Assembly (NCBI GenBank): GCA_963765675.1
Contig: CAVXXK010000001.1
Coordinates: 544,001-608,000 of the forward strand
Origin: an uncultured delta proteobacterium
GTDB lineage: Bacteria; Desulfobacterota; Binatia; Binatales; Binataceae
Length of the DNA stretch: 64,000 nt
Reading direction: 5' to 3'
In this document: positions 1-64,000 of the stretch, piece by piece
How positions within the stretch are numbered: position 1 is the first letter of the stretch
Layout: every line of letters begins with the position of its first letter
Position numbers and translations under genes: made by a program
The notes under the pieces: generated by a model
What the model saw: only the letters and a program-made list of their open reading frames with translations
What the model was told of the DNA's origin: nothing
Database searches by the model: none

Positions 1-1
1 G

Positions 2-238
2 GCGCAGCGCGACGGCAGCGCGATCGAGTCGCTACCGGCCATTCGCGTGCCGACACTGGTCCTGGTCGGGGCGTCGGACGAGCGGTTTTTGCCTTCAGCC
101 GACTACATGGCGGCGAAAATCCCGGGCGCCGAAAAGGTCGTCCTCGCAGGCGCCGGACATGCCGCCAATATCGACCAACCCGAGGCTTTCAACGCGGCGG
201 TAAGCAAATTCCTCAGTCGAGCTGTCGCCCGAACCTAG
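2..238 (+). CDS. alpha/beta fold hydrolase, C-terminal part (runs off the window start)
   Basis: Frame open from base 2; C-terminal a/b-hydrolase pattern PTLVLVG..D....IPGAEKVVL.GAGHAANIDQPEAFN with the catalytic His. Confidence 0.85.
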   Translation, partial: AQRDGSAIESLPAIRVPTLVLVGASDERFLPSADYMAAKIPGAEKVVLAGAGHAANIDQPEAFNAAVSKFLSRAVART

Positions 239-366
239 CCGATTGCCAACGGTGGTCAACGCCGTTCGCTGCCGTCGCGCGCATAAGACATAGGCGCATC
301 GGCCCGCGATATTCGCTAACATCGCGGGAGTGATACTACCCGTCCCTTCACAGACCGAGCCGCCTT

Positions 367-1518
367 ATGCCAGCTGAGCGCAAGGCCGCCGACGCGGGCT
401 CCGTCACCTTCGAGCGGGGCTCTGACTCCTCGCTCACCATTCATCTGTCGGGCTCGTGGCGGATGCGCCATGGGCTGCCGACGGGAGACCTGCTGAACCG
501 GGAGCTGATGCGTTCGGGCGAGATCCAGCGCGTCGTGTTCGAGGCCAGCGACCTTGGGGACTGGGATTCCGGCCTGCTGATCTTCGTCACGCACGCAATC
601 GACACCTGCAAAGCGCGCAAAATTGACACTGACGTCTCCGGCCTGCCCGCCGGAGTTAAGCGGCTGATCGACCTCGCCGAGGCGGTCCCTGAAAACAAGG
701 ACGCAGAGACCAAAGTCAAAGCTCGCCCATTCGTCGAGAGGGTCGGGCGAGCGACGATCAACTACCTGGACGGCCTTGATGAGTTCGTCAATTTCCTGGG
801 CGCGCTCGCGATCGCGTTTGGCCGTTTGATCGCCGGCAAAGCGAGATTTCGGCGCGTCGATCTGATGATCGAAATCCAGGATTGCGGCGCGCGCGCGTTT
901 GGAATCGTCACGCTGATCAGTTTCCTGGTCGGCGTGATTCTGGCCTTCATGGGCGCGGTTCAGTTGCAGCAGTTCGGTGCTTCGATCTACGTCGCAGACC
1001 TGGTCGCGATCGGGATGGTGCGGGACATGGGCGCGATGATGACGGCGATCATCATGGCCGGACGCACCGGCGCCGCGTTCGCCGCGCAGCTCGGCTCGAT
1101 GAAGGTCACCCAGGAGATCGACGCGCTGACGACGATGGGTCTCGCGCCGATGGAGTTCCTGGTATTGCCGCGCGTGCTCGCGCTGATCCTGATGATGCCG
1201 CTTTTGTGCGTTTACTCGGACATGCTTGGCATTCTCGGCGGAGCCGCGGTGGGAGCCGGGATGCTCAATATCTCGCTCGGCAGCTACATGCGCGAAACCG
1301 TCGCCGCAATCGAGCTGGGTGGGGTGTTCGGCGGAATTTTCAAAGCAACCGTGTATGGCGCGATTATCGGAACCGCGGGATGCCTGCGCGGGTTCCAGTG
1401 CGGCAGCAGCAGCTCGGCGGTCGGCGACGCGGCAACCAGCGCGGTCGTGACCGGAATCGTGTATGTCGTCGTGGCATGCGGAGTGTTTGCGGTACTGTTC
1501 AATATTCTTGGAATCTGA
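367..1518 (+). CDS. mlaE: MlaE-family ABC permease with N-terminal STAS-like domain
   Basis: AGRTGAAFAAQLGSMKVTQEIDAL motif; N-terminal WDSGLL STAS-like region; first gene of the operon. Confidence 0.9.
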   Translation: MPAERKAADAGSVTFERGSDSSLTIHLSGSWRMRHGLPTGDLLNRELMRSGEIQRVVFEASDLGDWDSGLLIFVTHAIDTCKARKIDTDVSGLPAGVKRLIDLAEAVPENKDAETKVKARPFVERVGRATINYLDGLDEFVNFLGALAIAFGRLIAGKARFRRVDLMIEIQDCGARAFGIVTLISFLVGVILAFMGAVQLQQFGASIYVADLVAIGMVRDMGAMMTAIIMAGRTGAAFAAQLGSMKVTQEIDALTTMGLAPMEFLVLPRVLALILMMPLLCVYSDMLGILGGAAVGAGMLNISLGSYMRETVAAIELGGVFGGIFKATVYGAIIGTAGCLRGFQCGSSSSAVGDAATSAVVTGIVYVVVACGVFAVLFNILGI

Positions 1519-2367
1519 GTGGTGGATAAACATTTGAGCGAAACCCAGAGCATCCAGACCGCGCGACCGCGCACAAAGTCCGTCGAGACTGACATCGTCG
1601 TGCGCAATCTTACGATGGCGTACGGCGATTTCGTCCTGATGCGCAATCTGAATTTCGACGTCAAGCGCAGCGCCGTGTTCATCATCATGGGCGGCAGCGG
1701 ATGCGGCAAAAGTACGCTGCTGCGCCACCTGTTGGGCCTCAAAGAGCCGGCCAAAGGAGAGATTCTTTACGGCGACCTGAACTTCACCCACGCCGCCCCC
1801 GACGCACGCGAGCAACAGCTACGGCGCTTCGGCGTGCTCTACCAGGGCGGAGCACTGTGGAGCTCGATGACGCTGGCGGAGAACATCGGGCTTCCGCTCG
1901 AGGAGTTCACGGACCTTTCGACCGCAGAAATTCGCCAAGTCGCGTCGCTAAAATTATCGCTGGTCGGACTAAAAGGTTTCGAGGACTACTACCCGAGCCA
2001 GATCAGCGGCGGGATGCAGAAGCGCGCGGGCCTGGCGCGCGCGATCGCTCTCGATCCGGAAATCCTGTTCTTCGACGAACCGTCGGCCGGGCTCGACCCG
2101 ATCAGCTCGCGGCTGCTCGACGAGTTGATCCTTGAAATCCGCGACTCGCTCGGCGCCACGGTCGTGGTGGTGACGCACGAGCTCGCGAGCATCTTCGCGA
2201 TCGGCGACGACAGCATCTTTCTCGACGCCGACAGCCATACCGCGATTGCCCACGGCAATCCTCGCGAGTTGCTCGAACACTCGACCGATCCTCGCGTGCG
2301 CCGTTTTCTGACCCGCGGCGTCGAAGGCGAACCTGAAGCGGCGGAGGGCGGCAAGGCGGGAAAATAA
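1519..2367 (+). CDS. mlaF: MlaF-type ABC transporter ATP-binding protein
   Basis: Walker A GGSGCGKS, signature ISGGMQKR, Walker B FFDEPSAGLDP, VTH switch. Confidence 0.92.
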   Translation: MVDKHLSETQSIQTARPRTKSVETDIVVRNLTMAYGDFVLMRNLNFDVKRSAVFIIMGGSGCGKSTLLRHLLGLKEPAKGEILYGDLNFTHAAPDAREQQLRRFGVLYQGGALWSSMTLAENIGLPLEEFTDLSTAEIRQVASLKLSLVGLKGFEDYYPSQISGGMQKRAGLARAIALDPEILFFDEPSAGLDPISSRLLDELILEIRDSLGATVVVVTHELASIFAIGDDSIFLDADSHTAIAHGNPRELLEHSTDPRVRRFLTRGVEGEPEAAEGGKAGK

Positions 2368-2370
2368 TCG

Positions 2371-3360
2371 ATGGGCAAGAAAGTCAATCCAACCATGGTG
2401 GGCGTGTTCGTTCTGGGCGCCCTGGCTCTGGTGATTATCGGAATAATCGTGATCGGCGGCAGCAATATTTTTCGCCGCTCGCATCGCTTCGTGCTGTACT
2501 TCAGCAGCGACGTTAATGGCCTGCGCGTCGGCGCACCGGTCAAGTTTCGCGGCGTCGAGATCGGCTCCGTGGTCGCGGTGATGCTGAGCGTGCCGGGAAT
2601 GGAAGGCGGCCTTGCGCAGAACAGCTCCCAGATCAGGATCCCGGTCGTGATTCAGCTCGACTCGGCCAAGCTGATAAGCCACGGTGCGGAGGTCAACCTG
2701 GAAGATCCGGAAGAGATGCAGCAGGCGATCGCGATGGGGCTGCGCGGACAGCTCGCGACTGAGAGCATCCTGACCGGTCTGCAGTATGTCGATCTGGATA
2801 TGCATCCCCAGGATCCGGCCAAGTTCTTTCTCGGCAAGAATTCTCCCTATCCCGAAATCCCGACGCTGCCCACCACCTTCGAACAGGCGCAGATCGCGAT
2901 CACCAGGGTCCTGACCGCGCTGGAGCAAATCGATTTCAACAAATTGGTCAAGGAAGTGACCAAAACCATGGAGGCGGTGACGAATCTAGTGACTTCGCCC
3001 AAGCTCAACGCCTCAATCGACGCGCTCAATCGCACCGCCAACAGCCTCGGTGCCAGCGCGCAAAGCATCCAGCGCCTGTCCGATACGCTCAACCGGAAGA
3101 TTGATCCGATCTCAAAGAGCCTGGTCGCGACAACCGACCAGGCGCGCCAGACGCTCAGGCAGACTCAGGACACGCTGGCTGCCGTGCAGGCGTCGGTGGG
3201 GCCGGGGTCGCCGGTCAATTACGAGCTGACGCAGACGCTCCAGGACACCGCGCAGGCCGCGCGCTCGCTAAAGCAATTGACCGACTACCTGCAACGTAAC
3301 CCGAGCTCGTTGTTACGCGGACGCGCGCAACCGGAGGAATCGAAGGGGGTTTTGAAATGA
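2371..3360 (+). CDS. MlaD/MCE-domain protein with long helical extension (PqiB-like C-terminus)
   Basis: N-terminal TM helix, GLRVGAPVKFRGVEIGSV MCE motif, C-terminal LQRNPSSLLRG. Confidence 0.9.
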   Translation: MGKKVNPTMVGVFVLGALALVIIGIIVIGGSNIFRRSHRFVLYFSSDVNGLRVGAPVKFRGVEIGSVVAVMLSVPGMEGGLAQNSSQIRIPVVIQLDSAKLISHGAEVNLEDPEEMQQAIAMGLRGQLATESILTGLQYVDLDMHPQDPAKFFLGKNSPYPEIPTLPTTFEQAQIAITRVLTALEQIDFNKLVKEVTKTMEAVTNLVTSPKLNASIDALNRTANSLGASAQSIQRLSDTLNRKIDPISKSLVATTDQARQTLRQTQDTLAAVQASVGPGSPVNYELTQTLQDTAQAARSLKQLTDYLQRNPSSLLRGRAQPEESKGVLK

Positions 3361-3983
3361 AGCGCGCCGCGCAATTCGTCGCGATCGCAATTCTGACCAT
3401 CGCGGGTGCCGCCGCCAGCGGCTGCTCGCTCGGCCTTCAGCCGCGGCCCGACGACTCGAAATTCTTCGTGCTCTCCCCGGTCGCCGCCTCGCCGTCGTCA
3501 TCGTCGGCAAGCGGCAGCGCGATGGTGATTGGAATCGGTCCGATCAAGCTGCCCGATTATCTCGAGCGCCAGGAAATCGTGACCCGCGTCGCGCCCAACC
3601 GGATGGTTCTGTCCGGCACCGACCGTTGGGCGGAGGGACTCGACGGCAACTTTACGCAGGTGTTCGCGCAGGACCTGGGCGCGACGCTCGGCACTCAACG
3701 CATCGTATTTTTTCCGTGGTACCGAACCGCGACGATCGACTACCAGGTGCAGCTCGACGTTTATCGCTTCGAGAGCGACGGCTCCGGCACCGTCACGCTG
3801 ACCGCGCATTGGCAGATCCTCGATCACCTCGGCAAGATGCTCTACGTGACGGACTCGACTTTCACCGCGACCGCCGCCTCGCGAAGCACCACCGCCGTCG
3901 TAGCCGCGATGAGCACAGCTTTGGGCGACCTCGCGCAGGAAATCGCGTCAAAGATCGCGTCGCTGCCCGCGCCGAGAAGATAA
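3357..3983 (+). CDS. PqiC-family lipoprotein (ABC auxiliary component)
   Basis: Lipobox ASGC; LPDYLERQEIV and RWAEGL motifs; ATGA overlap with the MCE gene. Confidence 0.85.
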   Translation: MKRAAQFVAIAILTIAGAAASGCSLGLQPRPDDSKFFVLSPVAASPSSSSASGSAMVIGIGPIKLPDYLERQEIVTRVAPNRMVLSGTDRWAEGLDGNFTQVFAQDLGATLGTQRIVFFPWYRTATIDYQVQLDVYRFESDGSGTVTLTAHWQILDHLGKMLYVTDSTFTATAASRSTTAVVAAMSTALGDLAQEIASKIASLPAPRR

Positions 3984-4007
3984 GCCGGCTCAGCTATCGG
4001 CAGACCA

Positions 4008-7000
4008 TCACGGCTCCTTGCTGGAGGCGGCGTGCGGCGCCCATTTCAGGATTCCTAGATCGGCGACGAAAATCGCGTAAAACGATTTGACCAGGATCAG
4101 CTCGATCACCGTAGCGAGTGCGAGTCCTCCGATCTGCGCGTAGCACAGCGGCTGCCAGAGCGGGCCGCCGTGCAGCGCCAGCGGAAACAGCGCCAGCACA
4201 GTTGCGCCCACGGTCACCATCACCGGCCGCAAGCGCTCGATTCCCGCGTCGAGCAATCCCTGGATCAGCTCCTCACCCATCTCACGGCGCTCTTCGATAA
4301 ACTCGAACAGCACGATTACGTGACTGACGATCACGCCGACGAGACTCGCGATGCCCAAAAACGCCATGAAGCCGAACGGCGCACCCATGATCCAAAGCGC
4401 GGCGACCGCGCCGACCGCGCCATACGGCACCGCCACGAACACCAGCCACGGCTTTACGAGATTGTTGAACTGCACCACCAGCGCGACGAAGATCAGCACC
4501 ACAGAAATCAACAGCACTACCGCCAGTTGGCCAAAGCCCTCGCTCTGCTTGGCCTGCTCGCCGCCGATCTCGAGGCGGTAGCCAGGCGGCAAGTGGCTGG
4601 CGATCTCTTTGAGCTTCGGGGTCGCGATCTTCATGACTTCCGACGGAAGCACGCCGGGAGCCGGATAGGCGACCACGGAGATCGTGCGAAAGTGATCGCG
4701 CCGGACGATCCGCTCGGGCGACAAGCGAAACACGATTGGCGCAACCGCCTGGATCGGAACCCGCCCGTTTCCTTGCGACGCAAAGATGTAAAGACTTCCC
4801 AGGTCTGAAAGCTGGGCGCGCTCCTGCTGGCGAAGGCGCGCGACGATCGGGATGCGCAGGTCACCGCTGATCAGCGTTCCCACCTGCGCTCCGGAAAGGC
4901 CCGCGGCGGCGGAATTGGCGATGTCCTGATTGGTTACACCGGCCAGATTCGCGCGATCGGGATTTATCGGCAGATCGATGACCGGACTCTCGGCCATCCA
5001 GTCAGTGCGGATGCGCCGCGCACCGGGAACCGAGCGCAGCACCGCCTCGGCCTGGTTGGCGATATTCTGAAGCGTCTCGATATCCGCCTGCTCGCGCGCC
5101 GGATCGATATCGGCCTGGCCGAAGATATGCACCTCGATTGGATAGCGCACCGGATTGGTGAGCAGTTGGCACACGTCAACGTATGCGCCGGGAACTTCCT
5201 TCGACAAGAGATTCTGGAGCGGGCCGACAAACTTCGGCATGTCTTCCTTATTTTCGATCTCGAGGATCAACTGCGCGTAATTAGCCTGTGGTGATTCCGG
5301 TGACACCGAAAACCAGAAGCGCGGCCCACCGCCGCCGACGAAGCTGGTGATCGATTTCAGGATCGTGCGCGGATGACCATGCTCGGGATGTTCCTTGCCA
5401 TATTCCGCGGCCGCGTTGCGCACCACTGCCGCGACTTTTTTCGCGGTGGCGTCAGTTTGAGAAATCGCCGCGCCGTTGGGAAGCCATACGTCGATATACG
5501 ACAGGTACTGCACATCCTCGGGAAAGTAGGCGCTGCGCAATTGCTTCGCGATCAGAAACCCCGCGATCAGAAACAGCATCGAGCATGCAACAAACGTCTT
5601 GCGATGCTCCAATGCGTAGTGCCCAATCCGGTAGTACACGCCGGTAGCGCCGTGGCTGCGCCGATACTCGATCGGCGGCAGCGGTTTTCCGGGCCGCATC
5701 AGGTAGTAACCGAGTTGCGGAATAAAGGTCATCGAAATGATCCGCGACGCGACCAGTGCGCAGGTCATCACGATCGGCAGGCTGTAGAGAAAATTCCCGG
5801 TGTCGCCCGAGAGCAACAGAAACGGCAGGTAGGCAACGATATTGGTGATGGTCGAGAACAGGATTGCACGTTCGAGCTTGGTCGGCCCAAGCCACGACGC
5901 GACTTCCGCCGGATGCCCGAGACCCAGATCGTGCTTGATCGCGTCGCCCGCCACCACCGGATCGTCCACCAACAGTCCAAGGGCGATGATCAAGGTCGCG
6001 ATCGACACCTGCTGGAGATCGATGCCGAGCACGTACATCATGCCGAACGTCATCGCGAGCGTGAGCGGAATTGACAGCGCGATCAGCAGCGCCGCGCGCC
6101 AATCCCAGAATCCGATCAGCGCAATGACGACCACCAGCGCGATCGCCTCGTACAGCGCACCGATGAACAGATGCACATTTTCGCGAACCTGGAGCGGCTG
6201 ATCGGAGGTGCGCGCGACTACGAGGTCCTCGGGCAGGCGGGTCTTCAGTCCCGCGATCGCCTTGTCGACTGCCGCGCCGAAGGCGCTTATCTGCTCGCCC
6301 GAGCGCATGAATACCGCGATCGTTACCGCCCGGCCGCGGTTCCAGTGCCCGTCGGCGGTCTTCCAGGTATAGAAATTCAGGAGCCGCGGCGGCGCTTCGT
6401 AACCGCGCGAGATATCCGCCAGATCGCGCAGGTAGAACGGCGATCCGGATTCCGACTTGCCGAGAATCACGTCGCCAATCTCCTGAGCGTCGGTAAATTC
6501 GCCGCTCGGATGCAGCGTCACGTCGGTGCCGGCCGCGTTGATCATCCCGGCCGACTGCGTGATATTTCGCGACGACAGAATCTGCGAAAGTTTGCTTGGC
6601 GTAAACCCGTACGACGCAAGCCGCTCTTGCGAGTAGACCAGGTTGACCCATTCCGGCAAAACGCCAGTGCGCGAGACCTTCTCGACGTCGGGAACCGCTT
6701 CCAGAGCACGCGAGATCAGATCGGTGTAGCGCTCGAGCTCGCGGTACGTGTACTTGTCACCCGCCGAGGCTTCGAGAATCGCCTCGGTCTGCGCCGGATC
6801 CCTGATCTCGACCGGCGGCCACGCGTCGGGATGAAACGCTTCGAACATCGAGGTCCCGACCTGGGAGTTGATATAGGCAGTCGCAGTTTTCACCAGGTCG
6901 GCGCCCGCAGGCTGTGCGGCGTCGAGGCCCGAAAAACCTGATCCGTCGAGCGGGCGAATATCGGTCGCCGCGTGATGCTCCGCCAGATAACGCGACAGCG

Positions 7001-7661
7001 CGTCGCGCACCCGCGTCACCGACTCGGCAGGCATCGTCGGCGGGAAGATCGTCACTAGCGAAATGCGATTGGATTTCGACTCCGGCGCGACGTTCGCGCG
7101 CGCTTTCTCGATCGCGGCGCGAACCTGACGCGCGCGTAGAGCAATCTCGACCTCGTTCACTTTGGGGCTCGCGACGGTCAGCATCAATGCCGCGGTATCG
7201 CCGAAATCGCTCTGGAACTGGATCGGGCCGGCTCCGTCAGGCAGATTGCGGATACTGGCGAGCTTGAGATTGATGTCGTTGAATTGCTTTTCGGTATCGC
7301 CGACGTTTTGAGTGAGCTGGATATAAACGATCGCGAGCCCGTCGAGCGTCAGCGATCGGATTCCGTAGTCGGTCCCGACGCCGGCGGGATGGATGTAGGA
7401 GTTGGTCGCGATCTTCTCCTCCATCTTGCGCGTTACGGTCTGTTCGATTTTCTCGGCGCTGACTCCTGGCCACGGACATATCGCGAGCGCCTGGCGCACT
7501 GGAATATCCGGATCCTTGCGCTTGGGCATGTGGAGGTAGCCGTAAATGCCCCACGCAACCACTGCGGCCAGCAGCACCCACGAGATGGCGCGATTCTCTA
7601 CAAAAAACCGCGCGGTGTTATGGGTCGTGCGGATTATTTCTTCGTCGCTGCGATGTGCCAT
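4008..7661 (-). CDS. RND efflux transporter permease subunit (AcrB/AcrD/AcrF family)
   Basis: 1217 aa; two large periplasmic loops; TM4 GLLVDDPVV; RLRPVMVT motif. Confidence 0.92.
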   Translation of the reverse strand: MAHRSDEEIIRTTHNTARFFVENRAISWVLLAAVVAWGIYGYLHMPKRKDPDIPVRQALAICPWPGVSAEKIEQTVTRKMEEKIATNSYIHPAGVGTDYGIRSLTLDGLAIVYIQLTQNVGDTEKQFNDINLKLASIRNLPDGAGPIQFQSDFGDTAALMLTVASPKVNEVEIALRARQVRAAIEKARANVAPESKSNRISLVTIFPPTMPAESVTRVRDALSRYLAEHHAATDIRPLDGSGFSGLDAAQPAGADLVKTATAYINSQVGTSMFEAFHPDAWPPVEIRDPAQTEAILEASAGDKYTYRELERYTDLISRALEAVPDVEKVSRTGVLPEWVNLVYSQERLASYGFTPSKLSQILSSRNITQSAGMINAAGTDVTLHPSGEFTDAQEIGDVILGKSESGSPFYLRDLADISRGYEAPPRLLNFYTWKTADGHWNRGRAVTIAVFMRSGEQISAFGAAVDKAIAGLKTRLPEDLVVARTSDQPLQVRENVHLFIGALYEAIALVVVIALIGFWDWRAALLIALSIPLTLAMTFGMMYVLGIDLQQVSIATLIIALGLLVDDPVVAGDAIKHDLGLGHPAEVASWLGPTKLERAILFSTITNIVAYLPFLLLSGDTGNFLYSLPIVMTCALVASRIISMTFIPQLGYYLMRPGKPLPPIEYRRSHGATGVYYRIGHYALEHRKTFVACSMLFLIAGFLIAKQLRSAYFPEDVQYLSYIDVWLPNGAAISQTDATAKKVAAVVRNAAAEYGKEHPEHGHPRTILKSITSFVGGGGPRFWFSVSPESPQANYAQLILEIENKEDMPKFVGPLQNLLSKEVPGAYVDVCQLLTNPVRYPIEVHIFGQADIDPAREQADIETLQNIANQAEAVLRSVPGARRIRTDWMAESPVIDLPINPDRANLAGVTNQDIANSAAAGLSGAQVGTLISGDLRIPIVARLRQQERAQLSDLGSLYIFASQGNGRVPIQAVAPIVFRLSPERIVRRDHFRTISVVAYPAPGVLPSEVMKIATPKLKEIASHLPPGYRLEIGGEQAKQSEGFGQLAVVLLISVVLIFVALVVQFNNLVKPWLVFVAVPYGAVGAVAALWIMGAPFGFMAFLGIASLVGVIVSHVIVLFEFIEERREMGEELIQGLLDAGIERLRPVMVTVGATVLALFPLALHGGPLWQPLCYAQIGGLALATVIELILVKSFYAIFVADLGILKWAPHAASSKEP

Positions 7662-8866
7662 TAGGGGATAATCCGGATTTGCTGGCCGTCGGTGACCATG
7701 GTCGCGCCGCGCACGATCACGCGGTCACCAATCGCAACTCCGGAGTCCACCGCGATTTCGTTGCCGACAATATCGCCCAGCCGCACCTTGTGCATCCGCG
7801 CGATCGTTTTGCCGCCCTCTGCGCTGGCGACGAATACGGCATAGCCGCTCGGATCCTCGGGTGGGCGGACCACTGCGTTTATTGGAACCGTCGCCGCGGT
7901 CGCGATTGGCGCGGACGCGTTGTTAGCGAGCTTGAGCGACGCGATCATCCCGACGCGTAAGCGGCCGTCCTTGTTCGGGATCGTGACCTCGACGTCGAAG
8001 GTGCGTGTGTTCTGGTCGGCGCTCTGCGCAATCCGCGTGATCTGCCCTTCGAGCTGCACGCCTGGCAGCGCCTCGGTGCGCAAGGTCTGCACTTGCCCCT
8101 GTTTCAACTGCCCCACTTCTATATCCGAGACTGCGAAGATCGCCTTCATCTCGGTCGTGTCGGCAATCTGAAACGCAACGACGCTCGGGCCGACCAGCGA
8201 ACCGATTTCGATTCCGCGGCTCAGCATCACGGCGTTCATAGGCGAGGTCAGCTTGCAGTAACCGAGATTGATCTGCGCCTGCTTGAGCGAGGCCTCGGAC
8301 TGCTTCACCTGCGCATCGGAAGACCTGTACTGTTGGACGGCATTGTCGTAGTCGCGTTGCGCGATGATCTTTTCCTTGAACAAGGCGCTATTGCGATTGT
8401 AGTCGGCCTTTGCCTTCGCATAGGTCGCCTCCGCATTGACCAGCACCGAGGCGGCCTGATTGACCTGCTGCTGATAGGGTCCGGTCTGAATCGTCGCGAG
8501 CAGTTCGCCGTTTTTTACGGGATCGCCGCCCTGGATATCGCGGGTGCGTCCTCCCGCTCCCGCAACTTGCTTGATCGTCTCGACATAGCCGTTGACCTGA
8601 AATGTCAAGCCAACCTGGCGGTAGGGCTGAAGGTTCGCGGTGTATGCGCCGCGATGGGCCTGCGTAGCCTCTCTGACCGCGCGCACGGTTACCGCAATCG
8701 GCGGCTCGGTGGTGGGGTTCGGGTGATTACCGCATCCGACTCCGCCGGCGATTGCCGCTACAATCAGTAATGCAAGCGAAAGATTGCGTATGTGCAAGTC
8801 GCTCCCTCCCGAATGGCTCCGCGTACGTGCCGAATCCTCCGCCACGCGCCGCCCTTCCTGCCCCAA
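7661..8866 (-). CDS. RND efflux periplasmic adaptor (membrane fusion protein)
   Basis: Lipoprotein-like signal (GVGC); biotinyl-lipoyl-like halves flanking an alpha-hairpin; ADQNTRTFDVEV and LRVGM motifs; start codon uncertain. Confidence 0.9.
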   Translation of the reverse strand: MGQEGRRVAEDSARTRSHSGGSDLHIRNLSLALLIVAAIAGGVGCGNHPNPTTEPPIAVTVRAVREATQAHRGAYTANLQPYRQVGLTFQVNGYVETIKQVAGAGGRTRDIQGGDPVKNGELLATIQTGPYQQQVNQAASVLVNAEATYAKAKADYNRNSALFKEKIIAQRDYDNAVQQYRSSDAQVKQSEASLKQAQINLGYCKLTSPMNAVMLSRGIEIGSLVGPSVVAFQIADTTEMKAIFAVSDIEVGQLKQGQVQTLRTEALPGVQLEGQITRIAQSADQNTRTFDVEVTIPNKDGRLRVGMIASLKLANNASAPIATAATVPINAVVRPPEDPSGYAVFVASAEGGKTIARMHKVRLGDIVGNEIAVDSGVAIGDRVIVRGATMVTDGQQIRIIP

Positions 8867-8913
8867 ATGCGCTCGCGATGTTATCAGAAATCACTCAGCC
8901 TCCGCGCTACCCC

Positions 8914-9945
8914 TTACGCATAGATGCGAGAGGTATCGCGAATCCGGGCTTTGATTTCGTCGCGGAGTGTTTTGGGTTCGAGCACCTTGATAAACGGGCT
9001 CATCGCCATGATCCAATTGGCAAGCTCCGCTGTCCCTTTGAGTCTGAGCCGCAAGAGCGTCCGGCCGTCGCGCGCTACCGAAAGCTGTTGAGAAGGGTGA
9101 ATAGTGCGCGCACCAAGGCGAGCGTCCGTTTCCGGACTGAGGCTTTTCAGTACTACCGTCGTCTCGCGATCCTCACTGACGATCCCGAATGTTCCTTGCA
9201 CGAATGCCGCGGGATTGTATGACGCGGGCAGCTGGAATCTTTCGTCAGTGCCGGAATCGTCTTTGATGAATTCCACCGAGCGCATCCGCTCGACGGCCAA
9301 ATAGATAATCCCCGAGCCGCGATGACTGCGGCCCAGTAGATATAGTCCGCCGCGATATTGAACCAGGGTGTACGGATTGAAGTCGTGCTTCCGATCGCTG
9401 CCATCGGTCCGATTCATCGACGCATAGTGGATCCGCAGGCGCTTCTCGTCGAGCAGCGCGCGCATAATCACGTCGATCTGTTCTTCATACGGACGATAAT
9501 CTTTGGGGACGTACTGCACGGTGTAGAACTTGCGATTGAAGTCGCGCAGCCTGAACTGCCACGCTGGCGGCAGGTTGGTCCGCACCCGCTCCCAGATATC
9601 GTCAACGCCCGACTTGAGCACGGTGCCCTCGAGAAATTTCAGCAACGCCAGGCTCGAGTACATCGCTGCCGCCTGATACACGTTCGAGCTCGGCCCTCCC
9701 CGCCGCGCCACCAATCGCAGCTTGCGGCTCGCACCGGCGCCCGCCGTCTCGACCACCATTTGCCCCAGCTTTCCGCGCATCCTCACGAACTCGCGCACGT
9801 AGCGGTCCACCGTGCGTCCACTGACCCCAAGCTCGCGCTTAATTCTCTGGAGCGGCACTCCGAGCGGCTCTTCCGTCAGCATCATCGCGATTCGCGCGTA
9901 ACGGATTCCCGACTCATAGGTTGGTTTTCTTGATTTGACCACCAT
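8914..9945 (-). CDS. WYL-domain transcriptional regulator (wHTH-WYL-WCX; PafB/DriD-like)
   Basis: HTH ELGVSGRTVDRYV; WYL core PYTLVQYRGGLYLLG...LAVERM; WCX WIMAMSPFIKVLEPKTLR; ATG at 9945 preceded by GAAGGAGG. Confidence 0.9.
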   Translation of the reverse strand: MVVKSRKPTYESGIRYARIAMMLTEEPLGVPLQRIKRELGVSGRTVDRYVREFVRMRGKLGQMVVETAGAGASRKLRLVARRGGPSSNVYQAAAMYSSLALLKFLEGTVLKSGVDDIWERVRTNLPPAWQFRLRDFNRKFYTVQYVPKDYRPYEEQIDVIMRALLDEKRLRIHYASMNRTDGSDRKHDFNPYTLVQYRGGLYLLGRSHRGSGIIYLAVERMRSVEFIKDDSGTDERFQLPASYNPAAFVQGTFGIVSEDRETTVVLKSLSPETDARLGARTIHPSQQLSVARDGRTLLRLRLKGTAELANWIMAMSPFIKVLEPKTLRDEIKARIRDTSRIYA

Positions 9946-9970
9946 CGGCGCCTCCTTCAGAGGCATCCGG

Positions 9971-10019
9971 ATTATAGCTGCTCGCTAAGACAACCGCTGT
10001 CTTGTGGAGCAGTTATAAT
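9971..10019. promoter_or_regulatory. Symmetric bidirectional promoter/operator: TGTCTT-N10-TATAAT on both strands
   Basis: ATTATA(9971-9976)-N10-AAGACA(9987-9992)-N5-TGTCTT(9998-10003)-N10-TATAAT(10014-10019), between the divergent WYL gene and recC. Confidence 0.85.
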
Positions 10020-10085
10020 GAGCGTGTTGGACGAGGCAAATCGAAACCCATATCGTCAGCCTTAAGGCACGGAGAGAAACGGGGG

Positions 10086-13000
10086 ATGCTTAGACTTCAC
10101 TACTCGAATCGGCTCGAAGGATTGATCGAGCCGCTCGCACACTCGATCACCGAGCAGCAACGGCGCGATCCGCTGCGGAAGATCTCGATCGTCGTACCGA
10201 GCCGAGCCGTCGAGCAGTTCGTGAAGTACCAGGTCGCCGAGCGTCTGGGAGTCGCTGCCAATCTCAGTTTTCCGTTCTTGCGCGCGCGTCTGACCAATGT
10301 TGTACACAGCGCCGACCCTCGGCTCCGCGTGCTCGATGCGAACGCGCTTCAACTCGTCATCTTCAACACTCTGATGAGTCAGAAAAATCGCGCCGGTTCG
10401 GAGCTCTCGCCCGCCTGGAACTACATTGACGCCGGCGGCAGCCGCGGCACTCCCGAGGCGGAGCTGCGAGCCTTCGAGTTGTCAGGACGGGTGGCAAAGC
10501 TGTTCGAAGAATACTCGATTTCGCGCCGCGCGATGCTCGCGCAGTGGAGTAGCGGCCGCGTGACTGCAGCCGGCACTGCAATCGCCGAAAATGAAAATTG
10601 GCAACAGGCTCTATGGCGAATCATCTTCGCGAGCGGCGCCGCGAATCCTGAATGGACTGGCGACGCGGCTCACGACTGGATGCTGCTGCCGGACGCTTTC
10701 GCGCGAATCGGCGACGCGGCACTGGCCGACGCGATGCGCGACGGACTCCTCCACGTGTTCGGACTCGCGTCGCCGGGCCAGGCTTATGCGGAGATTTTCG
10801 CGCGGCTCGGTAAGCTTGGCGCGCTTTCGATATACGCGCTCAATCCATGCCGGGAATTCTGGGAAGACCTGGATACCTCGCGCCGCTCTGCCCGGACTGA
10901 TTGGATCCATCGCGGAAGCCGGATTGGCGCTGATCTCGACACGAGCGAAGATCCATTCGGCCTCGCCGCCGGCGACAATCGCGCGCTCGAGCTTTGGGGC
11001 CGTCCCGGCCGCGAATATATCCGTCTGCTCAATGAGCTCAGCGATTGCGATTTCGAATCGAACTTTATCGACCAGCCCGATGGCAAAGGCGCGTCGCTTC
11101 TTTCGCGTGTTCAGCAAGATATCCTCGACCGCTCGCGCGGTGCTCAACTGCTGGACGCTCCTTCGACGGCAAGCATCAGCTTTCTGGCGTGTCCCGGAAT
11201 CCAGCGCGAGGTCGAGATTGTCGCGAACGGGATCTGGCGGCTCTTGAAGCAGAGCGCATCCGGAAAGAATCCGCTTCGCTTTCACGAAATCGGCGTGCTG
11301 ATTCCGGACACCGAGTGCGAGGCTTACGCGCCCTACATTGAGGCAGTCTTCGCGCGAATCCACGGCATCCCGGTCGAGATCAGCGGACGCAGCGTTGCGC
11401 GCCAAAGCCGCGTCGCCGAAGCAATCAGCCTGCTGCTCAAGCTCCCGCTCGGCCGGTTTACGCGCGCGGATCTGCTGCGCCTCCTGAGGCATCCTGCGCT
11501 CAGTGGCGGAGACCCTACGCTCGACGTTGAACTGTGGGATACCTGGTGCGAAGAGCTGGGAGTTTTCTTCGGCGCCGATGGGGGCGATCCAGCCGCGACC
11601 TATATTCCGCCCAATCTTTTCAATTGGGACCAGGCGCTCAAGCGACTCGCGCTGGGAGCATTCATGTCGGGCGAACGCAGCGGCGACGATCGTTTGTTCG
11701 AATCAGCCGCAATCGGCGCCTTGATGCCGCTAGAGATCGACGAAAGTGAAATCCCCGCGGCGCAGGTGTTCGTCGGCACCGCGCGCGCTCTGCTTGCCGA
11801 CGCGAACGCGATCAGGTCGGCGCGAATGAGCCTCAGCCGATGGGCGCAACTGCTCACGCGGATGATCGAGCGGTACATCATCGCCGACGAGCCCGAAGAT
11901 CGGCAGATGCGCGACCGATGCCTGGCTGCAATTGACGCGATACGTACAGAGGAAATCGAAAGCCCTGAGGTATCCTACGCCGTGGCGGAAGCGATGGCCT
12001 CGGTGCTGATTGAAGAGCTCGGCGCGCGCCAGGTCCGCTTTGCGGGGCATGGAGTAGCGGCAGGCGCGATGGGCACCCTGCACTCAATTCCTTTTCGCGC
12101 GATCTTCGTTATGGGTCTCGGCGAGTCGTTTTTTCCGGCGCGCGATCCTCGCGATCCGCTCGATCTTCGCGGGATCCGGCGCCACGCCGGCGACTTGAGT
12201 CCGACCGATCGCGATCGCTACACGTTCCTCGAATCGATTCTCGCCGCGCGCGAGCAGATCGCGTTCTCGTATGTCGCACGCGACGCGCATACTGGAGACA
12301 CGCTTGAGCCCTCGACGGTAATTCGCGAACTCCAATTCATTCTCCGCTCGTACCTAAAGGAGGACGCCGTCGATGCTCTGACCCTGACCCATCCCGTCAG
12401 CCGTTATGATCTCGCCTACTTCGGAGACCTTGGCGGCGTCGTATCGTCGCTCAACGGGCTCAGCGTCGATAGCGCTGCGCGCCAAGGCGCGCGAATCACG
12501 GCGTTGCGCGAGAATCTGGACCGTTACACCGATGACGCCGCGCGTCTGGACGCGCGCGAGCTGCTGGCAGCGCTCTCGCCCCAAGCGCGCGAGGCTCTGC
12601 GTCCCGATCTGCGGATTCCGAAGATCGATGGAGCGGCCGAGGTCGCGGAGCGCGACGCCGACTTGTATCTGCCGGTCGCTGCGTTACGCAAATTTCTCGA
12701 GTGTCCTGCGCAGGGCGCCGCGCGTTATGCGCTGGGCATGAGCGAAGACGAAGACGCCGACGAAGATATCGTCGACGAACCGGTCGACATGACCAGGCTC
12801 GACCAGGTGATACTGCTGCGCGAGCTGTTTTGGAAGCTGCCGCCGACCGAGGCCGCCGCCGAATCCGAATACGTGCGCGCGGCCGCGCTCGCGCAGATGA
12901 AGGGACGCGCACCGGCAGGTCCAATCGCCGATACATTGCGCGATCAGGACCTGGGTTTGATCCGGGGCTGGACTAAGTCCGCTGAGAAAGCGAATGCCGG

Positions 13001-13682
13001 CAATTTGTCGAAGTGGAAAGAGTTTCGTATCGGCCGCGCCGACGAGCACGCGTCATTGGCGCAAGAGATTCTGCCCTATCTGGTACTCGAAGTGCCGGTG
13101 CGGACGGCGCCCGGCAACATTATCACGCGGCGAGTCAGGCTCTACGGAAGCGTCGGAGTCTTCTCACCCGGATTCGACGCCGCGTTGCAATGCCTCACGC
13201 GCAAGGACGCCAAGGCCAAACATTTCCTGCCCCTGTTCCTGAACGCGATTGTGCTCAAAGCGGCGGGCGAGCCAGTTGCAAAAAAGTTCAGAGCGATCCT
13301 GGTGAGCGCCGGGGCCGAGAGCGAAAAGCCGCCTCTGTGGATCAGAACGCTGCGCGTGCCAGAACAGAATCAGACGGTCGAGTATCTCACAACACTCGTC
13401 AGTGATCTGCTTTCCGGGCCGCACGATTATTTCCTTCCAGTCGAAGGGGCGGAAGAAGTTTACAAGTTGTCGCGAAAAGGCAGCGGCGCGGAAGAAGCCG
13501 TGTCGGCGCTCGAAGAAATGCGCGATCAGGAACGTGACCGTGGGTTACCCAGCTCCGCGTATGGACCTGTGCGCCGATGGCGCGAACTCGAACTGCCTGG
13601 CGCGCAAGGAGTCTTCGAGCTCGTGAATCGCCGCTTCGGGCCGACCAGGTCGCTGTTCGACGATGAGGACGCGGGCGAATGA
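10086..13682 (+). CDS. recC: exodeoxyribonuclease V subunit gamma
   Basis: N-terminal LHYSNRLEGL; NPCREFWED; LELWGRPGREY; REVEIV; C-terminal inactive nuclease-like LRKFLECP; start taken at ATG 10086. Confidence 0.93.
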   Translation: MLRLHYSNRLEGLIEPLAHSITEQQRRDPLRKISIVVPSRAVEQFVKYQVAERLGVAANLSFPFLRARLTNVVHSADPRLRVLDANALQLVIFNTLMSQKNRAGSELSPAWNYIDAGGSRGTPEAELRAFELSGRVAKLFEEYSISRRAMLAQWSSGRVTAAGTAIAENENWQQALWRIIFASGAANPEWTGDAAHDWMLLPDAFARIGDAALADAMRDGLLHVFGLASPGQAYAEIFARLGKLGALSIYALNPCREFWEDLDTSRRSARTDWIHRGSRIGADLDTSEDPFGLAAGDNRALELWGRPGREYIRLLNELSDCDFESNFIDQPDGKGASLLSRVQQDILDRSRGAQLLDAPSTASISFLACPGIQREVEIVANGIWRLLKQSASGKNPLRFHEIGVLIPDTECEAYAPYIEAVFARIHGIPVEISGRSVARQSRVAEAISLLLKLPLGRFTRADLLRLLRHPALSGGDPTLDVELWDTWCEELGVFFGADGGDPAATYIPPNLFNWDQALKRLALGAFMSGERSGDDRLFESAAIGALMPLEIDESEIPAAQVFVGTARALLADANAIRSARMSLSRWAQLLTRMIERYIIADEPEDRQMRDRCLAAIDAIRTEEIESPEVSYAVAEAMASVLIEELGARQVRFAGHGVAAGAMGTLHSIPFRAIFVMGLGESFFPARDPRDPLDLRGIRRHAGDLSPTDRDRYTFLESILAAREQIAFSYVARDAHTGDTLEPSTVIRELQFILRSYLKEDAVDALTLTHPVSRYDLAYFGDLGGVVSSLNGLSVDSAARQGARITALRENLDRYTDDAARLDARELLAALSPQAREALRPDLRIPKIDGAAEVAERDADLYLPVAALRKFLECPAQGAARYALGMSEDEDADEDIVDEPVDMTRLDQVILLRELFWKLPPTEAAAESEYVRAAALAQMKGRAPAGPIADTLRDQDLGLIRGWTKSAEKANAGNLSKWKEFRIGRADEHASLAQEILPYLVLEVPVRTAPGNIITRRVRLYGSVGVFSPGFDAALQCLTRKDAKAKHFLPLFLNAIVLKAAGEPVAKKFRAILVSAGAESEKPPLWIRTLRVPEQNQTVEYLTTLVSDLLSGPHDYFLPVEGAEEVYKLSRKGSGAEEAVSALEEMRDQERDRGLPSSAYGPVRRWRELELPGAQGVFELVNRRFGPTRSLFDDEDAGE

Positions 13683-16600
13683 ACGGCGCGATATATATCC
13701 GTCCCTCCGTCATCGACAAAATCGGACTCGGCACGCATCGCGTGATCGAGGCCAGTGCCGGCACCGGCAAGACCTTCACGCTCGAGCATCTGATTGTCGA
13801 GTTGCTGATTCGCGGAGAAGCGAAGCTCGATCAAATCCTGGCCGTCACCTTCACTCAGCGCGCGACCGCGGAGCTGCGCGCTCGCGTTCGCGCCGCGATC
13901 GATCGCGCTCTGCGCGCGGCGTATGCAGACGATAAAGCAATCAAATCGGCGTTCCCCGGCATCGACCTTGTTGCGCCGCTCGAGGCGGCGCTGTTTTCTT
14001 TCGAGCGTGCGCCGATTCACACGATTCACAGTTTCTGCCAGCGAGTCCTGACTGAACTCGCATTCGATACTGGCGCGAGGTTCGGGACCGAGGCCGCCGA
14101 TGGACGCGCTTTGTTCCACGAGGCGTTCCGCGCGGTGTTGCGCGAAAAAAGAATAGCTAGCGCCGAATACTCCGAGCCCCTTGAGAAATGGATTAAGGAT
14201 TCGGGCAAGCCGGTTGACGACCTCGAGAAGATGCTCTTCGAGGTGAACAGCAATCATTATGATCCGGAAAATGGCGCAACGGCGGCGTCGATCGAATCTC
14301 GGCTGGCCAACCTGTTCCTGCCGCCGATGCGCGAATGGCTGAGCGCGGAAAAGTTCCGCCGCGGCGTGATCGACTATGACGACATGCTCGAACGTGTTCA
14401 TCAGGCGCTCGAGGACGACACGGACGGCAGGCTCGCTGCGGCGCTGCGCGCGCGGTACTGCTTCGCTCTGATCGACGAGTTCCAGGACACCGACCAAATC
14501 CAGTGGGCAATCTTCCGCAAAATCTTTGTCGACGGAGATACGCAGAGCGCCTTGTATCTGATCGGCGATCCCAAGCAGGCAATCTATTCATTTCGGGGCG
14601 CCGATGTTCACGCTTACATGCGGGCGCGCGACAAAATTGCCGCGCCGCCGAATGATCCGATTGCGCTGACCGAGAATTTTCGCTCGACCGCACCGATGAT
14701 CGCCGCGGTCAACGCGATTTTGGATCAGAACGCGAATCCACCGCTGTTCAACAGCACGATCAAATATCAGAACCCGGTCTTCTGCGGGCGCGAAGATCTG
14801 TGTGCTAAGGCGGGTGGCAAAGAGCTGACACCGATCACGCTGATTACGGCGAAACACGACGCGAAATATAAGGCGGCGGCCCTGAGGCGGATGCTCGCGT
14901 GCCGGATCGCCGCGACGATCAAGGCGATCGTGAATGACCCTGACTCGGCGATCACCGTCACTGACGGCGCGAAGTCCGGACCGGCGGTCACGTACGGAGA
15001 TATTTTTATTCTGACCAACACTAACGCCGAAGGAATCAAACTTGCCGAGTATCTCCGCGCCGAAGGCGTCCCGTATGCATTCTACAAACGCGAAGGATTG
15101 TTCCAGACCGATGAGGCGCGCGATGTTCTCGACATGCTGCGAGCCGTCGCCGCGCCTAACAATCGATCGCATCGCCTGAAGGCGTGGGCGACGCCGTTCT
15201 TCGCCATCCCGATGCGCGAGCTCGCAAAGTTGGATGAGCCGGCACCTTCCGATCCACTGATGGCGCGATTGGCGAAGTGGCACGGGCTCGCGAAGGAGGG
15301 AGATCTCGCGGAGTTGTTCGACTCGCTGCTCGAAGAGAGCGGCCTGGCGGCGCGCCAACTGTTTGGGGCACCAAATCTCCGCGAGCTTACCAACTACGAA
15401 CACCTCTTCGAGTTGATCCTCACTGAATCGCTCAGGGAAGGATGGTCGATCGCGGAAATTATCGATCGTCTCGGCGCTTACGTCGGCGAGTATCGGCTGC
15501 CGTCGGGCGAGGATCCTAATCTCATGCGGCTCGAAAGCGAACGCGCGGCGGTCCAGATCATGACGATTCACAAAGCCAAAGGGCTCGAAGCGCGAGTCGT
15601 TTTTCTCTTCGGCGGTTTCTTCGCGAACAACAGTCCGCGTCCGGTGAAGATTTATCATGACCAGGAAAGCGTTCGCCGCCTCGCTATCGGCAGCGCCGCG
15701 CAGCTCATGGAACGCGGGCCGATCAAGCAAGACGAGGCCGAAGAGGATCAGCGGCTGCTGTACGTAGCGATCACGCGCGCACGCGCAAAACTTTATCTCC
15801 CTTATTTTCCAACCAGACCCGGAAAACTTGATCTGTCCGGAAGATACAAGCAGCTGAATGATCGACTGCGCGCCATGGACGCGGCCGGACAGCTTGCAGC
15901 GCCTCTGTTCGAGACCGTTGCGCTGGAAATGGAGCCACGCGAGATCAGCGCGAACGCAAATCCGATCAGCGGATGGCGGCCTCCGGCAAGCCTGCTCGCG
16001 GACCCGAGCGCCGTAAAACTCGAAAGCGAGCTCGCGACCCTAGCACACAGATGCGCCGCGCTTTCGACAGTATCGTACACGTCGTTAAATCGCCGCGCCG
16101 TACCGGAACTCGATCTGAGCGAATACAAGGAACCTATCGCCGAGGCTCCAGGGACCGCATCGGAGCCCGCTGGAGGCGCCGCGGCCGGAATCTTTCTGCA
16201 CGAGACGATCGAAAAGCTCGATCTGAAAGCTCTGGCCGTCGCACGCGATCTTGCTTCATGGAGCGCGCTCGACGAGGTTCGCGAGCTGTTCGATTCCGCA
16301 CTGCGGCGTCATCAGGTGCCTGAACGCGAGCGCTGGATGATCCGCGGCCCGGAGCTCGTCTTCAACACCCTGCGATCGCCAATCGCGGCTGGAGCCACGA
16401 ACATCCCCGCACTGGCCGGATGCGAGTCCTCGCGCGAGATGGAGTTCACGTTTCCGATACCCGAGGCCGGGCACGGCCTGCTCGCTTCCGCGCGGGCGAA
16501 TGACGCCGCGCGATGGCGAATCGAGCGGGGCGTGTATGTTGGATTCGTGGATTTCGTTTTCCGCCACGAAGATCGCGTCTACTTCGCCGACTGGAAGAGC

Positions 16601-18928
16601 GACCTGCTCGACTCGTACGAACCCGACTCGGTCGCGCAGCACGCGCGGAATAATTACAGTCTGCAGGCAAAAATCTACACCATCGGCGTTACGCGCCTGC
16701 TTGGCATTCACACCGAGGCGGAGTACGAGGCCGGGTTCGGCGGCTTGCTCTACCTGTTTATTCGGGGCATCACGCCCCGCGGCGGCGGAAATCGTGGTGT
16801 CTACTTTTATCGTCCGCCTTGGGCCGAAGTGGTGCGCGCAGAAGGCGAGCTGATGCGGCCGTTTCGAAATGGTGGGCAACCGATGAAGCCCCTTTATTCT
16901 CTGCTCGGAATGGACACGGCCACTCAGCGCAGCGCCCGTGCGGAGCGCGCCGCTACGCAGTTCGAAACCGACATGGCGCGTCTTCGCGCGTCGGTCGCCG
17001 AACTCAATCTCGATCCCGGCACGGTGCATCTGGCGGCGGAAATCGCAGCGCTCGAGCCCGCCTTCGAGCTGGACGACAGCGCGCGGTTCGCGCTGATTGT
17101 GCTGATTGTCCTGTCGCTGGCCGCCGTCGCTGAGGGCAACACGCGATTTCCCGTGAGCGGCGATGAATCGAAACAACCGCTGGAGCGGATGCTTTCCGCC
17201 CTGATGGCGCCGCCTTTCGACGATTTCACGCGCGAGCGGGTCGAGCAGAAAATCGCGGAGATTCTCGCCGCTGATAGCGCGCCTGCGGTAATCGGACGAA
17301 GTCCCGACTCGCGCCGTCCGCTGCTTTATCTGAAGCCGTATCTTTACCACGAGCGAATCTACCGCGCCGAGCAAAGACTTGCCGAACGCCTGGCGGCGTT
17401 GGTGGACATCGATGGCGAGCCAAACATGCCGGCGATCGCAAAGTCACTTGCGGATGTGGTTGCTCGTCCGGCGATGATCGCCGGCACCGCAGCGGTTCTT
17501 TCTGACGAACAACGCCGGGCGGTCGGAATCGGCGCGAGTTCGCGGCTTGCGATAATTTCTGGCGGCCCGGGAACTGGCAAGACTTCGATAATCGCGGCGA
17601 TCCTGCGGGTGCTGGTGCGCGTTGGGATTGATCCCGCGGCCGTCGCACTGGCCGCTCCAACCGGGAAGGCCGCCTACCGGATGAGTGAGTCGATCCGCAG
17701 CACGATCGGATCGATCGAAAATCCGGCTCCAGAAGATTCCACGCTCGCCGCCGCGATTCCTGCTGCGTCCACGATTCATCGCTTGCTCGGGTTTTCGAGC
17801 ACACGAAGATCTTTTATTCATCATCGCGGCAATCCGCTCGACGCGTCGGTCGTAATCGTCGATGAGGCGTCGATGCTCGATCTGACGTTGATGGATCATT
17901 TGACCGGGGCGCTTCGGCCGCAGGCGCGCCTGGTGATTGTCGGTGACGCCGATCAGTTGCCGTCGGTTGCCGCGGGCGCGGTGCTGCGCGATCTGATGCC
18001 GGCAGCGGAACCGGCCGCATCCGCCGCTATGGCGGGAGTAAGCGCAACGCTCAGCAAGAACTATCGCGCGAGGGCCGAGGACACGGGCGGAGCGGCGATC
18101 GCAATGGCGGCGCGGCAAATCAACGAGGGGCGCGCGGATCTGATCTCGGCCGCCGACAGTCCGGTAGTCAGGAGGGCGACTGCAGCCGAGATCGCGTTTT
18201 CCGGCGTCGAGCTCGTCACCGGCGCGTCGGAGTCACTGCCGGAATTTCTGTCGTTATTCGCGCGGAAACAAATCGAGTCCGATGAGTACGCTGCGATGGC
18301 GCAGGAAAATTATACGTTCGAAGACGGTGCGTTCAGCGCCGAGGACGCGGCGACAATAGCGCGGATGCTCGCGCATCTGGCGCGAGCCAGGATCCTTTGC
18401 GTGACACGGATTGGACGTTGCGGCGCCGACGCGATCAACGCGCGGATGCATCGCGCTGCGCCGGGCCGCAGCATTCCGCCCGAGCGCGGCGCGATGATCG
18501 CGGGCGAGCCGGTGATTGTTATGCGCAACGACTACGATCACATGCTGTTCAACGGCGATCAGGGCGTGCTGGTGAACCTTGCCGAGCGCGGTGGACGCCG
18601 CTCGCTCGCGGCAGTGTTCACGCGAGAGACGGGCCTTGCCGCGTTTCGAATCGAAATGCTGTCGGACGCGATCGATCTGTGCTACGCGATGACGGTGCAT
18701 AAGGCGCAAGGCTCGGAGTTCGATTGCGTCGCGCTGATTCTGCCCGAGCGCGACATGCCGCTGCTCTCGCGCGAGACGATCTACACGGCAGTCAGCCGCA
18801 GCCGGCGATCATGCGTGATCTTTGGCGACAAGGATCTGCTCGAACAAGCCGTGGCGCGGCGTAGCGAACGGTTCTCCGGACTCGCGCAGGCGATCGAGCG
18901 CTATCGTGCCGGTAATACCGGCGGCTGA
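13679..18928 (+). CDS. recB: RecB helicase-nuclease (aa 1-1068) read in frame with RecD helicase (from ATG 16883): apparent RecB-RecD fusion
   Basis: RecB: EASAGTGKT, LIDEFQDTD, GDPKQAIYSFRGAD, MTIHKAKGLE, nuclease VDFVF..FADWKS..YSLQAKIY. RecD: GGPGTGKT, AAPTGKAA, TIHRLLG, VDEASM, GDADQLPSV, TVHKAQGSEF. Confidence 0.9.
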   Translation: MNGAIYIRPSVIDKIGLGTHRVIEASAGTGKTFTLEHLIVELLIRGEAKLDQILAVTFTQRATAELRARVRAAIDRALRAAYADDKAIKSAFPGIDLVAPLEAALFSFERAPIHTIHSFCQRVLTELAFDTGARFGTEAADGRALFHEAFRAVLREKRIASAEYSEPLEKWIKDSGKPVDDLEKMLFEVNSNHYDPENGATAASIESRLANLFLPPMREWLSAEKFRRGVIDYDDMLERVHQALEDDTDGRLAAALRARYCFALIDEFQDTDQIQWAIFRKIFVDGDTQSALYLIGDPKQAIYSFRGADVHAYMRARDKIAAPPNDPIALTENFRSTAPMIAAVNAILDQNANPPLFNSTIKYQNPVFCGREDLCAKAGGKELTPITLITAKHDAKYKAAALRRMLACRIAATIKAIVNDPDSAITVTDGAKSGPAVTYGDIFILTNTNAEGIKLAEYLRAEGVPYAFYKREGLFQTDEARDVLDMLRAVAAPNNRSHRLKAWATPFFAIPMRELAKLDEPAPSDPLMARLAKWHGLAKEGDLAELFDSLLEESGLAARQLFGAPNLRELTNYEHLFELILTESLREGWSIAEIIDRLGAYVGEYRLPSGEDPNLMRLESERAAVQIMTIHKAKGLEARVVFLFGGFFANNSPRPVKIYHDQESVRRLAIGSAAQLMERGPIKQDEAEEDQRLLYVAITRARAKLYLPYFPTRPGKLDLSGRYKQLNDRLRAMDAAGQLAAPLFETVALEMEPREISANANPISGWRPPASLLADPSAVKLESELATLAHRCAALSTVSYTSLNRRAVPELDLSEYKEPIAEAPGTASEPAGGAAAGIFLHETIEKLDLKALAVARDLASWSALDEVRELFDSALRRHQVPERERWMIRGPELVFNTLRSPIAAGATNIPALAGCESSREMEFTFPIPEAGHGLLASARANDAARWRIERGVYVGFVDFVFRHEDRVYFADWKSDLLDSYEPDSVAQHARNNYSLQAKIYTIGVTRLLGIHTEAEYEAGFGGLLYLFIRGITPRGGGNRGVYFYRPPWAEVVRAEGELMRPFRNGGQPMKPLYSLLGMDTATQRSARAERAATQFETDMARLRASVAELNLDPGTVHLAAEIAALEPAFELDDSARFALIVLIVLSLAAVAEGNTRFPVSGDESKQPLERMLSALMAPPFDDFTRERVEQKIAEILAADSAPAVIGRSPDSRRPLLYLKPYLYHERIYRAEQRLAERLAALVDIDGEPNMPAIAKSLADVVARPAMIAGTAAVLSDEQRRAVGIGASSRLAIISGGPGTGKTSIIAAILRVLVRVGIDPAAVALAAPTGKAAYRMSESIRSTIGSIENPAPEDSTLAAAIPAASTIHRLLGFSSTRRSFIHHRGNPLDASVVIVDEASMLDLTLMDHLTGALRPQARLVIVGDADQLPSVAAGAVLRDLMPAAEPAASAAMAGVSATLSKNYRARAEDTGGAAIAMAARQINEGRADLISAADSPVVRRATAAEIAFSGVELVTGASESLPEFLSLFARKQIESDEYAAMAQENYTFEDGAFSAEDAATIARMLAHLARARILCVTRIGRCGADAINARMHRAAPGRSIPPERGAMIAGEPVIVMRNDYDHMLFNGDQGVLVNLAERGGRRSLAAVFTRETGLAAFRIEMLSDAIDLCYAMTVHKAQGSEFDCVALILPERDMPLLSRETIYTAVSRSRRSCVIFGDKDLLEQAVARRSERFSGLAQAIERYRAGNTGG

Positions 18929-19016
18929 ATCACGTTCAAATGAAGTAGCCGTCCATTTTTCGCGGACGGCGGCGAACTGCCCAAATAAAAAGGCGTCGTC
19001 GCGGACGCGGGCGTAC

Positions 19017-19022
19017 TATAAT
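19017..19022 (+). promoter_or_regulatory. putative -10 element of the gnd-zwf operon
   Basis: Perfect TATAAT ending 37 bp before the gnd ATG; GGGAG SD-like sequence follows. Confidence 0.5.
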
Positions 19023-19059
19023 CAAGACGCGTGATTACTCGACGAAGGGAGAATTTTTA

Positions 19060-20079
19060 ATGCAGGTGGGAATGATCGGATTAGGCAGAATGGGCGCGAA
19101 CATGGTCAAACGGCTGATTCGCGCCGGCCATCAATGCGTGGTTTTCGACGTGAGCCAGGACTCGGTGAAGGCGCTGGTGAAGGAAGGCGCGACGGGCGCA
19201 ACATCGATGGACGATTTCGTCGCCAAACTGACCAAACCGCGCGCGACATGGATGATGGTTCCGGCGGCGGTGGTGGAGAGCACCGTCGACGAGCTGAGCA
19301 AGCGTTTCGAACGCGGCGACATAATCGTCGACGGCGGTAACTCGTACTATGTCGATGACATCCGCCGGGCTAAGACGCTGACCGCCAAGGGAATCCACTA
19401 CGTCGATTCCGGAACCAGCGGAGGCGTGTGGGGCTTTGAGCGCGGTTACTGCCAGATGATCGGCGGCGAGGCCGGTGTGATAAAGCACCTCGATCCGATT
19501 TTCGCTGCGCTGGCGCCGCCGATGGACAGCGCACCACGCACCGAGGGGCGCGACAAGGTCAAGAACAGCACCGCCGAGCACGGTTACCTGCATTGCGGCG
19601 CCAACGGCGCCGGACATTTCGTCAAGATGGTGCATAACGGAATCGAGTACGGGATCATGGCGGCATACGCCGAGGGCCTGAACATTCTGCATCACGCCAA
19701 CATCGGGAAAACCAAGGGCGCGTCCGATGCCGAGACCACGCCGCTGCGCAATCCGGAGCTGTATCAGTACGACATGAACCTCACCGATATAACCGAGCTA
19801 TGGCGGCGCGGCAGCGTGATCTCGTCGTGGCTGCTCGATTTGACCGCGACCGCGCTGCTCGGCGATCCGGAGCTCAAGAAGTTCGCGGGCCGCGTATCGG
19901 ACTCGGGTGAAGGGCGATGGACTATCGACGCGGCGATCGACGAGGGCGTGCCGGCCAATGTTCTGACCTCAGCGCTGTTCGAGCGCTTCAGTTCACGCGG
20001 TGCGGCCGACTTTGCCGACAAGCTCTTGTCCGCGATGCGCTATGAGTTTGGCGGCCATCTCGAAAAGCCCGGTAAATAA
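19060..20079 (+). CDS. gnd: 6-phosphogluconate dehydrogenase (decarboxylating, short form)
   Basis: GLGRMG Rossmann motif, [32 protein letters not shown]. Confidence 0.95.
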
Positions 20080-20120
20080 GAACGAGCCGCGCCCGGAATC
20101 ACCCAGGCAAAGGAATCTCG

Positions 20121-21662
20121 ATGGCGAAGGAAAAAGTTGAAAATGTCGATAATGTCACCCAGGCGCGTCCCGGCGATCCGTGCACGATCGTGATTTTCGG
20201 AGCCGCCGGCGACCTGACCAAACGCAAGCTGTTTCCGGCGCTCTACAATTTGCTCCATGGCAAATTCCTGCCGGATAAATTTGCGATCGTAGGCGTGTCG
20301 ATAGAGAAATTCAGCGACCAGGTCTTCCGCAATCAGCTCTCGGGGGAAATCAAAAAATACGCCACCGGGAAAGTCGATCCGAAACTGTGGAAGTCTTTCG
20401 TATCGAAAGTGTATTACCTCTCCGGAAACTTCACCGACCATAAGCTCTACGCGGCTCTGAGGGATACTCTGGCGAAGGCCGCGAAGGAGCAGGACCTTCC
20501 GGGGAACTGTCTCTATTATCTTGCGGTGGCGCCGCAATTTTTCGGGGAAATCGTGCGCCAGCTCGGCGCCGCCGACCTTGCGGAAGAGAAGGACGGGAAT
20601 TGGCGCCGGGTGGTGATCGAAAAACCGTTCGGCCGCGACCTCGAGTCCGCACAGGCGCTGAACAAGGAAATCAAGCAAGTACTCAAGGAAGATCAGATCT
20701 ACAGGATCGATCATTACCTGGGCAAAGAGACCGTGCAGAACATGCTGGTGTTCCGCTTCGGTAATGGAATTTTCGAGCCGATCTGGAATCGGCGCTATAT
20801 CGATTCCGTGCAGATAACCGCCGCGGAGACGGTCGGAGTCGAGGAACGCGGCGGCTACTACGAAACCGCGGGGGCGCTGCGCGATATGGTGCCCAACCAC
20901 ATGATGCAGCTCATCGCGATGATCGGCATGGAGCCGCCAACTTCATTCGGCGCCGAGGCCGTGCGTGACGAAAAGGCGAAACTGCTGAACGCAATTCAGA
21001 TCCTCACGTCCGAGGACGTGATCACGATGGCGGTGCGCGGTCAGTACGGCGACGGAACCGAGCAGGGCAAGAAGGTTCGCGCGTATCGCAAGGAGGACCA
21101 GGTCAATCCCGAGTCGCACATCGAAACCTATGCCGCGCTCGAACTGCATATCGACAACTGGCGCTGGGCGGGAGTGCCGTTCTACGTCCGCACCGGCAAG
21201 CGGCTTGCGGAACGCGTAACCGAGCTCGCGATCAATTTCAAACGCGCTCCCTTGCTGCTGTTCAAAGACACCGGCGTCGAGCAAATGTCCACCAATCAAC
21301 TGGTGATGCACATCCAGCCCGACGAGGGCATCTCGCTGCGCTTCAGCGCTAAGATTCCGGGACCGTCGGTCAAGATCGGATCAGTTGATATGAACTTCAA
21401 GTACACGACTTATTTCGGCGCCGCGCCTTCAACCGGATACGAAACCCTGCTGCTCGATTGCATGATCGGCGATCCGACGCTGTTCCAGCGCGACGACATG
21501 GTCGAGGCCGGATGGCGGGTCGTCACGCCGGTGCTCGATGTGTGGAACGCATTGCCACCGCGCGAATTTCCGAACTATGCAGCAGGAAGCTGGGGGCCGG
21601 AGGAGGCCGATCATCTGCTCGCACGCGAGGGCCGTCACTGGAGGGTTATCACTGAACCCTGA
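20121..21662 (+). CDS. zwf: glucose-6-phosphate dehydrogenase
   Basis: [21 protein letters not shown] signature. Confidence 0.96.
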
Positions 21663-21693
21663 TCGGCGGCGGCGGAGTAATACGCGAGGATGA

Positions 21694-23481
21694 TCAGTGC
21701 GCGTCGTTCAGATGCGCACGAACCATCGCCGGCGAGATCGCTCCGGAAGCAAGCTTGCGCGCCGGTCCGAACCGCAGCATGTGAAACAGGAATATCGCCA
21801 GAGCGAAGCCGGCAGTCACTACACTGAGCGAGGTGATCGCTCCCGGATCCGATGACGCACCGCCCATTCGCTCGATCGCGAGAATCGCGGCGGCGACAGA
21901 AACTGCCAGCGCCGAAGTAGCAACGACCGCAACGTCGCGGATGGGCGCTCGCGCACCTTCCTTCAAAAAGCGGCGCAGTTCGCGCGGCGAAAAATAATCC
22001 AGGAACCAACCCGTCGCCTCATCAACCCCGCGCGCGTTCGGCGGGGAGATGACTCTACCGCTCAGAGGATCAGTCGCGGGCAGGCCCTGGTTGTGAAGCT
22101 CTACGCCGGCCAGGATCTCGTGATGAATCTCGCCCGTAATCGGATATCGCCATGCGATCAGGAACGACAGCGCTCCGCAGAGCGCCGGCGCCAGCGCGAA
22201 GATCGCTTTGATCGCGAAAATCACTTCCGGCGTCTGCACTGCATTGGGCACGTATCCGATTTCGGCGAGTATCGCGATCGGCAGCGCGGCGCTCGGAATC
22301 GCGACGAATTTTGGCAGGATGCTCCAGAACGCGGTGTACTGGCCCTCGCTACGCCGGCCAGTATAGAACTCGTCGTAATCGATCACGTCGGCCTGCATCG
22401 AGGGACCCAGAAACAATCCCGCGCCGAAACTCGCTCCCGCCCAGCTAATCAGCACCAGCAGCATCGTCGTGTCGCCTTTGCCGAGAAAATACATCGCGGC
22501 GCCACCCGACACTCCCATCACGAAGCTCGCGAGCCAGGTGTTCAGTTTGCCAAATCGTTTCGCCGCCGAAACCCACAGCGGCAGGCACAGGAACCCGACA
22601 CCGAAGTAGCCGAGCAGCTCGATCGACAGCCAAAGCGCTGGGTTCTTCGGCTCGATCACGTACGCGTTGAAGAACGGAAGCAGCGTCGCCGGTATCGCAC
22701 CGGTGATCGAGCCGACGATATAGCTCGCGAGCAGAATCCTGAACGGGCGATTGCGCAGCGCGCGGCGAACTCCCGGAACCAGCGGATTCGATTCGCGCTT
22801 GGCGAAGCCGGGCCGCTCGCGCACTCCATACGCGAGCATCCAATAGAGCGTCGTCAGCAGCAGCGCAAACGCGATTCCAAGAAAGTGATAAACGTGCCGC
22901 TCATTCCAGCCCAGCACATGCATCAGGATTCCCGGCGCCGCCGAGGCGACGATCGTCCCGAGGATTGTGAACGACTCGCGCACGCCGAACAGGCTCGAAC
23001 GCTCATTGTAGTCCAGCGTGAGCTCCGGCCCGAGCGCATAGTGCGGCAGCACATAGACCGTGTGAAAAATGAAATAGAGGATGAAGGTGACGCCAAACCA
23101 CCATGCCGATTGGGTGCCAGTCATTCCGACCGGCGGGCTCATCATCGCGTAGAATGCGATTCCGCACAGCGGCGGTCCGATGATCAGGTACGGGCGGCGC
23201 CGTCCGAGCCTCGTGCGGGTGCGATCCGAGACCCATCCGACGACAGGATCGCTGATCGCGTCGAGCGAACGCGCCAGAGCGATCGCGATCGCAAGATAGC
23301 CGAGCGGCACCAAGACCACGTCGGCGTAGAACTTGGGCATATTGATGAGGATCGGAATTACAAGCGCGGCGCCCGCGAAATTCGGCGCTCCATAGAGGAG
23401 CTTGAGCCGCCACGAAACATGTTCGGACGCCAGAACCGTCGCCTCGGCCGGAATTTTCAACGCGGAACTTTCAGTTGCCAT
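21694..23481 (-). CDS. MFS transporter, glycoside-pentoside-hexuronide (MelB-like) family, with C-terminal extension
   Basis: DAISDPVVGWVSDRTRTRLGRRRPY; ADVIDYDE..TGRRSEG; extra C-terminal segment with two hydrophobic helices. Confidence 0.85.
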   Translation of the reverse strand: MATESSALKIPAEATVLASEHVSWRLKLLYGAPNFAGAALVIPILINMPKFYADVVLVPLGYLAIAIALARSLDAISDPVVGWVSDRTRTRLGRRRPYLIIGPPLCGIAFYAMMSPPVGMTGTQSAWWFGVTFILYFIFHTVYVLPHYALGPELTLDYNERSSLFGVRESFTILGTIVASAAPGILMHVLGWNERHVYHFLGIAFALLLTTLYWMLAYGVRERPGFAKRESNPLVPGVRRALRNRPFRILLASYIVGSITGAIPATLLPFFNAYVIEPKNPALWLSIELLGYFGVGFLCLPLWVSAAKRFGKLNTWLASFVMGVSGGAAMYFLGKGDTTMLLVLISWAGASFGAGLFLGPSMQADVIDYDEFYTGRRSEGQYTAFWSILPKFVAIPSAALPIAILAEIGYVPNAVQTPEVIFAIKAIFALAPALCGALSFLIAWRYPITGEIHHEILAGVELHNQGLPATDPLSGRVISPPNARGVDEATGWFLDYFSPRELRRFLKEGARAPIRDVAVVATSALAVSVAAAILAIERMGGASSDPGAITSLSVVTAGFALAIFLFHMLRFGPARKLASGAISPAMVRAHLNDAH

Positions 23482-23599
23482 TATTCAGCGAATACGCGGA
23501 GCCCCGACGGGGGCCTGACCGAAGAAAGTGTACCGGAACCGCGCGCTCCGATGATACCCGGGAGACGATTCGCGAACGTATCGATGTATCCTCGGCTCA

Positions 23600-25009
23600 C
23601 TAACTGGATTCGCTGAAGGCGCGCGGACGCAGATGAGCCCAAGGTCGTGCGGTTTCGTATTGCGCTGCGAGCGCGATCAATTCGAACTCGCCGGCAGGCC
23701 GGCCGACGATCTGAAATCCTATTGGCAATCCATCGCGCGAAAATCCCGCCGGTAGCGTGATCGCGGGTTGCCCGGTTGCGTTGGCCGGATATTCGAACGC
23801 GATCCAGGTCCACAGTTCGTCGAGGTAGAGTTCGGGCCGCGAAGGAAACGTCCCGTTGCGCATCGGCGGCATCGTCATCGTCGGCGTCAACAGCGCGTCG
23901 AATGGATCGAGCTCCTGCACGATCGCGCGCGCCGTGTTGTGCATCACCGCAACCAGATTCACGTACTCGGCGGCCGACAATTTTTTTCCATGGTGATACA
24001 TCTCCCGGACCACCGGATCGACCAGGTCGAGATCGGCGATCGGAATCGCGGCGATTCCCACGCAGATGAGCGAGCGTGCGCAATCCAGCAGCATCGCACC
24101 CGGATCGAGCGCGACCCTCTCTACGCGATGTCCCAGCTCGCGCATCGCAGAGCACGCGCTGCCGAACGCGGCAGCGACATCGGGATCGACCGGCCCGAGT
24201 TTGGTTTCGGCGATCGCGGCGAGGCGGAGCTTCCGCGTCGCGGCGCTCGGCGCCTCGGCGAACGGACGCGCGGGCGGCGCGGCCCAATAGGGATCGCCGA
24301 CCACCGGCCCTGCGAGCACGTCGAGCATCAGCGCGGCGTCGCGCACCGAACGCGCGATCGGTCCGCGCGTCGCGAATCCGCCCCAAGCCTCGCCGCGATG
24401 CGGCGCGTAGGTGAGCCGCCCGCGCGAGGGTTTGATCCCGACCACGCCGCAGTTCGACGAGGGGCCGCGAATCGAGCCGCCGCCGTCGCTGCCTTCCGCA
24501 AGAGGGCCAAGGCCGGCGGCGATTTGCGCCGCCGCACCGCCGCTTGATCCGCCTGCGTTGTATTCTGTGTTCCAGGGATTATGCGCGATTCCGCACAATC
24601 CGCCTTCGGTCGTGGGTCGGCCGCCGAATTCGGGAGTCGCAGTCTTGCCGAGCAAAACGCCGCCAGCCTCGCGCAGCCGCATCGCGATAATCGCGTCCTC
24701 GGGCGGAATTGAATCGGCGAAATTCTTCGATCCGAGCGTAGTTCGAAATTCCCTGGTGGGCGTCAGATCCTTCAGCGAATATGGAACCCCATACAGCGGC
24801 AGCTCGCGCGCTCGGCCGCGCTCAGCTTCAATTCGAGCAGCGTCCGCGAGCGCTCGCTCGGCGGTGACAATCATGTAGGCGCCAAGATCAGGATTCAGCC
24901 GCTCGATTCGCGCGAGGAAAAATTGCGCGACCTCGCGCGGGCGCAGTTCTCCCCTACGAATCAGATCGCGCAGCTCGGAAGCCTCGATAAACGGGTCGAG
25001 CGAAAGCAT
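23600..25009 (-). CDS. amidase signature family protein
   Basis: GVPYSLKD, GGSSGGAAA, GSDGGGSIRGP (Lys-Ser-Ser triad). Confidence 0.92.
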   Translation of the reverse strand: MLSLDPFIEASELRDLIRRGELRPREVAQFFLARIERLNPDLGAYMIVTAERALADAARIEAERGRARELPLYGVPYSLKDLTPTREFRTTLGSKNFADSIPPEDAIIAMRLREAGGVLLGKTATPEFGGRPTTEGGLCGIAHNPWNTEYNAGGSSGGAAAQIAAGLGPLAEGSDGGGSIRGPSSNCGVVGIKPSRGRLTYAPHRGEAWGGFATRGPIARSVRDAALMLDVLAGPVVGDPYWAAPPARPFAEAPSAATRKLRLAAIAETKLGPVDPDVAAAFGSACSAMRELGHRVERVALDPGAMLLDCARSLICVGIAAIPIADLDLVDPVVREMYHHGKKLSAAEYVNLVAVMHNTARAIVQELDPFDALLTPTMTMPPMRNGTFPSRPELYLDELWTWIAFEYPANATGQPAITLPAGFSRDGLPIGFQIVGRPAGEFELIALAAQYETARPWAHLRPRAFSESS

Positions 25010-25015
25010 CGCGGG

Positions 25016-25777
25016 TCAAACCGCGGTCAGTCCACCGTCCACGGAGATCGATGCGCCCGTCACAAACGACGCGGCGTCGCTGAGCAACCACGCTACCGCT
25101 TCGCCGATCTCGCTGGCGCGTGCCTTGCGCCCTACTGGCTCGACCTGGTCGAGCCTTCCTGCGAGCTTGGGCTGCTGGGCGATCATGCCGGCAACGAGCG
25201 GGGTATCGACCACACCGGGGCATACGTCGTTGATTCGGATCGCGGCGCGGGCGTACTCGATCGCCGCGCATTTTGTCAGGCCGACGACGCCGTGTTTGGC
25301 CGCCGTGTACGCGGGCATTGAGTGCGACGCGACCAGGCCCGCCGCCGAGGCGGTGTTCACGATCGCGCCGGGCGACTTCTGCGCCAGGAACTGGCGAATC
25401 TCGGCGCGCATGCAGAGCCATACCCCCTTGAGATTTACCGCCATTATCTGATCCCATTCTTCTTCGCCGTAGTCGGCGGTCTTGCGCTGCGCACCGGCGA
25501 TTCCGGCGTTGTTGAACGCGCAATCGAGCCGCCCGAATTTCTTCACGGCGGCCGCCACCAGCGCGTCAGCGTCGGACGCGCGCGCTACGTCGCAGCGGAC
25601 AAACTCGGCCTCGCCGCTCTGCTCGCGAACCATCCGCACCGTCTCGGCGCCGTCGCGCTCGGAGACGTCGCCGATAATCACGCGCGCGCCTTCGCGCGCC
25701 ACAATCAACGCAGTCGCGCGTCCGATTCCTGATCCGCCGCCGGTTATAATTGTGCTCTTGCCAGCCAATGAGGGCAT
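25016..25777 (-). CDS. SDR family oxidoreductase
   Basis: TGGGSGIG, NNAG, YTAAK. Confidence 0.92.
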   Translation of the reverse strand: MPSLAGKSTIITGGGSGIGRATALIVAREGARVIIGDVSERDGAETVRMVREQSGEAEFVRCDVARASDADALVAAAVKKFGRLDCAFNNAGIAGAQRKTADYGEEEWDQIMAVNLKGVWLCMRAEIRQFLAQKSPGAIVNTASAAGLVASHSMPAYTAAKHGVVGLTKCAAIEYARAAIRINDVCPGVVDTPLVAGMIAQQPKLAGRLDQVEPVGRKARASEIGEAVAWLLSDAASFVTGASISVDGGLTAV

Positions 25778-25794
25778 CGCGGATTCTCCCTTGT

Positions 25795-26880
25795 TTAGCT
25801 ACGCCACGGCTCGACCAGAATCTTCGCGTGATGCTCAGGCGAGCCGAGATCCTCGAACGCCTGCGCGACGCCTTCGACTCCGACCTTGCCGGTGATCAGC
25901 GGATCGACGGTGGTCTTTCCCTGCGCGATATTGAATAACGTCTCGCCGAATTCCTCCGGAGTGTATCCGAGCACGAACTGCACATTCAGTTCCTTGCTGA
26001 TGCCGAGCATCGGCTCGAATGAATCGCGTTCCATGCACACGCCGACAACCACGATCCGCGCGCCCGATTGCGCGCCCGACATGATCGACTCAATTACTCC
26101 CGGCACGCCAACGCATTCGAAGACCACGGATGGACGCAGCGCGGGCCCTGGCATCCACGGTTGCACCGGCGGCGCCTTCGACGGATCGCTGTAGGCCGCG
26201 ACCTGCTTCCAGCTTTCGTACGCGGATTTCTCTTTCGGATCGACGACGACATCTGCGCCCATCTTGAGTGCGAGCTCGCGGCGACGCGGCGAGAAGTCCG
26301 CCGCGACAATCGGATGCTGCCCCTTGAGCTTCAATGCGGCGATTACCGCGAGTCCTACCGGCCCGCATCCTATAACCAGCGGCGCGTCGTCCGGCGTCAG
26401 GCGCGCCTTCTGCACCGCGTGAAATCCAACCGCCATCGGCTCGGTTAGCGCGGCGCGCTCGGTCGAGAGTCCGTTGGGAACCTCGAGCAGCAGAGCCTCG
26501 GTCAGGCGCATGAATTCGCCGTAGCCGCCCGGGTTCTCGTTCGAGTAGCCGACCGTCTCGATTCCGCTTGAGCGAATCAGGACCGGGAAAGAGCAGACTC
26601 GCGTCCCGGCCTTGAAGCGCTTTTGCGTGCCAGGTCCGAAGTCCGCAACCTCGGCGCAGAACTCGTGACCCATCACGATGTCGCGTTTCAAATCCATCAC
26701 GAACGCGGCACCCGCGCGTTTGGAGCTCTCGACCATCTTCTCTGCATGTTTCAACGCGTGGAGATCCGATCCGCAAATTCCGCACGCGAGGGTTTTGACG
26801 ATTACTTCGCCGGGGCCCGGCTCCGGAACCGGAATATCGGCGACGACCAGCTTTTTGTTACGCATTACTGCCGCACGCAT
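25795..26880 (-). CDS. zinc-binding (MDR) dehydrogenase
   Basis: CGICGSD, GHE, GCGPVG; lacks the four-Cys structural zinc lobe. Confidence 0.9.
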   Translation of the reverse strand: MRAAVMRNKKLVVADIPVPEPGPGEVIVKTLACGICGSDLHALKHAEKMVESSKRAGAAFVMDLKRDIVMGHEFCAEVADFGPGTQKRFKAGTRVCSFPVLIRSSGIETVGYSNENPGGYGEFMRLTEALLLEVPNGLSTERAALTEPMAVGFHAVQKARLTPDDAPLVIGCGPVGLAVIAALKLKGQHPIVAADFSPRRRELALKMGADVVVDPKEKSAYESWKQVAAYSDPSKAPPVQPWMPGPALRPSVVFECVGVPGVIESIMSGAQSGARIVVVGVCMERDSFEPMLGISKELNVQFVLGYTPEEFGETLFNIAQGKTTVDPLITGKVGVEGVAQAFEDLGSPEHHAKILVEPWRS

Positions 26881-27049
26881 TTGGAATCTCTCCTTGTAAA
26901 CTTGTTTGCGGTCTCACTGTACCAAGGTTCCCCCGGCATTCGTCCAGCGGACAGCAAGCCGCTGAAAGCTCTATCGCGCTCGCATTGTATTTGCATTGCG
27001 AATGTAATAATCGTTGCTGCACTGACAGTTCCAAGGAGCAGCACGCCAT

Positions 27050-27448
27050 ATGAGTTCTATCGTTCCCAGTCCCGAAGCGTTTCAGGCGTTGATGGCCGAC
27101 CCGGACCAGGGCCCGGTCGTGATGCTCAACCTGCTGAAGTTCAAGGCTGTGGCCGACGGCGCGACCGGCAGCGGCGCCGACGCATACCGGCGCTACGGCG
27201 ACGCGGCGACGAAACTCGTCGAAGCGCGAGGGGGCCGCGTGCTATGGATGGGCAGGCCGGCGCATCTGCTGGTTGGCGAGCCATCCGACCAGTGGGACGC
27301 CGTCGCGATTGTGCAGTATCCGAGTCCGCGCGCATTTATCGAGATGGTGACGAGCGCCGAGTACCAGCAGATTCATGCGCATCGCGAGGCGGGACTCGAG
27401 CGCACCGCGCTCATCGCGTGCCGCACTCCGACCGACATACTGCGCTGA
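27050..27448 (+). CDS. DUF1330 domain protein
   Basis: GPVVMLNLLKF, WDAVAIVQYPS..AF, HREAGL motifs. Confidence 0.8.
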   Translation: MSSIVPSPEAFQALMADPDQGPVVMLNLLKFKAVADGATGSGADAYRRYGDAATKLVEARGGRVLWMGRPAHLLVGEPSDQWDAVAIVQYPSPRAFIEMVTSAEYQQIHAHREAGLERTALIACRTPTDILR

Positions 27449-27466
27449 TCGTCTGGAGCAAGTGCC

Positions 27467-29044
27467 ATGGGCCGAAAGATCCTGTTTATCACGACTGATC
27501 AGCAACGCTACGACTCGCTCGGATGCAACGGCGGAAAGATCGCGCGCACTCCTTGCGCCGACGCTCTCGCCGCTCAGGGAATCAACTATCGCCGCGCGCA
27601 CAATCAGAACACGGTCTGCATGCCCGCGCGCTCGACGATGATCACGGGGCAGTACGTGCGGACCCATGGCGTGTTCTCCAATGGCGTACCACTTCCCGCC
27701 GACGCTCCGAGCGTCGCGCGATGGCTGCATGACAAGGGAGGGTACCGGACCGCGCTTATTGGCAAGGCGCATTTCGAGCCGCTGTTCGACCCGAGCGGAA
27801 GATGGTTCGAGAATACCATGGCCGACCAGGGCAGCTTCGGACCATATCGCGGGTTCGAGCACATGGAGCTCGCGATGCACGGGCCGATGGGCCGATGGCA
27901 TTACACCAAGTGGCTGCGCGACAACTTTCCCACCGAGGTTGCCGGTTTTGTGACGATGCTGAGCAACAAGGGCGGCGGCGACACCGGCGCTCCGGAAGTG
28001 GGCTACAACCCGATACCGCGCGGCCACTATCACACTGACTGGGTCGCCGACCGCACCGTCGCTTATATCGATCAGCTAGCGCAGAACGAAGACTGGTTCA
28101 TCTGGATGAGCTTTCCCGATCCGCATCACCCGTGGGATCCGCCGGCCAGCGAAGCGCGGCGCATCAATTGGCGCGACCTCGATCTGCCGCCGGGGCATCC
28201 GGGCTCGCGCGAGAAGATCGAAAAGATTCTCGCCCAGAAACCGCGCCACTGGCTCGACTGGTACCAGGGACGCTTTGGAAACGACGAAGGCGGCGCAATG
28301 ACCTTCGTGCCGTGCGAGATGACTCACGACCAGGTGCGCGAAATCAACGCGCTCATCCACGTCAAGAACGAGTTGATCGATGAAGCATGCGCGCGCGTGA
28401 TCAAGCGCATCACGGAGCGCGGATGGGCCCGCGACACCGACATCTTCTTCACCACGGATCACGGCGAGCTGCAGGGAGACTTCGGCCTGATGTTCAAGGG
28501 GCCGTATCACGTCGATGCGCTCATGCGCGTGCCGCTCATCTGGCGTCCGGCGCCCTCGGCGGGAGTAGTTCCCGCGGAAATTAACGAACCCGTAGGACAT
28601 CTGGATCTTGCGCCGACCTTCTGCGAAATCGCTGGCGTGCCGCGCGCGGACTGGATGCAAGGAGCACCGCTGCCGGTCCAACCGGGATCGGCGCGGCAAC
28701 GCGTCATCACCGAATGGGACAGCCAGTTCGCACAAATCGGGATGCATCTGCGATCGATCTATCGCGACGGATGGCTCCTGACCGCGTACGAGAAATCCAC
28801 GCGCGACGCGGGCTTCAACCTCGCGCTGCTGTATCAGGCATTGCGTCGAACGAACCCGGTGCCGGATATCCGCTACGAAGGTACCGAGGGCGAGCTATAC
28901 CATCTGACCGACGATCCTCTGCAATGGCAAAATCTCTGGAATGACGCCGGCTACCGCAAAATCAAGTCCGATCTTCTGGCCGACCTCCGCGACAATCTGC
29001 CGCCCGCGCGCACTCCCGCGCTGACGGTGGACGCACCGGCGTAG
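27467..29044 (+). CDS. sulfatase-like hydrolase
   Basis: ITTDQQR, CMPAR (CxPxR) motif, GKAH, DPHHP, TDHG. Confidence 0.92.
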   Translation: MGRKILFITTDQQRYDSLGCNGGKIARTPCADALAAQGINYRRAHNQNTVCMPARSTMITGQYVRTHGVFSNGVPLPADAPSVARWLHDKGGYRTALIGKAHFEPLFDPSGRWFENTMADQGSFGPYRGFEHMELAMHGPMGRWHYTKWLRDNFPTEVAGFVTMLSNKGGGDTGAPEVGYNPIPRGHYHTDWVADRTVAYIDQLAQNEDWFIWMSFPDPHHPWDPPASEARRINWRDLDLPPGHPGSREKIEKILAQKPRHWLDWYQGRFGNDEGGAMTFVPCEMTHDQVREINALIHVKNELIDEACARVIKRITERGWARDTDIFFTTDHGELQGDFGLMFKGPYHVDALMRVPLIWRPAPSAGVVPAEINEPVGHLDLAPTFCEIAGVPRADWMQGAPLPVQPGSARQRVITEWDSQFAQIGMHLRSIYRDGWLLTAYEKSTRDAGFNLALLYQALRRTNPVPDIRYEGTEGELYHLTDDPLQWQNLWNDAGYRKIKSDLLADLRDNLPPARTPALTVDAPA

Positions 29045-29082
29045 GCTGATCTGTTTTGCCGGGATGATGAGAGGCTTGCATC

Positions 29083-29126
29083 ATTGAACTAATTATATTA
29101 GTCAATTCACTATGATGATTAGTCAA
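29083..29126. promoter_or_regulatory. tandem palindromic operators ACTAAT-N3-ATTAGT, probably bound by the downstream TetR
   Basis: ACTAATTATATTAGT at 29088-29102 and ACTATGATGATTAGT at 29109-29123, 21 bp apart, in an AT-rich patch over the gene start. Confidence 0.65.
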
Positions 29127-30032
29127 CGAATCTCGCTCCTGAAATCGGCTCTCTCGATCGTTGCGATACTCGCGCTCACTGCCCTATCGTGCGTAACAGC
29201 GCAGGCCACCGATCCCGTCACGCCGGCACAAAAGCTCAGCGTTCCCGGCGGGACGCTTGCGTTCGATGACACCGGCGGTGCCGGACCCTTAATCATTTGC
29301 GTGCCCGGGATGGGCGACGTGCGCGAGCAGTATCGCTTCCTGACTCCGCTGCTGGTCCGCGCCGGCTTCCGCGTGGTCACGATGGACCTGCGCGCAATGG
29401 GCGACTCGAGTGTCGATTGGCCTGACTATTCACCCGAGGCAGTCGGCGGCGATATCGTGGCGATGGTCCGGCATCTGAACGCCGGACGCGCGTATATCGT
29501 AGGCAATTCATTCGCAGGAGGAGCGGCGGTCTGGGCGGCAGCCGAGATTCCCGATCAAATCGCAGGTATCGTTCTGATCGATCCATTCGTCCGCGATCAT
29601 CAGATCTCACTCTTCACACGTCTCGAACTGGACTTCGCGCTTCATCGTCCGTGGGGGCCCGCGATCTGGGCGAGCTACTATCGCTCGCTCTACAAGGAAG
29701 ATCCTCCGGCGGACCTCGATATCTACATCTCAGCGCTCACGGCGAATCTGAAACAGCAGGGACGATTCGAAGCGCTGCGCGCGATGGCGTGGGCGCCGCA
29801 AACCACATGCGAAGCGCGAATTCCAGCGCTCAAGACTCCCGCGCTCGTGATCATGGGCGGCGCAGATCCGGATTTCGACACGCCCGCCGCCGAGGCCGAT
29901 TGGATCGGCACGCATCTGCATGCGCAAGTGTTGATGGTTCCGAACGTCGGCCACTATCCGCACGTCGAGAAACCCGCCGTCGTCGCGCAGGCGATCACCG
30001 CGTTCGTGGGGGAGCACTCGAGTGCGCACTAA
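29112..30032 (+). CDS. alpha/beta hydrolase with signal peptide
   Basis: Hydrophobic N-terminus with AQA cleavage site; GNSFAG nucleophile elbow; GHYPH. Confidence 0.85.
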   Translation: MMISQRISLLKSALSIVAILALTALSCVTAQATDPVTPAQKLSVPGGTLAFDDTGGAGPLIICVPGMGDVREQYRFLTPLLVRAGFRVVTMDLRAMGDSSVDWPDYSPEAVGGDIVAMVRHLNAGRAYIVGNSFAGGAAVWAAAEIPDQIAGIVLIDPFVRDHQISLFTRLELDFALHRPWGPAIWASYYRSLYKEDPPADLDIYISALTANLKQQGRFEALRAMAWAPQTTCEARIPALKTPALVIMGGADPDFDTPAAEADWIGTHLHAQVLMVPNVGHYPHVEKPAVVAQAITAFVGEHSSAH

Positions 30033-30639
30033 GGCTGGGCTCACAACAGACAAGGTTGTCGCCGCCGCGGCGGAGTTGGCGGATCTTAACGGCGCGGATG
30101 CTCTCACCCTGTCTGCGCTCGCAGCGCGCCTTCGAATCAAGCCTCCTTCCCTGTTCAACCACGTGAGCGGAATGAACGCGCTCAGGCGCGAACTGCGCCT
30201 GCTCGCGCTCAGAGAACTTGCCGACGCGATGGGCGCCGCGGCGATTGGCCGCTCGCGCGGCGATGCAATTCGAGCGCTAGGGCATGCCTATCGTAAGTTC
30301 GTGAAACGGCGGCCTGGAATATACGCAGAGACTGTCCGCGCCGATGAGGGTGGCGAATCCAAGGACTCCGAGATCAACGCGCTCGCCACCAAAATCGTGG
30401 CGATCTGTGTCTCCGCGCTGGCGGGCTATGGGCTCAGCCCTCGCCAGGAGATTCACGCGATTCGCGCGCTCAGAAGCCTCGCGCATGGATTTGTGACCCT
30501 CGAGATGGGAGGCGGCTTCGGGCTCCCGATCACGCTGGACGAGAGCTATGACTGGATGCTGGAGACCTTCATTCGCGGTCTCGAAGATGGCCCTGTTCCC
30601 TCGCGCACACGAAGACCGGCGCGAACGCGCACGCGTTAG
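30022..30639 (+). CDS. TetR/AcrR family regulator (WHG-type C-terminal domain)
   Basis: HTH LAARLRIKPPSLFNHV; RSLAHGFVTLE. Confidence 0.88.
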   Translation: MRTKAGLTTDKVVAAAAELADLNGADALTLSALAARLRIKPPSLFNHVSGMNALRRELRLLALRELADAMGAAAIGRSRGDAIRALGHAYRKFVKRRPGIYAETVRADEGGESKDSEINALATKIVAICVSALAGYGLSPRQEIHAIRALRSLAHGFVTLEMGGGFGLPITLDESYDWMLETFIRGLEDGPVPSRTRRPARTRTR

Positions 30640-30698
30640 CTCTTCGCGCCAGCTTCGCGCGGTTGGCATCGCCCACGCGTGGCGCTAGATTCGCGGCC

Positions 30699-31496
30699 AT
30701 GCCCAGACAACGAATCGGCGATATCGAAATCTACTACGAGATTCACGGCGACGATCCGCAGACCCTGGTGATGATTCGCGGACTCGGCTCGAATCTGACC
30801 GCGTGGTACGAGCAGGTTCCTGAATTCGCGCGCCACTTTCGCGTCGTGGTGTTCGACAACCGCGGCGCAGGAAGGACCGACAAACCCGACGCGCCCTACT
30901 CACTACGCCAGATGGCCGACGAGACAGCCGGCCTGATGGACGCGCTCGGCATTCAGCGCGCGGCCTTGCTGGGAATCTCGATGGGCGGGATGATCGCGCA
31001 GGAGTTCGCCCTCGCGCATCAGGCGAAGCTCTCCTGCCTGATCCTGGGATGCACCACTTTCGGCGGTGCCGAAGCAGTGCGCGCTGCTCCGGAGGTGATG
31101 GAGGCGCTGCTCGCGGGCGAAAAGGCCAACGCCGAACAGCGACGCATCCAGCAGCGTTCCGCGTTCACCGATAACGCGATTGAAAATCGCCGCGAGATTA
31201 TCGACAAACACGAACGCATCCGGATGCAGTACCTGATTCCGCCGTTCGCCTATCAGCGCCAGATCGAAGCCGTCATGAAATATGACGTGAGCAAACGGCT
31301 GGGAGAGATTCACGTGCCTACGATGGTGATGACGGGGCGCGACGATATTCTGGTGCCGCCCGAAAACTCGAAGCTGATCGCGGCGCGAATCCCGGGTGCG
31401 AAACTGGTCGAGCTTCCCGGCGGCCATCTGTTCTTCACCGAGTATCCGGCTGAGTTCAATGCGGCAGTAATCGAATTCGTAAAGGCGCATCAGTAG
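30699..31496 (+). CDS. alpha/beta hydrolase (enol-lactonase-like)
   Basis: FDNRGAGRTD, GISMGG, GGH; start at ATG 30699. Confidence 0.88.
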   Translation: MPRQRIGDIEIYYEIHGDDPQTLVMIRGLGSNLTAWYEQVPEFARHFRVVVFDNRGAGRTDKPDAPYSLRQMADETAGLMDALGIQRAALLGISMGGMIAQEFALAHQAKLSCLILGCTTFGGAEAVRAAPEVMEALLAGEKANAEQRRIQQRSAFTDNAIENRREIIDKHERIRMQYLIPPFAYQRQIEAVMKYDVSKRLGEIHVPTMVMTGRDDILVPPENSKLIAARIPGAKLVELPGGHLFFTEYPAEFNAAVIEFVKAHQ

Positions 31497-32660
31497 ATGG
31501 TCAACTGCATGCATCGAATCTTTGCTGCGGCTGTGATCATCGCAATGGCCGCGACTGCGGCGTATGGCGCCCCGGCGTTGCCGCTCAAAATCGCCGTGAT
31601 CGCCCGGCCTGTTCCCACGGTAATGTTCGAGGGCGATGGCCTGCCGCACGTCGCATACGAACTGTACGTCTCGAACTTTAATAGCCAGACCGTGCGGATC
31701 GACGAGCTCACGCTCTCGCCGAGTGAAAAGGCCGTGCGTGCTACGGGCGCCTCGGACCAGAGCTTCTCCGGCGACGAGTTGCGCCACATGTTCAGTTTGA
31801 TCGCGGGCAACGCGCTGACCCCGCAGGATCCGGTTCTGAAACCGGCAGCTAGCGGAGTGCTGTTCGTGTTCCTCAATCGCGATCCGGGTGACAAAGTCTT
31901 CAACACGCTCGAGGTCGAGGTTGACGGCAAGCCCGACACGCGACAGAAAGTCGCTTCCGCCGTGGTCGAGGTCAGGCATGCGTCGCCGATCGTCATCTCG
32001 TCGCCGCTGCGCGGTGATAACTGGTGGACGCCTAACGGTCCCGCGAACAACTCGATCCATCGCCGCACGATTATCGCGCTCGGCCCGGCGGTCGTGATTC
32101 CGGAGCGCTACGCCGTCGATTGGGTGAAGCTCGGGGCCGACGGCAACTCGTTTCACGGTGATCCTAAAGAAAACGGCAATTACTACGCCTACCGATCAGA
32201 GATTCATGCTGTCGGCGACGGCCGAGTCGTTTCCGTCCTCGACGGCGTTCCAGAAAACGTGCCGAACTCACCTACGATGGCGGTGACGATCACGCTTGCG
32301 AATATCGCGGGAAACTCGGTGATCGAAGATCTTGGCGGCGGCCACTATGCGCTCTACGCGCACATGATTCCCGGCACTGTACGCGTAAAGCCGAGCGATC
32401 ATGTCAAAGACGGACAGATGCTCGGGCTTCTGGGAAACTCCGGCAATTCAACCGAGCCGCATCTTCATTTCCAGATTTCCGATTCGCCTATGGCCCTTGG
32501 AGGAGAGGGCTTGCCATTCTTGCTGAGCAGATTCACTCGCCGCGAATATCACATGGAGATGAAGGGCGAAAATCCTGCGAGTATGACTTTAGGCGCCACT
32601 CACGAGATGATTCGGCAGACGTTTATGAATATGGATCTCGGCGATTTCGGCACGAACTAA
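31497..32660 (+). CDS. secreted M23 family metallopeptidase
   Basis: Signal peptide; YAHM, GNSGNSTEPHLHF. Confidence 0.85.
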   Translation: MVNCMHRIFAAAVIIAMAATAAYGAPALPLKIAVIARPVPTVMFEGDGLPHVAYELYVSNFNSQTVRIDELTLSPSEKAVRATGASDQSFSGDELRHMFSLIAGNALTPQDPVLKPAASGVLFVFLNRDPGDKVFNTLEVEVDGKPDTRQKVASAVVEVRHASPIVISSPLRGDNWWTPNGPANNSIHRRTIIALGPAVVIPERYAVDWVKLGADGNSFHGDPKENGNYYAYRSEIHAVGDGRVVSVLDGVPENVPNSPTMAVTITLANIAGNSVIEDLGGGHYALYAHMIPGTVRVKPSDHVKDGQMLGLLGNSGNSTEPHLHFQISDSPMALGGEGLPFLLSRFTRREYHMEMKGENPASMTLGATHEMIRQTFMNMDLGDFGTN

Positions 32661-32705
32661 ATCTGCGATGGAAGTCCCCGATACCCATGCATAGAAGTGA
32701 TAATC

Positions 32706-33815
32706 GTGAAAGTTAAAGCCGCAGTCGCATCGCGGGCGGACGCGCCGCTCGAAATCACCCAAGTCGATCTCGAGGGTCCCAAAGCGGGCGAAGTTCTGGT
32801 CGAGATCAAAGCGACCGGGGTCTGCCACACCGACGCATTCACGCTCTCAGGCAAAGACCCCGAAGGATTGTTTCCCGCGATTCTGGGTCACGAAGGCGCG
32901 GGCGTCGTCGTCGAGATCGGGGCGGGCGTCTCCACGCTGGCGCCCGGCGATCACGTGATCCCGCTCTATATCCCGGAATGCCGCAACTGCGAGGCGTGCC
33001 TGTCGGGCAAGACCAATTTGTGCGTCGCGATTCGCGAGACCCAGGGCAAAGGCCTCATGCCCGATGGCACCAGCCGCTTCTCGCGCGGCGGCCGGATGAT
33101 TCATCACTACATGGGCACCTCGACCTTCGCGAACTACACCGTCGTTCCCGAAATCGCTCTGGCGAAAGTTCGCGCCGACGCGCCATTCGACAAGATCTGT
33201 TATATCGGATGCGGCGTGACGACTGGAATTGGCGCGGTGATTAACACCGCGAAAGTCGCTCCGGGCGATCGGGTCGTAGTGTTCGGAATCGGTGGTATCG
33301 GACTCAACGTAATTCAGGGCGCGCGGCTTGCGGGCGCGCGGATGATCGTCGCGATCGATCTGAATCCGGCGCGCGAGGCGATCGCGCGCAAGTTCGGCGC
33401 GACTGACTTCGTAAACCCTGCCGAGGTAAAGGGCGAGTTGGTGCCATATCTGATCGACCTGACACGCGGCGGCGCGGACTACGCGTTCGAGTGCGTCGGC
33501 AACGTCAAACTGATGCGCCAGGCGCTCGAATGCTGTCATCGCGGATGGGGCACTTGCGTGATAATCGGCGTCGCCGGCGCGGGCGAGGAAATCTCGACCC
33601 GTCCGTTCCAGCTAGTCACCGGACGCACCTGGAAAGGCACCGCATTCGGCGGTGCGCGCGGCCGCCGCGACGTCCCGAAGATCGTCGATTGGTACATGGA
33701 AGGCCGCATCAATATTGACGACCTGATTACGCATACGATGCCGCTCGAGCGAATCAACGAGGCGTTCGATCTGATGCACGCAGGCAAATCGATTCGCAGC
33801 GTCGTGACGTTCTGA
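32706..33815 (+). CDS. frmA: S-(hydroxymethyl)glutathione dehydrogenase / class III alcohol dehydrogenase
   Basis: [22 protein letters not shown], four-Cys zinc site, [19 protein letters not shown]. Confidence 0.93.
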
Positions 33816-33822
33816 ACCTTCA

Positions 33823-34251
33823 ATGCATGCCGCGCGAAATCGCTCGAACATATGCGCCGCGGTCTTCGATGTGATCGCCGTGCTCGCGTGCGCCTTCGCG
33901 CTGGCAGGATGCTGGCCGTTCGGCCATAGCGGACCGACTCCGCAGCAGGAGTACCTAGACGCGCTCAACCACGGCCATTCAGCCGAGGCCAGCCAGATCT
34001 GGCTCAACATGTCGCCCGAGGATCGGGCAAAATGGGCGCGCAGCGAAGGCGTCACGCAGCAGGTCTCGCCGGACGAAATCAAAAAGCGGGTGATGCAGCA
34101 TTACCAGGACGAAGCCGGTTCCGAGCAGGAGGGCGACAGTGGTGTGACGCAGATTGTGCCGGCCGGAGGAGCCGGCTTGCAGAACCTGCCGTCGATTGCG
34201 GCCCCGACAAATTCAGCGCCGCCCGCTCCAGCGTCAGTCGTGCCAAACTGA
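33823..34251 (+). CDS. hypothetical lipoprotein
   Basis: Lipobox LAGC; sits in operon spacing between frmA and the acyl-CoA dehydrogenase; start uncertain. Confidence 0.65.
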   Translation: MHAARNRSNICAAVFDVIAVLACAFALAGCWPFGHSGPTPQQEYLDALNHGHSAEASQIWLNMSPEDRAKWARSEGVTQQVSPDEIKKRVMQHYQDEAGSEQEGDSGVTQIVPAGGAGLQNLPSIAAPTNSAPPAPASVVPN

Positions 34252-34262
34252 GGGTCACGCCA

Positions 34263-35417
34263 ATGGATTTTGGACTATCGTCCGAGCAGCAGCTTTTGCA
34301 GACAACCTTACGCGAATTCTCGACGCACGAGCTGCTGCCCGAATATCAATCGCGCGATCGCGACGCGGACCTGCCGCCGGCGCTGGTCAGCAAGCTCGGG
34401 GCGATGGGCCTGCTCGCGCCGATGGTGCCGGCTGCGCACGGCGGCTCGTCTCTGGATTTTGTCTCGCTCGGGATCGCGCACGAGGAAATCGCGCGCGGCG
34501 ATTTCAACGCGGCCTACGTTCTGCTGATTGCGGCTCTCGTCGGCTCGATCATCGCACGCAGTGGCGATGCGCGCCAACAGTCGGAGTACCTGCCGTCGAT
34601 CTGCCGCGGCGACGTGATCGCCGCGCTCGGCGTAACCGAACCCTCGGGCGGTTCCGACGCCGCGCACGTGAAGCTTTCAGCGCGCCGCGACGGCGACCAT
34701 TATATCCTCGACGGCGAGAAAACTTCGATTTCATTTTCCTCATCCGCCGCGACCGCTCTGGTAATGGCGCGCACCGGCACGCTCGAGCAGGGCGCGCACG
34801 GCGTCACCGCGTTCTATGTCGATCTCAACTCCTCGGGTGTCTCGCGCACGCGCTTTCGCGATCTCGGCTCGCGCGCGATCGGCCGCGGTTCGATTTTCTT
34901 CGACGCTGTTCGCGTGCCGGCCGCGGCGCGCGTAGGCGCCGAGGGCGCAGGCTTCGTCCAGGTGATGCAGGGCTTTGATTTCAGCCGCTCACTGATCGGC
35001 CTCATGTGTATCGGCGCGGCCGAGCAAAGTGTCGAGGAGACTTGCGCGTACGTTGCCGGGCGCGACGCGTTCGGCGGAAGCCTCGCGCGGTTCGAGGGCG
35101 TGTCGTTTCCGCTCGCCGAAGCCGCGGTCGAGCTGCGCGCCGCTCGATTGCTCTGCTACGAAGCGCTATGGCTTCGCGACCGCGGACAGCCGCACGGATG
35201 GATCGCGGCTGGCGCCAAGTGGCTCGCGCCGGAACTCTGCGCGCGCGTGCTGCATCAGTGCCTGCTCTTGCATGGGCACATGGGTTTCAGCCTCGAGCTG
35301 CCGCATCAGCAGCGGATGCGCGACGTGATCGGCCTCGAGATCGGCGACGGCACCGCGCAGATCATGAAACTCCTGGTGGCGCGAGAGATTATCGGCAAGG
35401 CGGCGCGGCCATACTGA
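34263..35417 (+). CDS. acyl-CoA dehydrogenase (cyclohexanecarboxyl-CoA dehydrogenase-like)
   Basis: MDFGLSSEQ start; TEPSGGSD, GEKTSIS, RDVIGLEIGDGTAQIMK. Confidence 0.85.
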   Translation: MDFGLSSEQQLLQTTLREFSTHELLPEYQSRDRDADLPPALVSKLGAMGLLAPMVPAAHGGSSLDFVSLGIAHEEIARGDFNAAYVLLIAALVGSIIARSGDARQQSEYLPSICRGDVIAALGVTEPSGGSDAAHVKLSARRDGDHYILDGEKTSISFSSSAATALVMARTGTLEQGAHGVTAFYVDLNSSGVSRTRFRDLGSRAIGRGSIFFDAVRVPAAARVGAEGAGFVQVMQGFDFSRSLIGLMCIGAAEQSVEETCAYVAGRDAFGGSLARFEGVSFPLAEAAVELRAARLLCYEALWLRDRGQPHGWIAAGAKWLAPELCARVLHQCLLLHGHMGFSLELPHQQRMRDVIGLEIGDGTAQIMKLLVAREIIGKAARPY

Positions 35418-35424
35418 GGAACCG

Positions 35425-37846
35425 GTGATGGCGAACCGCCGATGGCCGATCTTGTGGAACGCGCGATGGATTTGGGCGCCGTCGAAGCGGCGGCGCGTCG
35501 CCGCGGTCGCCTCGAATCCGCTTCCTCCGCGCGAGACGTGGAACCGCTTCTGCTACCTGCGCAAATCGATCGACCTCGCGAGCGTTCCACGCTTCGGTTC
35601 CCGCGCGGGTAACCGCCGACTCGCGTTTCATCCTGTTCGTCAACGGAATCGAGGCAGCGCGCGGTCCCGCCCGCTCGACTCCGGCGCGCCTGGCATGGAC
35701 GGAGTTCGATCTCGCTCCGATGCTGATGCGCGGACGCAACACGATCGCGGCGCTGGTGAGATTTTACGGCGCACCGACGCCGTGGTGGATTCCCGCGCCC
35801 GCGAGCTTTACGCTCGGCTTCGGTTCGTTCGCCTTCGAAGCGCCCTCAATCGATCTGATTTCCGATCGAGACTGGAAAGCCGCGGACGCGCCCTACCGCC
35901 AGGACGTTCCTACACCGCCGATTCTGCCGCAGCCGCCACTTGAAATTCTTGACGGCGCGATGGTTCCGCGCGGATGGACCGGCGCCGACTTTGACGATTC
36001 GTCGTGGGAGAACGCGGCCGAGTTGATGGCGGCGACCTTCGCACCCAATCGCTTGCGGATTCCCGTCGAGCCCTACTCCGCGCCCGAGGCCGCCGATATA
36101 GCGCCGCTCACAACGATTCCAATCGGGTTCACCGAGATCGCGCGCCGCGCTCTGTCTTCTCTCGCAGGCGACGATCCGCTGACCGCCTATCCGGCTGTCG
36201 ACGCTCAACTCGGTACCGGCGCGGATGCGATCACCTATGACGCGGGCGCGATCACGCTCGCGACACCGTGGCTCGTGGTGCGCGGACCGTCCGGCTCGAT
36301 CGCCGACCTTTACGTGGGCGAGGATTTGCGGACCGACGGCAGCGCCGAAATCGCACCTCGATTTTACGCGACCCGCTACATCCTGGGCGGCCGCGAATCG
36401 GAACGCGTCGAAGGATTTGAAACGGTTGGTTTTCGATACTTGACCGTCGTCACGCGCGGTGGAGCGACGGTCGAATCCGCCGGTGCAATCGAGCGGCACT
36501 ACCCGCGCAGCGGCGATGCGCGCTTCGAATGCGACGATCTGCGCTTGAACAAAATCTGGCGAGTCGGGGCGCGCACGCTCGACCTGTGCTCGTCCGATGC
36601 ATTTATTGATTGCCCCGGCCGCGAGCAACGTGCATGGCTTGGCGATTCCTACATTCATGCGCTTCTCAGCTTTGTGACGAATTCCGATTGGCGGCTGGTG
36701 CGGCGTCATCTCCGAATCTGCGCGCATTCGGCGCGTACCGACGGATTGCTCGCGATGGTCGCGGCCGGCGATTTCGCAACTGCCTCGACCACGATTCCCG
36801 ATTACTCGCTGCATTGGGTTCGGGCGCTGGCGCGATATTTCGAATATTCTGGAGATTCCGATCTGATTCGCGAACTTGCGCCGGTGGCTCTGGGAGCCCT
36901 GGCCGCGTTCGAGCGCTATCGCGCTGACGACGGGCTGATACGCGGCATGCCCGGATGGATGTTCATCGACTGGGCGATGACCGAGCGGGCGGAAGTCACC
37001 GGCGCGATCGACGCACTCTACGCAGCCGCACTCGAAGACTTCGCCGTGCTCGCCGAGACCGCGCTCGGCGATACACGCGCGGCCGGCGACGCTCGCGCCC
37101 GCGCGCTTCGCACTCGCAACTCATTCGAGCTGCTCTGGGACGATCGCAGGGGCGTGTACGTTGATGCCGCCGATGCGAACGGACCGCGTCGGCGCGTGAG
37201 CCAGCAGACCAACGCGATCGCGATTGCGAGCGGATGTGCCCCGCGCGAGCGATGGCAACGAATCCTCGATTTTGTTCTCGACGAGTCGCGCCTGGTCGTG
37301 ACTCCGACCATCTCCGACAATCATGCCGCCTACATTGCGCAGCGGATGGATCCGGCCGAGTACTGCGAGTTCAGTCCGGAGAGAAACGTCGTCGCCGCGC
37401 AGCCCTTCTTTTCGCACGTTGTTCACGACGCGATCGTGCGCGCAGGCCGGCGCGATCTGCTCGCCGAGCGATGCCTCAAGTGGTGGCCGCAGATCGAGCG
37501 CGGCAACACCGCGTTCGAGGAGTATTGGAACGCGCGCTCCGGAACCGGCAGCCGCTGCCACGCATGGTCGGCAACTCCGACCTACGACCTGACCACGCAC
37601 GTGCTGGGAGTGCGTCCCTCAAAGCCGGGCTACGCTCAGGCGGAAATAGCACCGCTGTTCGGCGCGCTACGCCATCTCGAGGGCGCGGTCCCTACCCCCA
37701 AAGGGATCATCGAGGTCGCGCTTGATCGCGATCGCGGCGGCGAAGTGACGCTTCCGGACGGCGTCGATGCGATCGTCCGCTTCGACGACGCTCCACTGCG
37801 CGCCGCACGCCTCGGCGCGGGGCGTCATCGCATCGAACGCGCGTAA
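35425..37846 (+). pseudogene. GH78 alpha-L-rhamnosidase-like protein with a +1 frameshift near 35590 (pseudogene or sequencing error)
   Basis: N-terminal WNARWIW..YLRKSIDL continues after one extra base as ASVPARVTADSRFILFVNG; catalytic region DCPGREQRAWLGD; SRCHAWSATP. Confidence 0.8.
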
Positions 37847-37863
37847 TCGCGCGCTACGAAATT

Positions 37864-38641
37864 TCAGCGTGGCGCTTTGTCGATCAGATGCGCGGCGAAA
37901 CGCAGGCGGATGTAATCGGCGGTCCAGCGGCCGCGCTCGTCGCACAGAACCGGGCGCAACAGATCGATCGCTTCAGCTAGCGCCTTTTTTCTATCGGCAG
38001 GTTGTAGCGGCCGGAGAAAATTCTCGGCAAAGGTATCGAGCCATCCTTCAATCCCGGTCGGCAGCGGAGTAGGACGCGGAATGATGGCGAGATAATCGAC
38101 GGCAAAGCCGGCGCGCTCCAATCTTTCGCGGTAGTCGTCGGCGGTCGGAAAATACCACGGAATTTGAGCCGATCCGCTGATGCCGCGGCGCGCAAGCACC
38201 GCTTCGAGCGCGACGATTATCGCAGCTACGCATCCGTGTCCGCCGAACTCGCCGACGAATCTTCCGCCCGGCTTCAGCGCGCGCCCCACTCCGGCCAGCA
38301 CGCTGTCAGGCTCGCGCATCCAGTGCAGCGCCGCATTCGAGAACACCGCGTCGAATTCGGACTCGAACCGCAGCGACTGTCCGTTGACGACGTGTGCATC
38401 GAGACCGCGCGCGCGAGCTCCTGCTACCATCGCCTCGGACGCATCGACGCCCACGACGGCTCGCGCCTGCCGCCGCGACCTTTTCCGTCAACACGCCGTC
38501 TCCGCATCCGAGGTCGAGGATCCGCTCACCAGCGCGCGGCTGGAGCATCGCAAGCACCGGTTCGCCAAGGTCGCTAACGAACCTTGCATTGCGGTCGTAT
38601 GATTCAGGCTGCCAGGTGTTGAGTTGCTCTGGAGTACTCAT
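37864..38641 (-). pseudogene. class I SAM methyltransferase with a +1 frameshift near 38460 (pseudogene or sequencing error)
   Basis: MSTPEQLNTW..ILDLGCGDG in one frame joins VVGVDAS..FDAVFSNAALHW in another. Confidence 0.82.
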
Positions 38642-38780
38642 TTCAGACGGACGCGGCGGCGGCTGCGCCTCTCTTCTTCGTATATGCGGCCTGATCGCGA
38701 GGCAAATCGCGCGCGCTTGCCGCCGCGCGCGAGTGCGAGTATTCCCTGCCTCACGAGGCGTACGCTTCGCGGAGGCGTCA

Positions 38781-39551
38781 ATGTTCATCGGAATCGATCA
38801 TGTCGTTATCGCGGTCGCTGATCTCGAGACCGCCATCGCGAGCTACGCTCACGCGGGATTCAGCGTCGTGCGCGGCGGCAAACATAATATCGGTACACAC
38901 AACGCGCTGATCGCATTTACCGACGGTTCATACATCGAGTTGATCGCATTCCTCAATCCTGTTCCCAGCCATCCATGGTTCAAGGCTCTCGAGCTCGGAG
39001 GCGGCGTGACCGACTTCTGCATGCGGACCGACGACCTTGAGGCCGACGTCGCAGCGTTGCGCCGTGCAGGCGCTGCGATTGGCGATCCGTCGGCGATGAC
39101 GCGCGACCGCCCCGACGGTTTCCGCCTGAGCTGGGTGCTCGCCATTCCGCAGCCTCCCTTCAGCGGGCAGTTGCCTTTCCTGATTAGGGACGAGACCCCG
39201 CGCGATGAGCGGGTTCCGCGCGAGCGATCACATCGCAACGGAATTCGCGGAATCGCACGAGTTACCGTCGCCGTCGAGAATCCCGCCGCGACCAGCAAAT
39301 ACTACGCGCGTGTGCTGGGACGTCCGGCTGCGCCGCGTCGACGCCTCGACCTGGATGCCTCGGGTGTGGCGTTCGTGATCGGTTCTTATGAAGTCGAACT
39401 GATGGCGCCGCGCAGCGAGCAAAGCCCACTCGCGCAGTGGCTTAAGGTGCGCGGGCCCTCGCTCTGGTCGGCGACCTTGGGTGCCGATGCGGGCGCGGGA
39501 AAGTTCAACGATACCGAACTGCTGCGCTCCGCGCGGCTCACGGTCGAATAA
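38781..39551 (+). CDS. VOC/glyoxalase-like family protein
   Basis: IDHVVIAV, GGKH..GTHNALI, YIELI, LPFLI.D motifs; GGAGG SD. Confidence 0.85.
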   Translation: MFIGIDHVVIAVADLETAIASYAHAGFSVVRGGKHNIGTHNALIAFTDGSYIELIAFLNPVPSHPWFKALELGGGVTDFCMRTDDLEADVAALRRAGAAIGDPSAMTRDRPDGFRLSWVLAIPQPPFSGQLPFLIRDETPRDERVPRERSHRNGIRGIARVTVAVENPAATSKYYARVLGRPAAPRRRLDLDASGVAFVIGSYEVELMAPRSEQSPLAQWLKVRGPSLWSATLGADAGAGKFNDTELLRSARLTVE

Positions 39552-39573
39552 TCCAATCGAAGGACGCACCACG

Positions 39574-40548
39574 ATGGCGCAGCAGCAATTGAGCATCGGC
39601 TTCACGATCCCGCAGCGGGGCGTATTTTTTGGAATCTCAACCTGGCCCGAGATGATCGCGCTCGCCGCCGAAGCCGATCGCAATCCGCGCTTCGATTCGA
39701 TCTGGGTGGGCGACAGCGTGATGGCCAAGCCGCGGCCCGAATCGATCGCGCTGCTCGGCGCGCTGTCCTCGGCAACGCGGCGCGCAAAGCTCGGCGTCGG
39801 ATGTATGGCGAGCTTCCCGATTCGCGATCCGATTCTGTTCGCCTATCAGTGGTCCACACTCGATCTGATTTCGCAGGGACGGATGCTGCTCGCCGTGTGC
39901 ACGGGTATCGTCGCCGGCGGCGTGAGCGCGCGCGAGGGAGGAGTGTGGGGAATCACCGATGGCCAGCGCGGCAATCGGATGGCCGAGAGTATCGAAATCT
40001 GCCGTCGCCTCTGGACTGAAGACAATGTCAGCTTCGCGGGGAAGTATCGCTCGTTCTCGGGCGTGACGATAACCCCGCGACCGGTGCAGCGCCCGTGTCC
40101 GATCTGGATCGCGGCGAATCCGCCGCCGCAGATGGCGGAAAAGCCGCTGCGCCGCGTCGCGCAAATCGCCGACGGATGGATGACGGTGAACATCTTTCCG
40201 AAGCTCTTCGCCGCCAACTGGTCAAAGCTTGCGCAGTACTTGAAGGATGCGGGAAAGGATCCCGCCGCGTACCCAAACATCGCCTACCACAACATCAACA
40301 TAAATTCCGATCGCGATGCCGCGCTGGCGGAATCCAAACGCTTCCTGGACGAATACTACGGCCCGGTGTTCGCGCCGCCGATGGTCGAAGCCTGGACCGC
40401 CGCCGGCACGCCCGAGCAGTGCGCGGCCAGCCTGCGCGAACTTGCCAGCGATGGCGCAAAATCGATCACGCTGCGCATCACCGGATGGGATCAGGAAGGC
40501 CAGTACGAGCGACTGGTGAATGAAGTCCTGCCACGTGTTGATCTCTAG
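39574..40548 (+). CDS. LLM class flavin-dependent oxidoreductase
   Basis: FDSIWVGDS, TLDLISQGR, PRPVQRPCPIWIA, ADGW. Confidence 0.88.
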   Translation: MAQQQLSIGFTIPQRGVFFGISTWPEMIALAAEADRNPRFDSIWVGDSVMAKPRPESIALLGALSSATRRAKLGVGCMASFPIRDPILFAYQWSTLDLISQGRMLLAVCTGIVAGGVSAREGGVWGITDGQRGNRMAESIEICRRLWTEDNVSFAGKYRSFSGVTITPRPVQRPCPIWIAANPPPQMAEKPLRRVAQIADGWMTVNIFPKLFAANWSKLAQYLKDAGKDPAAYPNIAYHNININSDRDAALAESKRFLDEYYGPVFAPPMVEAWTAAGTPEQCAASLRELASDGAKSITLRITGWDQEGQYERLVNEVLPRVDL

Positions 40549-40592
40549 TGCTGCTCTTTCGCGCCGCGCGCTAGTGTAAGATCGACCGCGCG

Positions 40593-41984
40593 ATGGCGTC
40601 TCAATTCAACTTGCCGCGGATCGTGATCGCCGCGACCGCAAGCGGTGTCGGAAAGACCACCGTTACGGTCGGACTGATCGCTGCGCTGCGCGCGCGTGGC
40701 CTGCGCGTCCGCGCGTTCAAGTGCGGGCCTGATTACCTCGATCCGACTTATCACGCGCGCGTGCTCGGGCAGCCGTCGCAAAATCTCGATTCATGGATGA
40801 TGGGGCGCGAGGCAATTGTCACAACCCTTGCGCACGCCGCGCAGGACGCGGATATCGCGGTGATCGAAGGAATGATGGGGCTGTTCGACGGGACAACGCC
40901 AACGAGCGACGAAGGTTCCACCGCCGAGATTGCGAAGTGGCTCGACACTCCTGTGATCCTGGCGCTCGACGCGTCGGGAATCGCGCGCACGGTGTGCGCG
41001 GTCGCGGCGGGGTTCTCGCGCTTCGATCCCGCGGTCCGCGTGTCAGGACTGATCTGCAATCGCGTCGGCGGACAGGGGCATCTCGATTTACTCCGTCAGG
41101 CGCGACCCGAGGTTCCCGTCCTCGGCGGATTCCCTGACCAGCCCGAGCTTGCATTCCCTGAGCGCCATCTCGGCCTCTTGAGCGCAACGGAAAACGATGT
41201 GCCCGATGAACTGTTCTCCGCGTGGGCGCAGCTTGCGGCCGATTGGCTCGACCTCGACGCGATCGTCGCGATCGCGCGGTCGGCGCCTCCGCTCGCGGTT
41301 CCCGTTTCCTCGGAGCGCCCCGAGCATTCGCGGCCGCGATGCCGAATCGCGATCGCGTACGACGAAGCGTTCCACTTCTACTACGACGACAATCTTCGCC
41401 GGCTCGAGGAACTTGGCGCGGAGCTGATTCGCTTTTCGCCCTGCCATGACTCCGCCCTCCCTACGGCCGACGGCCTATACTTCGGCGGCGGCTATCCCGA
41501 AGCACACGCGAGCGAGCTCGCGGGGAACCTCGCGATGCTGTCGGAGATTCGCGCGTTCGCGGCGCGCGGCGGACCGATATACGCGGAGTGCGGAGGCCTG
41601 ATGTACCTGTGCGAGGCAATCCGCACCCTCGATGGAGAGCAATCGCCGATGGCGGCCCTGGTGCCGGGCGTCGCCGTGATGCAACCGGGCTTGCAGGCTC
41701 TTGGATACGTCGAGGTCGAGACGGGTGCGGAAACAATTCTCGGCCCGGCTGGAACACGCTTTCGCGGCCATCAGTTCCGCTACTCGACCCTCGAAAATTC
41801 CGGCAGTTCCCTTCGCGCGAGCCGCACCTACCGGGTGACTCCGCGATGGGGCCGCGGCGCATTCGACGAGGGTTTCACCTCGCGCAACGTGCTGGCCAGT
41901 TATGTCCATGCGCATTGGGCATCGAATCCGGAAGTCGCTCGCAGCCTGGTCGCGGCGTGCGAAAATTTCCGCAGGAGCCGCTAA
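40593..41984 (+). CDS. cbiA: cobyrinate a,c-diamide synthase
   Basis: SGVGKTT, KCGPDYLDP, IEGMMGLFDG, ERHLGL, glutaminase AECGG, ASYVHAH. Confidence 0.93.
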   Translation: MASQFNLPRIVIAATASGVGKTTVTVGLIAALRARGLRVRAFKCGPDYLDPTYHARVLGQPSQNLDSWMMGREAIVTTLAHAAQDADIAVIEGMMGLFDGTTPTSDEGSTAEIAKWLDTPVILALDASGIARTVCAVAAGFSRFDPAVRVSGLICNRVGGQGHLDLLRQARPEVPVLGGFPDQPELAFPERHLGLLSATENDVPDELFSAWAQLAADWLDLDAIVAIARSAPPLAVPVSSERPEHSRPRCRIAIAYDEAFHFYYDDNLRRLEELGAELIRFSPCHDSALPTADGLYFGGGYPEAHASELAGNLAMLSEIRAFAARGGPIYAECGGLMYLCEAIRTLDGEQSPMAALVPGVAVMQPGLQALGYVEVETGAETILGPAGTRFRGHQFRYSTLENSGSSLRASRTYRVTPRWGRGAFDEGFTSRNVLASYVHAHWASNPEVARSLVAACENFRRSR

Positions 41985-42026
41985 CCGCGCAAGACACGCG
42001 GCCAAAAAGAATCTAACATTCGATCC

Positions 42027-42878
42027 ATGAAGACCGATGATCCATCCAGCCCGGCGAGCCATCGCGAGGACCCGCCCGCCGCTCCGTTGACGCTCGAAGG
42101 TTTCAGCATCCTTCATCAGATGTTCAGGATCCGGCGCGCGCCGTGGCGAGCGCTCGCCGCGTCAGAGCGCGCCAGTATCGCGCACGAAGCATCGGCCGCG
42201 CTGCGCCAGATGGGCGAGCGCGAGGATGGCGAGTCGGCCTCGTTCGCGGGCCTGGGGCACAAAGGCGATCTGCTCCTGGTGCATTTCCGCCGCCGCTTTG
42301 ATGAGCTCGTCGAAGCGCAAACCGCTATCGGCAAACTCAGGCTCAGCGATTATCTCGAGCCGACGACCTCGTACGTATCGATGATCGAAATCGGGCTCTA
42401 CGAAGCGACGGTCGCGCTGCACGCTCGGCTGGCGGCGCAAAATATCCGTCCCCGAACACCCGAGTGGTACCGCGAGGTCGAAGCGGAAATCGCCGCGCAG
42501 CGGCAGAAAATCACGCCACGCCTGTTTCCCAAAATTCCACCGCGCCGCTATCTGTGTTTTTATCCGATGGACAAAAAGCGCGAGGGTGCCGACAACTGGT
42601 ATCGGCTCGCGATGGAGGATCGGCGCCGCCTCATGCACGAGCACGGACTGGTCGGGCGGCGGTTCGCGGGCGAGGTCACGCAGATAATCTCGGGATCGAT
42701 CGGTTTCGATGATTGGGAATGGGGTGTCGATTTGTTCGCCGACGACCCGCTGGTCTTCAAGAAGCTGGTGTACGAGATGCGCTTCGACGAAGCGAGCGCG
42801 GCGTACGCGAAGTTCGGTCCGTTCTATGTCGGCGTCAGGATCACGCCCGAGGAAATCGGAAAAATTCTAGCGGCCTGA
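42027..42878 (+). CDS. hemQ: coproheme decarboxylase (HemQ/ChdC, chlorite dismutase superfamily)
   Basis: YPMDKKR, EHG..GR, GSIGFDDWEWGV.LFADD, YEMRFDEASA. Confidence 0.85.
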   Translation: MKTDDPSSPASHREDPPAAPLTLEGFSILHQMFRIRRAPWRALAASERASIAHEASAALRQMGEREDGESASFAGLGHKGDLLLVHFRRRFDELVEAQTAIGKLRLSDYLEPTTSYVSMIEIGLYEATVALHARLAAQNIRPRTPEWYREVEAEIAAQRQKITPRLFPKIPPRRYLCFYPMDKKREGADNWYRLAMEDRRRLMHEHGLVGRRFAGEVTQIISGSIGFDDWEWGVDLFADDPLVFKKLVYEMRFDEASAAYAKFGPFYVGVRITPEEIGKILAA

Positions 42879-42980
42879 AGAGAGTCCTCGTCCTAGCGCC
42901 GCCTGCGCGGAGATTTTCGCTCGAATCGCTCGTCGTAGTGGCGACTCGCGAGCCGCCTGCCTTCCCTTGCTCGAGTGGCG

Positions 42981-43337
42981 GAGCAGCACTCTCACCCACG
43001 CGTCACGATGCCTGCGAAAAAACGCAAGCCTCGCGCCGCGCCGCCCTCTCCCGGAGAAGAGCTTTGCGTAACCAATCGGACGGGTGCGCCGGTGCGCAAG
43101 GGCGAGATTCCTCGCGACCTCTGCCGTGCAACATGAAGCATCCGAAACCATACAGGGTGCCTGATCGCGCTCGGAATGACACAAGGCCAGGAGAAATTGT
43201 CATTCCGAGCGCGCGCAGGCAGTCAGATGGGGGCGTGCGTATCAACTGGCGCGGCAGATCTCGCGAGGAATCTCGCCCTCACAGATCGGCACACTTTTCC
43301 GATTGGTTATGCAAAGCTCTCCGGAGGGAGATGGTAT
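42981..43337 (+). repeat. ~355-bp REP-derived/MITE-like palindromic element, copy A
   Basis: Near-identical inverted copy at 59267-59619; nested inverted repeats spanning 43046-43330. Confidence 0.9.
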
Positions 43338-43405
43338 TTCATAGCTAACGACTCGCTCGATCCGGAGGCGCGTTTGCGATGCGTCCGAGTCCCGCGCGTC
43401 GGAAA

Positions 43406-43711
43406 TCATTTGCGCAGCTTGCCGAGGACGCGATTCACCAGTCCCGCCGCTGGCGGTTTGCTTTCTGGAGCCGGGAGTCGGTGTCCGTCGCGAAGCGCCT
43501 CGAAGGTTTCCTCGACTTCGTCGTCAAGCGGGAAGCGGCCGCTCTGCGCCTTCGAGAAGATCAGGCGTCCGTTGACGATAACGTCGAACTGACCCGATTT
43601 GCCCGCTTTGATTGCGGTCTCTTCGCCGAATCGATCGGTGAGCGAGGCGGCCAGACTGGCCGCGCGCGGTTTATAGCCTCAAGCCGAGCAGTAAAGGATT
43701 TGGGTTGCCAT
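43406..43711 (-). CDS. SelT/SelW/SelH (Rdx) family selenoprotein, 101 aa, in-frame UGA (Sec) at codon 11
   Basis: MATQILYCSA(U)GYKPRAASLA..GKSGQFDVIVNGRLIFSK...GRFP; CxxU motif; SECIS-like hairpin 15 nt after the UGA. Confidence 0.9.
43647..43663 (-). promoter_or_regulatory. bacterial SECIS-like stem-loop
   Basis: GCGGCCAGUCUGGCCGC, 15 nt 3' of the UGA at 43681-43679, with GU in the apical loop. Confidence 0.75.
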
Positions 43712-43754
43712 GGCTTAAGCGTAAGCCCGGCGACGCGCCAATTCAATTCGCCAG

Positions 43755-44318
43755 CTATTTGCCGTTAGGCAGATCGACAAACACGGCGGCGGCCACGACC
43801 GACGACCACAGCCCGTCGCGGTCGCCAATCGCCGATTGGGTGACGTTGCGCGTCGTCACGATTTTGTCGGACACGCGCCATACGTCCTTGCGTTCGTCGT
43901 AGCTTGCGTTGGGATCAAAATCGACGCCCAGGATCGTCGCTAGCATCTGCGCCGCGAGATCTTCGGCATAGTCGCCTGCCTTCTGATCGGTCTCGCCGAA
44001 GCTGTGATGCTCCGAGAGATAGCCGTACTGGTCGGGGTTGGCGGGAACCGCAACGCCGACCGAGGCCGCGATCAGGCGATGCGGCTCGTTGGTCGCATTC
44101 TCGCTCATCACCGCAAACACGATTTGGCCGGAGCTCAAATACTTGAGCCCTTCCTGCTGGCTGAGCATCTTGCAACGCGGCGGGAAGATCGACTTGACCC
44201 GCACCAGGTTGAATTCGGCGATACCGGCAGAACGCAGGGACATTTCAAACGAGGTCAGCTTCTCGCGATGCTTGCCCACGCCCTTGGTCAAAAACACGCC
44301 CTTTGGAAGCGGCCCCAT
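43755..44318 (-). CDS. pdaD: pyruvoyl-dependent arginine decarboxylase
   Basis: SFEMSLRSAGIAEFNLVRVKSIFPP, IAASVGVA, YGYLSEHH, AEDLAAQML. Confidence 0.85.
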   Translation of the reverse strand: MGPLPKGVFLTKGVGKHREKLTSFEMSLRSAGIAEFNLVRVKSIFPPRCKMLSQQEGLKYLSSGQIVFAVMSENATNEPHRLIAASVGVAVPANPDQYGYLSEHHSFGETDQKAGDYAEDLAAQMLATILGVDFDPNASYDERKDVWRVSDKIVTTRNVTQSAIGDRDGLWSSVVAAAVFVDLPNGK

Positions 44319-44463
44319 CGGTTCTGATTCTCCACAAGACCGCGGTCGCCCCGCGGCGTATTGGTTTAACGATCTCGTGCGGCGCGCGCCGGTATTACAG
44401 GAAGACGCGCCGCACGTACGAAAATCGCAATCGTTTTATACAATCGCGCCCCTGCGCGCTACC

Positions 44464-46140
<1,677 letters not shown>

Positions 46141-46155
46141 TGTCGGTAAACCGGG

Positions 46156-46656
46156 CTACTCGATCACCACGAGCAGCTCGCCCTTTTCCACGGTCTGGCC
46201 CGCCACCACCTTTACCTCGGTCACCTTTCCGGCCTTCGGGCTCTTGAGTTCGTTTTCCATCTTCATCGCTTCGACGGTCACGACGCCCTGCCCCGACTGG
46301 ACCTCCTCACCGGACGCAACCAGTACTGCGACCACGCGTCCCGGCATCCCAGCCTTGATCTCGATCCTGCCGCTGACTTCGCGTTTGTTCGCCGCACGAG
46401 ATGCGCGACGCGCCGCATCGACCAGCATGAGGCGCGTCGAGCCGGTGCGCGACGCGACCACGATCGCGTCGCCATCGCGCGCGACATCAATATCGAACGA
46501 ACGCCCGTCGATCAGGATCGAAAACGAATCTGGTCCGACTTTGCGCACGTCGGCGTCGAAGCGATGCCCGCCTAAGGTAATGGCGAAACTTTCGGCCGAG
46601 ATCTCCTCGAGCTCGATTTCGTGTTCCGCGTCATCAAGAGTCGCGACGTAGCGCAT
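46156..46656 (-). CDS. biotin carboxyl carrier subunit of acyl-CoA carboxylase
   Basis: EAMKM biotinylation motif; start at MRYVATL after AAAGGA (ATG 46662 is an alternative). Confidence 0.9.
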   Translation of the reverse strand: MRYVATLDDAEHEIELEEISAESFAITLGGHRFDADVRKVGPDSFSILIDGRSFDIDVARDGDAIVVASRTGSTRLMLVDAARRASRAANKREVSGRIEIKAGMPGRVVAVLVASGEEVQSGQGVVTVEAMKMENELKSPKAGKVTEVKVVAGQTVEKGELLVVIE

Positions 46657-46673
46657 CAGCATCGATCCTTTCT

Positions 46674-48188
46674 CTATCTCCGAAGCGAGTCGAAGCGCGC
46701 AAGGCTGCGCCACGCCGAGCCCGCCGGTTGCGCGACGCGAGCCGGGACCTGGCCGTTGTTGTGATTCGCGCTCCGCTGGGCCGCGATCGCCGCCAGAAGC
46801 AGCGCGGCGGTTCGCGCGTGATCGTCGCCTTTCGTTGCAGCGCCCGGATGATACTCCTGCGCAATAAAATTGGTGTCGAAATCGCCGGCAATAAACCGCG
46901 GATGCGTCATGATCCAGCGGTGGAACGACAAATTCGTCGTGAGCTCGCCCGAGATCACGAACTCGCTGAGCGCGCGGCGCATCCGATCGATCGCCTCCGC
47001 GCGATTTGCGCCGTGCGCCGCCAATTTCGAGATCATCGGATCGTAAAACATCGGCACTTCCGCGCCCGCGTAGACGCCGGCGTCGTTGCGGATTCCCGGA
47101 CCTTCGGGAAACCGCAACGTCTGGATTTTCCCCGGCGCAGGAACGAAACCCGCCTCGGGATCCTCGGCGTAGATGCGGCATTCGATCGCCCATCCGCGCT
47201 GCGCGAGGTCTTTCTGCTTGAATGGCAGCGGCTTGCCCGCCGCGATTTCGATCTGCGTGCGCACGAGATCAACTCCCGTCACCAGCTCGGTGATTGCGTG
47301 CTCGACCTGGATGCGCGTGTTCATCTCGAGGAAATAAAAGTTGCGACCCGCGTCGGCCAGAAACTCGATCGTCCCAGCGCTGTAGTATCCGACCGCTTTC
47401 GCCGCCTGCACCGCGACCGCGCCCATCTTCTGGCGCATCTCGGGAGTCACGAACGGCGACGGCGACTCCTCGACCACCTTCTGATTGCGGCGCTGGATCG
47501 AACATTCGCGCTCGAATACGTGGACCGTGTTGCCCTGCTTGTCGGCCAACACCTGGATTTCGATATGCCGCGGGCGTCGCACAAATTTTTCGACGTAGAA
47601 ACGTCCGTCGCCGAATGACGACTTCGCCTCGCTCGACACGGTGCGGACGATCGACGCGAGGTCCTTGTCGCTCTCGACCATCCGCATGCCCTTGCCGCCG
47701 CCGCCGGCCGCCGCCTTGATCATGATCGGAAATCCGATCTTGTTCGCGATCTCGCGAACCTGCGCTTCCGTCTCGAGTGTGCCCGGAGATCCCGGCACGA
47801 CAGGGACTCCCGCCGCCGACATCAGCTTGCGCGCCTCGACCTTGTCGCCCATGCGCTCGATCGCCTCCGGCGGAGGACCAATCCAGACCAGTCCTGCTTT
47901 CTCGACCGCGCGCGCGAAGCCCGCGTTCTCCGAAAAGAATCCGTAGCCCGGATGCACCGCGTCGGCGCCGGTTTTCTTCGCGGCCTCGAGGATACGATCG
48001 ATCTTCAGATAGCTTTCCGTCGCCGGAGCCGCGCCCACCGCTGCCGCGTAGTCAGCCTCGCGCACGTGCAGCGCGCCGCGGTCGGCGTCGGAATAGACCG
48101 CGACCGATTCGAGCCCCAATTCGCGGCAGGCGCGAATAACCCGCACCGCGATTTCGCCGCGATTCGCAATCAAGATCCGTTTGAACAT
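46674..48188 (-). CDS. accC: biotin carboxylase subunit (propionyl/acetyl-CoA carboxylase)
   Basis: ANRGEIA, HPGYGF, GGGGKGM, RECSIQRR, EMNTRIQVEH. Confidence 0.93.
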   Translation of the reverse strand: MFKRILIANRGEIAVRVIRACRELGLESVAVYSDADRGALHVREADYAAAVGAAPATESYLKIDRILEAAKKTGADAVHPGYGFFSENAGFARAVEKAGLVWIGPPPEAIERMGDKVEARKLMSAAGVPVVPGSPGTLETEAQVREIANKIGFPIMIKAAAGGGGKGMRMVESDKDLASIVRTVSSEAKSSFGDGRFYVEKFVRRPRHIEIQVLADKQGNTVHVFERECSIQRRNQKVVEESPSPFVTPEMRQKMGAVAVQAAKAVGYYSAGTIEFLADAGRNFYFLEMNTRIQVEHAITELVTGVDLVRTQIEIAAGKPLPFKQKDLAQRGWAIECRIYAEDPEAGFVPAPGKIQTLRFPEGPGIRNDAGVYAGAEVPMFYDPMISKLAAHGANRAEAIDRMRRALSEFVISGELTTNLSFHRWIMTHPRFIAGDFDTNFIAQEYHPGAATKGDDHARTAALLLAAIAAQRSANHNNGQVPARVAQPAGSAWRSLARFDSLRR

Positions 48189-48298
48189 CAGTGTCCCAGC
48201 AGTTCCGGTTCCCGAACCGGAGCATTGCTTATCAATTCGTTTATACTCAATTGAGCTCGGGCGGGCGACTCATCAGATGAAACAGTGCCGCGGTCCCG

Positions 48299-49834
48299 TT
48301 ACAGTGGGATATTCCCATGCTTGCGTGGCGGATTCTTGTCGCGTTTGTTTTCGAGCGCGCGCAGCGCCGTGATCAGCCGCGGCCGCGTATCGCGCGGCAT
48401 CAGGACTTCGTCGACGTAGCCTAGCTCGGCCGCCTTGAACGGATTGGCGAACCGCGCGCGATAATCATCGACCAGCGTCGCTCGCTCCGCCGCCGTCATC
48501 TCATTGCGGAAGATAATATTGATCGCCTGCTCCGGACCCATCACCGCGATCTCGGCGGTCGGATAGGCGAAGTTGAAATCGCCGCGTATATGCTTCGAGG
48601 ACATCACGTCGTACGCGCCGCCGTAAGCTTTGCGCGTGATCACCGTGACCTTGGGCACCGTCGCCTCGCAATAGGCATAGAGCAACTTGGCGCCGTGGCG
48701 GATGATCCCGCTGAACTCCTGCGCGGTGCCCGGTAGGAACCCAGGCACATCGACGAACGTCACCAACGGAATATTGAACGCGTCGCAGAAGCGGACGAAA
48801 CGCGCGGCCTTCACCGACGCGTCGATATCCAGGCATCCCGCGAGGAACGCCGGCTGATTGGCGACGACGCCGACCGAGTATCCGCCGAGTCGCGCAAAGC
48901 CGACGAGCATGTTGCGCGCGTAATCTTTCTGGATTTCGAGATAGTGCCCGCCATCGACCACGCGCCGGATAATGTCGCCCATGTCGTACGACTTGCTGGG
49001 ATTATCCGGCACGATCGTGTCGAGCGACGCATCGGTGCGATTTGGATCGTCGCTGGTCGGCACGAACGGCGGATCTTCGACGTTGTTCGACGGCATGTAG
49101 GACAGCAGCTCGCGCAGCGCGGCCAGCGCGCTCTCGTCGTCGAGCGCTTCGAGGTGGCAGACGCCGGATTTCTGCGAATGCGTGTCGGCGCCGCCCAGCT
49201 CCTGCATCGTGACTTCCTCGTGGGTCGTCGCGCGAATCACGTCCGGCCCGGTGATGAACATGTACGAGGTGTCGCGCACCATCACGATAAAATCCGTCAT
49301 CGCGGGCGAGTACACCGCGCCGCCCGCGCACGGTCCCATGATCGCCGAAAGCTGCGGCACTACGCCCGACGCCATCACGTTGCGCAAAAAGATATCCGCG
49401 TAGCCTGCCAGCGAGACCACTCCCTCCTGGATCCGCGCTCCGCTGCCGTCATTGATGCCGATAACCGGGCATCCGGTCTTGGCCGCGAGGTCCATCACCT
49501 TGCAGACTTTTTCCGCGAACGCGCCCGACAGGCTGCCGCCGAAGACCGTGAAGTCGTGCGAGAAGACGCAGACCTGCCGCCCGTCGATCGTGCCGTAGCC
49601 GGTGATTACGCCATCGCCTGGAATCTTCTTCGAATCCATGTCGAAGTCGGTGATGCGATGAGTTTTGAACTTGTCGAGTTCCACGAACGAGCCGCGGTCG
49701 AGCAGGAACTCGACCCGTTCGCGCGCGGTCATGCGCCCGTTCTGGCGCTGCCTCTTGAGCCGCTCCTCGCCGCCGCCGCTTTCGGCCTGGCGCGAGAGTT
49801 GATTCATACGCTCGATGTTTTCTTTAAGCCCCAT
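48299..49834 (-). CDS. pccB: propionyl-CoA carboxylase carboxyltransferase (beta) subunit
   Basis: [32 protein letters not shown], terminal KHGNIPL. Confidence 0.92.
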
Positions 49835-49996
49835 GCCAACAGCTATCCAATCTGACGTTCGGGTGATCGAGAAATGATACGGCAGGAATGCGGAACAGCG
49901 CAATGCAATCCCATCGGCCAGAATAGATACCCCATGTTCAATTGCGGTTAAAGCCTCCGATCCTGCATCGCGGCAAATGCCATCAGGAGAAAATAC

Positions 49997-50030
49997 AGAG
50001 GCCGAACGGCTATGGCTCCGTTCGGCCTCT
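49997..50030 (-). terminator. intrinsic terminator after the NHL-repeat gene
   Basis: 13-bp perfect stem AGAGGCCGAACGG/CCGTTCGGCCTCT followed by GTATTTT on the minus strand. Confidence 0.7.
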
Positions 50031-50056
50031 CGATCAAAACCCGTGCGGCGATTGAA

Positions 50057-51130
50057 TTACTTAAGCACGGGACCAAAGGTAAGCATGAATGGCCCATCCA
50101 GGTTGGTCGCCGCCGCGGTGGAATCGAGAAACACCGACGGCTGCGGGCTGCCGCTCGCTCCAATCTGGTCGGTCGAAAAATTGGAAATGCTTCCGGCCTG
50201 ATCGCTGTCAACGTTAGCAACCCACAGATTGCCGTTTTTGTCGAAGGTGATACCGGCTGGATCGTCGAAACTGTTCGCGGTCGTACCGGTCACCGTCGTC
50301 GCGGTAAGCATCACCGCCGGGGTCGGACTCCCGGTCGCGGTCAATTGGTCCGCGGTAAACTTCACGACGCTCCCCAGTCCCTGCGTCGGATCGCTATTGT
50401 TGGCCACCCATAGGCTGCCGTCGGCATCGAACGTAACGGGTTCCGGCGAGTCGAGGCTGCCGCTTCCGTCGTCGGTGAGAATCACAGACGCCGACTGCGT
50501 TCCACCGGCAGAAAGTTGCGCGGCGGTGAACATCACCACATCATCAAGGGAATCGTCACCCACCCAGATGTCTCCGGCATCGTCGAAGACAATCCCGACC
50601 GGAGAATCCAAATCTGCCGACGATAAGACGATATTCGGAGTTGGCGATCCGCTACTTTCGAGTTGCGACGGCGTGAACTCCAGCAGTTCTCCGGCCCCTT
50701 CGTTGGCCACCCACAAGTTGCCCGACACGTCGAACGCCATTCCTTCGGGACGGTCCAGCCCCGAGATAACCACCGCCGCGGCCGGATCGTCGTTCTTCTT
50801 GAGCCTCTTGAGCTGGGCAAACGTAAACCAGGTCAGAGTTCCGTTGCCCACGTTGCTGACCCACAGGTTTTTCCCGGAATCGAAAATGATTCCCCAAGGT
50901 TCGTTCAGATCGGTGCTTGCATTGACCAGAGTTGCGTCCGGGCTCCCGCTTTTCTTAAGCTTCTTTTTGGCGAATTCCGAAACGAAATTTCCAGTTCTGT
51001 TGGCCACCCACAGTGCCTCGCCGCTCGATGTCACGGGGCTCGAATGCGACGAAGAGCCTCCGCATCCCGCCAGCACCGCTGACATCATCAACGCCGCCAC
51101 TGCGCCCACCGCATACGAAGCGATAGTCAC
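50057..51130 (-). CDS. NHL-repeat (beta-propeller) lipoprotein
   Basis: Lipobox VLAGC; about six repeats of P.G..FD..GNLWVAN; start tentatively GTG 51130. Confidence 0.8.
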   Translation of the reverse strand: MTIASYAVGAVAALMMSAVLAGCGGSSSHSSPVTSSGEALWVANRTGNFVSEFAKKKLKKSGSPDATLVNASTDLNEPWGIIFDSGKNLWVSNVGNGTLTWFTFAQLKRLKKNDDPAAAVVISGLDRPEGMAFDVSGNLWVANEGAGELLEFTPSQLESSGSPTPNIVLSSADLDSPVGIVFDDAGDIWVGDDSLDDVVMFTAAQLSAGGTQSASVILTDDGSGSLDSPEPVTFDADGSLWVANNSDPTQGLGSVVKFTADQLTATGSPTPAVMLTATTVTGTTANSFDDPAGITFDKNGNLWVANVDSDQAGSISNFSTDQIGASGSPQPSVFLDSTAAATNLDGPFMLTFGPVLK

Positions 51131-51406
51131 ACCGCCTCTGCCGTTCGATCCAACTTCCCTCACTGTCAATTCCTCCCACGCACGCGATGCCGCGATCAGC
51201 CCATGCACCGGCTGATGCGCAGCGAGTGAATTCTGAAGGCCGACGCGGTTCCACTCAGATCGTGCAGGCTCTGCTTTGAGTGACCGCGTCCAGGCCCTGC
51301 CCAAAACCGACACTAGAGTAGTGAATCTGGCCTCGATGTATCAATACGCCCGAGTAGCGTCCCGAGGCGCGTCCAATGATCAATCGTAACAATTTTACAA
51401 CAAGAT

Positions 51407-51877
51407 CTACTCGCTGGCCTGCGGGGTGAAGCCACTGAAGACGAGCTTGTCGCCCGCGGCTATATGATGGCGCGCGGCGAATCCGCCATTCACCTCGAGC
51501 ACGTAGCTCGAGTCCGCGTCGACGCCCCGCGGTGTCAGCGTATACGGCGCCGCGTTGGCCACGACTCCGACGATCTTGCCCTCTGCATCGGCGAAGATCA
51601 TGTCGAGCGGAATCTCGGTGTTCTTCATCCAGAAACTGAGCCGCGCCGGATCTCGAAAGACGAAGATCATTCCCGCGTCTTCGCCGAGATGACTTCGATA
51701 CATCAGTCCGGTCTCGCGTTCCGACGCCGTATCCGCGATCTCGACCCGCACCTGCGCCAATTCCTTTCCGTCCGGCGCGACGATCGAAACGCACGGTCCG
51801 CGCGCGCACGCGATCAGCAGCAGCGCAAATATCGCGGCGAATGCCTGCCAGCGGAGCACAAAGGTTGGCCTGCGCAT
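51407..51877 (-). CDS. DUF192 domain protein
   Basis: VEIADT..ERETGLMYR, GMIFVF, FWMKNTEIPLDMIF, YVLEVNGG. Confidence 0.88.
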   Translation of the reverse strand: MRRPTFVLRWQAFAAIFALLLIACARGPCVSIVAPDGKELAQVRVEIADTASERETGLMYRSHLGEDAGMIFVFRDPARLSFWMKNTEIPLDMIFADAEGKIVGVVANAAPYTLTPRGVDADSSYVLEVNGGFAARHHIAAGDKLVFSGFTPQASE

Positions 51878-51887
51878 CGGGATCAGA

Positions 51888-53225
51888 TCATTCGGGGTAA
51901 GCGTGTGCTGCGTCACCTTTCTCGGGAGAAATTTCCTCGAGCTCCTGGCCGGCGGTCTCCGGATAGCCAAAATACATGATGAACGGCGCCATCATCCAGA
52001 ACACCGTCAGGTAACTGATCGCGGTCCAGTGCGAATGGAAATATGAAAACAGCACTCCTTCGAGCAGCAGCCCGATTGCGCCGCCCGTGGTTCCCGCGAC
52101 GCTCAGCGCGCTGCCCGCGGTCGATCGATGCGAGGTCGGGAACAGCTCCGCGCTGTAGGCCGCGACGATCGTGCCGGAGGCCGAGTCGAGGAACAGCTCG
52201 AGAATCCATGCCGGAATAATTATCGCGCCCGAGGAGTTGTAGATCACGATCGTCAGCAGCGGCGCAACGAAATAGCAGATCGAGCCCATCGTGCGCCGCC
52301 CGATTCGATCGCTCAGCCGCCCGACTACGATATGGCCCAGGATTCCGACCGCGCCGCCGGCGATGAACAGTATCGATACGTTGCCCGGCGAGTAGCCGTG
52401 CGCCTCCTGCAGGTACTTGGGAAAGAACATCCCGGAAGCGTTGCCGCCCATGCTGCCCAGAAACGCGACCGACATCAGCAGCACGAGGCGTCCAGGGTAC
52501 GCGCGAAACAGCTCCATCACTGGCACCAGCGGATTCGAAGTGTGTTCCGACGCGCGAGCCTCGTCCTCGTAGCGATGGCTCTCCGGCAGCGAGCGGCGCA
52601 GCGGAATAATGATCACCAGCGGAATCAGCGCGAGCGCATACAGCCCGCGCCATCCGTAGGGAATCACATTGACCAGCGCGAACACTCCCGCCGCAAGGCC
52701 GTAGCCGACCGCGCTGAGCGCGCCCAGCAGCCCTACCGTCCAGCCGCGCACTCCCGCATCGACTTCCTCGACCAGGATCACGAGCGCGACAATTCCCTCG
52801 GCGCCGGCGAACGCGCGCGCGAAGATTTGCAGGATCACGAAACTGCGTTCATTCGGCGCAAGCGCGCTGAGCCCGGTCAGAATCGTGTAGCCGTAAATCG
52901 TATAGAGCAGCAGCCTGCGCCGCCCGAACACGTCCGCCAGCGGAGTGAGGAAAAACGTCAGGAGATAGCCGAACCTGATGAGCGACAGCATCGCGCCGAG
53001 CTGCGCCTCCGCGATCTTTAGCCCTTTCTGGATCTGCTTGAGCGCGAGGCTAAGCAGCGCGCGGTCGTAGTTGTCGAAAAATCCCGCCGTGCACGCGATC
53101 AGGAACACGCGCCATTGGCGTCCGCTGAACGGCGGCGTCCTGCCGAACATTCCCAGATGGAAACTGCGGCGCAGCTCATCGCTTGGGACCGAAGATTCTG
53201 CGACGGTGGGAAGCGGTTCACTCAT
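51888..53225 (-). CDS. MFS transporter
   Basis: LADVFGRRR and LSDRIGRR motif A; ELFPTSHRS; ~12 TM segments. Confidence 0.9.
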   Translation of the reverse strand: MSEPLPTVAESSVPSDELRRSFHLGMFGRTPPFSGRQWRVFLIACTAGFFDNYDRALLSLALKQIQKGLKIAEAQLGAMLSLIRFGYLLTFFLTPLADVFGRRRLLLYTIYGYTILTGLSALAPNERSFVILQIFARAFAGAEGIVALVILVEEVDAGVRGWTVGLLGALSAVGYGLAAGVFALVNVIPYGWRGLYALALIPLVIIIPLRRSLPESHRYEDEARASEHTSNPLVPVMELFRAYPGRLVLLMSVAFLGSMGGNASGMFFPKYLQEAHGYSPGNVSILFIAGGAVGILGHIVVGRLSDRIGRRTMGSICYFVAPLLTIVIYNSSGAIIIPAWILELFLDSASGTIVAAYSAELFPTSHRSTAGSALSVAGTTGGAIGLLLEGVLFSYFHSHWTAISYLTVFWMMAPFIMYFGYPETAGQELEEISPEKGDAAHAYPE

Positions 53226-53378
53226 TGAGAGATTCCAGTATGCGGAGGCCGCCGGAGCGCGCCTGGCGCGGTTTTAGTCGATCGTCATCTTGAGCGAGCC
53301 GGGTCGGCAAAGAAAGCATGACCCTGGTTTGCGGATCTGCCGCCCCGCAGCCATATATGATGGGTTTGTTTTGCCAAG

Positions 53379-54326
53379 ATGACGCCCGATCGCAACACGC
53401 TGTGGCCCGCACCGCTGAGACCGATCGCGCGCGGAGCGCTTCGCCTGTGGGCGCGGACCGGCTGGAAGACCTACGCGCGATACTTGTGGGTCGAGCGCCT
53501 TGCCACGAAGCTTGCCTCCGCCCCGATGCAGACGCGGCTGCCGGATGGCTCCGTGATGCGATGTGACTTCTCCGACTTCGTGCAGCGCCAGATCTATTTC
53601 GGCGGCTTGTTCGAGCCAATCGAGTCGTACCTGTTTCTCAAAATGATCGCGCCGGGCATGACCGTGTTCGACGTCGGCGCGAACTGCGGACAATACACTC
53701 TGCTGGCCGCGCGCGCTGTCGGAGCCGGCGGCGCGGTGCACAGTTTCGAGCCTATAGCCCAGACCTTCACGATTCTCGAGGAACACATCCGCCTCAACCG
53801 ATGCGGCAACGTGACGCTCAACCAGACCGCCTTGTGGAACGAGCCGACTGAGTTGAGTCTCGGCAACGAAACCGAGCAGGCACAGTCCGGACGCTGGAGC
53901 GCAGGGTTCGCAACAAGAGATCCGTCCGCGGTCAAGGTCCGCGCGATCCGGTTCGACGACTACGTCCGTGAGCACCAGATCACCCGGATCGATCTGATCA
54001 AGATGGACATTGAGGGCGCCGAGCCCTTCATGATGCAGGGTGCGCGCGAATCGCTCGCGCGGTTCAAGCCTGCACTCCTGATGGAAATGAACCGGAAGGC
54101 GCTGGACCGGCTCGGATGGACCCCCGAGCGCCTGTGGGACGAATTCAAGTCGCTGGGCTACCGGGCTTTCGAGATCGGACAATCCCGGCGCCAGAGCGGG
54201 CCGGCAACGGTTTTCCCCGCGGGCAAGGTCATAAACCTGATCCTTCATGTGGGCGATCTTCCCGACGGAGTCCTCTCCGGATGGGACCGGCGCCCGGTCA
54301 AGCGATGGGCCTGCAGCGGATGGTAA
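53379..54326 (+). CDS. FkbM family methyltransferase
   Basis: FDVGANCG, SFEP, LIKMDIEGAE. Confidence 0.9.
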   Translation: MTPDRNTLWPAPLRPIARGALRLWARTGWKTYARYLWVERLATKLASAPMQTRLPDGSVMRCDFSDFVQRQIYFGGLFEPIESYLFLKMIAPGMTVFDVGANCGQYTLLAARAVGAGGAVHSFEPIAQTFTILEEHIRLNRCGNVTLNQTALWNEPTELSLGNETEQAQSGRWSAGFATRDPSAVKVRAIRFDDYVREHQITRIDLIKMDIEGAEPFMMQGARESLARFKPALLMEMNRKALDRLGWTPERLWDEFKSLGYRAFEIGQSRRQSGPATVFPAGKVINLILHVGDLPDGVLSGWDRRPVKRWACSGW

Positions 54327-54350
54327 GGTGGCACAGGCTTCCGCCTGTGT
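54327..54350 (+). repeat. short REP-like hairpin
   Basis: GGTGG-CACAGGC-TTCC-GCCTGTG directly after the FkbM stop, between convergent genes. Confidence 0.5.
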
Positions 54351-54420
54351 GTCTTCGAAATTGACTCCTGCCTGGCGCGAGCGCGGGCGATCTGCCTGCA
54401 TGGTATCGCCTCGGCGCGCC

Positions 54421-55620
54421 TTACTCGATCGCGAGCTTGAGCGAATCCAGTCCGCGCAGGAAGTATGAGCCCTTGTAGGTCAATTTCTCCCCGGGGTCGC
54501 GCAAGCGCATCCGCGGAAACCGCTCGAGCATCGCACTGAACGCGATATTCGCCTCCATCCGCGCCAGCGGCGCGCCGAGACAGAAGTGAATCCCCTCGCC
54601 AAACGCCAGGTGCTCATTCGGGTCGCGCGTGATATCGAACCGTTTCGGATCGGGAAACTGCGCCGGGTCGCGATTTGCCGCCGCGATCACCACCACCACG
54701 ATCGAACCCGCCGGAATCTCGACTCCGGCCAGCTCGATCGCGTCCTTCGGGAACCGCGCGGTCGATTGCACCGGACCGTCGTAGCGCAGCATCTCCTCGA
54801 TCGCCCGCGGCAGCATGCCGGGCTCGCGCCGCAGCATCTCGAGCTGCGAGGAGTTTCGCATCAGCGCCAGGGTTCCGTTTCCGATTAGATTGGTCGTAGT
54901 CTCATTGCCTGCGATCAGCAGCAGGGAAACGAAGCTCAATAGCTCGCCCGCGGTCAGCGCTTCGGAGTCATCGTGCGCCGCGACCAGCGCACTAACCAAA
55001 TCGGCACCGGGGTTGCGCCTGCGCCGCTCGATCTCGCGTCCGAAGTATTCCGCGAGCGCTTCGAGCGCCTCGATCGATTCGGCGGGCGGCGGAGAGCCGG
55101 GCAGCGTCGTTCCAGCCGCGACGATCCGATCCGACCAGTCCTTGAACATCGCGTATTTTTCCGCCGGCACGCCGAGCATCTCGGAAATCACCATCACCGG
55201 CAGGATATTGGCAAGATCGGCCATCACCTCGAACTCGCCGCGCGCGGCGGCCTTATCGACCAGCTCGCGCGCGATCTCGCGGATGCGCGGCTCGAGCTCG
55301 CGCACACGGCGTGGCGTGAAATCGCGGCTCACCAGCCGCCGCAGCCGCGAATGGTCCGGAGGATCGGAGTCGAGGACGTTGCGCGAGGCGGCAAACGGAC
55401 CTTGGTATTGATCGGGCGGCGGCGGCGGACCGACGCTCGAAAAATGCGCATGGTCGCGCAACACGCTGGTCGCATCGCGATAGCGCGCGACCAGCGCAAA
55501 CGGCGCTCCAGGTAATACGGTTACGCGCGGAGGACCGGCGAGCAGCCCGGGATAGTGCGGGTAAGGATCGGCGCGGAAATCCGGATCCCACGGATTAAAG
55601 TAGTAAGCCTGCTCGGTCAT
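54421..55620 (-). CDS. cytochrome P450 (paralog 3)
   Basis: AGNETT, EEMLRYD, AFGEGIHFCLG. Confidence 0.95.
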   Translation of the reverse strand: MTEQAYYFNPWDPDFRADPYPHYPGLLAGPPRVTVLPGAPFALVARYRDATSVLRDHAHFSSVGPPPPPDQYQGPFAASRNVLDSDPPDHSRLRRLVSRDFTPRRVRELEPRIREIARELVDKAAARGEFEVMADLANILPVMVISEMLGVPAEKYAMFKDWSDRIVAAGTTLPGSPPPAESIEALEALAEYFGREIERRRRNPGADLVSALVAAHDDSEALTAGELLSFVSLLLIAGNETTTNLIGNGTLALMRNSSQLEMLRREPGMLPRAIEEMLRYDGPVQSTARFPKDAIELAGVEIPAGSIVVVVIAAANRDPAQFPDPKRFDITRDPNEHLAFGEGIHFCLGAPLARMEANIAFSAMLERFPRMRLRDPGEKLTYKGSYFLRGLDSLKLAIE

Positions 55621-55647
55621 CGCGCGATAATCTCCCAGCCGAACGCC

Positions 55648-56853
55648 CTATTCGAGCGCCATCGGCAGCGCGGCCAATCCGCGCAGAAAGTACGAACCTT
55701 TGTATTCGAGCGCGGCCGCGGGATCTTTCATCTTAAGCTTCGGAAAGCGCCGCAGCATCTCTCCGATCGCGATCGCTCCTTCGAGCCGCGCCAGCGGCGC
55801 TCCGATACAGAAATGAATCCCCTCGCCAAACGCTACGTGGTCGCGCGGCTCGCGATTTATGTCGAAACGATCCGGATCGGGAAACTGCGCAGGATCGCGA
55901 TTCGCCGCCGCCAATATTATGAAGCATCGGGTTTCGGCGGGAATCACCGTGCCGCCAAGGTTCACCTCGACCGTCGTCATTCGCGAGGTCGATTGCACCG
56001 GCCCGTCGTAACGCAAAATCTCTTCGATCGCGCGCGGCATCATTTCCGGATTCCGTCGCAGCGCGTCCATCTGATCCGGATTCCTGCCCAGCGCCAGCAT
56101 CCCGTTGCCGATCAGATTGGTCGTCGTCTCGTTGCCCGCAAGCAGCAGCAGGACCACGAACGCGAGCAGCTCTTCGGCGCTCATCGCTTCGTTGTCGTCG
56201 TGCGCGGCAACCAGCGCACTCACCAGGTCCGGACCCGGATAACTACGGCGCTTTTCGATTTCGGCGGCGAAGTACGCGCGCAACGCGTCGGTCGATTGTT
56301 TGATCTCCGGCGGCATCGGCATTCCGGGAAGCGTGTTGCCACCCGTGACAATCCGGTCCGACCACGCCTTGAACATCGCATTTTTCTCGGGCGGCACGCC
56401 CAGCATCTGCGCGATAACCATGACCGGCAGCGCGTTGGCGACGTCGGCCATCACTTCGAGCTCGCCTTTGCGCTCGACCGTATCGAGCAGCCCGTTTGCG
56501 ATCTCGCGGATGCGCGGCTCGAGGTCGCGGATTCGCCGCGGAGTGAAATCGCGCGCGACCACCCGGCGCAACCGCGTATGCACCGGCGGATCGGAAAACA
56601 GCATCGTCGCCGCGCCGCGAAACGCGCCGCTCTCGATATCCTCCTGTGAGCGATTGCGCTCCGCGCTCGAAAATCGCGCCTGATCCTTCAGCGCGGCGGT
56701 AACGTCGGCATAGCGTCCGACCAGCGCGGTCGGCCCGAACAGATCGATCAACTTCGGCGGACCGTCGTTGATCGCGCTGTAATGCGGATAGGGATTGGCG
56801 CGAAACTCGGGATCCCATGGATTGAAATAGACCGGACGTTTTTCGATGCTCAC
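55648..56853 (-). CDS. cytochrome P450 (paralog 2)
   Basis: AGNETT, EEILRYD, AFGEGIHFCIG; start set at GTG 56853 by alignment with its paralogs. Confidence 0.93.
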   Translation of the reverse strand: MSIEKRPVYFNPWDPEFRANPYPHYSAINDGPPKLIDLFGPTALVGRYADVTAALKDQARFSSAERNRSQEDIESGAFRGAATMLFSDPPVHTRLRRVVARDFTPRRIRDLEPRIREIANGLLDTVERKGELEVMADVANALPVMVIAQMLGVPPEKNAMFKAWSDRIVTGGNTLPGMPMPPEIKQSTDALRAYFAAEIEKRRSYPGPDLVSALVAAHDDNEAMSAEELLAFVVLLLLAGNETTTNLIGNGMLALGRNPDQMDALRRNPEMMPRAIEEILRYDGPVQSTSRMTTVEVNLGGTVIPAETRCFIILAAANRDPAQFPDPDRFDINREPRDHVAFGEGIHFCIGAPLARLEGAIAIGEMLRRFPKLKMKDPAAALEYKGSYFLRGLAALPMALE

Positions 56854-57162
56854 GTAGGTAGCCCTCGACTCTTCCCACCGCGCGGTGGTCATTGCAGCAA
56901 GCGCGATGCCATCGCGCATGCTCGGTTTCTCCAACTCTTTCCGTTCGGGGATGCGCAGCAATCGTGCTGCATGCAGGTTGCTTCACCCTATTGCGCCCGC
57001 ACCGCTGTTGCTACGGCAGGACCTCGCCATGACCGCCGCCCGATAAAGGATAATTAAACGCGAAGCGAATCCGGAACAGGAATACATCCACCCGGGTTGC
57101 TGGTCGCCTGAGCAGCAAGCGCAATCCGATTCAGCTTCATCAGGGGCAATGAAGATCCGGAT

Positions 57163-58383
57163 TCAATCGGTCGCGAGCTCGAGCGCCGCCAGCCCGCGCA
57201 GGAAATAGGAACCCTTGTATTTGAGCGGCGCGCCCGGGTCTGCGAGCCGCAACCGCGGAAACCGCTCGAGCATCGCGCCCATCGCGATTATCGCTTCGAG
57301 CCGCGCCAGGCCCGCGCCGATACAGAAATGGATTCCCTCGCCGAAGGCCAGATGGTCGTTGGGCGTGCGCGTGATATCGAAACGGTCCGGATCGGGGAAC
57401 ATCGCGGGGTCTCGATTCGCCGCGGCGAGGATCACGAAAACTCCTGTCCCCGACTTGATCTCGTTTCCGTTCACCACGGAGTCCGACGTCGTAACGCGAA
57501 AGGTCGATTGCACCGGCCCGTCGTAACGCAGCATCTCCTCGATCGCCCGCGGCAGCATCGCGGGCGTCGCCTGGACCATCCTCATCTGCTCCGGATGCCG
57601 TCCGAGCGCGAGAGTGCCGTTGCCGATAAGATTGGTCGTAGTCTCGTTGCCCGCCAGCAGCAGCAGGATGACGAATTGCAGAAGCTCCTCCGCGCTTAGC
57701 GCCTCTGACTCGTCGTGCGCGGCAACCAGGGCGCTCACCAGGTCCGAGCCGGGAGATTTTCTGCGCCGCGCTATCTCCTCGGAAAAATAGACGCGCAATT
57801 CGGCAAACGCCGCCTTGATATCCTCGGGAATCGGCATCCCCGGCAGAGTGTTATCGGACTCGACTACCTTGTCCGACCAACGTTTGAAGGTTTCGTACAT
57901 CTCCGGCGCGACACCCAGCATCTCCGCGATCACCATCACCGGCAGCGGATTTGCCAGGTCGGCCATCAGATCGAAGCTTCCTTTGTGGACAGCCTTGTCG
58001 AGCAGCGTCGCTGCGATTTGCCGAATGCGCGGCTCGAGCTCTCGAATGCGCCGCGGAGTGAAATCGCGCGAGACCAGGCGCCGCAGCCGCGTATGCACCG
58101 GAGGATCGGATTGCAGCACCGTGGGCGTGTCGCCGAACGCGTCGGTCTGGTTTGCGAACGCGGAATCTTTGGGCTGCACACTCGAAAAATGCGCCGGATC
58201 GAGCAGGATCTGTTTCACGTCGGCGTAGCGCGCCACGAGTACGAGCGGAAAGCCCAGGTCCAGATGACGCGGCGCTCCGGCATACAGCGGCTTGTAATGC
58301 GGATACGGATTGGCGCGAAAGTCCTCGTCCCACGGGTTGAAGTAGAAATCCGGCGCCGGCGCAGTGTCGGTTGCTTCGCTCAT
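57163..58383 (-). CDS. cytochrome P450 (paralog 1)
   Basis: AGNETT, EEMLRYD, AFGEGIHFCIG; ATGA overlap with the TetR gene. Confidence 0.95.
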   Translation of the reverse strand: MSEATDTAPAPDFYFNPWDEDFRANPYPHYKPLYAGAPRHLDLGFPLVLVARYADVKQILLDPAHFSSVQPKDSAFANQTDAFGDTPTVLQSDPPVHTRLRRLVSRDFTPRRIRELEPRIRQIAATLLDKAVHKGSFDLMADLANPLPVMVIAEMLGVAPEMYETFKRWSDKVVESDNTLPGMPIPEDIKAAFAELRVYFSEEIARRRKSPGSDLVSALVAAHDESEALSAEELLQFVILLLLAGNETTTNLIGNGTLALGRHPEQMRMVQATPAMLPRAIEEMLRYDGPVQSTFRVTTSDSVVNGNEIKSGTGVFVILAAANRDPAMFPDPDRFDITRTPNDHLAFGEGIHFCIGAGLARLEAIIAMGAMLERFPRLRLADPGAPLKYKGSYFLRGLAALELATD

Positions 58384-59033
58384 CTGACGCTCTCCTTTTC
58401 GGGCTCAGGCTGATCCAGGCCCATCCCTATGATCAAGGTTGCCGAAATCCTCTTCATGGTTTCAATCGCGCGGGCAAATTCGGGCGGGTCGGGTTCATCG
58501 GCGGGAAACAGGATTCGTTCGAGTCCCAGCGATTCGAGCTGGCCGAAAACGACCGCGATAAGATCGTTCAAATCGGCGCCGCGATCCGCCGGCCAATCCA
58601 GCATCGTGGCGAATCCTTCGAGCAATCCGTCGCCGAACCGTTTGCTCGCGTCACGCACCGCTTCGTTGAGAGCGCGCTCGGTCCGGCTCGCGACAACCAA
58701 TTCGAGCCACGCATAGAAGGTCGGTCCTTTGAAGAAAGGCCACAGCGCGTCGACCAGACCGGTCATCCGTCGCGCGCGCCCGCCCGCAGGACGCTCGGCG
58801 GACATGTCGCGCATCTGCGCAAGCCGCAGCGCGAACACATGCTCGAGGGCGCTGATTACCAACTCATCTTTCTTGGGAAAATGATGCAGTTGCGCCCCTC
58901 GCGAGACCCCTGCGCGGCTGGCAATCTCGGTGGTCGTCGTGCCGGTATATCCGCGCTCGAACAGGCACTCGACGGCCGCGTCCATAAGCCGCTGCCGAGT
59001 CTCCGCGCTACGTTCTTCTTGAAGATTAGACAT
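58380..59033 (-). CDS. TetR/AcrR family regulator
   Basis: QEERSAETRQRL; HTH IASRAGVSRGAQLHHFPKK. Confidence 0.9.
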   Translation of the reverse strand: MSNLQEERSAETRQRLMDAAVECLFERGYTGTTTTEIASRAGVSRGAQLHHFPKKDELVISALEHVFALRLAQMRDMSAERPAGGRARRMTGLVDALWPFFKGPTFYAWLELVVASRTERALNEAVRDASKRFGDGLLEGFATMLDWPADRGADLNDLIAVVFGQLESLGLERILFPADEPDPPEFARAIETMKRISATLIIGMGLDQPEPEKESVR

Positions 59034-59062
59034 GATTTCTCTCGCAAAAATATAAGCAGACA

Positions 59063-59094
59063 AGTCCGACTGATACAAGCAGTCCTGACTGTTT
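59063..59094. promoter_or_regulatory. palindromic operator(s) upstream of tetR-P450
   Basis: CAGTC-CT-GACTG at 59080-59091 plus a related AGTC-C-GACT at 59063-59071. Confidence 0.6.
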
Positions 59095-59220
59095 CTTTCT
59101 TGGTCGAAGTGTAAAAACGGGCGGCTCCCGAGCCGTCGCGACGACGATCGGATTCATCCTGGATGGAGATGCTGCGAGTCGATTTGGCTGGCGAGCTTCT
59201 CGAGAGATCGTCCCGGATTC

Positions 59221-59244
59221 GTAGGGGCGCGTCGCGACGCGCCC
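59221..59244 (+). repeat. GTAG-type REP element
   Basis: GTAG followed by the perfect palindrome GGGCGCGTCGCGACGCGCCC. Confidence 0.7.
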
Positions 59245-59266
59245 GTCTTTGCATGCCTCGCTCTGG

Positions 59267-59619
59267 ATACCATCCCCCTCCGGGGAGCTTTGCTTTGCAT
59301 AACCAATCGGAAAAGTGTGCCGATCTGTGAGGGCGAGATTCCTCGCGAGATCTGCCGCGCCAGTTGATACGCGCCCCCCATCTGCACTGCCTGCGCGCGC
59401 TCGGAATGACAATTTCTCCTGGCTTTGTGTCATTCCGAGCGCGATCAAGCACCCTGTATCGTTTCGTATGCTTCATGTTGCGCGGCAGAGGTCGCGAGGA
59501 ATCTCGCCCTTGCGCACCGGCGCACCCGTCCGATTGGTTCGCCTCCGGGAGAGGGCGGCGCGGCGCGAGGCTTGCGTTTTTTCGCAGGCATCGTGACGCG
59601 TGGGTGAGGGTTGCTGCTC
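59267..59619 (-). repeat. ~355-bp REP-derived/MITE-like palindromic element, copy B (inverted)
   Basis: Reverse complement of 42981-43337 with scattered substitutions and small indels. Confidence 0.9.
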
Positions 59620-59640
59620 TGCTCTTTTAATCGCGCGCCG

Positions 59641-59806
59641 CTGCGCGTGGGCCGACGAGCCGTCGGCCGCCACTGGCAAACGAGGACCGCGATTCGGAGT
59701 AAAAACGGAAAAAATCAGTAGCAAAAGGTACGTCCGCCAAAGAGGGTGCTCGCGGAAGATTCTCTTTCTGACGGTGAAGGCCGATGGCTCTTCGGCCCAC
59801 GCGCAG
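59641..59806. repeat. 28-bp inverted repeat pair (REPIN-like doublet)
   Basis: 59641-59668 against the reverse complement of 59779-59806, 26/28 identical; each unit has its own GGCCGA..TCGGCC hairpin. Confidence 0.75.
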
Positions 59807-60310
59807 TGGGTTTATCTGCGCAAAGAGGCTCGCTCTCGGGCCGCGCGATCTTCCCTAACGATCGTTAGATTTTTTGCCAGATTTGTTCATGGCTGAACTG
59901 TTCAGCCTTATGCCCGAATCCACTTCATGCAAAAGTGATCTCGTGGAAGCAACCCGCTCACTACCGCGCACCATTTTGCAGGGAGATGCTTTCGCGGTCA
60001 GACGCAATCATCAATCCAACCACCAAGACACAAAGGCACAAAGAACTGACGCATTTTCGCGCGCCGCGCGCGGAAATGCGTGTTCTTCCTGTCTTAGTGT
60101 CTTGGTCTTCCTTGATGTCTTCGTGTCTAGTTTTTCTTCCCGAAAATCGATGACCAAAAAGGCTGCCAAAACGAACCCAATGGCGCGAATTCAGCAGCAT
60201 CTACAAGGAGTTTATTTTCTGAGCCGCTAGAAAAGATACCAAACGAACCCACCGAATTTGACCGAGATCAAAAAATCCAAGGCACCACCTTGCCCAGATT
60301 TTGGCGAATC

Positions 60311-61111
60311 TTACTTCCCGCGGAACGACGGACGGCGCTTCTCGATGAAGGCCTTCACGCCCTCGCGATAGTCCTCGCTGTTGAAGCATCGCGCGACCAG
60401 CTCCGCTACGGCGTCGCGGTCGCGATCGGCAGGATCCTTGAGCCCCTCGCGAATCGCGGTCTTCGCCGCCTCCATCGTGAGCGGAGCATTCGCCGCCATC
60501 CGGTTCGCGTAGTCGCGCACCTGCGCCTCGAGCTCCGCGCCCTCGACCACGCGATGAATCAGGCCCATCGCGTACGCCTCGTCGGCGTCGAACAGCCGTC
60601 CCGACATCAGGATCTCGCGCGCGTTGGCCGCGCCTACCGTCTGCGTCAGCATGATCACGCCGTCGAGCGGATAGGCGAGTCCGAGCCGCGCGGCCGGGAT
60701 ACCCATGCGGGTTCCGCGCGCCGCGATCCGGATATCGCACGCCAGCGCGACCTGAACGCCGCCGCCGATACATACGCCCGAGATCATGGCGATGATCGGC
60801 TTGGCGCATTCGACCATCGACGCGATCGCGCGGCCCGGCGCCTCGCGATACGCGTGCGCCTGCTCCGCGTCGGCGCGCAGGCTCGGAAATTCCGAGATGT
60901 CTGCGCCGGAGATAAACGCCTCAGGCGTCGCGCCGCGCATGACGATCACGCGGATGTCGGGGTCTTTGTCGAACGTCTCGATCGCTTCCGGGATTCGCTT
61001 CCAGGTTCTAAGATTCAGGGCATTGCGCACCTGAGGACGGTTGAGCACTATCCATCCGAGCGGCGCCTCGGCACGCACGATAACCGGGTCGGGGGAATTT
61101 TGATCACTCAT
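60311..61111 (-). CDS. enoyl-CoA hydratase/isomerase
   Basis: LNRPQVRNAL, FISGADISEF, GVCIGGG, ACDIRIAA, DYREGVKAF.EKR.P.F. Confidence 0.92.
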   Translation of the reverse strand: MSDQNSPDPVIVRAEAPLGWIVLNRPQVRNALNLRTWKRIPEAIETFDKDPDIRVIVMRGATPEAFISGADISEFPSLRADAEQAHAYREAPGRAIASMVECAKPIIAMISGVCIGGGVQVALACDIRIAARGTRMGIPAARLGLAYPLDGVIMLTQTVGAANAREILMSGRLFDADEAYAMGLIHRVVEGAELEAQVRDYANRMAANAPLTMEAAKTAIREGLKDPADRDRDAVAELVARCFNSEDYREGVKAFIEKRRPSFRGK

Positions 61112-61138
61112 TTGATGCATCCATTGGATTGAATTGCG

Positions 61139-61567
61139 ATGACTATTATCGACCGCGCTTCCAGTGCCGATTTTGAGCATATTTGCGAGCTGGACGAAAT
61201 CGTCTTCACGGGTCCCTCTCGCCGGGGCTTGATTGGAACCGCTCTCGCGCAGGGGCGATGCGCTATCGCGCGGGTGGACGGCCACGTGCGCGGCTACGTT
61301 ATCGCGGGCGAGTTCTTCGGCCACGGCTTCATCGAGCTGCTGCTCGTGCATCCCGATTATCGCCGCCGCGGAATCGCAACCTCGCTGATTCGCTCCGTGG
61401 AGATCGACGCGCCGACCGAGAAGCTCTTCACCTCGACCAATCAGTCGAACACCGCGATGCAGCAGCTATGCGAGCGCCTGGGTTTCGTGCGCAGCGGCCT
61501 AGTCGAAAATCTCGACGACGGCGACCCCGAGATGATTTATTTCAAACGCGTGATGCCCGGCTCGTGA
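61139..61567 (+). CDS. GNAT family N-acetyltransferase
   Basis: VHPDYRRRGIA motif A; N..MQ.L.ERLGF. Confidence 0.88.
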   Translation: MTIIDRASSADFEHICELDEIVFTGPSRRGLIGTALAQGRCAIARVDGHVRGYVIAGEFFGHGFIELLLVHPDYRRRGIATSLIRSVEIDAPTEKLFTSTNQSNTAMQQLCERLGFVRSGLVENLDDGDPEMIYFKRVMPGS

Positions 61568-61574
61568 GCGAGCC

Positions 61575-62444
61575 CTACAGCTTCGCGATCACCTCGTTCG
61601 CGATCGTTTCCAGGCCGCGCGTGAGGCCGTCTTTGTCGAAGCCGGGCGGCGCGACCACTACTCGTGAGACGCCGACGTCCTGCACCGCCTTGATCGCGTC
61701 GAGCTTTGCGCGGCCCATGCACGACAGCTCGATCTCCGCGGAGTTGCGCCCGGCCTTGGTCGCCTCCAGGCTCATCATCGCGAACAGTTCCTTCAACTTG
61801 GGCGGCTCTCCGATCGCGGGGAAAAATCCGTTGCCGTAGCGGCCCGCGCGGCGCGCCGCGGCCGGCGAGTGGCCGCCGATAATGATCGGCACTCCGGTCT
61901 TGCGCACCGGCTTGGGAAAACATTGCACCGGACCGAAATTGAAATGGCGCCCGTGGAACGATGACGCGCCGTCGCTCCATAGCGCGCGCAGCGACTGGAT
62001 CGCCTCGTCGGTGCGCTTGCCGCGCTGATGGAAATCGAGGCCGAGCGCCTGGAACTCCTCTTCGAGCCATCCGCTGCCGATCCCGAGCAGCATCCGTCCG
62101 TTCGAGAGCACGTCGAGCGTCGCGACTTCCTTGGCGACGTACAGCGGATGCCGCTGCGGAAGGATCAGCACGCCGGTTCCAAGCTTGAGGTTCTTTGTGA
62201 TCGCGGCCGCATACGCCAGCGGCAGCAGCGGATCGGGAATCGCCACATCCTCAGGTCCGGGAATTTTTCCGGAGGGCGAGTATGGGTAGGGCGATTTGTA
62301 ATCATGCGGGATTACGACGTGCTCGACCGTCCAGATCGATTCGAAGCCGCATCGCTCCGCGGTCTGCGCCAGATGCGCAAACAATTGCGGGTCGGCGAAC
62401 GGACCGGAATTGACAAACATCAGGCCTATTTTCACGGCTGCCAT
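61575..62444 (-). CDS. LLM class putative F420-dependent oxidoreductase
   Basis: GFESIWTVEHVVIP, DPLLPL, LPQRHP, ATLDVLSNGR..LGIGSGW..EEF. Confidence 0.88.
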   Translation of the reverse strand: MAAVKIGLMFVNSGPFADPQLFAHLAQTAERCGFESIWTVEHVVIPHDYKSPYPYSPSGKIPGPEDVAIPDPLLPLAYAAAITKNLKLGTGVLILPQRHPLYVAKEVATLDVLSNGRMLLGIGSGWLEEEFQALGLDFHQRGKRTDEAIQSLRALWSDGASSFHGRHFNFGPVQCFPKPVRKTGVPIIIGGHSPAAARRAGRYGNGFFPAIGEPPKLKELFAMMSLEATKAGRNSAEIELSCMGRAKLDAIKAVQDVGVSRVVVAPPGFDKDGLTRGLETIANEVIAKL

Positions 62445-62529
62445 GAAGTAACCTCGCGAATTCGATTTTGATACCGCAATCTACCGCGACCCGCGAATTA
62501 TTTCACCTTGAGTCGCGGCACCGTGCGCC

Positions 62530-63531
62530 CTATCGGCGAGCAATTGATTCCAGGCATCCGGTTTGCCGCAGCACCACGTCGATCGCGGCCTTGTCGGGCA
62601 ATGCGGCGTACTTCTCGCGCAGAGCGCTCAAGGATTTCGCATGATACTTTTGCGGCTTTTGCGTCCAGGTCTTGCCGGCCAACTCGACGCTGAACTCCTC
62701 GGCGCCTTTCGCGAGCGCCGCGGCGTTGGCCACCGTCCACGGCATGAAGAGCCTGCCGACCTGGCGCTCGAGCAGCGGCGTCAAGGTGGGCGCGAGACTC
62801 GACCACGGCTCGAACGGACCTTCGGCCCTCGGCCACAGCATCCGATGGATCCATGCGAGCAGGTTGGGCGCGGTCGCGTTGATGATCGCGCCGGGCGTCG
62901 GATCGGTCCACGCGTTGTACAGTTGCCCCCAGATCGCGAAATCGGCAAACGCGGGACGCTGGCCAAACAGGTAAGCGCGGTTGGCGAAGTGCGGCTCGAG
63001 GATCGCGATCGCGTCGCGGAAAGAGTCCTCGATTTGCGGCGCGGTCACGGGATTCGAGCCCACGAAAGACACGCGATTGACCATCCGCTCGCGCACCATC
63101 GCGATCCCGTTGGCAAGCTGCGCGTCGTCCAGAGTGGGCATCATCGAGCGCGCGATACGCCCCGCGCCCGATAGCTGATCCGCCTCGCGCGCCCATCGAT
63201 AATGGAACATCCACTTGTTGCCCCATTCGTCGCCGAACTCTTCGAGCAGCACCGATATGAACCTCGCGACCGGATCAGTCGGATGAATCGAGGGCTCCGG
63301 ATGAAGCGCCTCGATGTGTTCGATAATCGGGGTGGAATCCTGGATACCTTCGTTGCGCGGGGTCACGACCAGCGGCACGAGCGGAAGCTTCGAGTATTTC
63401 TGGTACTCGCCTTCGGCGTCGAGGCTGCGGGGAATCCATCGATGGGGAATGCCCTTGTAGCGGAAGTACGAACGGACCTTCACCGAGTACGGCGAGAGCT
63501 CGATGCCGTGGATTCGATATACATCAGCCAT
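62530..63531 (-). CDS. glutathione S-transferase family protein
   Basis: SPYSVKVRSYFRYK, VP, DST, EEFGDEW, YLFG.RP.FADF. Confidence 0.85.
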   Translation of the reverse strand: MADVYRIHGIELSPYSVKVRSYFRYKGIPHRWIPRSLDAEGEYQKYSKLPLVPLVVTPRNEGIQDSTPIIEHIEALHPEPSIHPTDPVARFISVLLEEFGDEWGNKWMFHYRWAREADQLSGAGRIARSMMPTLDDAQLANGIAMVRERMVNRVSFVGSNPVTAPQIEDSFRDAIAILEPHFANRAYLFGQRPAFADFAIWGQLYNAWTDPTPGAIINATAPNLLAWIHRMLWPRAEGPFEPWSSLAPTLTPLLERQVGRLFMPWTVANAAALAKGAEEFSVELAGKTWTQKPQKYHAKSLSALREKYAALPDKAAIDVVLRQTGCLESIARR

Positions 63532-63554
63532 TGCAATTGTCCTCCGGTCGCGTC

Positions 63555-63998
63555 TCAGGAAATTTTCGTCTTCGCCTTCAGTCCTCGCTGTTTCAGGCGC
63601 CAGACAAGGAGATCGATCCGATCCTGTCCAAAGAACGGTTCTCCGTCGAAGACGAAGGTCGGAACGCCCCAATGGCCGGCCGCTCGATGATCCGTCTGGT
63701 TCTGTTCGATGCGGCTCTCGTAAGCTTCGGGGTCGGCGGCGATTTCGTGATCCATCGCCGCGAGATCAAGACCCGCGCGCTCGGCGGCTCGAGCAAGATG
63801 GTCACCCTGGTCCCATCCCGCCACCGATCCGCCCCAGATCAGTTTCGAGACCTCGTTGATAAAGGGCAGCCCGCGTCCTTTTTCACTCGCATTGACGCCC
63901 AGCCGCGTGAGCCGATGGATGTAAGGCTGATGAGTGGCGGTTTGCAGAGTCTTCAAATCCTGAACGACCGGATCCGGGCGCGGCCAGCCGAAGGGCAG
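63555..63998 (-). CDS. DsbA/2-hydroxychromene-2-carboxylate isomerase family protein, C-terminal part (runs off the window end)
   Basis: WPRPDPVV, GHWGVPTFVFDGEPFFGQDR. Confidence 0.85.
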   Translation of the reverse strand: MPFGWPRPDPVVQDLKTLQTATHQPYIHRLTRLGVNASEKGRGLPFINEVSKLIWGGSVAGWDQGDHLARAAERAGLDLAAMDHEIAADPEAYESRIEQNQTDHRAAGHWGVPTFVFDGEPFFGQDRIDLLVWRLKQRGLKAKTKIS

Positions 63999-64000
63999 CT

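What the first reader, a model, noticed from the sequence alone, without database searches (positions are those of the whole stretch)
8914..18928. Candidate WYL-RecBCD module: an ssDNA-sensing regulator wired directly to a DNA end-resection machine
Seen: a complete wHTH-WYL-WCX gene is divergent from recC-recB-recD, 140 bp apart, and shares a symmetric promoter with it. Established: WYL factors such as PafBC and DriD are activated by single-stranded nucleic acid and run LexA-independent damage responses; BrxR and CapW control anti-phage operons; RecBCD produces ssDNA and degrades linear phage DNA. Inference: a feedback circuit in which RecBCD products switch the WYL protein, which then regulates recBCD and itself. 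It could be an inducible repair or anti-phage system. I do not know of this locus being characterised.
Basis: partly seen in the sequence, partly recalled or inferred. Interest (0 to 1): 0.85.

Follow-up and report, generated by a model that had tools for sequence, protein, structure and literature searches.

The report
DriD-like regulator paired with recBCD
In an uncultured soil bacterium of the Binataceae, a regulator gene resembling known DNA-damage sensors sits back to back with the recC-recB-recD DNA-end-processing genes, and a conserved 13-base palindrome lies between them; this looks like a new example of a known kind of damage-response switch.

Summary
A wHTH-WYL-WCX gene (8914-9945, minus strand) lies 140 bp from recC (10086-13682). 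Next comes one ORF holding recB and recD (13679-18928). That fusion comes from one extra T and is absent in six relatives.

The pairing is conserved. It is found in 10 of 10 congeners and in 50 of 65 related loci, all from Binataceae-type metagenome genomes. All 51 spacers carry one palindrome, GACAAC-S-GTTGTC. A TAnnnT -10 hexamer lies exactly 12 nt away on the recC side in 47 of 51. None of the 51 has a -35. This is the promoter layout reported for Caulobacter DriD.

DriD is the best match by sequence profile (E 3.5e-20) and by fold (E 3.5e-16). BrxR and CapW match far more weakly. DriD's base-contacting residues are kept, but only about 4 of 11 ssDNA-pocket residues are.

The same box lies upstream of addBA, dnaB and a DUF5925-AAA ATPase gene in several genomes. 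The regulator therefore probably runs a small damage regulon rather than a private RecBCD circuit.

The host also has LexA and AddAB, and no defence island is present. PafBC is already reported to control RecBCD and AdnAB. Verdict: a new member of a known kind, of moderate interest. Activation and ssDNA sensing remain inferred.

The parts
8914..9945 (-). WYL regulator gene (343 aa from ATG 9945; an alternative ATG at 9966 gives 350 aa): wHTH, helical linker, WYL, WCX
   Evidence: Pfam WYL and WCX. Profile match to DriD over the full length, E 3.5e-20. Foldseek top hits are DriD, E 3.5e-16. SD GAAGGAGG lies before ATG 9945.
9946..10085 (.). 140-bp divergent spacer holding both promoters
   Evidence: No full sigma-70 -35/-10 pair was found. 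No Rfam match.
9989..10001 (.). 13-bp palindromic box GACAACCGCTGTC, the predicted operator of the WYL protein
   Evidence: Exactly one such box in 51 of 51 recC-linked spacers. Also found just upstream of the WYL gene in 10 of 15 loci without recC.
10014..10019 (+). -10 hexamer TATAAT for recC, 12 nt from the box
   Evidence: TAnnnT at exactly 12 nt in 47 of 51 loci and within 11-13 nt in 50 of 51. None of 51 has a >=4/6 -35 at 16-18 nt spacing.
9971..9976 (-). -10 hexamer (TATAAT on the minus strand) for the WYL gene, 12 nt from the box
   Evidence: TAnnnT at 12 nt in only 6 of 51 loci. nAnnnT at 13 nt in 35 of 51; in Binatus-type spacers printed this hexamer reads GATGAT.
10049..10061 (+). 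conserved recC leader element CATATCGTCAGCC, function unknown
   Evidence: Exact or near-exact in 10 of 10 congener spacers aligned, including spacers expanded to 366-626 bp (most diverged in L047). Absent in the 2 Binatus spacers printed in the same call.
10086..13682 (+). recC (1198 aa)
   Evidence: PF04257 E 5.2e-54 and RecC_C E 1.3e-05. TIGR01450 scores 339 bits, below its 582.9 cut-off.
13679..16882 (+). recB part of the fused ORF
   Evidence: TIGR00609 scores 542.6 bits, below its 696 cut-off. Walker A at aa 28, DEFQD at aa 266, nuclease motif VGFVDFVF...DWKS at aa 955-973.
16862..16864 (+). T-run with one extra T that fuses the recB and recD frames
   Evidence: Alignment with four congeners. 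The one contig that covers this place, from a ~90% identical relative in a public run, lacks one letter here.
16883..18928 (+). recD part of the fused ORF (the ATG 16883 is the recD start in relatives)
   Evidence: TIGR01447 scores 373.6 bits, above its 310.15 cut-off. Walker A GGPGTGKT at aa 1295.

Best explanation
The 343-aa protein is a homodimeric wHTH-WYL-WCX transcription factor of the DriD/DdaA/PafBC damage-response type. Its operator is the 13-bp palindrome GACAAC-S-GTTGTC, which can be written GWCA-N5-TGWC. Assuming a start site about 7 nt after each -10, the box is centred about 31 bp upstream of both divergent start sites, where a -35 element would normally lie. The likely sequence of events is as follows. 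A DNA-damage signal, probably ssDNA, binds the WYL/WCX pocket and frees the wHTH domains. The dimer then binds the box and recruits RNA polymerase to the -35-less recC promoter, raising recC-recB-recD expression and possibly its own. The same box upstream of addBA, dnaB and a DUF5925-AAA ATPase gene suggests a small damage regulon that acts alongside LexA. Because RecBCD and AddAB produce ssDNA, this would close a positive feedback loop. What is shown: gene order, conserved adjacency, the conserved box and its fixed phasing to the -10, likeness to DriD, and a predicted dimer. What is inferred: that the protein binds the box, the direction of regulation, and the ligand.
For: Adjacency: 10 of 10 congeners; 50 of 65 related loci. 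On the WYL tree the recC-linked and unlinked rows separate with 2 changes, and 0 of 500 label shuffles were as low. Box: one per spacer in 51 of 51. TAnnnT lies 12 nt away on the recC side in 47 of 51, and 0 of 51 have a -35. No sigma-70 promoter pair was found in the spacer. DriD promoters have the same logic: the site is at a fixed distance from the -10, there is no recognisable -35, and the driD promoter is bidirectional with the divergent operon activated (PMC13004042, introduction and passages read). Homology: profile A2 against the PDB gives DriD E 3.5e-20 over the full length and PafBC 1.1e-11, with no BrxR or CapW hit at E<=1. Foldseek gives DriD 3.5e-16, PafBC 3.7e-13, CapW 3.7e-08, BrxR 1.6e-07. 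DriD base-contact residues R37/E40/R41 align with R44/D47/R48 (PMC10853764). The box has the spacing and half-sites of the DdaA motif CGWCA-N5-TGWCG (PMC12392091). Dimer: ipSAE 0.55 against a best control of 0.00. That mark was reached by 20 of 30 proteins solved as pairs and 1 of 23 solved as single chains. The runs agree in at least 39% of contacts and partner pLDDT is at least 69. The interface is in the WCX domain and helix 1. This pass may reflect memory of solved DriD dimers. Regulon: a box upstream of addB in G000, in 5 of 5 other congeners checked and in 2 of 2 Binatus genomes, but in 0 of 8 genomes that lack a WYL homologue. A box upstream of dnaB in G000, G005, G009 and G239. A box upstream of the DUF5925-AAA gene in G005, G349 and G000.
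Against: No experiment exists: binding, induction and ligand are all inferred. Only Y168, R176, R189 and Y192 of the DriD ssDNA pocket are kept. R178 is His here, and S172, R204, W206, R207, Y240 and R288 are replaced. A site between two -10 elements could equally serve a repressor. Genome-wide the relaxed box is barely enriched: 13 sites against 9 in the reversed-sequence control, and 11 sites with at most one mismatch against roughly 10 expected by my own arithmetic. The regulon case therefore rests on cross-genome conservation among related genomes, which are not independent. At addB and dnaB the box does not show the 12-nt phasing to a clear -10 (my reading). Six genera carry the same recC type with no WYL gene and no box within the 5 kb fetched, so RecBCD does not need this regulator. 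The structure model has only moderate confidence (mean pLDDT 72.8, and 46-64 in the helical linker).
Confidence: 0.6

Rival explanations
1. The WYL protein is a repressor of the BrxR/CapW type. It sits on the palindrome between the two -10 elements and blocks both promoters until ssDNA or another signal releases it.
For: It has the same domain architecture and the same divergent placement beside the regulated operon as BrxR and CapW. CapW is also reported to sense ssDNA (PMC11662680, abstract seen). The box lies between the two -10 hexamers, so occlusion is sterically possible. The regulator family switches neighbours, recCBD or DUF5925-AAA, as reported for BrxR-family regulators (PMC9122601, abstract seen).
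Against: No BrxR or CapW sequence hit at E<=1 with the family profile. Fold likeness is about eight orders of magnitude weaker in E-value than to DriD. None of 51 recC promoters has a usable -35, so these promoters should be weak without an activator. The fixed 12-nt phasing to the -10 matches what is described for DriD activation (PMC13004042).
Confidence: 0.2
2. The regulator controls only itself, or other genes, and its place next to recC is inherited gene order without regulatory meaning for recC.
For: The box also sits just upstream of the WYL gene in 10 of 15 loci that have no recC, so autoregulation alone could explain its presence. Six genera carry this recC type without the regulator. 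In Caulobacter only one direction of the bidirectional driD promoter is DriD-activated (PMC13004042).
Against: The well-phased, well-conserved -10 (TAnnnT at 12 nt in 47 of 51) is on the recC side. On the WYL side TAnnnT lies at 12 nt in only 6 of 51. The pairing is kept while both proteins diverge to about 45-50% identity.
Confidence: 0.08
3. The locus is an inducible anti-phage module. An accessory RecBCD degrades linear phage DNA and is switched on by a WYL sensor.
For: RecBCD is patchy in the family (16 of 24 genomes) while AddB is nearly universal (23 of 24), so RecBCD is dispensable there. WYL regulators often accompany defence systems (PMC9122601, abstract seen).
Against: The neighbours are an RND efflux pump and gnd/zwf, not defence genes. 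PADLOC gives only generic WYL, RecD and GajB-helicase hits. The other box-bearing genes are addBA and dnaB, which are housekeeping repair and replication genes. The regulator is closest to damage-response activators.
Confidence: 0.07

Closest known systems
DriD of Caulobacter crescentus (PDB 8tp8, 8tpk, 9pfq)
   Same: Best sequence-profile and fold match over the full length. Predicted homodimer through the WCX domain. The Arg-x2-Glu/Asp-Arg base-contact motif is kept. Palindromic operator at a fixed distance from a -10 in promoters without a -35, and a bidirectional promoter with a divergent operon (PMC13004042). Targets include replication and repair genes: dnaG and recJ there, dnaB, addBA and recCBD here.
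   Different: About 17-20% identity only. Half-site spacing is N5 here against N7 (ATACGAC-N7-GTCGTAT). Most ssDNA-pocket residues differ. No didA-like or bapE-like target was identified. Here the divergent operon is recC-recB-recD.
PafBC of mycobacteria and other Actinobacteria (PDB 6sj9, 9fnd)
   Same: A WYL activator of a LexA-independent damage response. Its regulon is reported to include both end-resection complexes, RecBCD and AdnAB (PMC8223512, passage read). Its promoters also lack a functional -35 (PMC9186387 discussion).
   Different: PafBC is a heterodimer or fusion that binds a short non-palindromic motif, controls about 150 genes, and is encoded in the Pup-proteasome locus rather than next to recC. 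The profile match is weaker (E 1.1e-11).
DdaA of Acinetobacter / Moraxellaceae
   Same: A homodimeric WYL activator whose motif CGWCA-N5-TGWCG has the same half-site core and N5 spacing as GWCA-N5-TGWC here (PMC12392091, passages read).
   Different: DdaA replaces the SOS system and also controls CRISPR-Cas and restriction-modification systems. Here LexA is present and the predicted regulon is small. No direct sequence comparison with DdaA was made here.
BrxR and CapW (WYL repressors of BREX and CBASS)
   Same: wHTH-WYL-WCX architecture, palindromic operators, and regulator genes placed next to the operon they control.
   Different: They are repressors next to defence systems. There was no sequence hit at E<=1 and fold E-values were 1.6e-07 to 3.7e-08. 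No defence genes are present here.
SiwR of Mycobacterium smegmatis
   Same: A WYL activator reported to control adjacent genes under genotoxic stress (PMC10693628, abstract only).
   Different: The paper was not compared in detail, and its target genes were not read.

Membership tests
DriD/DdaA/PafBC-type WYL damage-response activators | N-terminal winged HTH with base-contacting Arg-x2-Glu-Arg in the recognition helix | tested here: met
   R44/D47/R48 align with DriD R37/E40/R41 (residue roles from PMC10853764). R48 is invariant in the 19-row alignment A2. No Pfam HTH model hit.
DriD/DdaA/PafBC-type WYL damage-response activators | Three-helix bundle between the HTH and WYL domains | tested here: inconclusive
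   The model has helices at 89-106, 114-123 and 127-132, but pLDDT there is only 46-64. The full-length Foldseek alignment to DriD spans this region.
DriD/DdaA/PafBC-type WYL damage-response activators | WYL domain followed by a WCX dimerisation domain | tested here: met
   PF13280 46.6 bits and PF25583 45.1 bits, both above their cut-offs. The C-terminal half aligns to the DriD C-domain over 200 columns, with TM 0.76 normalised by the target and rmsd 3.9 A.
DriD/DdaA/PafBC-type WYL damage-response activators | Homodimer (as in DriD and DdaA) | tested here: met
   Prediction only: ipSAE 0.55 against a best control of 0.00. The mark was reached by 20 of 30 proteins solved as pairs and 1 of 23 solved as single chains. 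The runs agree in at least 39% of contacts and partner pLDDT is at least 69. The pass may reflect memory of solved DriD dimers.
DriD/DdaA/PafBC-type WYL damage-response activators | Palindromic operator with GWC-type half-sites | tested here: met
   GACAAC-S-GTTGTC in 51 of 51 spacers. Binding by the protein was not tested.
DriD/DdaA/PafBC-type WYL damage-response activators | Operator at a fixed distance from the -10 in promoters that lack a -35 | tested here: met
   TAnnnT at 12 nt in 47 of 51, and 0 of 51 with a >=4/6 -35. No sigma-70 pair in the spacer.
DriD/DdaA/PafBC-type WYL damage-response activators | ssDNA-binding pocket residues | tested here: inconclusive
   Y168, R176, R189 and Y192 are kept. 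R178 is His. S172, R204, W206, R207, Y240 and R288 are replaced (PMC10853764).
DriD/DdaA/PafBC-type WYL damage-response activators | Activation of target genes after DNA damage | not testable with these tools
   The organism is uncultured. No run on record as RNA was returned by the one run search, which was made with kind 'dna'.
BrxR/CapW-type WYL repressors | Sequence or fold closer to BrxR/CapW than to the activators | tested here: not met
   No hit at E<=1. Foldseek gives 3.7e-08 for CapW and 1.6e-07 for BrxR, against 3.5e-16 for DriD.
BrxR/CapW-type WYL repressors | Placed next to an anti-phage defence system | tested here: not met
   The neighbours are recCBD, an RND efflux pump, gnd and zwf. 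PADLOC gives only generic hits.
RecBCD (exodeoxyribonuclease V) | RecC subunit | tested here: met
   PF04257 E 5.2e-54 and PF17946. TIGR01450 scores 339 bits, below its cut-off, so this is a divergent RecC.
RecBCD (exodeoxyribonuclease V) | RecB: SF1 helicase plus a C-terminal PD-(D/E)XK nuclease | tested here: met
   UvrD-helicase and UvrD_C domains. Walker A, DEFQD and the GFVDFVF...DWKS motif. TIGR00609 is below its cut-off. The motif names are recalled, not taken from a call.
RecBCD (exodeoxyribonuclease V) | RecD subunit | tested here: met
   TIGR01447 scores 373.6 bits against a 310.15 cut-off. Walker A present.
RecBCD (exodeoxyribonuclease V) | Three separate polypeptides | tested here: not met
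   In this assembly recB and recD are in one frame because of one extra T. They are separate in 6 of 6 relatives examined. Whether the extra T is real could not be settled.

The most novel reading that the evidence does not exclude
The regulator and its 13-bp box define a LexA-independent double-strand-break regulon in Binataceae. In it both end-resection machines (RecBCD and AddAB), the replicative helicase DnaB and an uncharacterised DUF5925-AAA ATPase are induced by the product of resection itself, ssDNA. This would be a self-amplifying loop. The DUF5925-AAA ATPase, which neighbours this regulator family in recC-less lineages, would then be a new DNA-damage effector.
Probability: 0.35. Interest if true: 0.6.

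Novelty: new member of a known kind. Interest (0 to 1): 0.45.

Why it matters
The finding extends the DriD/PafBC/DdaA class of WYL damage-response regulators to an uncultured soil lineage (Candidatus Binataceae). It supplies a clean, testable operator and promoter layout. It also gives a natural case in which the sensor gene is physically paired with the enzyme that makes its presumed ligand. The predicted regulon links both end-resection complexes, DnaB and a protein family of unknown function (DUF5925-AAA), which gives that family a first functional lead. The concept itself, a WYL activator controlling RecBCD, already has a precedent in the PafBC regulon, so this does not open a new kind of system.

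Tried and rejected
1. The window's 22-nt-arm inverted repeat as the operator. Only the inner 13 bp and the two -10 hexamers are conserved across loci, and the arms between them vary (my reading). I therefore treat the long repeat as a by-product of two mirrored promoters.

2. A large regulon. Genome-wide counts are near chance. No box was found upstream of recA or lexA in G000.

3. WYL next to recC elsewhere in the phylum. Among 401 genomes, 120 have RecC and 212 have a WYL domain. No listed WYL hit outside the family lies on the same contig within 15 kb of a RecC hit, by my manual comparison. However, 174 WYL rows were not listed, so this is incomplete. The flanks of 6 divergent recC operons (L039-L044) gave no hit to this WYL protein. 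Their upstream ORFs were not scanned against Pfam.

4. The RND efflux genes downstream of the WYL gene as part of the module. They are present only in the 7 closest of the 65 loci, so I rejected this.

5. An RNA element in the spacer or operon. No Rfam match at E<=1.

6. Whether the extra T at 16862-16864 is real. No public run holds more than 28% of the sampled words. Only one contig, from a ~90% identical relative, spans the place, and it lacks one letter there. The question stays open. The habitat labels of those runs rest on small shares and are not used.

8. Supplementary files of the DriD, DdaA and PafBC papers were not seen. Their motif tables and regulon lists could bear on the comparison.

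9. Literature searches for a described WYL-recC locus found none: 'WYL, RecBCD, regulon', 'PafBC, recC, recB', 'WYL domain, recC' and 'Binatota, RecBCD' (0 papers).

Full report
OBSERVATION. An ORF at 8914-9966 on the minus strand carries Pfam WYL and WCX domains. Its likely start is the ATG at 9945, preceded by GAAGGAGG. recC most likely starts at the ATG at 10086 (MLRLHYSNRLEGL), where the Exonuc_V_gamma match begins. That gives the 140-bp spacer. The spacer holds an inverted repeat with 22-nt arms (9971-9992 / 9998-10019, 82% complementary), with TATAAT at each outer end, one on each strand.

Downstream, recB and recD are read as one 1749-aa ORF (13679-18928). The NCBIfam recB model matches aa 202-1053 and the recD model matches aa 1112-1737. 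Walker A motifs, the DEFQD motif and the C-terminal nuclease motif are all present.

THE recB-recD FUSION. Alignment with four congeners shows one extra T in the run at 16862-16864. It lies about 20 nt before the ATGA overlap where recB normally stops and recD starts. In 4 of 4 congeners and 2 of 2 Binatus genomes examined over the full operon, the two genes are separate, overlapping ORFs. Only one public contig spans this place. It comes from a ~90% identical relative and lacks one letter there. I cannot tell whether the extra T is real or a homopolymer error in the assembly. I lean towards error, but that is inference.

WHO CARRIES IT. The nearest relatives are metagenome-assembled genomes titled Candidatus Binataceae, Candidatus Binatus or 'uncultured delta proteobacterium'. 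The divergent WYL-recC pairing is present in 10 of 10 other genomes of the genus. One of these, G010, is flagged unpublished; without it the count is 9 of 9. The pairing is also present in 50 of 65 loci recovered from one-genome-per-species contigs with a profile of the regulator. In those loci the regulator is down to 44-52% identical and RecC down to about 44-51% identical to the window's proteins.

On a maximum-likelihood tree of 61 regulator sequences, the recC-linked and unlinked rows separate with only 2 label changes (shuffled mean 12.9; 0 of 500 shuffles as low). Four of the 65 loci had too short a best match and were left out of the tree.

The pairing is not universal. Six other genera of the family carry the same recC type (43-50% identity) with no WYL gene and no box within the 5 kb fetched. 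In other families of the class, RecC and WYL homologues lie on different contigs, or 18 kb apart in one case.

THE OPERATOR. Each of the 51 recC-linked spacers (50 loci plus the window) holds exactly one copy of the palindrome G-N-CAAC-NNN-TG-N-C. The forms are GACAACCGTTGTC in 27, GACAACGGTTGTC in 14, GACAACCGCTGTC in 5, and other single variants in 5. The pattern occurs once per ~13-kb locus.

On the recC side a TAnnnT hexamer lies exactly 12 nt from the box in 47 of 51 spacers, and within 11-13 nt in 50 of 51. None of the 51 has a hexamer matching TTGACA at 4 of 6 or better at 16-18 nt spacing. The consensus scan finds no complete sigma-70 promoter in the spacer. On the regulator's side TAnnnT lies at 12 nt in 6 loci. 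An nAnnnT hexamer lies at 13 nt in 35 loci; in the Binatus-type spacers printed it reads GATGAT. If transcription starts about 7 nt after each -10, the box is centred near -31 of both promoters, where a -35 would normally be.

The outer arms of the window's long inverted repeat are not conserved (my reading). The real elements are the 13-bp box and the two mirrored -10 hexamers.

WHAT THE REGULATOR RESEMBLES. A profile of 19 family members matches Caulobacter DriD over its full length (E 3.5e-20). PafBC follows at 1.1e-11, and there is no BrxR or CapW hit at E<=1. An AlphaFold2 model has mean pLDDT 72.8, lower in the helical linker. Searched against the PDB it finds DriD first (E 3.5e-16), then PafBC (3.7e-13), with CapW and BrxR at 3.7e-08 and 1.6e-07.

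The DriD residues that read bases, R37, E40 and R41 (PMC10853764, passages read), align with R44, D47 and R48. The box can be written GWCA-N5-TGWC. That is the core and spacing of the DdaA motif CGWCA-N5-TGWCG, and it is related to the DriD motif CGAC-N7-GTCG (PMC12392091, passages read).

A two-copy fold passes the tool's mark: ipSAE 0.55 against a best control of 0.00. That mark was reached by 20 of 30 proteins solved as pairs and 1 of 23 solved as single chains. The runs agree in at least 39% of contacts and partner pLDDT is at least 69. The interface lies in the WCX domain and helix 1. Because DriD dimers are solved, this pass may only show likeness.

The promoter logic matches the cryo-EM description of DriD. 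There the site is at a fixed distance from a recognisable -10, no -35 is identifiable, and the driD promoter is bidirectional with the divergent operon being the one activated (PMC13004042, introduction and passages read).

THE LIGAND IS LESS CERTAIN. I compared the ten DriD residues listed as ssDNA contacts, plus R176, with this protein. Y168, R176, R189 and Y192 are kept (Y174, R185, R198, Y202). R178 is His187. S172, R204, W206, R207, Y240 and R288 are replaced (PMC10853764). ssDNA is the reported ligand of DriD, PafBC and CapW (abstracts), so it is the best guess here, but it remains an inference.

A WIDER REGULON. The box is not confined to this locus.

- addB. This gene leads the AddAB-like pair at G000:C1:872492-879198. 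A box-like site lies about 88 nt upstream of addB in G000. One is also present in 5 of 5 other congeners checked and in 2 of 2 Binatus genomes, although the flanking sequence has diverged. Of 15 other family or class genomes checked, 8 lack a WYL homologue and none of these has a site. Seven have the other type of regulator, and only one of them (G024) has a site with 2 or fewer mismatches.
- dnaB. A box lies 130-270 nt upstream of dnaB in G000, G005, G009 and G239.
- DUF5925-AAA ATPase gene. A box lies directly upstream in G005 and G349. In G000 the arrangement is box, 12 nt, TTTAAT, 7 nt, ATG.
- Loci without recC. In the 15 related loci that lack recC, the same box sits just upstream of the regulator gene in 10. 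In all 5 of the loci whose DUF5925-AAA-sized neighbour I scanned, that neighbour is a DUF5925-AAA ATPase; 10 proteins were scanned in all.

Exact-pattern searches of four genomes gave 4-7 distinct sites each, against 0-2 per strand for the reversed-pattern control. In G000 the relaxed pattern is barely above control, 13 against 9. The case for these extra targets therefore rests on conservation among related genomes, which are not independent. At addB and dnaB I did not see the 12-nt phasing to a clear -10.

HOST CONTEXT. The genome has LexA and RecA. The AddB homologue is found in 23 of 24 other genomes of the family, whereas this recC type is in 16 of 24. RecBCD is therefore the dispensable, patchy partner. 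The flanks of the locus are an RND efflux pump on one side and gnd and zwf on the other. PADLOC gives only generic WYL and helicase hits. This is not a defence island.

MECHANISM AND ODDS. My best reading has overall confidence 0.6. Taken separately, I put about 0.8 on 'binds the box and regulates recC', about 0.6 on 'activator', and about 0.5 on 'ssDNA is the ligand'. In this reading a DriD-type homodimer binds the box when a damage signal is present. It then recruits RNA polymerase to the -35-less recC promoter, and probably to a few other promoters. Since RecBCD and AddAB make ssDNA, the loop would reinforce itself.

The rivals are:
- a BrxR/CapW-style repressor at the same site (0.2);
- autoregulation only, with recC an uninvolved neighbour (0.08);
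- an inducible anti-phage RecBCD (0.07).

NOVELTY. Four full-text searches found no description of a WYL gene paired with recC. [quoted passage not shown] WYL control of end resection is therefore already known in principle. The new elements are the lineage, the physical pairing of sensor gene and recCBD, the defined box with its strict phasing, and the link to DUF5925-AAA. I file it as a new member of a known kind, of moderate interest.

LIMITS. Everything is computational, and all relatives are metagenome bins. The phylum-wide cross-check of WYL and RecC positions was cut at 150 of 324 rows.

Noticed in passing
window 16862-16864 (within ORF 13679-18928): recB and recD are fused into one 1749-aa ORF by a single extra T in a T-run. 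Six relatives have separate, overlapping genes. This may be an assembly homopolymer error or a real fusion in this one species.
   Followed up: partly
window 10049-10061: A conserved leader element CATATCGTCAGCC lies about 25-35 nt before the recC start. It is kept exact or near-exact in all 10 congener spacers aligned, even where the spacer grows to 366-626 bp, and is absent in the 2 Binatus spacers printed in the same call. There is no Rfam match. Its function is unknown.
   Followed up: no
G000:C1:1765790-1766965 (outside the window); L092, L093, L094, L096, L100; L153, L158: A DUF5925 + AAA ATPase of about 380-400 aa neighbours this regulator family in loci without recC. In recC-linked genomes it carries the same box upstream. 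Its function is unknown, and it is a candidate damage-response effector.
   Followed up: partly
G000:C1:872492-879198 (outside the window): An AddAB-like pair: a 1078-aa protein with a PD-(D/E)XK domain and a 1187-aa protein with UvrD helicase plus PD-(D/E)XK. A box-like site lies about 88 nt upstream and is conserved in the genus and in Binatus.
   Followed up: yes
G000:C3:468860 (outside the window): A box (GACAGCCGTTGTC) lies 132 nt upstream of dnaB and is conserved in G005, G009 and G239.
   Followed up: partly
G000:C14:99418-100101 (outside the window): A second, shorter WYL protein (227 aa, HTH_11 + WYL, no WCX hit) lies next to a glutathione S-transferase gene. It is unrelated to the recC locus.
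   Followed up: no
G000:C6:511320 and G000:C3:42402 (outside the window): Two further boxes have a -10-like hexamer 12 nt away. One precedes a 70-aa Cys-rich ORF with no Pfam hit; the orthologous site is present in G005. The other lies inside tilS; the orthologous site is present in G005 and G009.
   Followed up: partly
window 4008-8866 (-): RND efflux adaptor and pump genes follow the WYL gene on the same strand, 47 bp after its stop, and no terminator was found by the scan. This arrangement is kept only in the 7 closest loci.
   Followed up: yes
L112, L113, L114; G018:C9:181623-185219: Some relatives show a regulator match broken into pieces (L112-L114), or a recC with an in-frame TGA (G018). 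These may be decay or assembly errors.
   Followed up: no

Follow-up and report, generated by a model that had tools for sequence, protein, structure and literature searches.

A predicted mirror-image promoter element between a DriD-related WYL regulator gene and recC-recBD in an uncultured Binataceae-like bacterium

Described WYL switches and the regulator at this locus

The kind of switch considered here has already been described in other bacteria, and the locus presented below is probably a further example. The closest described system is DriD of Caulobacter crescentus (PDB 8tp8, 9pfq, 9pfv), a single-chain wHTH-3HB-WYL-WCX protein that is a homodimer. The DriD box is given as ATACGAC(N7)GTCGTAT and the crystallised site as CGACA-N5-TGTCG, in each half-site of which R37 and R41 recognise the conserved bases G2 and C4 (PMC10853764). 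The DriD residues that contact single-stranded DNA (ssDNA) are defined in PMC9186387. As reported in PMC13004042, sigma region 4 lies on the opposite face of the DNA from DriD and activation proceeds via alpha-CTD and beta. The same report describes the driD/CCNA_03891 promoter as bidirectional, yet activated only away from driD. A G at -14 is stated to be conserved at DriD promoters in the DriD preprint (PMC12340889).

SiwR of Mycobacterium smegmatis is reported as a WYL activator that works as a homodimer and whose regulon is local, consisting of adjacent genes. The palindrome it uses is imperfect and is located between -35 and -10, the -26 region is required for induction, and two HTH arginines (R38/R42) are needed for binding (PMC10693628). 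DdaA of the Moraxellaceae is also described as a homodimeric WYL activator, with the box CGWCA-N5-TGWCG; in basal lineages, where LexA is functional as well, its reported targets are few, recC and ftsH being two of them (PMC12392091). In the case of PafBC, the published motif is tGTCgg(N10)tA(N3)T without a -35 element, and R46 and R50 of PafB read the GTC triplet (PMC8635444). The PafB HTH is placed on -23 to -28 and the PafC HTH on sigma region 4 (PMC8635444, PMC11804915). CapW and BrxR are ssDNA-sensing WYL repressor dimers that carry an RWHVR motif and whose palindrome is part of a bidirectional promoter that also serves their own gene (PMC11662680). In the literature library searched, no paper mentions both Binatota and WYL.

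The window analyzed here is a 64,000-nucleotide stretch of an uncultured delta proteobacterium (GCA_963765675.1, contig CAVXXK010000001.1, positions 544,001 to 608,000). It contains a WYL regulator gene between an RND efflux pair and the recC and recB-recD genes (Table 1). The regulator scored above the Pfam cut-offs for WYL (46.7 bits) and WCX (45.1 bits), while its HTH_11 score of 17.2 bits was below the cut-off of 25. Its best solved relatives by sequence (phmmer) were DriD (8tp8/9pfq, E 3e-6) and PafBC (6sj9, E 2.5e-3); CapW and BrxR were not among the phmmer matches at E 0.01 or better. An AlphaFold model of moderate confidence (pLDDT 74, pTM 0.47) was built from 24 homologues and searched with Foldseek. 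The best match was DriD, aligned along its whole length at E 7.5e-17; PafBC followed at 3e-13, and CapW/BrxR ranked below both at about 1e-7 (1.3e-7 or weaker). Alignments to the DriD chains spanned 343-349 columns with E values of 7.5e-17 to 1.9e-14 and an identity of about 18-21%. Judged by its sequence and its modelled fold, the regulator is closest to DriD.

R44 and R48 of the regulator align with R37 and R41 of DriD; among the 24 homologues, R44 was kept in at least 90% and R48 was invariant. Y174, R185 and Y202 match the ssDNA-contacting Y168, R176 and Y192 of DriD, and DriD R178 is replaced by His187. The remaining DriD contact residues K202, R204, W206 and R207 had no counterpart in the phmmer alignment to the regulator. 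Given this partial match, ssDNA is only a putative ligand of the regulator. The RWHVR motif of CapW/BrxR is absent, and the strand of the WYL motif reads GGLYLLG, which is conserved in the family alignment. The regulator is a single 343-aa gene without a PafC-like partner among its neighbours. Close relatives of it, at up to 97% identity, come from MAGs labelled Candidatus Binataceae or uncultured delta proteobacterium, which shows that the host is no actinobacterium. The genome carries lexA and recA.

The mirror element and its conservation

The region between the WYL gene and recC contains an inverted repeat at 9971-10019, in which two 22-nt arms (9971-9992 and 9998-10019) pair at 18 of 22 positions (82% complementary) across a 5-nt gap. 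A first-pass annotation of this DNA had described these 49 bases as carrying TGTCTT-N10-TATAAT on both strands. Rereading of the window returned the sequence at those coordinates as described, with exactly 10 nt between the two motifs and a perfect TATAAT on each side. Counted over both strands of the 4.52-Mb genome (61.5% G+C in the largest contig), TGTCTT-N10-TATAAT occurs three times, twice within this element, and TATAAT occurs 326 times. AAGACA-N5-TGTCTT is unique to this site in the genome.

The genome has 43 inverted repeats of the element's format (arms of 22 nt around a 5-nt gap, with 18 or more of the 22 positions paired), compared to 0-3 in each of ten mononucleotide shuffles. The majority of these 43 are unrelated, GC-rich repeats from hairpin families. 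A REP-like family of near-identical GC-rich hairpins of about 49 nt was observed outside the window (in this genome, G000, for example at C1:182348, C1:339365, C1:889648 and C3:221579). A second hairpin family is scattered over the genome (for example at C1:1422485 and C8:1657).

A consensus promoter scan of positions 9000-11000 found no sigma-70-type -35/-10 pair, and the hexamers located 16-18 nt 5' of either TATAAT match TTGACA at no more than two of six positions. As had been claimed, the start predicted from the leftward -10 box (about 9964) falls just 5' of GAAGGAGG, which reads from 9957 to 9950 ahead of the likely ATG at 9945. The AGGAGG of this ribosome-binding site is kept in L001-L007, seven of the regulator loci compared below. 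The symmetry of the spacers (CTGCTC/GAGCAG) is present at this site and is not conserved in relatives, so it was not treated as functional.

The flanks of the core operator extend to AAGACA-N5-TGTCTT (9987-10003), giving a half-site of A-G-A-C, and the centre at 9995 corresponds to about -31 of both predicted promoters. By its sequence, the mirror element most likely serves to dock the presumably damage-sensing WYL regulator encoded next to it, at the -35 position of two predicted back-to-back promoters.

Table 1. Coordinates of features in the window and, where a contig is named, elsewhere in the same genome (G000).
Feature	Position	Strand	Remark
RND efflux pair, other neighbour of the regulator	4008-8866	-	named by reading translations
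Gene of the 343-aa regulator (class A WYL protein; wHTH-linker-WYL-WCX)	8914-9945	-	likely start ATG 9945
Ribosome-binding site GAAGGAGG of the WYL gene	9950-9957	-	4 nt 5' of ATG at 9945
TATAAT, -10 box of the promoter facing left into the WYL gene, reading ATTATA on the forward strand	9971-9976	-	predicted start ~9964
AAGACA	9987-9992
Core operator GACAACCGCTGTC	9989-10001	.	one mismatch from palindrome GACAAC-N-GTTGTC
TGTCTT	9998-10003
TATAAT, -10 box of P1, the promoter facing right into recC	10014-10019	+	predicted start ~10026
Second conserved element TTGGAC (10027-10032)-N18-TATCGT (10051-10056)	10027-10056	+	downstream of the P1 -10
recC, 1198 aa from ATG 10086	10086-13682	+	Pfam Exonuc_V_gamma E 4.9e-54
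recB-recD fusion, 1749 aa, one open frame	13679-18928	+	4-nt overlap of its start with the recC stop
Perfect GACAACCGTTGTC with TATACT at N12, inside tilS	G000:C3:42384-42414 (42402)	-	~380 nt upstream of ftsH
70-aa Cys-rich protein gene, CxxC...CxC...CPxC	G000:C6:511357-511569		behind intergenic box at G000:C6:511320

Conservation of the element was assessed in 30 loci with regulator homologues; of the 61 related genomes searched, 29 gave a match. The constant part across loci is a 13-bp palindrome, GACAAC-N-GTTGTC (in the form GACAAC-N-GYTGTC). Allowing up to two mismatches, it was present within 300 nt upstream of the WYL homologue in 23 of the 30 loci (21 of 28 when the unpublished genomes G010 and G027 are left aside). 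Palindromes of this quality number 78 in a whole genome of 4.5 Mb, so chance does not explain the co-occurrence of box and regulator. The earlier claim that the motif is tied to the adjacent WYL gene is borne out by these counts. On this conservation of its sequence, the box is very likely the site of the adjacent WYL regulator.

The divergently oriented neighbour is recC in 12 of the 30 loci. Towards recC, these 12 have a T-A-N3-T hexamer at N12 from TGTC in nine cases and at N11 in three, one of the latter (L008) coming from unpublished G010. On the regulator side, a -10 box lies 12 nt from TGTC only in L001-L006, the closest relatives of the window. The corresponding distance is 13 nt in L008 and 14 nt in L007, L009 and L011. 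No T-A-N3-T hexamer was found on the regulator side of L010 and L012, and a looser hexamer rule recovered GACCAT at N12 in L012. The mirror arrangement therefore holds in only six of the 12 recC-linked loci (L001-L006) and is a feature of one species group. Judged from these spacings, the constant feature is the box-N12-(-10) arrangement towards the target, not the mirror symmetry.

The cassette GACARCNGYTGTC-N12-KAYNNT gave 26 matches in 8 of 37 related genomes, while a reversed control pattern gave none in the 37. These matches comprised 14 at regulator/recC loci, five at the small protein described below, three inside tilS, three at a site that is intragenic in G000, and one further match. 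A G is found at -14 in 20 of 23 N12 promoters. Three DriD promoter oligos (PMC13004042) were aligned by hand, and this placed TGTC or TGGC 12 nt before a C-A-A-N3 hexamer, with a G two bases upstream. If this alignment is right, DriD, PafBC and the promoter described here would share one geometry. Two distant WYL homologues, L016 and L017 (44-45% identity), have a related box with three mismatches in L016 and one in L017. In both, the box and a -10-like hexamer at N12 face away from the regulator and towards an ORF of about 400 aa, an AAA+ ATPase by eye from its translation. This arrangement suggests that the same cassette has been reused for other targets.

The recC product matched TIGR01450 at E 5.4e-101 (339 bits, below the curated cut-off of 583). 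The fusion downstream of it matched TIGR00609 recB over residues 202-1053 (E 2.4e-162; 543 bits, below the curated cut-off of 696) and TIGR01447 recD over residues 1112-1737 (E 1.8e-111, above the cut-off). The second conserved element, TTGGAC-N18-TATCGT, stays beside recC in L007, L009 and L011 despite the 65-420 extra bases that separate the palindrome there. It is probably a separate sigma-70-type promoter of recC (P2), probably constitutive, to which a WYL-dependent P1 would add an inducible layer. The conserved element TATCGTCAG of the leader also occurs upstream of lexA and was considered as a LexA box. It was rejected on its 35 occurrences, mostly in coding sequence, and is read as a -10-like element. 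The recC leader had no Rfam match, and its fold was no better than that of shuffles (z +1.15), with no stable structure. In L007 and L011, two members of the genus, 300-500 extra bases with a possible small ORF lie between the palindrome promoter and recC; these possible ORFs are unlike the Cys-rich protein described below.

These features can be compared to the described systems one by one. Like DriD, the regulator is a single-chain protein of wHTH-WYL-WCX type with both reading arginines kept, and its box is a pseudo-palindrome with the conserved G and C (CGAC-N7-GTCG in DriD; GAC-N7-GTC here). In both cases the box covers the -35 position of promoters that lack a -35 element, at a fixed distance from the -10, with N12 and the G at -14 in common according to the hand alignment. 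In both cases it also lies in a bidirectional promoter shared with the regulator's own gene. Unlike DriD, the outer base of the half-site is A rather than C, and the centre of the box is GC-rich rather than AT-rich. The DriD box lies about 10-17 nt from the driD start codon and driD is not activated, whereas here a -10 box, at the mirror position, and a ribosome-binding site intervene. The targets also differ, being recC-recBD and a small Cys-rich protein, and the host is Binataceae-like and has LexA.

The N5 core format is shared with DdaA (AGACA-N5-TGTCT here, CGWCA-N5-TGWCG there). However, the DdaA box as published has C as its outer base and lies about 50 bp upstream of start sites, compared to a centre at about -31 here, and the DdaA regulon is reported to be large in Acinetobacter. 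The PafBC-like geometry that had been claimed for the element holds in its spacing, as TGTCTT-N10-TATAAT equals the published tGTCgg(N10)tA(N3)T (PMC8635444); however, the site here is a palindrome with both halves conserved, also at one-way promoters. The spacing of half-site to -10 is identical, a -35 element is lacking in both, and PafBC is described as an ssDNA-sensing activator of DNA repair genes. In contrast to the regulator here, PafBC is reported to be a two-chain heterodimer that uses a half-site only and does not attach to DNA unless polymerase is present. It controls about 150 genes including recA by the published account, whereas recA has no box here. SiwR, to which the locus is likened by its published description, is actinobacterial, with dinB-like targets and a 19-bp palindrome of other sequence (GGA at -26). 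CapW and BrxR, as described, are repressors beside anti-phage systems and are more distant in fold and in sequence.

A probable second target and the size of the regulon

The genome was scanned for the box, at up to one mismatch, followed by an x-A-N3-T hexamer at N12. Four matches were returned: both promoters at 9971-10019, one inside tilS, and one intergenic at G000:C6:511320, ahead of a gene for a 70-aa Cys-rich protein. This protein had no match to a Pfam family; 8 hypothetical clusters matched it. It is present in 8 of 41 related genomes. In all eight, its promoter has the box at up to one mismatch and then an x-A-N3-T hexamer at exactly 12 nt, and the spacer sequences are unrelated among four genera. 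The ATG lies 6-8 nt past the hexamer in six of the eight genomes, as expected of a leaderless mRNA, and from this spacing the gene is probably leaderless. At these one-way promoters, the distal half-site reads GACAAC in seven genomes and GTCAAC in one. In one of the eight, G011 (93% complete), the search for the regulator gave no match at E 1e-20 or better.

A MAG of the Acidiferrales (L038) has the order regulator, perfect box, N12, TATGAT, 68-aa Cys-rich homologue, 6 nt, recC. The regulator of L038 is 50% identical to that of the window, and the small-protein homologue (L038:1168-1374, minus strand) shares 57% identity. Read from its sequence, the L038 cassette has the same geometry in another phylum (Acidobacteriota), beside the same genes. 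More tentatively, the Cys-rich protein might be induced by damage and act with RecBCD as a partner or modulator not described before.

Genome-wide, GACAACNGTTGTC was found 2, 9 and 67 times at 0, 1 and 2 mismatches, compared to 0, 8 and 143 times in shuffles. The box is thus not enriched over the genome, which points to a tiny regulon. A global regulon was rejected on these counts, which are no better than shuffles, and on the lack of a box at recA and lexA. The first-pass annotation had suggested looking for the motif upstream of recA; the best match upstream of recA, and likewise of lexA, has four mismatches in 12 positions. TGTC-N12-TANNNT occurs 83 times in the genome, with no enrichment by a rough estimate from base composition. 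Exact GACA-N5-TGTC occurs at 24 sites, and an x-A-N3-T hexamer at N12 accompanies it in only three loci. Gene positions in these scans were taken from a crude ORF and codon-usage caller of our own.

The perfect copy inside tilS was rejected as a supported target, although DdaA is reported to control ftsH. It drifts like coding sequence, being perfect in three of nine genomes, with one mismatch in four and two mismatches in two (one of the nine rows is from an unpublished genome). A box that recurs in G001, G002 and G009 was also rejected, as its two-mismatch copy at G000:C1:746686 is antisense inside a coding frame. The intergenic boxes at G000:C1:1728772 and C3:468860 have no -10 at N12 and are compatible with chance.

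Activation and the competing readings

The palindrome is likely to be the box of a homodimeric WYL activator of the DriD, SiwR and DdaA type, driving recC-recBD and possibly, in this species group only, the regulator's own gene. A homodimer of the regulator would bind GACAAC-N-GYTGTC, which is built into promoters with a good -10 and no -35. A box centre at about -31 would put the promoter-proximal TGTC at -28 to -25, the position of the PafBC -26 element and, by the hand alignment, of the DriD box. On receiving its signal, most likely ssDNA bound by the WYL domain, the dimer would help the RNA polymerase holoenzyme onto the -10-only promoter in the manner of DriD, SiwR and DdaA. The targets in this genome would be recC-recBD, by way of P1, and the leaderless gene of the 70-aa Cys-rich protein. 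RecBCD itself makes ssDNA, and its control by an ssDNA sensor would therefore form a feed-forward loop.

In the species group with a second -10 at the mirror position, the same dimer site could also drive the regulator gene, which would amount to positive autoregulation. Spacing drifts on the regulator side (N13-14 in 4 of 12 loci and no T-A-N3-T hexamer in 2 of 12), and activation of the regulator's own gene may be weaker than that of recC. The perfect TATAAT might support some activator-independent transcription. A more tentative extension is a 'Janus' promoter, in which one dyad-symmetric WYL site at -31 serves two mirror-image, -10-only promoters, with about 62 bp between their starts. Triggered by ssDNA, one activator would in that case fire either its own gene or recC-recBD, with one polymerase at a time. 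Each promoter's -10 falls at -55 to -50 relative to the other and might also serve alpha-CTD as an AT-rich docking site. If the Janus arrangement is true, the regulator would exert a positive feedback on itself, which is unreported for DriD, DdaA or PafBC.

Activation or repression had been left open by the first-pass annotation. The palindrome could be an operator of the CapW/BrxR type, at which a WYL dimer between the two -10 boxes blocks both promoters until ssDNA releases it; this is unlikely, although it has more in its favour than the other alternatives. An ssDNA-sensing WYL repressor in a bidirectional promoter is known in CapW (PMC11662680), and the operator lies within the polymerase footprint at either promoter, where two perfect TATAAT boxes could give a basal transcription that needs restraint. 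In the distant homologues L014 and L026, moreover, the box lies 26-38 nt from the regulator's own ATG with no -10 between. However, spacers that have diverged in sequence still keep the -10 at exactly 12 nt, and a steric block needs no such spacing. The promoters have no -35 that would make them active alone, and the box overlaps neither a -10 box nor a predicted start site. The regulator itself also resembles these repressors less, with a CapW/BrxR fold match at about 1e-7 compared to 7.5e-17 for DriD, none by sequence at E 0.01, and GGLYLLG in place of RWHVR. Activation is favoured over repression on three grounds: the spacing is strict, a -35 is missing, and the nearest relatives are activators.

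Less probable still is a strict PafBC-type sigma adaptation, in which one HTH reads the proximal TGTC at -26 and the other contacts sigma region 4. The identity of motif and spacing with tGTCgg(N10)tA(N3)T and the lack of a -35 fit this mode, and PafBC is the second-best solved relative of the regulator. For SiwR, a homodimer with a palindrome, the -26 region is needed, and a related mechanism is suggested in the study describing it (PMC10693628). Against it, conservation of the distal half-site at one-way promoters equals that of the proximal one, which argues that both HTHs bind DNA. DriD, with the same box format and placement, is reported to leave sigma region 4 on the opposite face and to use alpha-CTD and beta. 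Two points favour the DriD/SiwR mode: one-way promoters retain both half-sites, and the regulator gene is single, without a PafC-like partner. Sigma adaptation outside Actinobacteria, as first suggested for this element, is thus not the best reading of a single gene with a two-half-site palindrome, a DriD/DdaA box format already known outside Actinobacteria and, in DriD, alpha-CTD and beta contacts instead.

A chance palindrome, or promoter elements without a regulator such as those of an alternative sigma factor, would account for boxes of up to one mismatch at chance frequency (11 observed, about 8 in shuffles) and for a perfect copy that drifts inside tilS, but is very improbable given a box beside WYL homologues in 23 of 30 loci, 26 cassette matches against none for the reversed control, and conservation in another phylum beside the same genes.

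A homodimeric WYL activator at this element would extend the DNA-damage switch of the DriD, DdaA, SiwR and PafBC type to an uncultured Binataceae-like lineage that keeps LexA. The regulon of the switch there would be minimal, consisting of RecBCD and one small zinc-ribbon-like protein. The locus adds sequence evidence that a TGTC at -28 to -25, 12 nt from the -10, may be common to homodimeric and heterodimeric WYL activators. As a natural mirror promoter, it would also offer a compact substrate for asking by what means RNA polymerase is given a direction by a WYL dimer that is itself symmetric.
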